Assembly (NCBI GenBank): GCA_963693365.1 | Contig: CAVNZM010000002.1 | Span: 12,580,328-12,644,327 of the forward strand | Reading direction: 5' to 3' | Length of the DNA: 64,000 nt | From: Amoebidium appalachense | Lineage: Eukaryota; Protista; Ichthyosporea | In this document: one piece after another, positions 1 through 64,000 of the stretch | Layout of the letters: each line of letters opens with the position of its first letter | How positions within the stretch are numbered: the stretch's first letter is position 1 | Notes under the pieces: generated by a model | The model's database searches: none | What the model was told of the DNA's origin: nothing | The model's input: only the letters and a program-made list of their open reading frames with translations | Made by a program: the position numbers and the translations under genes

Positions 1-12726: not shown

Positions 12727-13877
12727 ACCTGGCTTGAATTTTTACCGGGAGAGAACCGAGCAATTAAATCATTTACAATGGTTGCCATATGATATTGTGA
12801 CGATACACACACACGAGAAAATTTGGAGACGTCTTGTATTTGTCCCATTGTACATTTTTATGAGAGGATTTTTTTTTTCTTAACAGATTTGTTCTCAAAC
12901 GAGTGAATGCCTTTTCCACTTATGTCGAGTCGAGGATTAAAAATTAAATATAAAGACAGCCAGACACTCACACAAAGCACATCACAAAGCGCACATGTAT
13001 CAGTGTACATGTGTACATACACGCATGCTGTGCGCACATGCACATGTACAACTCCATGTACACCAACCAATGCACCGCACAGCATACAACACACACATGC
13101 GACACATTTCAAGAGGAATAAAACAGGCTTTAAACACTTAGTGTAACCAAGTGCCCCCCCCCCCCCCCCCCCCCCCCTTTCTGGCGGGGGGGGGGGGGGG
13201 GGGGGGGGGGGGGGAAGAAAGAAAAAGAGCCCTAATTAGTCAACATTGCAATTATACAATAAATGTAAGAATCACCAAGGCATCCATCACTGCTGCGTGT
13301 CGCCAAGACGCCCTGAAAATTTACGCGGCGCCGTCATGAACACCGCGGCGTGCAACTGCAGAATATCAATGCCATTCAATTTGGGCTAGGAGACGTGCCA
13401 CGGTGTTCCCGCTGAGTCAGTTTCCGTTACAGTACAGTGGTTAGGTGCATGTGTTCGGTCAAGGTCGCCCGGTTCACGGCCTTGGGTTCCGAGGCCCGTG
13501 CACGCCGGTTGCGGGCTCTGCCCAGATACCTATGTAATATTTGTCGGCCAGTGGGTGAAACAGAGACTGAATACAACCATCATGTCATGTACATGTATGT
13601 CCATGCGCACAGTACCTGAGCTGAAATTTCTGCAAATGCGCAAATTTTATGAAACCCTTCTGGAAACAAGGCCCTTCACTGCGCCTGGTACCTGTTTGGA
13701 AAAAATAACAGTTTTAGCCTGTTACATAGCTGCTGTATCAGACGACGGTATGGCCGTTGTAGCATGACCACGGAACATGAGTTGTGACCGCAACGTGTGT
13801 ACGCGTGTGTAAAAACCAACCCGTGCCCGGCAACTGTTACGATCGAAGTGATGTCATGATCATGACAGGAGCAAGAG

Positions 13878-14065
13878 AGCCCCGGGGCACATAAGGAAGA
13901 TCCCTGACGTAACCCGCCTAAAAACACAGTATTTAATAAGTTATCACTAAAACAAAAATGTAACACAAACCCAACAACCACAACCCTATGGGCCCGAGGC
14001 GGGAGGGCTGCCGGCCCCACAGCCCCACGCTAGAGGGGCCAGCCTGAGGGCCCCTTGATGTCGCT
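13878..14065 (+). repeat. Dispersed ~190-bp repeat ending in GC-rich hairpins, copy 1 (probable non-autonomous element)
   Basis: Colinear similarity with 49170-49354: A-rich middle, AACCC-like units, then GGGCTGCCG..CCC..CGCTAGAGGGGCC-loop-GGCCCCTT.ATGTCGCT. Confidence 0.7.
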
Positions 14066-14346
14066 CAGGTATGGGCGGGAAGTTCGTGTTCGTGTTCGTG
14101 TGAAGTTGCGCGCCGATATCTGGACTACACATGACATATAAAAAACAGCCAGACACCACAAAGCGGACATTCTCACATTGATGTATGCATGTTGCGCACA
14201 CACGTACAAAAAGATGTATGCTTGCACCACTCCTTGAATATATATACAGGATATTAAATTAAACGTGTGCGCACAGAGGATACTGTGGAAACTGTACAGC
14301 TGTGCATGTGTGCTTGCACGGGCCCGCCGTGGTCGCGACCAGCACC

Positions 14347-17300
14347 ATGGCACTGCGACAGAGGGGTAACGAGGCCTCTAAACGGCAGGACTACTCGACG
14401 GCCATTCAGGTAAATAAAACCCAAGCTTGTGATATGCCTTTGATACTACCATATATATATCGCCGGTGGGAGAGACCAAGTTTATGCTTTGTTTGCCTAT
14501 CAGTTTTAAAAAAAACACTGAGCAGCATGGGGACGCACGTATGTACGTGCTAAGGCCTGCCATGCACATGCTTAATCAGACACTTCAAGGCGTGCGCTAC
14601 ATTATGCCCGCATGCATATTCTACATTTTTATAATAATAAAAATACGCATACATCGACACACACTCGCACAGAGAGACAGAGAGATAGAGGCAGGGATAG
14701 AGAGAGAAAGAGCTCGAGAGGGAAGGGAGGGGGGAGGGGGGGGTGGGGGTGGGGGGGAAGAGAGAGGGATCTATAGAAAGGTTTAGATTGAGAGAGAGCT
14801 CAAGAGAAAGAGAGGGAGAGGGAGACGCAGGCAGAAAGAGTGAGCGAGGGAGAAAAAATGTAGGAGAAAGAGATGGCGAAAGAGAAAGAGGGAGAGAGAA
14901 AGAAATCAATGACACGCATGTAAGTTGCACACTGGTGCAGCACACACACACACACACACAAACCTGAGGTGGACACTCACAACCATTGCCCACATGCTCA
15001 TGTACTGCAACACCCCCCTCCCTCCCTCCCCCCCCCCCCCCCTCCACATCCCGTACTGGCTACCACGGAAACAACCAACCAGCACGAATGTAGGTTTATG
15101 TTGTAACTCTCAACCCAGTTACTTACACACAAAACATCTGCAGCTTTACACCGAAGCCATGCAAATTAAAGAGAGCCCACCAGCGGCGCTTTACAGCAAC
15201 CGGTCAGCATGCCACTTCCACCTGAGCCAATATGACGAAGCTCTGAAAGACGCAACGGCATGTGTCACTGCTGACCCCTTATTTGCCAAGGGCCATTTCC
15301 GTATGGCAGCCGCCGCATCTGCCCTCGGGAAAAACACTGTTGCTGCACAGGCACTCCTTCAAACAGATGACCCAACACTTCACGAGATATACGAGAAAGT
15401 TCGGCCTGCAAAAGTTTCCAAAGTCCCACTTCGTGTGCATGTTGTGCGAACGAGCAAGTCCCTCCAATTGCAAAACACGTGCTTCCAACCATACCCACTC
15501 GTGGCTATAATGCCCGGGGAGTACACCATAGCGCAGTTAAGGCTATACCACAATAAGGTGTGTGTCGGGTTGGGCAATCCACACATCACATCATTAACCG
15601 ACCACATTTTTTTACGCCATTGAATCCTACGTCGCTCTAGGGGGCCTGACACTAACAGACGGACAAGCAACCGTGGTCGTACAGGGGAACAAGTAGGAGC
15701 TGAGCATGACGGGGTGTCGGGTCGAGGGGAGCGGAGGAGCGGGGGTGCTTGTGGTGGAGGGGTCTAGGGGGACGGTGGAGGACTGTGTGATAGTGCGGGG
15801 GAAGTTTGCTGCCGTGGAGGTTCGTCATGGGGCACAGGTGGGTTTTCATGACCAAGTATTGGGGGACCTGGGCATTCCGGCCCCCCCCCCCCCCCCCCCC
15901 CCCCCTCCCCCCTCCCCCCTTCCCTCCCCTCCTCCCCCTCCCCCCGTTTTTCCCTGCAGAAGGATGAAAGGACCCCCTCCCTTCCCTCTCTAACCCCCCT
16001 TCCCCACCTCTTCCCCGGCCCATTCCCCCTTCTGCCCCAGCAAGGCAAAGATGTCACACACAACATATTCGTTATATGCAAGGGAATGCAAGAAAGCACA
16101 CGCGCAGGCAATCATACATACTTGCATACATCTGGCCATGGCCACGCCTGTGCACTGCTATACACAAGCTTGGACGTGCACGCAGGTGCACACCCACGTA
16201 CGTGCACGTGCAGACATAGTGACACGTGCATGGGCCAACTCATCCATGCGCATGCGAATGAGGGGGCACACCACACGCACAAACATGGCATCTGTTCAAC
16301 GTACACACATGCACACACACAGGTCTACATGCCTGCACGGGCACACACATATAATTTATGTATCAACGGAAACACACACGTTCACCGTATGCACATAGGC
16401 ACATGCGCACATGTATGCACGCAGATATGCACTCGCGCAAGCACATGCATGCACACACCAACACACATGCAACCATATACACACATAGGTAGGCGCTTAC
16501 TCAGACACAGTGATGATTCCCCTCTACATCCACACGTGACCCCCCCCCCCCCTCCCCCTCTTCCTCCCCTCCCACACCCGCCCCGACCTCCCCCCTCCCC
16601 CCTCCCTCACCCACCCACACACACACACACAAACCTCCCCAACACACACCCATTGCATAACCTACGCACCTACATACTCAGGCTGTGGTGCGGGGGACCC
16701 AACTCAGCAACAACAGGCAGGGGGGGTTGGTGTGGGAGAAAGCAACCAGCGCCGTTTTCGAGCACTGTACCATCAGCAACAACTTAGCAGAGGGACTGCT
16801 TTTGGATGGGGCACACCAAAACGCCGCCACACGCATGCAGGCGCGTCTTCCCGGCCCTGGGCGCCAATACCCAACGATGAACGCTGAAGGGGCCTATACA
16901 CCACCTAACGCACCCACCACAGTTCGGCTTTTCTCCAATACAATTTGCAACAATGCACACTATGGAATTACGCTGGATCACGGATGCGTGGCGGAGGTTG
17001 AACAAAACACGGTGGAGAAAAGCGGCCGGCATGGAATTTTCATCAAAGGGGAAACATCAGTGCGGTTGGTTGGAAGCGTGGTTCGCGAAAACCGTGAGGC
17101 GGGGGTCCAAGTTGGTGTAAATTACGACGGGGAGGTGGTGATGGTCGGGAACACGGTGGAGAAAAACCGCAAGGGGAATTTCGTCGAAGAGCGCACTATG
17201 TTTTCGCGGATGGGAATTCCCTCGTACATGTATTCACGCCCTGTGGTGGTGCATGCTGATAATAAGATTGTGGGGTGGGCTGGAAAGGTTACTCCTACCA

Positions 17301-18187
17301 CAACCACCACCACCACCACCATGGCAGTTGACCAATCCGATGCGAGCATTATTGCGGCCCCGCACCAGACAGAAGAGATTGGGGAGTGCAAAGGGTGTGG
17401 AAAGACAGTGGGTGAGCTAGGGAGACCCATGCAGAGGTGTGCGCGGTGCAAGGTGATTGGCTATTGCAACAGAGACTGCCAGCGCAGCGATTGGCCGACA
17501 CACAAGATCACGTGCCGCAGCGGCGACCCCACACAAAACCAAACACAACACATCACGTCAACCACTACCACTCCTACACCTACACCACCCGTCACCGCCA
17601 CAACACCCACCACCACCACCACAGGATTGACATCCGTCGCAACCGCCAAAACCACCGCCGCTCACCCACCACTCTCTGTGCAACCAACAACAACACTCAC
17701 CACCACTACCAACGTGGAGATAGAAGTTCCGCTAAACATTGCTCGACGTGTGCTGTTTGAATACCTACCCTACACCTATCCAATGGGAAACACACCTGCA
17801 TATGACATGACGGAGGGAGTTGTGTGTTTGGGTGAGGATGGGGAGTGGACGGTGATGGGGGAGGAAGGGGAGGAAGGGCGGGGTGAGTTGGAGGGGGGCA
17901 AAGGGGGAGATGAGGTTCGGTGCTATCTTGGTGGGTTGGGGGATGTGAGGAAGATATTGGAAACGGTGTGGGGTGTTACGCAGCGCGGGGCACCGCGAAA
18001 TGTTCTTTTTGTTGCCAACGATATACAGGTGAGTCCTGGTGTTGTGTGTGTATGGGGGGGGTTATATGTAGGTGTGCTTGGCCTTATATGGATTGAACAA
18101 AACAAAAGACAATGCACGTCTAAAAGGTACCAATGTATAATCTACGTGCACGCAGGATGTCGGTGTGTATGTGGGCGAGCTCTGGCA

Positions 18188-18255
<68 letters not shown>

Positions 18256-19189
18256 CGTGTGTTTCATTTTTCTTTTTATTTTCACTTGCGCACACATGTG
18301 CGTGTGTGTGTGTGGGTGCACGTGCATGTGTGTGTATGCTCGTTCGCGTGCTGTGTGGGTGTGTGCGGGTGTATGGGGGCCTTTTGTATAATAGTGTGTG
18401 TGTGTGTGTGTGTGTGCAAGTTATATGCAGGTGTGTGTAGTCGTGGGTGTTGTGTTGAACTCAATCGAAGTTGTGAGTGTGTGTGCGTTTATATGCGAGT
18501 ACACATAGGCTTTTGCAGTGTGTGTGGGGTGCATATGTGTTTGTGTGAGCATGACGGGATCCTCGATAAGTTGTAAACACATGTGCACCTGGATAGTTGC
18601 TATATCAATGTGGATGTGTGGCTCTGATTGCAAGAAGAGTGTATGTGTGTGTGCGCGCGCGCATGTGTGTGGTGGTGGTGGTGGTGGTGGTGGGGGGGGG
18701 GGGGGGGGGGGGGGGGGGGAGGAGGGGGTAGGATACAGATACAAAGATTTACCGTAAGGTGTCGAGTGGTCTTTACTTGGTGCCTGGTGAGCTTCTGCAA
18801 TTTTTTTTTCGTATGTGTATAAGTTTAGTTGGTGCGCTGTTCTGCGGCGTTGATTGTGTTGGGGGGGGATGGAGGGGGGGTGGGGGGGGGGGGTGGGAGG
18901 ACGAGGGGGGGGAGGGAGGGGGGGGGGGGGGGGGGGGGGCAGTGATGAGTTTCAGGTGGAAGGGTGTGAGGGTGTGTGCATGGACGGTGGTGGTGGTGGT
19001 TGGTCAGGGGAGGGTGGGTGGGTGGGTGGGTGGGGTGGTGGTGGTGGTGGGGGGGGGGGGGAGGGACTTGGAGGAGGAGGAAAGGGCGAAGATTAGTTTG
19101 AGGGAGGCTTAGAAGCAGAAGCTCAGTACTGTTATATCATTGGAATATGTTGGTTGGTTTGGTAAGGAGGCTGTGTTTTCCTGCCGGGC

Positions 19190-19225
<36 letters not shown>

Positions 19226-21563
19226 GGGGGGGGGGGGGAGGGGGGGGGGGTAAATGTGTATCAGGGCTCTTGAGCATCTTGGTGCTGCACGATCTTGAAT
19301 CACACACGTGCACATACACACAAACGGCACGCAAGCACACAAACACGTGCCCACACTCACGCACACGCATACACGAACACACACAGGAACACGGATACGC
19401 ACACACACGTGCACACACAAGCACACACACTCGCACATGTACGTCATACATGCACAACACACATGCCCGTGCACCTACGCACACACAAACCAACACAGCA
19501 CACAGAGGTTAAATGGACACAACCACACACCATGTGCTCACACACGCCGTATCGACCATACCATAATATTATTTACACACCGGCACCGATGACCCCCTTC
19601 CTCTCTATTCACACATTCACCCAATGACCCCCCTATCCCCCCCCCCCCCTCCCCCCCCCCCCCCGCCCCCAACCATCACCACCACCACCCCCAACCCTTT
19701 CTAAACCACCCCAATCCGAGAACCCTTCACCTGCTTTCCCCTCTGTCTCCCCCCCTTGTCCTCCAATCCCCAAATAGCATCATATGCCATATCTGCCATT
19801 TTTGGTTACCCTACTCATGAATTGATTGGCTCTTATTTCTCCAGATTGGCATCTTGGCACGGGCTGCACTCCTGCTCTACATGGTGTCTACCCTCCCCGA
19901 CCCCACGACCCAACGCAATCTATATATGGAGGGTGTGAGCACTCTGGCGGCCGTGTGGGGCTCACACACCCTCACCCCCACCCAACGCCATCGATTGGAC
20001 GCGGCACTTAACGAATTAATTCGATTGGTTGCCGCAGACGGCGGCGGTGTGGGCACGTGGTTAGTTGTGCGGGACACGGTGCTAAGGGAGCATTTGATTG
20101 GTGCGTGGAAGCAGTGGCTCACGTGCACCATATCAGCGGAAGACATTCTAGAGCAGCGTAGAAGCGGAATGACACCCCACGCACGCAAATTCGCGACGCG
20201 CATGGCGAATGAAAAACTGCGCGAGTGCGGGCTGAAACAACAAAAACAAAAACAGGCCGACCCAGACCCATCACTCACCACCTACGCAAACGAAGGAAAA
20301 TTGGTTCCCCCGCCGTCGTTGGACACATTTCTCATCGGCGGGAAAGGTGGCAACAGTTCAGAAATGCGCGCCAACACAACGCTTTTGTCGGCCCCGTCGC
20401 TGCGGTATGACGTGCACTACGGCAGTATGGTGTATAACACGTTCGACCTTACCAGCGCACCTCTGGAGAAAGAGCTCCAGGGCGCCCCAAACACCCCCTA
20501 TACCCGCCTGCTAGCGGTGTTGCTATCGCGGTGTGAATGCATGCGTGCGGCGATGCAAAATGTCGCTTTTGGCACAACGGCAAATTTGAACGGACAAATC
20601 AGTGTGAAGATCGAGCTGCGACACGGCGACGCACTCACAGACCTCATGTGTGGGTTGGGTGGGGATAAAAATAGTCTGTTTGATGCGATTGATATGAGCA
20701 ACATCGCTGATAACGTCTCCCTCCCGAACGTGCTGCTGGCCGCGTGCCCGCACCTACGCACACGTCACTCGCGTCTTTACGTGCAGATTATGCATTGGGA
20801 TAAAAACGAATGCAAAATGCGGGATGATATCACGCGCGAGATGGGGGGGTCGGTGGTACAGCGGTTGATGCGAGAGTGGGTGGGGTTCGACGTGGCGGAG
20901 GTGCGAGAGGTAGGCGACGCAAACAGGCACATACACTCCGTGTGGACAAAAACCCCCCTCGACCTGAAATTTCAACCGACACCAGGGTCAACAGTGCGAG
21001 AGAGCGTCGAGAACATTATTCGTGCGTGGGTGGACCACACACCTACTTATGGGGAAAAGCATCGTTTCACCACCGTCCTATCAATTCTCCGATTTCTCCA
21101 CCTCACCGCCACACACCACGGAACCGACCTCATTGAACCAATCATTTCCACCTTGTGCAAAAACCCACCAACGGAGCTAAAACCGCACGTGCAAGAACTC
21201 GCCACCTACGCTGCGCTTTTACGTATTCCCGGTGCACCCCCTACCGTCACGCGAAATTCGCTGCGGCTGTGCAGTGCGGTTTTGACTCTAGTTCCGACTA
21301 TGTTAGGTGCGGGGACGGCGGTGTTGCGTGTGTGCATACGCCCACCACACATAGCGGACGAGTGCTGCGAAAAACCCCCACCACCCACCACCACCACGAA
21401 ATTTCAAGCCAAAAAACGACATGTGCAGTCCGCCACCACGCAAGAGCACGTGCACTTGAACGTTCTGCGCTATGACGTGCACATGGGACGGGTAACGTTT
21501 TTGGTGGAATCTGATTGGTTGAAGAGCCACGGGCGCAATAGAAATATATATGGTAAACGTTAA
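14347..21563 (+). CDS. TPR + right-handed beta-helix + MYND zinc finger + DUF4470-like multidomain protein (possibly disrupted)
   Basis: Exons 14347-14409, 15144-(15557), (15697)-15837, 16682-18028, 19845-21563. TPR: LRQRGNEA..DYSTAIQLYTEAM..LYSNRSACH..YDEALKDA..KGHFRMA. Beta-helix coils: CTISNNLAEG, NTICNNAHYG, VRENREAG. MYND: CKGC..CARCKVIGYCNRDCQRSDWPTHKITC. DUF4470-like: YPMGNTPAYD, GLGDVRKILETV, NDI..LAR, FDAIDMSNIAD. Segment 15558-15696 is ambiguous (see findings). Confidence 0.8.
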
Positions 21564-22459
21564 CGCGTTCCGATTGGTAGAAGGATCTGATCGCGGTCAG
21601 ATAAGAGATGTGGCTGATGCACATGCACAACATAATCTGAAATATAAATAACGTCATTAATATAATCAAGTAATCAAACAATTCTGCAAGATTTGCGTTG
21701 TAGAGTCTCCATGTGTGGACTATGAAAATGGTTGACTCAAGAGTTCATTGGCGCCTCTGCTCACTGACGACTCCAGTGTTTGTTCGTACGTTTTTCAGCG
21801 TGTTTTCTACCTACTAGTTATTGTTAGTCTTTTTTTGCTTTAGCTTCCAACTAGAATCTCTAGGCCTGTCCTTAACTATCAGTGAAGTTAACCTATTCTT
21901 CCTAGTATTATTATCTTTTGGATTCGGTTATATATAGCGCTTGAGAATCGCCCTGTTTTAGCTACTCGTGCAGCGTTATTTGTTGGAGCACTTTGTGTGC
22001 AAACGATCATAATGAAAAGTACATGCACGTATTTAGCCACTTTTTCTGGTGAAACCGCAACCTCTGCCGAGAAAATTGAAACCGCTCTTACCTCGTTTTG
22101 GTGCACGAGTTGCACATCTGTTGTACTTACAAATTTGTTCACACCTCACTATTCATGGACACATTGGCTTTCCCGATGCAACCGGGAAATTTTTTTTAAG
22201 GAAGCAGCACGGATTAGCAAGAACGATCGACGCTTGGGACTGGTCCAGAACCCTTTTCAGTCCAAGAGAAGGTGATTGAGACACATTTCGTCGTAGCTTG
22301 AGATGCCATAACCGGGATCTAAGAACATCAGATCTGGAGGCTTCCTTTTCTTGTTTTCCTCCTTGTGCTGGTTCCCTTGAAGAAAGTCAATTACGTTTTC
22401 ATGAGACTTTTCTTTCCAGTCTTGCAATATTTGAAACCTCGCTGGTTGCAGCAACAATC

Positions 22460-29681
<7,222 letters not shown>

Positions 29682-30892
29682 GCAAAACTCCTCCCTGCGA
29701 TTGGTGGATTACCACGCACCTATCTTGCCCATTGTATATGTGGGATGATTCTGTTTTTTGTTTTTTTGTTTTTTTTTTTTGGCGGGGGGGGGAGGGGGGG
29801 GGGATGGGAGATTGGCTTTTTCTGGTTTAGTGGTGGTGGTGGGGGAGGAAGGCGGGGATGGAGAGGGAGGGGGGGGGGGGGGAGGGGAGGGAGGAGGGGA
29901 GGGGGGGGGGGGGGGGGGGGAGGGGGGGGGACATTCTATTGTAACATGTTTGGCTGTGATCAAGTGCCAGCATTAACCTAACAGTGTCCTCCCACTCACT
30001 TAACGAGACCAAGAAAAAAGGCTAAATGGCGCGATATAACTCCAACACTGAAAGTTCCCTTTGCCCCTTTCTTTCCCAGCTTCCGTGGCACTTGTCGAAT
30101 GGTTATGTTGCTTTTTTTGTGGTTATATCTTCTACAGGTGAACTCTGTACACACGGCTTATTTATTTATTTATTTTTTAATTTTTTTGGTGAAATAGTGA
30201 TTGATAGTCTCTAACTAATACCCCCCCCCCCCCCCCCCCCCCAGCCCAACCCCAACCCCAATCTTCCTCTGTTATTACAGACCTTTTGTTCTGGTTGGTA
30301 GCAATTTATATCGGTTTTTTTTCTTTTTGGTTTTGTTTGTTTTATTGCTTGTGGTAGATACCTACATAACAGACGATTTATAAAGAAGCTCTCTGAACCT
30401 GCGTAAGGTAGACGTGTAAGATGTGATAGGTAGGAGACATGTGGAGACATCTGGTGGAACAAGTTGCTCTACTTAATTGTGATGGAATATGTTGCTCTGT
30501 GCACACACATGAATGTACAGTTTAAATGGAAGGTGAATAACCTTCAGGTATTTTCTACAAGAACTATAGCTAGAGATAAGTACTTTTTCCTGATATATAA
30601 GAACTGTAACTGAATGTGGTTTAGGTCGCGACCACTGTGTAGTGATACTGTCATTCAATGCACAGTGTGTGTGCTTATGATGACTTAGGAATTTCAACAA
30701 CAATTTAAACAGATCAAATGAATACAAAGATAAAATGAATGTGCATCGTATTCGTTCCGGTTTTGCTAGAGTTTCTTCGTTTGCACGCATTATGTCTTGT
30801 GCGTACGCGGCATAACCATAAGTGGGTGGTGGGGGAACGACGGATGTATGCATTTGCACGTGCATGATATAAGGCACAAAGCTAGCGCTTAA

Positions 30893-31192
30893 AGGGAGCT
30901 TCTTTTAGGTTTTCGGGCCGGGCCGGGCCAGAGGGAATTCTAGCTATATGATTGGGGTGCTGCGTATCAACTGCGCACCATCGTTTTGCCCGCAGCAAGG
31001 TTCAGATGCGCCATAATACATGTACAACAAAAAAGAAAAAGAAAGAGAAAAAAAAGAAATAAAGAAGGGAATAATAATAATAAAGCGTTCGAAAGAAAAT
31101 TGCAGCTCATATCGTGATTTATATGCTGAACAAATGGCTTGACCCGGATGTGCCGGAATGGGGACAATTAATCGGCCTAAAAGAAACCCCCT
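30893..31192. mobile_element. 300-bp Tourist/Harbinger-like MITE
   Basis: 17-bp TIRs AGGGAGCTTCTTTTAGG (30893-30909) and CCTAAAAGAAACCCCCT (31176-31192) with 2 mismatches, TAA directly outside both ends, no coding capacity. Confidence 0.7.
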
Positions 31193-31466
31193 TAATTAAC
31201 CGTCAACACTTTACAGGGGTGATGAGGGTACATGTGCAGCACTATTAAGGGATACGGGATCGCGCGGCTCGAATACTTTCTGGCGCCGCTCAGATCGATA
31301 TCTATCTGGATTGAGTGGGCTTGATCTGCCTATTGGGCACCTAAGATCGTGTGGCCGAGCTATACCATGTACACACGGCATGCCACACACGTGTCCGGAC
31401 AAAACTGCGCTGCACATTTTTCATGAAGGCGGGTTGTTTTCTAACTATATATGTTAGGCACTCACA

Positions 31467-33383
31467 ATGCCAACTTGCGCGGCTAACTACTGCAAAAATG
31501 ACGAAGAAACAGTCTCTCCCAAAGATCCTACCAGGAAGATAAAGCTTTTTACTGTTCCATATGGATACAAACCAAATGTATTGGCTAGGAGGCATGCTTG
31601 GTTAAATGCTATAGGCAGGCAGGAGCAAACAAAGTATGAGCGGAAACAAATAGCAGAACACACAAAGCAAGCACCCCCCGACCCAGACACACACACAGAC
31701 ACAAGGCCAAAGGCCTCGGATGGGACAGACGTAAATACAGACACAACCACTACTGAGACACACACAGCTGACACACAATCCGAAAATGCCAATGACTCGG
31801 CTGTGCCAGCTGAGCAGTCGGCACAAGAACCACAACCAAAGAGGAAACGGGGGCAACCGAAGGTGGAAGTCCCCTGGCCACTGGCTATCCTTAAGCAACT
31901 GGTTGTATGCGAGGCACATTTCACCGATGATGATATTACTGCTAAGAATGGAAAACTGAAATTAACAAAGGATGCATGTCCCATCCGAATGGAACTAGAC
32001 CCGATGTACAGAGAGAAGGTACAGCTATTGAGGGAGGAAAGGGCCAATAGTCATATGCAAGCTGTAGGAATGGATGCCTCAGATATTGAGCAAACACGGA
32101 AACGAGCGAGGGAGCGGGGGGAGACGAGCAGTGAAGAAGCAGAGGACAGTGAACGAGCGAAAAGAAGGAGGGAACATGTGCGTGAAAGGACATTTGACTA
32201 TCTAGAGTCGAAGGCAGGTGAGGAAGGGATGGATGTAGAGGATTATGTGAATGTCCTGGAACGTTCAAGAGCTTTCTATAAGGAGCAGGCGGAGAAAATG
32301 CAAATCGAACTTGAGATAGCTACGAAGCAATTGGAGGAAAATGAGAAGAAACAAAGATTGGAGAAGAAGGAGCTCGAACAAGCGCTTGATCAAGCGAGGG
32401 AGGAATTACTACAAAACCAGAAAAGAATATGCATGGAGGACATAGTGGCGGAAGAGGAAGGGAAGGCTAGAGATGATGTGGTGAAAACATACACGGGGTT
32501 GGATAGTTTTGATGCTCTCATGGGAGTGCTGGGGATTGTTGCTTTTATTGGCCAATCAACTATAAACATGAATGATTTTAAAACCAAAACAGGAAAGGAA
32601 ATAATATGGCATGATGGATGTCTTTTTACACTTTTTCGCCTCCGCCACGGCACATCCTTCCAACTATTGAGTCGGCTGGTGGATGTGTCAGAACCGAATC
32701 TTTCGCGTATATTCCGCCATTTTCTTGGTGCACTGGCGTTAGCACAGGTTTTTCTATACGAAAAAGCCCCCACCAGAGAGCAACTTTCGAAGTTTAAAGC
32801 CGGTTGCTACACTGGGCAATGGGACGATGTACGGTGGATCATTGATTGCACCGAGGTGTTTGTACAGGTGCCGACAAACCTCCTTCTGAAACGATGTTTC
32901 TACTCAGAGTACAAAAGCAATTACACTCTCAAGTACTTCGGGGGCATCACAACGGATATGAAACTCAGACCGGTGTCCGATGCACATGTGGGGGGGTTCA
33001 AAGACCCGGATCTCACAGGTGTATGCAAGCGTGAATTTGTAGATCAGATAGAAGAGGGGGATGAAATAGCAGCTGATAAAGGGTTTAGAGTGCACGGGCT
33101 AATCATGGAGAAGGGTGCTTCCTTGATATTACCGTCGTTTGTTGAGCATGGGCAGCTAAACGCTGAAGACACCATATATAGCCAAAGACTGTCTAGTGTG
33201 CGCGTGCATGTGGAGAGGGCTTTTGGGCGCATGAAAAATTATCGGCTGTTTAGCAATCAGGTGCAGATGTCGATGGTAGGCACCCATTGGATGGTAGCTA
33301 AGGCTGTGGCTTTCTTGTGTAACATGCAAGAGCCACTATATAAAGATATGGTGGGGCCCGGGCACACCAAAAGCATGGTGTAG
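31467..33383 (+). CDS. THAP-HTH-DDE (DDE_Tnp_4-type) transposase, 638 aa, intronless and uninterrupted
   Basis: THAP: CAANYC..F.VP..W..AI..VVCEAHF..DACP. Coiled-coil region follows. HTH: TLFRLRHGTSFQLLSRLVDVSEPNLSRIF. Catalytic motifs: IIDCTE, YSEYKSNYTLK, AADKGF, RVHVERAFGRMKNY. Confidence 0.93.
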   Translation: MPTCAANYCKNDEETVSPKDPTRKIKLFTVPYGYKPNVLARRHAWLNAIGRQEQTKYERKQIAEHTKQAPPDPDTHTDTRPKASDGTDVNTDTTTTETHTADTQSENANDSAVPAEQSAQEPQPKRKRGQPKVEVPWPLAILKQLVVCEAHFTDDDITAKNGKLKLTKDACPIRMELDPMYREKVQLLREERANSHMQAVGMDASDIEQTRKRARERGETSSEEAEDSERAKRRREHVRERTFDYLESKAGEEGMDVEDYVNVLERSRAFYKEQAEKMQIELEIATKQLEENEKKQRLEKKELEQALDQAREELLQNQKRICMEDIVAEEEGKARDDVVKTYTGLDSFDALMGVLGIVAFIGQSTINMNDFKTKTGKEIIWHDGCLFTLFRLRHGTSFQLLSRLVDVSEPNLSRIFRHFLGALALAQVFLYEKAPTREQLSKFKAGCYTGQWDDVRWIIDCTEVFVQVPTNLLLKRCFYSEYKSNYTLKYFGGITTDMKLRPVSDAHVGGFKDPDLTGVCKREFVDQIEEGDEIAADKGFRVHGLIMEKGASLILPSFVEHGQLNAEDTIYSQRLSSVRVHVERAFGRMKNYRLFSNQVQMSMVGTHWMVAKAVAFLCNMQEPLYKDMVGPGHTKSMV

Positions 33384-33432
33384 AATTTTCGTTTTCGATT
33401 GCCAGTGCCTCTCCCTAAAGCCCCCTTCTCTG

Positions 33433-33524
<92 letters not shown>

Positions 33525-33707
33525 AAAATATGAATGAATGCTTGCATGTATGTATTCGGCCAGTAGGGCTCCACTTTTCCTGTATAGGAAAATAATAATA
33601 ATAATTGAAATTATTATGTATTTGTGTGCCAAGTACAACCTTGAGTCGTTCTCCCCCCCCCCCCCCCCCCCCCCTTCACAAACACACACAACCACGCACA
33701 CACGGAA

Positions 33708-33742
<35 letters not shown>

Positions 33743-33810
33743 CCCACGCATGCATTTGCACACACGCACGCATGCACCCCCCCCCCCCACACACACACAC
33801 ACACACGTGT

Positions 33811-33844
<34 letters not shown>

Positions 33845-34020
33845 GTAGGCACGTATGCAAACACCAAGGGGGGAGGAGGGACCGGGGGGAGGGGGTGGGG
33901 GGGGGGGGGGGGTGGGGGGGGTAGGAAACATATGCAGGCACCAGGGTCTGGTACATTGCTCTCAGATTTGACACACGGTCTTCATTCATTCATTATAGGT
34001 TCACTAGATCGGTCAGAAGA

Positions 34021-34026
34021 TTACTG

Positions 34027-34074
<48 letters not shown>

Positions 34075-34785
34075 ACACATTATGTTGTACTTTGTGCTTC
34101 TGGTAAAAACATCGGCGGGGGTTACAATCACTCCGTACAGTTTGGGAATGCGCACCGCATTAGCGGTCCCAGGGATGACCGCCGCATCCGCAATGCGCAG
34201 TTTGTATACAACCCGCGGGATGTTATACAGAAGAAGGTCGGCATCCTCAGTGACAACAGTGTGTGCCAAACCGGTACGTGCCATATAGGCAAGCTGGGGG
34301 TCTGCTTCGTATGGAGCTACTGTGTAATCGACATTCTCATCTTTCAGTCTAAGGATGATTGCATGTAAAACTCTGTTATCTAACTCTGCAGCGCTTCTCC
34401 ATTTGTTTTTAGTTACCTCCTCCTGTTTCTCTCTTTTTGTGGCTATTTCTTGGCGGGCTTTGACCACCTTTTCTGCACGGTCGTTATCAACTAGTTTTCC
34501 CTCTTTCAATCTGCGCCCATCAAACACATAGTGTGGCTGGACCCCTGCTAGCCTATACGTATTAACTTTGGACATAAAGTGATTTGCAATAGCTGCATAT
34601 GTGTCGTCTGTGACTTTTTTGTCATCTATTTGCTGTTTGGCTACTGTGTCAGCGAAAACTGAAAAGGACTTGTGGACCTGCACCATCCCGTCAAAAGCAA
34701 CTACCCCACGTTGCAACTCTGCAGTAACATCTGTGGCTTTTTCGGCACTAATGCCGAGTGCTGGGAGCAAGCCCTGCACACCCAT
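34021..34785 (-). CDS. EXO1/XPG/FEN1-family 5' nuclease domain inside the transposon (C-terminus truncated or spliced)
   Basis: MGVQGLLP, VAFDG..VHK, HYVFDG..K..R, VAPYEADPQLAYM, VVTEDADLL are the XPG-N/XPG-I signatures, most like EXO1. Similarity ends near 34085 where the ORF runs into a microsatellite. No helix-turn-helix GxDY motif was found. Confidence 0.85.
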
Positions 34786-35259
34786 GGTAAAAGTGCATGT
34801 ATTCAAAGTAGTTTCTTTTCATGAAAAAAATTCTTTCGGGTTGTGCGCCCTCTGCGTTAACGTGCGAACACAAAAATCGTTGTACGGCGTGGGTGCGTAG
34901 CAACGCGTTACGTAATCAGGGGGAAAAAAGGCGGCGCCAGAAAGAAATCGGGGACCACTCAAAATCGCCGATCCCGTATCCCTTAATGTACCTGTACATG
35001 TGCACATGTGCTTGAGTTTTTGGTCTGCTTGTGTGTGGTTTGTGTGTGTGTGTGCGTGTGTTTTGGGGAGGAAGGGAGGGGGGGGGGGGGGGGGGGGGGA
35101 GTTGGGGGAGGAGGAACATGGAAGTAATGACACACTTGAAACAAGAAAACACGCTGGAAACCACAACATTGTGTTTGCACAAATGACAATTGAAACACTC
35201 AGAGGCCACTGGGTCTTAGCTTACCATCACGTGAGGGGGCATCTATGCGTGTACACAAA

Positions 35260-35350
<91 letters not shown>

Positions 35351-35484
35351 TGTGTGCATGGGTGCACATGTTGTACGTGTGCGCGGGCGTGGGTACTCAT
35401 GGCCATAGGTGCTGCGTGTTTTTTTTTTCTTGTGTGTGTGCGCCCGGATATGTATGTGTTGCCTTGGGAGGGGAGGAGGAGGGG

Positions 35485-35535
<51 letters not shown>

Positions 35536-35766
35536 AAAAAGGCAAAATCAAATATGCTGTGTCTGTTTTATTTGTTGACGATACCTGTTGCAAAGTGCCA
35601 AAAAAAGAACAGTTGGGTTATTAAAAAGAGCAGGGTCGGTTGTCCTGTGACTAAAAATCAAGAGAGGTACAAAGAGAGATGATGTGTGGGGAGTGTGTGC
35701 CCGTGTCGTGCGTTTTAAGTGTACACCCATTCGGGTGGTCCGTGCACATACGTGTGTGCCTGCGCA

Positions 35767-35878
<112 letters not shown>

Positions 35879-36085
35879 TGTGTATGTGTGTGTGTTCATG
35901 CGCGTGTGTGGAGGCAATCTGTGTGGCTGCACCAGGCAACACGCGAGTGTGTGCACACATACGTAACCAATGCATATCCTGTTGTGTATTAATGTTGCGA
36001 GTAAAAAAAAAAACCACACCTTGTTGTATTTCGTGAGAAATATATACATCTGTCACCATTCGTCTACCATTCCTTGTTTTCCTTT

Positions 36086-36319
36086 TTATGGTGCAGAAGT
36101 AATACTTGTAACAGACATAGTGTCGCTGTCACTTGCACCCTCCACACTTGGACCCCGCTTTTTCTCATTTTTCGCTGCCATAGCAGCAGCACGTCCTTTC
36201 AATTTGACAGGATGGGCGGGGGGTTTCGTTTCGTAGGCAAATTTTCGCGAATCCAGTTGTAGGGTTACTGGGCCTTCGTTGACAAGGCTAACACTCATCA
36301 TGGCGCCAAATTTGCCGTC

Positions 36320-36350
<31 letters not shown>

Positions 36351-36521
36351 GCGTGTGCGTGTGCGTGTGCGTGCGTGCGTGTCTTGGCCAGCGTGCACAC
36401 CTGCGTGTACATGTGTGGGTTTGTGGGTGTGCATGTGCGTGTGTGTGCATAAGGGTGTAAGTTGCCATATTTGTGTCGGTGTCAGTGGGTGTGTGGGTGG
36501 GTGGAAAAGAGAGACACTGTA

Positions 36522-36564
<43 letters not shown>

Positions 36565-37399
36565 ATGTTTTCGATTGTTTTTGGAGGAGGAGGGGGGAAA
36601 GAGGGGGGAGGGGGGGGGGGGGGGGGGCAGGGGGGGTTCAACCCATTATCACTCGTTTACAAATTTTGTACAACCGCTAGCGATGCAATCATGGAATCTA
36701 GACGTTGAAGGTGTACAAGACTCAAGGCACGCCAGTAGACAGACAAGAGTTTTGAGGGTGAGTTTGCGTGTGTGGGGGGAGGGGGGAGCAGGGGGAGGGG
36801 GGAGGAGGGGGGGGGGGGGGGGGGGGGGGTACACTCAAATTGCTTTAATAAATCTCATGAGCACTCACCTTGGATCTTTGAAGGGTCATAAGCTTTCTTC
36901 ATCATGGCTAGGAAGTTGTTGTACATGGGCTCAGCCCTGTCTTAAAATAAAAGGTTAGCGACCATCACCACCTACCCACCCACCTGCCTCCATCTCATAC
37001 GCTTACCCACCCACACAGGCCCCATTCCCCTCCCCCCTCCCCCCTCCCCTCCCCCTTACCCACCCACCCATCCACCCACACCCACACACCCCCCCCCACA
37101 TCCCCCCCACACCCACACCCACACACCACCCACCCAGCACCCGTGCGCCCTACCCACCCACCCACACCCACATCCCTCCCCCCTCCCCCCTCCCCCCTCT
37201 CCCTCCCCCCTCTTTCCCCCCGGTACCCACCCACCCACCCCCCACCCCCACACCAAATACCCCACCCCCTCCCCCCTCCCCCCCTTCCTTGCTCCCCCCT
37301 CTATCCCTCCCACTCCCCCAACCACCCACCCACCCACCCACCCCATCCCTCCGTACCCACCCATCCCCCCCCCCCCCCCCCCCCTTTCTTCGATACCCA

Positions 37400-37449
<50 letters not shown>

Positions 37450-38282
37450 ACCACCACCACCACCACCACCACCACCACCACCATACACACACACACCCAC
37501 CCACCTTGCCGCCTCCATAGCTTCATGAAAATCCGGTTTATTTCCGTTCAGTTTTGCCCAAAGCGTAAACTGGCTCACACAGAGCACCTCCAGGCCCAGG
37601 TCCTTGACACTCTTTGTCCACATTTTACCCTCCTCATTTTCGAAAATCCGGACACTGAGAATTTTCCGTACACTGAGGAAGAAATTTTCGGAAGTGAGTT
37701 AAGGTCTACCTGTGTTTTTTCTTGGCATGACGTGATAATGACATCGATATTACGTAATTATGAGGTCTATGCTAAGAAAAAAGGCTTCAATATTGCGTAA
37801 TTATGACGTCGGTATAACGTGGCTATGACGTCGTCAATACTGCAAATGGGCGAGGGAGAGGTGGAGAGAGAGGGGGGAGGGGGGGGGGGGGGGGGGGAAG
37901 ATGCATGTATCACAGGAACCACAAGGATATCCCAAGTCTAGAGAAATGTTCAGTGATTGGGAACAATAACGGTGTAAAAAGGTGTAGAAAGGGGTAGAAA
38001 GGGGTAGAAATCTTTAAAATGGTGTAGAAAGGTGTAGAAATCTTTAGAGGTGTAGAAAGGTGTAGAAATTTTTAGAAAGGTGTAGAGCACCACAGACACG
38101 ACTAGCCAGACTTGATAAGGAATTATGGTTGGTTGTTCGTGCTGTGCTCTTCAGGGCCAAGGGTGGCCATATGGGAGAGAGAAAGAGGCAAGGAGGGGGA
38201 GGAGGGGGGGGGGGGGGGGGGGGGGGGAGAGGGGGAGGGGGGAGGGGGGGAAGAGGGTTGGTTTTTTTTTTGTTTTTGTTTT

Positions 38283-38332
<50 letters not shown>

Positions 38333-38434
38333 AGGGACACGTACATGTAATCCATATCAGCCTCCGTCTCATCTTGGCTCAGACCCACAAGCACACACAC
38401 ACCCTTGCCTATCTTGCCCACTATGTCTCCGTCC

Positions 38435-38497
<63 letters not shown>

Positions 38498-38973
38498 ATG
38501 TGTGTACGTGCGTGCGTGCGTGTGTGTGTGTGTGGGTGAATGGGTGGGTGGGGGGGGGGGGGGGGGGGGGGCGCAGGGGGTTAGAGGTTAGTTCTACAGA
38601 AAAGGCATGAAAGTGCTTTTGAGCTGATGCCATATGCAAAAAGGAGTGCAAATCTCATACTGAGGCAGAACACACCAACTTGTTTTTGCGGCTTGAATTG
38701 CAGATTAACTGCAATTTGCTTCCCAAAAGGAACAATAGGCATGGGTGGGTGGGTGGAAGGGGGGAAGGAGGGGGAGCGAGGGGGAGAAGGCTGGACGGTG
38801 GGGGAGCCCCTTCTCCCCCCATCCCCTCCTCCCCCTCCCCCCCTCCCCTCCCCCTGCGGATGCATGAGGGTTATAATTTGGAAGGAGACATCAAGTGACA
38901 AAACACAAAACATCAAAAACATGCAATAACCAGAAATCAAAACGCGGGTGTGTGTGTGTATGTGTGTGTTTGT

Positions 38974-39024
<51 letters not shown>

Positions 39025-39795
39025 GATGATGAAAGATGTACAAGCAGAAGACGAACAGAGCCCATCATCACGGCGGCTTTTGTGTCTCCGAAAGAATGGG
39101 TTTCGAATCTTAAACCTCTTGCACGTGGTTCCCAACCCACACTTTGTTTCAGCGGCAATAGGCGAGTTACCCGAGTCAACCCGATATGGCCAAAGACGAA
39201 CAAAAATGTTCAAGAAGCATCAATCTAAAAGCTCAAAACCCAAAATACACGAAACAATAAATTAAAAGGGAAAACAAACGGAGGGAGGGGGGTGGGGAGG
39301 AGGGGGGAGGGGGGGAAGTTCAAGGTCAACGCCAAGAGAAAGGGTAACAAGTGAGACAGGAGGGATTATGGACAGAGGCAGGAGGGGGGAGTGAGAGAGA
39401 GAAAGGGGGGAGGGGGTGTTAGGGTGCGAGGGGTTAGGGTGGCGATGGAGGAGGGGGGGAAGAGAGAGAGAGGGGGGGGGGGGGGGAGAGAGGGGGGAGA
39501 GGGGGGGGGGAAGAGAGAGGGGGGGGGGAGAGAGGGGGAGAAAGAGGGGGGGGGAGAGAGGGAGGGAGAGAGGGGGGGGGGGGGGGGGGGGAGAGAGGGG
39601 GAGAGAGAGGGAGAGAGAGGGAGGGAGGGAGGGAGGGAGGGAGGGAGGGAGGGAGGGAGGGAGGGAGGCAGGGAGGGAGGCAGGGAAGGAGGGAGGGAGG
39701 GAGGGAGGGAGGGAGGGAGGGAGGGAGGGAGGGAGGGAGGGAGGGAGGGAGGGAGGGAGGGAGGGAGGGAGGGAGGGAGGAGGGAGAGAGAGAGG

Positions 39796-39871
<76 letters not shown>

Positions 39872-40101
39872 GGGTGTGGGGGGAAATCGGAGGGTGTCGG
39901 TGTGAGTATCGGTGTGTGCATCATGTGTGGGTGTACACGGTGTGCTCGAGCGCCTGTGTGCATGCATATGTGCAGGCTCTTGAATGGTTGTACCTTGACT
40001 GCCAGAGGAGGAAAGTGAGACATTGGATGAGTATAAGCAAGTCGTTGTGTACAAGCGTGCGTGGTGTGTGTGTGTGTGTGTGTGTTTATTGGGTGGGTGG
40101 G

Positions 40102-40134
<33 letters not shown>

Positions 40135-40437
40135 GGTGAAAAAAGGTGAGACGGGGGGGGGGGGGGGGGGGGGGGGGAAGCTGTCCAACACGAATGTGCG
40201 AAGAAGGTCATGAGACTGGCTCGCGGGGCCGCCCCGAAGCGGGGGGAAATGGGGGGGGGAGGGAGGGGGGGTGGGAAGGAGAGAGAAAGTTGCCGGGGAG
40301 GAGGGGGAGGAGGGGGGGGGGGGGGGGGGAGAGGGGGAGGGGGGGGGCCTCAAGGGGGGGGGGGGGGGGGAAGGAGAGGGGAGGGTATTGATACCCGTTA
40401 CACTGGCAGAAGAAACACGCTGCAACACCGCCCTCAT
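36086..40437 (-). CDS. DTD1: D-aminoacyl-tRNA deacylase, 5 exons
   Basis: Exons 40437-40395, 38435-38345, 37672-37505, 36936-36869, 36318-36086 join in phase: [69 protein letters not shown]. Confidence 0.96.
37971..38086. repeat. GGTGTAGAAA decamer tandem array in DTD1 intron 2
   Basis: About 10 near-identical copies, directly visible. Confidence 0.85.
39038..39228 (-). ncRNA. Intronic structured RNA repeat, copy D, in DTD1 intron 1
   Basis: Reverse complement matches copy C: CTTGAACA..GTTCGTCTTTGGCC..CGGGTTGACTC..AAAGTGTGGGTT/AACCCATTCTTT..TCGAAAC..GTGATGA TGGGCTCTGTTC. Confidence 0.6.
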
Positions 40438-40554
40438 TTTTTCCAAGTCTTCAGCGTATGCCTCTATCCGTTAGCGCTTCAGAAATTTATGAAAGTCAAA
40501 AAGTTTCCGTTGAACGTTGTGTGTGTGCACGAATTCATATACCAGCTGGGCTCG

Positions 40555-40635
40555 ACGATTGTTTGCGCAACCCCTGCCGTAACGATTGTTTGCGCAATCA
40601 TTATTGTTTGCGCAATCTTTGTTGTTTGCGCAATC
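40555..40635. promoter_or_regulatory. Four TTGTTTGCGCAA repeats (palindromic TTGCGCAA, C/EBP-type consensus) upstream of DTD1
   Basis: TTGCGCAA at ~40563, 40589, 40608 and 40626, 125-200 bp from the DTD1 ATG. Function is inferred. Confidence 0.45.
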
Positions 40636-41491
40636 AGCCTACAACTTCGCAACACCGGACAGCCAGGACCCAACTCTGTTTCCTGCTCCTGTCGTTTATA
40701 AGGGTGACTACAGCCACGCGGCTGAACTAAGGAGGTGAATTCAAAAAAGGAAGTTCTATTCCATGTATCCCCCCCTCCCCCTCCCCCCCCCCCTCCCCCT
40801 CCCCGCCCCCTCCCCCTCCCTCCCCCCCCCCCCCCCAGGCCCCCCTCGCCCCCCCTCCCCCCCCCCCCCCCCCCCCAGTCACGTACACACGCACAGACGC
40901 GGCACACAGACACCAAAGTCTAAAACACATGTGTGCATATGTACCTGCACACAGATGCACATGTGCACACAAGTACACACGCATACACAAGCACGTACAT
41001 GCCAGCTGGCCCACACCGTGGTGACACGCACGCATGCACACGCACATGCTCGTACGCGCAGCGTGGCAGATTTGCACACGCACACACACACGAGCTCACA
41101 CACATACACTCGAGATCAGGTGCATAATGATAAATGCCCTCAAACATGCATGTCATACACACCTGCACGCACACACCGTTCGCGCGCGCACATACATGCA
41201 CACAAGCACACCGTCGGCACTGCACATGTATCACACTCATGCACACACCGTGACCGTCGGCGCGTATGCACACGCGCGCGCACACACATGTACACACGTG
41301 CACAACAACTGTTACTAATTTTAGGCTTTGATTTGAACATCTTCATAAAGGTCTTATTCAGCACCTTGCCTTTTAGAGGGTACCAGCCCCAAGATGCGAG
41401 AAAACGGATTAATTGCGGCAAGCCATGTGAATATTAATACCGTATACGTATTAATAGGGCTGAGGACTAGGGGTTTGGTTTTTTTTTTTTT

Positions 41492-41522
<31 letters not shown>

Positions 41523-42237
41523 GGGGGAGGGGAGGGGGGAGATAGGGGGGAGGGGAGATTTAGGAAGAGAGATCTCGAGGGGTTTTGGGTGTTGCGTTTA
41601 CCTGATTTGCATAATTATAACGGCAGGTTGTAGTCCCTCTATTTTCCCCCTTATCTCCTTTCCCCCAAGAACCCGCGTTCTCTTTGTTGCCTTCTATATG
41701 AGCAGAGTGACGGAACGGGTATAAGAAGTTAAACGGCGAAAAAGAGTGATTTCTTTTTTGGGGGGGGGCGGTGGGGGGGGGGGGGGGGGGGGGGGCTCTT
41801 GTTAGTCGGTAGAATCACCTCTCCTGTTTTCATTCTCGAAGATTTCACACGTTGCTTCATACCCAGAATTTATCTTATTCTTATTCTTATCCGGCTTGTG
41901 TATTTTTATTTTTTGATTATCAGTATAAACATTTTTTGTGGGGCAGGGGTTGGGAGGGGAGGGAGGAAATATGAGTCTTGTTGTCGCAGGGCATTTTGAC
42001 AAAGAATGTGCTTGCCAGGCACCATGATGTGTGAATGTGTGTGTGTATACTTGTGTGTGTAGTGTGTGTGTAGTGTGTGTGTAGTGTGTGTGTGTAGTGT
42101 GTGTGTGTGTAGTGTGTGTGTAGTGTGTGTGTGTAGTGTGTGTGTGTGTAGTGTGTGTGTAGTGTGTGTGTAGTGTGTGTGTGTAGTGTGTGTGTGTGTA
42201 GTGTGTGTGTAGTGTGTGTGTGTGTGTAGTGTGTGTG

Positions 42238-42338
<101 letters not shown>

Positions 42339-42798
42339 TGTGTGTGTAGTGTGTGCGTGTAGTGTGTGTGTGTGTGTGTCTCCTTTTAAATGGCCCCCCG
42401 GGGTGGGTGTGGGTGGGTGTGTGTGTGTGTGTGGGGGGGGGGGGGGAATATTCTCGCGCGCGCGGGCGTATGTGTGTATGTGGTGCAATGGTGTGCATGG
42501 TATGTGAATGCATGCATGTGTGTGTGTGTGAACGTGTGTGCGTACGGGATGTGTGTTTGTGTATCATACGGTACCGTGACGTGTGTATGATGTGAAATGA
42601 TTGATTGCCACGGCGGCTGTGCAACTTCGTGCATGCATATGTGCGTCTGTCAGGTGAGCGGATTCGTGTGCCTATGCATGCACAGGTGTGCTTGTGCGAG
42701 AGACAGTGTATGGCGTGTTTCCATTCAGGTGTCTTATTTTTTTTCTCAGGAAGGGGTGTGTGTGTGTGTGTGTGCGTGGGTGTGGGTGTGTGCGGTGG

Positions 42799-42831
<33 letters not shown>

Positions 42832-43474
42832 ATCATATCATGTTCCACAAAACATAAACTGACGAAGATACACGCCGTCTGAATATTTAAAAGGAATAAT
42901 ATCCTAGCACCTACAGGTACCTACGCTCTGGGTTTAGTTAGGCGAGGGAACTTCGTAAACAGGGACACTCAGTCGACTCATACAAATCTAATTTGACAAA
43001 ATTTGTCACCCGACCTGCTACCGTAAAATAATCTGAAGGCAGTTTCCAGTGATTCCTGTTTTTTATAAGTTTACAATGATATTGTAATGAGTTTTGAAAA
43101 CGTTTGACAAACCATGATAGTACGCGAGTCCTTACAGTTTAAACAGATTGATGCTTTGCAGATGATGTATAAGTTACACTACACAAATGGACCTTGGGTT
43201 TTTCATTCAATCAGAAAACGGGGGCTGGGGAAGGGAGGTGGGGAGAGGGGGACAGGGGGAGAGGGGGGAGCTCGGGGGAGGGGGGAGGCGGGGGGGGGGG
43301 GGGGGGGGAGGCGCAGGGGGAAGTGCGGAACCACGATGGCACTGGACCACTCATGCTACCGAAGTGGGAGTTGGGGGGGGGGGGGGGGGGGGAGGGAGGG
43401 AGGCAGGAGAGAGAGAGAGAGAGAGAGAGGGAGGGAGGGAGAGAAGGGGGGGGGGGGGGGAGAAGAGACGAGAG

Positions 43475-43523
<49 letters not shown>

Positions 43524-43565
43524 GATAGAGGGAGAGAGATAGAGGGAGAGAAGGGGGGGGGGAGA

Positions 43566-43679
<114 letters not shown>

Positions 43680-43834
43680 AGGGGAGTGAGGGGGGGGGTA
43701 GGGGGGGTGGGAAGGGGGAAGCCTTGGACGTGGAGCTTGGCGATGCGCCTCCAGGTCATTCATTGGTGGGAAACCCTCCGTCTCCCCTCCCCAGCCCCTC
43801 CCCCCTCCCCCCCCCCCCCCCCCCCATAGAGACG

Positions 43835-43873
<39 letters not shown>

Positions 43874-43967
43874 GCACACACACAAGGAAGAAGAGGAATT
43901 GATGCACGTGTATTAGTCCAAAGGATCAAATTTTGTCATGAGGTGGCTTGACAATTGAAATCGAAGA

Positions 43968-44008
<41 letters not shown>

Positions 44009-45978
44009 AGGGGAGGGAGGGATGCGGGGAGGCCGGGGGACACGTATTGAATGATTTCTGTCGTTGGCGAGTCTCCTGCGCATGCCCCCCCCCCCCCCCC
44101 CCCCTCCCCCCCCACGGCCATCTTGATGCTGTTTAAGATGACCGTGCCCCCCCCCCCCCTCCCCCCCCCCCCCCCCCCCCCTTGGGCCCCTACTATCTTT
44201 CTCTTGAAAGATAGCTAGGCCTCTCCTTCGAAGTCATGTTTGCCGGATGAGCAGATCTAGAGTGCAGCACTGCGTATACGCTGTCGTCGCGGTAGAGCCA
44301 TACACAAAACGGGATAGCTAGTAGCTATCTCAAGATGATTTATTGTTAATATGACAATGACGCGTGTCTACACTTGGCCGTTTCGATTTCAATCAATGGC
44401 CATCATGGCCAGTGCTGTCTGTACTGTGTGTCACATGTACAGGCCGTACATGTTTGTGTGTGTCACCCTGTCGGTGCGCGCGCGTGCGCACATGTGCATA
44501 TGCCATGCATCGGGGCATCCACCAAAAGACAACAGACGTCCAATGTCCAAGGCCTTTCTAATCACCGAGCTAAGGGCTCTAGGCAGCTACAAAAAAGATA
44601 GCCTATGTTCACCCTGTGTGATCACACATACGCGGCATACCTTTCGCGTTTGCCTGGAATACACTCAAAGAGCGCACGCTCGCGCACGTCGTACATGCCC
44701 GACCATACGGTGGGGGGAAAGGCGGAATTTCGAATCATCTGCTACATATAGGTTTAAGCAAAAACGTTCATTATGAGTGGCTTTGGGTGTTGAAGCATGT
44801 GCAGAACAAAAACATAGCGTGTACACACCGAGCAGGCTCTGAAATTAGGGGGCTTAGGGCCAGAAAATTGGAAATGCCCCTGAAAGTCCGAAAATTGTCC
44901 CTAACTTTTCAAGGTTAGGTCCATCGATTTCTGAAAAATTGGCCCTAACAGAACCAAACATATTAGAAAAGTGGCACCTAAAAACGGTTGTTGGCTCTAC
45001 TAGGGCCATCCAGGCTGGTGGAGAGCTGCCAAAATGGCACTAGCCAAAAACAAATGTCACACCCAGACACCGAGTACACACACACATAGATTTAGATCTG
45101 ATCTGATCACTCGAGCTTGCTTGCATTCCAACGAAATACCTCACATTCTGTGTAGGTAGCACGCTGGAGCCAGAGCCACGACCCCTCCCCACCGCCCACC
45201 CTCCCCCTCTCACCCCACCCCCTCCTTCCCCTTCCCTTTCCTTTCCTGTTCAAACTACCTTGTAGCGTAAGCCTGTCTCTCTTCCTTTTTCTTTGCCAGG
45301 AACAACTCATCTTTCAAAGGCGTCGGTATTTTGTAGATGTGATCACATAGTACGTACGGAAGGGGACGCACCACAACAATGCCATGCATCCGGAAGGAAT
45401 TCTGCTTGGGAAGCGCTGTTGTCGTATGAATGAGCAGACTTACTATTTAGAAAAACTCGGAGAGCTATTGTTTGTTTTATTTGGTTTTCCTTCTTTTGTT
45501 TGTTTTTGAGTCTCGCATGAAAAACAGGGAAGGGGCGATGAAACGTCTCGTAAAAATAGCCGGCTCAGGCGGGCCTAGGGGTCCGGGATACTCGGAGGTC
45601 CAATCATAATCGATAACGTACGGACCAATCAATTTGCTACAAACCATCAGCCAATCAAATGTTCATCTTTGGCGTTATCTGCTTATATAAAATTGTATAT
45701 CTATCGCAGCTATAAATATACATGGGGGTTTACGCTGTTTACTCGAGGCAAAGAATATACATCATGCGCTTAGGAGATGTGACCTATGCTCACTGGACTA
45801 CGCACATCCAATTATCAACGCAAAGAAATGTAAAAAATAGATACACAAGAATTGTGAATTAGAAAATGCAAGCAGTGTCAAACCTGTTGAAACATTGAAA
45901 AATTTGAACACCTTGGAGCAGGAATGTATCAGGTGGTATGTTCTCCAATCATATCTTTTCCCTTGGAGACTAAATGTG

Positions 45979-46013
45979 ATTGGCTGGTTGGATCATACAA
46001 CATGTATATAAAA
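45979..46013 (+). promoter_or_regulatory. CCAAT (reverse) + TATA core promoter candidate for the lectin-like gene
   Basis: ATTGG at 45979-83 and TATATAAAA at 46005-13, ~300 bp before the ATG. Further CCAAT motifs near 45600-45655. Confidence 0.45.
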
Positions 46014-46311
46014 TAGCATAGCCGCCCAGTCGTCATCACTCCACCTCGACTCATTCCACTTTCCTCTCTTGGTCATGTTTGCTTTGAGCTAAACAAGCCA
46101 ACATTACTCGAGCTCGCAAGGTTCGGAGCATATCCTTTGAGAGTACTACAACTGAATTGAATTTGTTCCACGTCTACAACAGTCTGCAATTAAATTATTA
46201 TCATCTAGTGTTACATCTAATATACGGTGCCCACGGCGCCTTAGCACTGCTCCTTTTGCCGACGAATTCTTTTTCTATTTAAGTTACCAAGAGTCAAAGC
46301 AACCAACCAAT

Positions 46312-47121
46312 ATGGCATCACTCAGACAAATCAGCCTTATGGCCCTATTGCCTTGTGCACTTTCCCTTCCAATCACCACACCAGACAACATCCTGCAAGG
46401 GGTCGCCAGCGCTACCGCCGGATCCGAAAGAAACATTTTTGTTGAAGCGAGCAACGGTGGCTCCCTGCCAAACTTCATCCCAGGCCCCCCAGTTCCACCC
46501 CCACCCACACGAGTGCAATCCGCAGTTAAGCCGGGCCCCAAGGATATTGACGGCCCACCCCCACCTTCCGGTCCTTTCACCGATGTTCAAGCACTCCGCG
46601 ATGCTTTTTCAGGTGCCCCATTCGCCGCGGCAATGCCAGCTGCCCCCGGAGGCAACCGCAATTTAATCAACGTAGACGCCTACACGGCACAGTACCCTCA
46701 GTCTATTTTCAGAGAGGGTGACTTTATTACGTCGTCTACAGGGCTTACGGGTGCGTGTGGGTATGCGCTTCGTATCCAACTAGACCAGAACGTAGTGATC
46801 GTGCACGAGGGAGGGGACAGTCATCCTGTGTGGTCTCTCAACACGGCAAACCAGTGGCCTGGAATCGACGTAAACACTCTGCAAATTCAGTTCAAACAGG
46901 GGCATCTCCGCCTAGTTTCAACCAAAAGCCCCAATAGAGTTCTGTGGGAATTAAAGGCGCCTGCAACTGGTGTTGCTGCTCTCATGGGACCCAACGGGAA
47001 TTTGGTGATTGTTGACGCCTCCGGAATGATTTTGTGGAACACCCGAGGTTTGAACACTGAAGTGTGTGTCGATGGGCTCCCGTTTTGGAGCGGGGCAGAG
47101 AAGGATAAATTGCAACAGTAG
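46312..47121 (+). CDS. Secreted Pro-rich protein with a C-terminal bulb-type (B) lectin-like domain, intronless CDS
   Basis: Signal-peptide-like N-terminus, Pro-rich linker, degenerate QxDxNxVxY-type repeats: LRIQLDQNVVIV..PVWSLNT and LMGPNGNLVIVDASGMILWNT. Confidence 0.75.
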   Translation: MASLRQISLMALLPCALSLPITTPDNILQGVASATAGSERNIFVEASNGGSLPNFIPGPPVPPPPTRVQSAVKPGPKDIDGPPPPSGPFTDVQALRDAFSGAPFAAAMPAAPGGNRNLINVDAYTAQYPQSIFREGDFITSSTGLTGACGYALRIQLDQNVVIVHEGGDSHPVWSLNTANQWPGIDVNTLQIQFKQGHLRLVSTKSPNRVLWELKAPATGVAALMGPNGNLVIVDASGMILWNTRGLNTEVCVDGLPFWSGAEKDKLQQ

Positions 47122-47570
47122 GAAAAGTCTGGAGTAAAATGAAGTATAAGTTATAGTAGTGCTGTATAAGTGTTACTAGTAATTATAGGTGTTAACGGAC
47201 AGTGTATAATAAGAAACCTGAGACGAGGGTCATGAAAGAATGTATGGTATTTTTGGCTATCCGTAACTTGATAGTGCCAGTTTTTTTTAACAGGCTGTTT
47301 ATATTTGTCTGTCTTAGTGGCTGGAAAAGGATACATTATATACGGTGGATAAATATTAGCCCCCCGTATCTGTCTATGTACAATTATCGAAGGTCCAAGA
47401 AATGTCATTAAACAGAAAACTGCCAGTGGCAGTGTGCATGTGAATGATTCAAAAACCAGCAAGATAAAGATGTAATAAATTAAACGAGTACGCAATCACT
47501 GCCATGTGTAACCCACAATTAACACTAGTTACATTTGTTTGGTCTTAAAACCCTCCCCCCCCCCCCCCCC

Positions 47571-47604
<34 letters not shown>

Positions 47605-47869
47605 CCGGGGGCATTTGCTGGCCCACTGAACTACTAAGTGCCAAATAATGGTAACCATGCATTTGAAAACTAAGTTGCAACTTCACTTGGAACAACGAAC
47701 ACACGCACACCACCACCGTCAAGTTGATCCACAAACACTAATGGTAGCATACGTCTGCTCCGTACCCCTTAAACACCCATTGTGCACGTGGCAAATAAGT
47801 ATTTACACACACACATACACAGACACACACGAAAACACACATACACACACACACACACACACAAACACA

Positions 47870-47910
<41 letters not shown>

Positions 47911-48383
47911 ACACACGTACACACACATATACACACACACACAGGCACACGCACGCACACACACACACACACACGTACACAAACACACACTGCCACAAAC
48001 ACACCATGGACGTAGCGTGATGATACACGTGGTAACAACGTCAACATATATAACTGAAAACCAAATTGCGTACACGAACAATATGTTTTTGTGTGCTACG
48101 CAACTTGTGATACAACAGATCGACCCTATTATCATATTTTTAGTGCCAGACTCTCTGCATATGCACAATCCAGCCATTACCGGACACACCCTGACAATCC
48201 CATCTCACATCAAGGCTTAAGCCTTATGTTTTTAGCATAGGGAGGTGTTGTGTGCACATTCAATTCGGGAGGGGGGGGAGGAGGGGGGGCAGGGGAGAGG
48301 GAGGGGGTTGGGGGGAGAGGAGGATATGCAGATATAACTGTGCATCGGCGGTGGTGTATCCGTGTGTTTGTGATCATCGATAC

Positions 48384-48418
<35 letters not shown>

Positions 48419-49169
48419 ATGGGGGGGGGGGGGGGGGTTGGAGGTGGGAGGGAAGGGGGAGGGGAAGGGGGAGGGGGATCCGGAATGATTGGTAGAGAGG
48501 AGGGGTGGGGGGGTGGGTTGGCAGGGGGCAGGGACGTGGGGATGAGCCGCAGAATTTATAATGTTGACAATAAGTGTGAGGGCCCCGGGAGGGGAGGAGG
48601 GGGGGGGGGGGGGGGGGGGGATATTTCAACGGTGAGCAAGGCACAGGGTACCGGTATACACGTATACACCGGCATGTATTGACCTACTTTATAATCATAC
48701 TATATTATTATGATTGTGCCGGGTTCGAAGAAGCATGTACGTGCTGCTAGGCGGGTGCTACAACTGTGGTGTATGTCAGGGAGGAAGTAAACACAAATCT
48801 TGGCTATGTATGTGTGCACGTCCCCACTAGCGAGGCTTGGGCAGAAACCCTCGACTAAGTGTGTACTACAGTAGTAGCTGTTAGGATTGGTAAGGGTGTG
48901 ATAGCTCAGCAGCTTTCTGTATTTTTAGCACACTAACTAGAGCACAGTCGGTGCATTAAGTTAGTGAAAAAAAGGTAGTTCCCATGAAAGGCCCTCCGGG
49001 AAAAATAGGTTTTTTAAAAAAAGTATGTGTGAATAAAGATAATGCAAGCTGCATGCGTGACACATGATTATCAATTTGTTAAACTCAAACGACCCCGCCC
49101 CCCCCCCCCCCCCCCCCCCCCGAGTCTATGTAGTAAAAAAGTTTAATCGAGGTAGGTCTATACGAAGGA

Positions 49170-49354
49170 AGCCCCTAGGTATAGGGAGATCGGACCATAA
49201 CCGGCTAAAAAAATACAATATTTGATAATAATTTACCAAAATAAAAACATAAACCCAATAACCATAACCCAATGTGTGTCTGGGCCCTAAATGGGGGGGC
49301 TGCCGCCCCCCCAACCCCCCGCTAGAGGGGGCCTGACGGCCCCTTTATGTCGCT
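49170..49354 (+). repeat. Dispersed ~190-bp repeat ending in GC-rich hairpins, copy 2
   Basis: Homologous to 13878-14065. Hairpins GGGGGG-CTGCCG-CCCCCC and AGGGGGCC-TGAC-GGCCCCTT. Confidence 0.7.
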
Positions 49355-49973
49355 TGGGGATCCAATCGTTCTCCCATGATTTTACGTCATCGGATCGTGT
49401 TTTGTCCAATCAGGTGCGAGGGGACTTCCGGCGTATGGACTTGTGAGTTTAATCAACTCCCCCCCCCCCCCCCCCCTCCCCCTGGCGCCACAGTTGTGCT
49501 CCATAATATGCCGTCACCTCTCCTCCCTGTTTTCGCTCCGCTTCCCTAAGTCAACCCCCTTTCCCCCCTCTCTTCCCACCCCCTCTTCCCTCTTCCCCCC
49601 CCCCCCCCTCCCCCCCCCCCCCTCCTTCCCCCCCCCCCTCCCCCCCCTCCTCCCCCCCCCCCCCCCCCCCCCCACGATAACAAGACTCTTTCCTTCGTTC
49701 CCATTGTGTACCAAGACCTGTCCGTGCAGAACATCTTCTTTGTTGTCAAACTTTCAAGACGATATACATCTGCCAGCTCTTCCCACCCTCGCCCCCTCCC
49801 CTCCCTCCAACCCCAATAACTTTGATATCTTTTGTGCTGTGTGTGTGTGTGTGTGTGCGTGCATCCGTGAGTGCGTGTGCATGTGTGTGCGTGAGTGCGT
49901 GTGTGTGTGGGTGTGTGCGTATGTGGTTGCGTGCGTGTGTCCGTTTGTGTTGTGTGTACGTGTGTGTGTGTTT

Positions 49974-50012
<39 letters not shown>

Positions 50013-50078
50013 CGTGGGTGCGTGCGTGTGTGCGTGTGTGCGTGCGTGTGTTTGTGGTGTGTGTGTCTGTGTGTCTGT

Positions 50079-50111
<33 letters not shown>

Positions 50112-50969
50112 GGCACATGTGTTTAATCACTTACTTTATAAAACTCTTCCAAACAATTCGGCTTATGCAACACTGTCCATTTCTGTTTGATTATGAATAA
50201 CGTAACATGCAGTGAAAGAGAGCATGATTGCTGTAGACTTTGTGAGCAAAATTTGTGGTGTGTACTATGAAATGCAACTGTATTCATCCTATGTGTACCA
50301 CTATGAAAGGGCATTGTGTTTGGGGTACCCGGGCCGGTGGTGTGCTACTGTGCATGTGGGTGTAGTTGTGCAACGCCTGTGTTCTCATCCTTTGTGGTAT
50401 GCTTGTCACACGTGTTCTGTACATATTCACTTCCAGCGACTATTTTCTCGTACATACCTTTGGTAGTGCAGCCACACGTCATATGTGCGAGCTGCAGGTG
50501 TGTGTTGTATCGTTTGTCTCGGCGCACATGCATACATGTTCAATTCTGGTGTGACTTTGGTGCCACTGTGTTTGTGCTGCCATGTGTTCTTGTCTGCGAT
50601 GCGGAATAATATACTTATAAAGGCGTATTTTATATTGTGTCCAACATGACTTGGTATTATTTTTGCTGTATCTGTTGGTGGCGGCCAGCGCATCACCAAA
50701 GTAACAGTTTTGAATTCACACTCTTTCTGTCGAAGGTGGGAATAGATTTTGAGGTAGATATGCAAATATATGATAAATGGTCGAGCTCGAGCTCTTCAAG
50801 CAGTAGTATTCTTTTGAATTCTATTTACACAGGACCTTATTGCTATTGCAGCTGTTCTGATCCAGTTGAAATTTCTGTCTCAGTAGCGGTTTTGACGTGC
50901 ATAACGATTTTGGAGGATAACTTATAAAAGTCACTACCTATTTACACTGTCAACTTAGTAAAAAGTTGT

Positions 50970-51731
50970 TTAACAGTCACTGAAGCCGCTGCCAGAGTTA
51001 TACTTCATGCTGATTCCGTACTTGGATGCCTGGCTGCACGCACTCGATCCAGCAGAGTACTCAACGCCAAACACAGCCTTGCCATGTGCCTTGAACGAGC
51101 TGTAGTAGTCGCACTCGCCAAAGCGCGTGCAGCTCTCGTTGATGGCAAAGTCGAAGCTGCCCTCGAGACTCTTCATGATCTCAAGTGCGTTCTTTAACCC
51201 AATAAGCATGCCCTTGCTGTGTGCCGTCTGTGCCAGCCAGCGTGCATACTCGATCTCGTCCTGTTTCAGTTCTGACTGCGATTTGTCGACGCAGTTGTTG
51301 AGGAAACAGTCCATGTTGTCTGCCTCGACACCGGCACATCCTTCAGAGCGCATCCTGTCCATTCTCTTCTCCATGATAGGTGCAAAGTCACGCCACCGGG
51401 TGATGTCGAGCCAAGACTCGCCGGTGTACTTGGACTTCTCGCTGGTGTAGGGCTTGAGTTCAGATGCGTCTGACCGCCAGTTCTCGGCTGTGCCTGCGCT
51501 CATGTAGCACACGACGGTAGAGCCGGAGTAGGAGCCGGGGTTGCCGTTGCTTTTGTCGAGGTCGATCATAACGGCATCTTTGCCGTGTGCGTCTGAGGTG
51601 GAGTCGATGTTCCCCCATGCAAGGTTGGCCCATGAGGCGCCTGTGTGCAACCCGGAGCTGCGGCGTGTGGTGGAGGCAGAATCTGCCACAAAAACACAGG
51701 CGAAAAGCGCGATAGTGGTGGTGATCATCAT
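50970..51731 (-). CDS. Secreted glycoside hydrolase family 114 (endo-alpha-1,4-polygalactosaminidase-like), ~253 aa, intronless CDS
   Basis: Signal-peptide-like MMITTTIALFACVFVADS. GH114 motifs VCYMSAGTAENWRSD, GESWLDI, GVEADNMD, AHSKGMLIGLKN, FDFAINESC..FGEC, GKAVFGVEY. The longer ORF-track start is upstream read-through. Confidence 0.9.
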   Translation of the reverse strand: MMITTTIALFACVFVADSASTTRRSSGLHTGASWANLAWGNIDSTSDAHGKDAVMIDLDKSNGNPGSYSGSTVVCYMSAGTAENWRSDASELKPYTSEKSKYTGESWLDITRWRDFAPIMEKRMDRMRSEGCAGVEADNMDCFLNNCVDKSQSELKQDEIEYARWLAQTAHSKGMLIGLKNALEIMKSLEGSFDFAINESCTRFGECDYYSSFKAHGKAVFGVEYSAGSSACSQASKYGISMKYNSGSGFSDC

Positions 51732-51927
51732 GTTGGCTGAAAAGAGAGAACTATAACTAAAGTCAAAGTGGTTTCGTGTGTTATTACCGGGTATATGACA
51801 ATATGATATCGAGATTTGCAAACTAGAGAGGAGAATGGGTGATTGGGATCCAAACGATGTATACTTGAAGACAAGGTACAGTTGATTACTGTCAACTGTA
51901 TTGTTGTTGTGCTGTTGAGGTGATGAA

Positions 51928-51991
51928 AACTGACACATAATGCGACTGATTATATAGTTGGAGGCCGTGTGAGATCGCGTGTGATGATTGG
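51928..51991 (-). promoter_or_regulatory. CCAAT-TATA-Inr core promoter candidate for GH114
   Basis: On the minus strand: CCAAT 51991-87, TATATAA 51956-50, TCAGTT 51933-28. A TTTTCAG acceptor-like site just before the ATG suggests a 5'-UTR intron. Confidence 0.5.
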
Positions 51992-52799
51992 CTGTCATCT
52001 CAGAAAGTATTTTTGTCACTGCCCGGGCTGCAAGCGAAAAGCCTTCTTGTGCTACGCTACTGTAATAGTGGCTGTGCCATTTGTAGTAATATCTAATGGT
52101 ATGTCACACTAGCACTCGCAAAAAGACAAAAAAAAAAGTAGAAAATAAAAAATAAACTGAGCTTGTTTATTCATGGTTGAAGTAAACGCAAAAAGAAATC
52201 GATGTCCCCCAGCGGTCATACTCATCACTGTATCCGAGTTCGCGGCCCTGCCCGGGCAAGCACGGGCGTCATACCAACCAATCACAAAGCAGATCGGTCC
52301 TCGTGTTTTCTCACAGTTTCAAGCAGATCTAAGTGCGAGAGACCAATCACAATCGTGAACACTGGGTAGCCAATCAGATTAATGATTTTTATCACACCGC
52401 AAGTCAGCTGCGGATGAATTTCGACTGAACTTGCTGCCCAGGGCTGCCTGCCAGTCGACAGCCAGAGCCCTGCCTGCCTGCAGCTATCTGATGTCTGAGC
52501 TCGCCCTGTCTGCAGCTGGTTATGTCGAGGAGTCGAAATACCTGCCTGGCTGTAGCCCGGGGACATAGTCTAGTCTTATGGAAATCTAGCCCGTCTTTAC
52601 CTCAGCAAACAGGCAATGGAACAACAAACACACGCAAGCACAGTGACGGCAGAACAAGCAGTGCAGCTGACGCACACAAACACACGGTTGATCACAATCA
52701 CATCTCACTGGGCCACACACCCGCACACGCACACACACACCGTGGCACACACGCACACACGCACACACACACACACACACACACGCATACACGCACACT

Positions 52800-52830
<31 letters not shown>

Positions 52831-53445
52831 CAAGCACACACACGTGTACACACAGTCACACACATGTACATGTACACAACCGCACACGCTGTGATCATGG
52901 CACACGCAACGTTAATATCATCATTAGAGCCCATCGTCAGACAGGTCCTCCACGAGGTTGCAGATGTGTGTGTGTGTGTGTGTGTATGTGTGACACTGTG
53001 TGTGCGTGTGTGTGTATGTGTGTGTGCACGTGAGCGTGTGTGGTTTTGTGTATGTGTGTGTGTGAATATGTGCTTGTGTGCCGGGAGGAACAGAGGTGTG
53101 TGTGTCGGGGGGAGCAAATAGGAAGGGGAAGGAAGGGGAGGGTTTTCATAAGAGTCAAAACTGTTTCAGTTAAGTCTTCAGCACATGACATATCCCAGCA
53201 CATGAATCATTGAGTTAGATCAGTTTTATTATCGTCAAAAGCCGCTGTCAGATTCTTGTGTATGCACCGCACACACATTCTGTTCTCAAACTGTGTAAGA
53301 CACCAACTGTACAACACCCAAAAGCCCTCTATCCTGCACACTCTACAACTTTATGCCTGCTTCCCAGGTCGTGTACTGCGGTCCAACCCCTCCCCTTCCC
53401 CCCCCCCCCCCCCCCCCCCCTTCCCCCTCCCCCCCCCCCCCCCCC

Positions 53446-53479
<34 letters not shown>

Positions 53480-53747
53480 ATGTGCAGAAAATTAAAAGAA
53501 AGGAAACAGATACACACAAAGACACAAAAACACGAAGGAAAACAACTCATCTTAATTCAACTAGCAAGCGGTCCCGTGAACCGTTGATGCATCCCCCCTC
53601 CCCCCCCCCCCCTCTCCCCCCCCTCCTTCACAAATTACGCCTCACCTATACACGCATCTCCCCCCCCCCCCCCCCCCCCCCCCTCCCCACCTCCCCCTTC
53701 TCCTCTCCTCCTCCCACCCCCTCCCCCCCGGCCCACACACACACACT

Positions 53748-61069
<7,322 letters not shown>

Positions 61070-61250
61070 TTTGACGCTGCCTGCCTGGACCAAAACAAAC
61101 AAAAAAAAAGGAAAAAAACAACGGGGGAAAAAAGGGGGGAGGGGGGAGGGGGTGTCAGCGAGGGGGAGGAGTATCGAAACTAGAGAGGGTGAATGGGAGA
61201 ATGGGAGAGGGAGAGAGGGAGAGAGGGGGGGGGGGGGGGGGGGGGGGGGG

Positions 61251-61550
61251 GTTTGAATGCGGAACACAGTACGAAGTACGCATACACGATGAGAAGCATG
61301 GTGCAGAACACATGCAAAGGCAAACATTCAAGTATGCAACATCAGCCATGCGCACAGTATGCGTCATAAGCAGAGCCCATCCTCAGGGAGGGCCCAAGTC
61401 ATCAATTGCGTCTGAGTTTCGACCCCTTAGCCCGCGTATATACGACGCTCCAACTCAGACAGCAGCATTAACTGGACTTGGGTGGGTCAACCCGTCTTGA
61501 TCAAAGACGAGCAGGGTTGCTTATGCAAGCAAGGTGAGCAAAACGGTGAA
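61251..61550 (-). ncRNA. Intronic structured RNA repeat, copy B; complete hammerhead-like core in permuted order (candidate ribozyme)
   Basis: Minus strand, upstream of the CAG acceptor before the CHTOP-like ATG exon (presumed 5'-UTR intron). GTCTGAG-TT|GGAG (putative cut 61452/61451), GGGTC-GAAA-CTCAGAC (GAAA 61420-17), CTCC-CTGAGGA (61386-80), GACCC (61488-84). Outer stems CATAAGCA/TGCTTATG, GCTCGTCTT/AAGACGGGT, CCCAAGTC/GACTTGGG. Confidence 0.65.
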
Positions 61551-61645
61551 GATGTGTGTGCAAACTAATGCAATGCAGTGAAAAACGCGTATGTGCTTAC
61601 AGATGCACGACACAGAGCAACCATGCCCGGTTGCATGGAAGTAAA

Positions 61646-61697
<52 letters not shown>

Positions 61698-61778
61698 GGA
61701 CTAAGGGGGAGAGAGGAAGGGCGGGGAGGGGATAGGGGGGGGGGGGGGGGGGGGAAGGAGGTGAGACAAGAGAGAGGC

Positions 61779-61864
<86 letters not shown>

Positions 61865-62694
61865 TGAGAGGGAGGTTGAGCGAGAGAGAGAGAGAGAGAA
61901 GGCAAGGGAGGACGGAGGGACGTAGGGAGGGAAGGAGGGAGGGAAAGCTGGAGAAAGCTTCTCTTCTATATCAGCACCTTATCCATAAGACTATCCATAA
62001 AACTAGCAGAAAACGAGGCTGTTTACCACTCAACATCTCTGCACCCGATCGGAGCCAGGTAAGGGAGAAAAAAAGGCAAAGTATATCGGTGTGTGGAAAG
62101 AACCAGAAACTTAAAAAGTTGTTTGGTGCGCAACAACCTCCCTAGCTCGTTAATTGCTGGTGCTGAACCCATGAAGAGAGGGATGGAGAAAAAGAAGAAT
62201 GAAACAGCGTTGAGCTGGAGCGTTTTCAAACAGCAGAGCAGGTAGAACACACATGTCTTCATAAGATGTGGATAAACTCGTGTTTGTAAGTGGTGTGGGG
62301 CGTGGGGTGGAAGGTTGTGGTGGTGGTGGGGGGGGGGGGGGGGGGGGGGAGGGGGGAGGGGGGGAGGGGGAGAGGGGGGAGGGGGGGGGGGGGGGCTGCA
62401 ACAGAGAAGAAGTGGTATGAAGAAACCCGAAAGGGAAGTTGTATAATGATATGAGGATGTGCAGGATTGTATATAGAAAAAGAGACAGACAGAAGTGACG
62501 GAGGGAAAGAGGGGGAGGAGGAGAGGGAGAGAGGGGGGGGGGGGGGAGGGGGGGGGGGGGGGGGGGGAGGGGGCGGTGCAACGCAAAGAAGAAATGTGTT
62601 ATGGTCACGGTAAGGAGAGTAATATGACTGTGTCGATTTACGCAGAGATGTTGGGTGAGGTTTAGCTGGAGAGATGGGGGGATCCAGGGAGGGA

Positions 62695-62727
<33 letters not shown>

Positions 62728-64000
62728 CTGAAGGAAGAGCGTTTTACGGGAGGGGACGTGTGTGTGTGTATGTGCGTGTGCGTGTGCGTGCGTGTGCGTG
62801 TGTCTGTGTGCGTGTACGTCTGCGTGTGTGTATGTGTGCGTGTGTGCGTGCGTGTGCGTCTTTGTGTGTGTGCGTGTGTGTCTGTGTGAGTGTGTGTGTG
62901 AGTGTCTGTTCCGCCTGTGTGTGTGTGCCTGAATGTGTTTGTGTAGGGGTAAGAGAGAGGGATCGAAGGAAAACAGGGGTGAAGGGCGTGGGTGGGGTTA
63001 TAATACCTTATATTTACCCTACAGCCGTTAACATGCACCTCCTCTCACACAAGCTGGTATCTGTCGAAACGAGTATCTTATGCAAATGTCATAAAAAGCT
63101 CTACGCCTTAGCTAAAACGAGGATTATAAGCTCTCGCTATACTACGTCTACGACACTGTTTTGCTAATTCTTATTGCGTTTTAGGTTAAAAAAAATGTGA
63201 TGTGTTCAAACCCGGGCCCAACTGTTGTGTTTTTCTTGCCGGGCTTCAAAGAGTGAGCGCGTGAACATGAGCCGGCGGAACATGTTGGTCCCGGCAACCA
63301 ACCCCCTAAACCGCTTTTGTTGGGGCCCCAATATTTTCCAAGATATTTTGACTGGATTTATTCGACGGAAAGATATGACAAGTATGCACGGCATACTGAG
63401 AAGACAATAAAAACTTCACGAGTTATCCAGTAACAAGTGCATACTGAGATACCTGAACACTGTGTGAAAATCATATAAATACTCAATGTGACGACCAACA
63501 GAATTCAACAAAAAGTCTAAAGTGTTCACATTGCCAGCTAGTGTAGCAGATACCCGGAGGGAAAGAGGTAAAACGCGACATAAAAATTCACACCTATCAA
63601 CATGCTTGCGATTAAAAAGGTCAGCACAAAAGTGGCACCAGCGGCGATGAAAACAAGAATTACAGCGCCACTGCACAACTTCCCAGGCAATATCAACATC
63701 AGAGCACCATACAGACTTATCTACTAGGGTGGTATCCAAGATATTTAAAAAAAAATAAAAAATTGCATATCTCTCATAATCTAATAATTCGGTCTAAATT
63801 ACTAATGTAATATGTTTGGCAAGTGTTTGTTGCTGCATAGTAAACTAATAGCGACAGTAGTAATATTCCCCTGTTCATATTTATACAGTATTTCAGGGCA
63901 TTAAAGCAAACAGGAGGAGAAAAAAAAACCCGTTCAGGTCATAAACGTAATAAACACTAAAAAAAAAGCATCATATGTGACTGGGGCTTAACAGCACACG

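Follow-up and report, generated by a model that had tools for sequence, protein, structure and literature searches.

A likely hammerhead ribozyme motif, opened between A9 and G10.1, at the 3′ end of a retroelement-like repeat in Amoebidium appalachense

A 64,000-nt stretch of Amoebidium appalachense DNA (contig CAVNZM010000002.1, positions 12,580,328–12,644,327), referred to here as the window, was found to contain a repeat whose 3′ end likely forms a hammerhead ribozyme, with the core elements in a non-circular order, the core opened between A9 and G10.1, and stems I and II closing as a double pseudoknot within one molecule. The repeat is probably a non-autonomous or truncated Penelope-like retroelement (PLE) of the Naiad/Chlamys type. 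The observations comprise the sequence elements, their pairings, double changes within the helices, a core that is intact in the family majority, ends at C-runs, and 5′ truncation. A first-pass annotation had proposed a hammerhead-like motif at this place; it missed a k-turn in the long helix, an alternative stem II two bases after CUGANGA, the position of the motif in the 3′ end of a retroelement-like repeat, and the likeness to Naiad elements. The features are as follows.

61251..61640, minus strand: copy B (~390 nt of the repeat), bordered by a CT/C-rich run on one side and a C-run on the other, with loose ends at 61638
61518..61525, minus strand: 5′ strand of the outer closing stem (P0), pairing with 61372–61365 (8/8 pairs; pair probability 0.89–1.0; three double changes in copy C)
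61514..61516, minus strand: CCC, pairing with GGG 61378–61376, one base past A9 (weak; probability 0.32)
61490..61512, minus strand: 5′ hairpin between A9 and G10.1 (9/9 pairs; base GCUC...GGGU; palindrome in the loop region)
61484..61488, minus strand: stem II 5′ strand (G10.1 = 61488), supplied from upstream as a pseudoknot (5/5 pairs; one double change in copy C)
61476..61482, minus strand: joining helix, which connects stems I and II at their outer ends, pairing with 61399–61393 (7/7 pairs; a double change in copy C)
61465..61470, minus strand: unbulged strand of the k-turn (A at 61469 in copy B, G in the family)
61452..61460, minus strand: stem III strand ending in the GUU triplet, 61454–61452 (stem III 8/8 pairs)
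61448..61451, minus strand: proximal stem I 5′ strand, a pseudoknot with 61390–61387 (4/4 pairs; third pair A–U in copy B, G–C in copy C)
61429..61432, minus strand: distal stem I 5′ strand, pairing with 61394–61391 (4/4 pairs), followed by a 3-nt linker (61428–61426) to stem II
61421..61425, minus strand: stem II 3′ strand (C11.1 = 61421), giving GACCC/GGGUC (5/5 pairs) with G10.1–C11.1
61410..61420, minus strand: GAAA (G12–A15.1; 61420–61417) and the stem III partner strand (pairs counted by coordinates)
61401..61409, minus strand: bulged strand of the k-turn (3-bp stem, 3-nt bulge, G.A/A.G, U.U)
61380..61386, minus strand: CUGAGGA (C3–A9), with no variant at 3% of depth or more in the contigs of four runs
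61365..61379, minus strand: U, GGG, CUC and the P0 3′ strand, including the alternative stem II strand (61377–61373)
61251..61364, minus strand: 3′ tail, common to many truncated pieces and ending at the C-run
1992..2266, plus strand: copy A (core-bearing part 2000–2169); core decayed, with A9 and A15.1 lost (GAAC) and the k-turn intact
12258..12432, plus strand: copy C, of a second subfamily, with private changes at 12284, 12332, 12372, 12373 and 12407
39045..39222, minus strand: copy D, of the copy C subfamily and more decayed, with a 2-nt k-turn bulge
60749..60781, minus strand: 33-nt 3′-terminal piece, identical to the end of copy B and lying between C-runs, one of 11 further tail-only pieces

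The folded domain of copy B spans 61525–61365 of the minus strand, and the element extends further 5′ in some other copies. Read 5′ to 3′, the domain runs through the outer stem strand, CCC, the 9-pair hairpin, U, GACCC, A and one strand of the 7-pair helix; the unbulged k-turn strand, the stem III strand ending in GUU, and the two strands of stem I, which flank a small hairpin; the 3-nt linker, GGGUC, GAAA, the stem III partner, the bulged k-turn strand and the partner of the 7-pair helix; and finally the stem I partner, CUGAGGA, U, GGG, CUC and the outer stem partner. All named helices are fully paired when pairs are counted by coordinates. CUGANGA, GAAA, the UH site and the G10.1–C11.1 pair are thus all present, at the minus-strand places that the first-pass annotation had given, and so are its GUU triplet, stem I GGAG/CUCC and stem II GACCC/GGGUC. 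The separation of A9 from G10.1 by a closing stem and a hairpin, which it had also described, was borne out by the 8/8 and 9/9 pairs of these two helices. By analogy, cleavage is predicted after GUU, at 61452/61451. The linker between stems I and II is short, and the 7-pair helix ties together their other ends.

A descriptor allowing wide spacing, drawn up after copy B had been seen, matched nothing but copy B in the window and had no match in 200 block-shuffled windows, whichever of three stringencies was used. Folding of the nested part gave z = −3.06 for copy B and z = +0.25 for the decayed copy C. Rfam returned 0 matches at gathering score over the whole window, in line with the expectation that standard models would miss the motif and with no match to a known RNA family; the sole match at E ≤ 10 was a chance snoRNA (E = 9.2), and the idea of a box C/D snoRNA was therefore set aside. 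When a covariance model was made from the four copies, it recovered A–D, which are self-matches by construction, and nothing else in the window.

That copies A, C and D each miss CUGANGA at a different base had been noted earlier and holds, with the addition that copy A also lacks A15.1. Stem I is weak in two of them, as had been said: proximal stem I keeps only 1/3 pairs in copy A and 2/3 in copy D, where the hairpin (6/9) and stem II (4/5) are also broken. Stem III of copy C pairs at 10/11 positions, the single G.A mismatch being private decay. Including A and B, 13 A/B-type tail pieces with various start points were found in the window using a tail profile built from eight of them (0 matches in the reversed-window control). 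CCCC lies within 12 nt downstream of 12/13 pieces, against a background of 9%, so that the microsatellite targets and 5′ truncation known from Naiad/Chlamys elements are both seen here. Several truncated pieces start at or just past the CUGANGA block (1871, 3428, 6692, 26695, 28111 and 52949), and such starts look as if reverse transcription may stall at the 3′ edge of the folded domain. Three pieces at 1871–2338 have the same direction.

To place these copies within the family, contigs of sequencing runs were used. At least part of copy B was present in 20 of the 24 listed runs, from 9 studies. In four runs, 4,995, 4,253, 240 and 5 contigs fell on copy B at 80% likeness, and 601, 1,571, 1 and 76 on copy C; the family is clearly large, although depth is no copy number. 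One of the runs was guessed to be RNA and was left out as evidence of expression. In the B subfamily, variants at 3% of depth or more occur at 9/169 positions of the folded domain and 0/16 core positions, a difference that is not significant by itself (P = 0.40). The majority letters of the C subfamily restore CUGAUGA (12407, ~99%), stem III (12332, 12372 and 12373) and the hairpin (12284), so that the misses of copy C are private decay, and GACUC/GAGUC is left unchanged among the variants listed. CUGANGA and GAAA are therefore intact in the majority letters of two subfamilies, as expected from the earlier suggestion that the window copies had decayed from an intact consensus. Copy B and copy C are 60% identical (101/167 columns), and yet N7, the free position, is the one hammerhead core letter at which copy B departs from the C-subfamily majority.

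Double changes were counted by coordinates because stem II or stem III lost its register in the MAFFT alignments. The native copies hold 10 such changes in 7 helices, both pseudoknots included: three in the outer stem, two in stem III, and one each in stem II, proximal stem I, distal stem I, the joining helix and the k-turn stem. Stems I, II and III, which flank the core, accordingly have two, one and two. These numbers rest on two or three lineages and are not a covariation statistic. The claimed change of stem II to GACUC/GAGUC in copy C and the covariation of distal stem I were each recovered as one double change; for stem III, in which a change in copy C had also been claimed, the count is two, and copy C has the G.A mismatch. 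In a third subfamily, seen from 30-letter ends, the joining helix carries a compensated variant at 61397. This subfamily, with loose ends at 61403 and 61490, appears to have a different stem III, joining helix, tail and 5′ region. Three "goes back" joints, in which a diverged tail lies upstream of the 5′ part of copy B, were found in 4 contigs of 3 runs and hint at head-to-tail tandems.

A k-turn consists of a canonical stem, a 3-nt bulge and tandem G.A and A.G pairs. Such a turn was recognized at the end of stem III. It is intact in copy A, where its stem is compensated, and in the B-family majority, in which 61469 is G in 99.9–100% of depth in 4/4 runs; the A in copy B is private, and the turn is readable in copy C and not in copy B itself or copy D. 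Since the long helix carries this turn, a one-molecule fold is plausible and a dimer less needed. The first-pass annotation had left the core to form either as a double pseudoknot or in trans; the non-circular double-pseudoknot order stands, and the need for a dimer is weakened.

Compared with known hammerheads, the order site, GAAA, CUGANGA departs from the cyclic order, without core pseudoknots, of types I–III. The claim that the order was new holds in that respect; the order as such is that of the published, active type SGC (HRIMA-1 and variants), which cleaves at 0.007–0.19 per minute in the accessible part of Eckert et al. (2023, PMC10085705), so that the novelty lies in the split of the CUGANGA block alone. 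That source reports cleavage in vitro for both type SGC and type CSG, the latter from two sequences that both cleave, and its authors assumed the CUGANGA block to be uninterruptible. As in type SGC, the motif has two predicted core pseudoknots, a stem I–stem II linker of ~3 nt, a helix tying the other ends of these stems, and a U after A9. Unlike here, the SGC block is unbroken, and the SGC motifs are mostly 56–104 nt in the alignment rows examined and come from metatranscriptomes; in the present eukaryotic genomic repeat, the stem II 5′ strand lies 100 nt upstream of CUGANGA, and an outer stem, a hairpin and a k-turn are added. A bulged U stands between A9 and G10.1 in 51 of 52 SGC rows examined (PMC10085705), so the opening coincides with a junction that is loose in active ribozymes, too. 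Type CSG has the same cyclic order, and joining its ends and re-opening it at A9/G10.1 would give the present layout. Its intact CUGANGA block comes first, 5′ of the site, whereas CUGAGGA is the last core block here. Minimal PLE hammerheads and non-LTR retrozymes have, as proposed for the present repeat, a hammerhead in a PLE terminal repeat, and like it they occur as many single truncated copies (PMC4209133; bioRxiv 10.64898/2026.07.22.740005), but theirs are type I and, in animals, have a short stem III that needs a dimer. Judged from its layout, the motif would work like types SGC and CSG; it is outside types I–III and CSG, and on the favoured one-molecule reading it lacks the intact block of SGC.

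No description of the split layout was found in the literature searched, most subscription papers lying beyond that search. Pattern scans returned loci in viral contigs (2, at least 120 in 39 of 64 parts, and 21) and in metagenome contigs (25), none of them a relative; nhmmer found relatives at 0/27 loci and the covariance model at 0/48. Applied to 147 loci, the descriptor matched one at the stricter setting and 5–6 at the loosest, and those listed were short chance pairings or looked like ordinary tandem hammerheads. Three viral contigs (L097, L107 and L146) seemingly carry close-spaced ordinary hammerheads, with the GAAA of one followed by the CUGAUGA of the next.

Several observations stand against the one-molecule reading. 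Stem I is a short helix, and in 22–43% of depth its third pair is lost to a change at 61389; in the nested ensemble, which cannot model pseudoknots, U17–A14 is paired at a probability of 0.78, and the strands of stem I are engaged with other partners. The same stem I variant and the pairing of the GUU site would fit a structured but catalytically silent 3′ element, a ribozyme relic retained as a signal to the reverse transcriptase, for recognition or stability. Such an element would also explain why the non-catalytic 5′ hairpin and UGGGCUCUG are conserved as much as the core, and why copy B, although sense-oriented and probably intronic in the host, does no evident harm. We nevertheless consider a silent element unlikely, given that N7 is the only core letter differing between subfamilies and that stems I–III keep the hammerhead register through double changes; U17 itself occurs in 4/52 SGC rows of the accessible alignment (PMC10085705) and in one Naiad CSG-type end.

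The same core might instead assemble in trans, with one molecule providing the site and GAAA and the other CUGANGA and the stem II strand. A possible dimer signal is a six-base palindrome in the loop region of the 5′ hairpin (61505–61496 and 39194–39185 on the minus strand; 2028–2037 and 12286–12295), which is kept in 4/4 copies through a double change, as UGAUCA in A and B and UGGCCA in C and D. The hairpin self-dimer of copy B was calculated at −29.6 kcal/mol against 2 × −10.0 kcal/mol, but an extended duplex is obtainable for any hairpin in such a calculation. A dimeric mode of action has been proposed for animal PLE hammerheads (PMC4209133); stem III here is long and stable, unlike in dimer-dependent motifs, the octopus Naiad ends in the accessible supplement (PMC8557442) have no such palindrome, and the conserved k-turn argues for folding back. 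Dimer-dependent assembly is thus thought quite improbable.

The strand lying two bases downstream of CUGANGA, the alternative for stem II, pairs 5/5 in copies A, B and C and 6/6 in B and C, and the descriptor accepts it, so that the motif could also be read as an ordinary type SGC hammerhead with a 2-nt insertion, the upstream GACYC strand being a competitor that would switch the ribozyme off. In copy C the two helices are about equally stable (−5.0 kcal/mol for the split helix and −4.4 to −6.0 for the other), a point in favour of the insertion. We judge it very unlikely, since in copy B the post-CUGANGA helix is weaker (−3.5 to −5.1 against −7.1 kcal/mol), rich in G–U pairs and without a double change, whereas the upstream strand has one, since this helix is impossible in seven Naiad ends of the same layout, and since the SGC rows examined have at most one inserted base (PMC10085705).

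The split layout was also read in published Naiad elements. In the accessible part of Craig et al. (2021, PMC8557442), no canonical hammerhead is reported for Naiads, some of which are marked "HHR_core" or "HHR_half_core", eight of them as half cores 35–50 nt apart; Chlamys elements are described as inserting at (C)n targets and as having 5′-truncated copies and non-autonomous derivatives, and cleavage of tandem precursors is cited as a hypothesis. Of 61 places in that supplement matching three GAAA-side words, 30 were read by eye, without alignment. The split layout was seen in seven, all Naiad 3′ consensus ends; six of these records end before the headers Naiad_Mley, Naiad_Aacu, Naiad_Anas, Naiad-1_Movir, Naiad_Ovul and Naiad_Omin, and one lies near part 12. 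In all seven, pairing is impossible between the strands that follow CUGAUGA and precede GAAA, and it is an upstream strand that gives stem II its 5–6 pairs. In coral-type ends, as in the present repeat, CUGAUGA is followed at once by the outer stem, and G10.1 is directly preceded by a hairpin with the base GCUC...GGGU; by eye these base letters recur in ctenophore Naiad ends; the k-turn is present in two octopus ends and absent from the coral-type and part-12 ends. Four more of the 30 places are type CSG with an intact block, and the passages at the remaining 19 held no such motif. These four type CSG sequences of the Naiad file (near parts 13, 15 and 16) have stems I–III paired by eye, with a clear joining helix in two; Eckert et al. 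had two sequences of this type.

The Chlamys ends examined had no split layout. Naiads are described in this source as animal elements preferring (TA)n, whereas the present repeat is found in an ichthyosporean and ends at C-runs, like Chlamys; an N-terminal GIY-YIG plus RT ORF, as in these elements, gave no Pfam match in the 190 ORF pieces of the window. Both points weigh against the proposed link, which is suggested by the 3′ layout and the ends of the repeat.

On the favoured reading, a single RNA would fold with stems I and II as two pseudoknots. The outer stem and the 5′ hairpin would hold the upstream stem II strand, with G10.1, beside A9 of CUGANGA, while the k-turn and two bulges would bend the extension of stem III back to the helix tying the outer ends of stems I and II. 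The RNA would be cut after GUU at 61452, and the products would stay paired via the outer stem, stem II, the joining helix and stem III; being held by four helices, they would be favoured for rejoining. No loose ends at the predicted cut site were among those listed, and contigs cannot show RNA ends. In head-to-tail transcripts, two cuts would release unit-length RNAs, giving circles or defined ends for the reverse transcriptase of the element; circularization of unit-length RNAs has been proposed for other PLE hammerheads in the available part of PMC4209133. The layout itself matches that of a type CSG/SGC hammerhead opened anew at A9/G10.1, an arrangement to which tandem copying could give rise. 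A wider proposal, which we put forward tentatively, is that the split-core hammerhead, caged by its outer stem, is an active and ancient 3′ ribozyme of Naiad/Chlamys elements, common to animals and ichthyosporeans, that it is the very hammerhead reported as missing from them, and that it cuts and re-ligates RNA into circles that are reverse-transcribed.

Regarding the host setting, copy B is in the sense direction ~170 nt upstream of a likely splice acceptor (61086–61085) of an exon with an ATG at 61069. The places concerned are 61084–60978 and 54086–53751 (minus strand), and a match to the FoP/CHTOP C-terminal domain (E = 7e-6) lies downstream; by these signals copy B may be within a 5′ UTR intron of a CHTOP-like gene. 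Elsewhere in the window, a D-aminoacyl-tRNA deacylase exon is 100% identical to a EukProt transcriptome protein, the next match being an "Ihof" protein (presumably Ichthyophonus hoferi) at 75%, and four exons match the former at 97–100%. The best named-organism matches of an intronless GH114 ORF (50973–51728, minus strand) are from Sphaeroforma arctica; its relatives are ichthyosporean or other eukaryotic transcriptome proteins and then bacterial proteins, and acquisition from bacteria by gene transfer is possible. An intact-looking ORF of 638 aa with THAP and DDE_Tnp_4 transposase domains (31467–33383, plus strand) adjoins an XPG-like nuclease ORF (34021–34806, minus strand).

If the favoured reading is true, the motif would break the stated rule of an uninterruptible CUGANGA block and add another permutation to the six that Eckert et al. 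count (PMC10085705). It would provide a testable ribozyme for a retroelement clade reported, in the portion of PMC8557442 available, to be without canonical hammerheads, and would extend this layout beyond animals to a unicellular relative whose repeats have Chlamys-like (C)n ends. With thousands of copies, some of them sense-oriented in introns, such a ribozyme could affect host transcripts.
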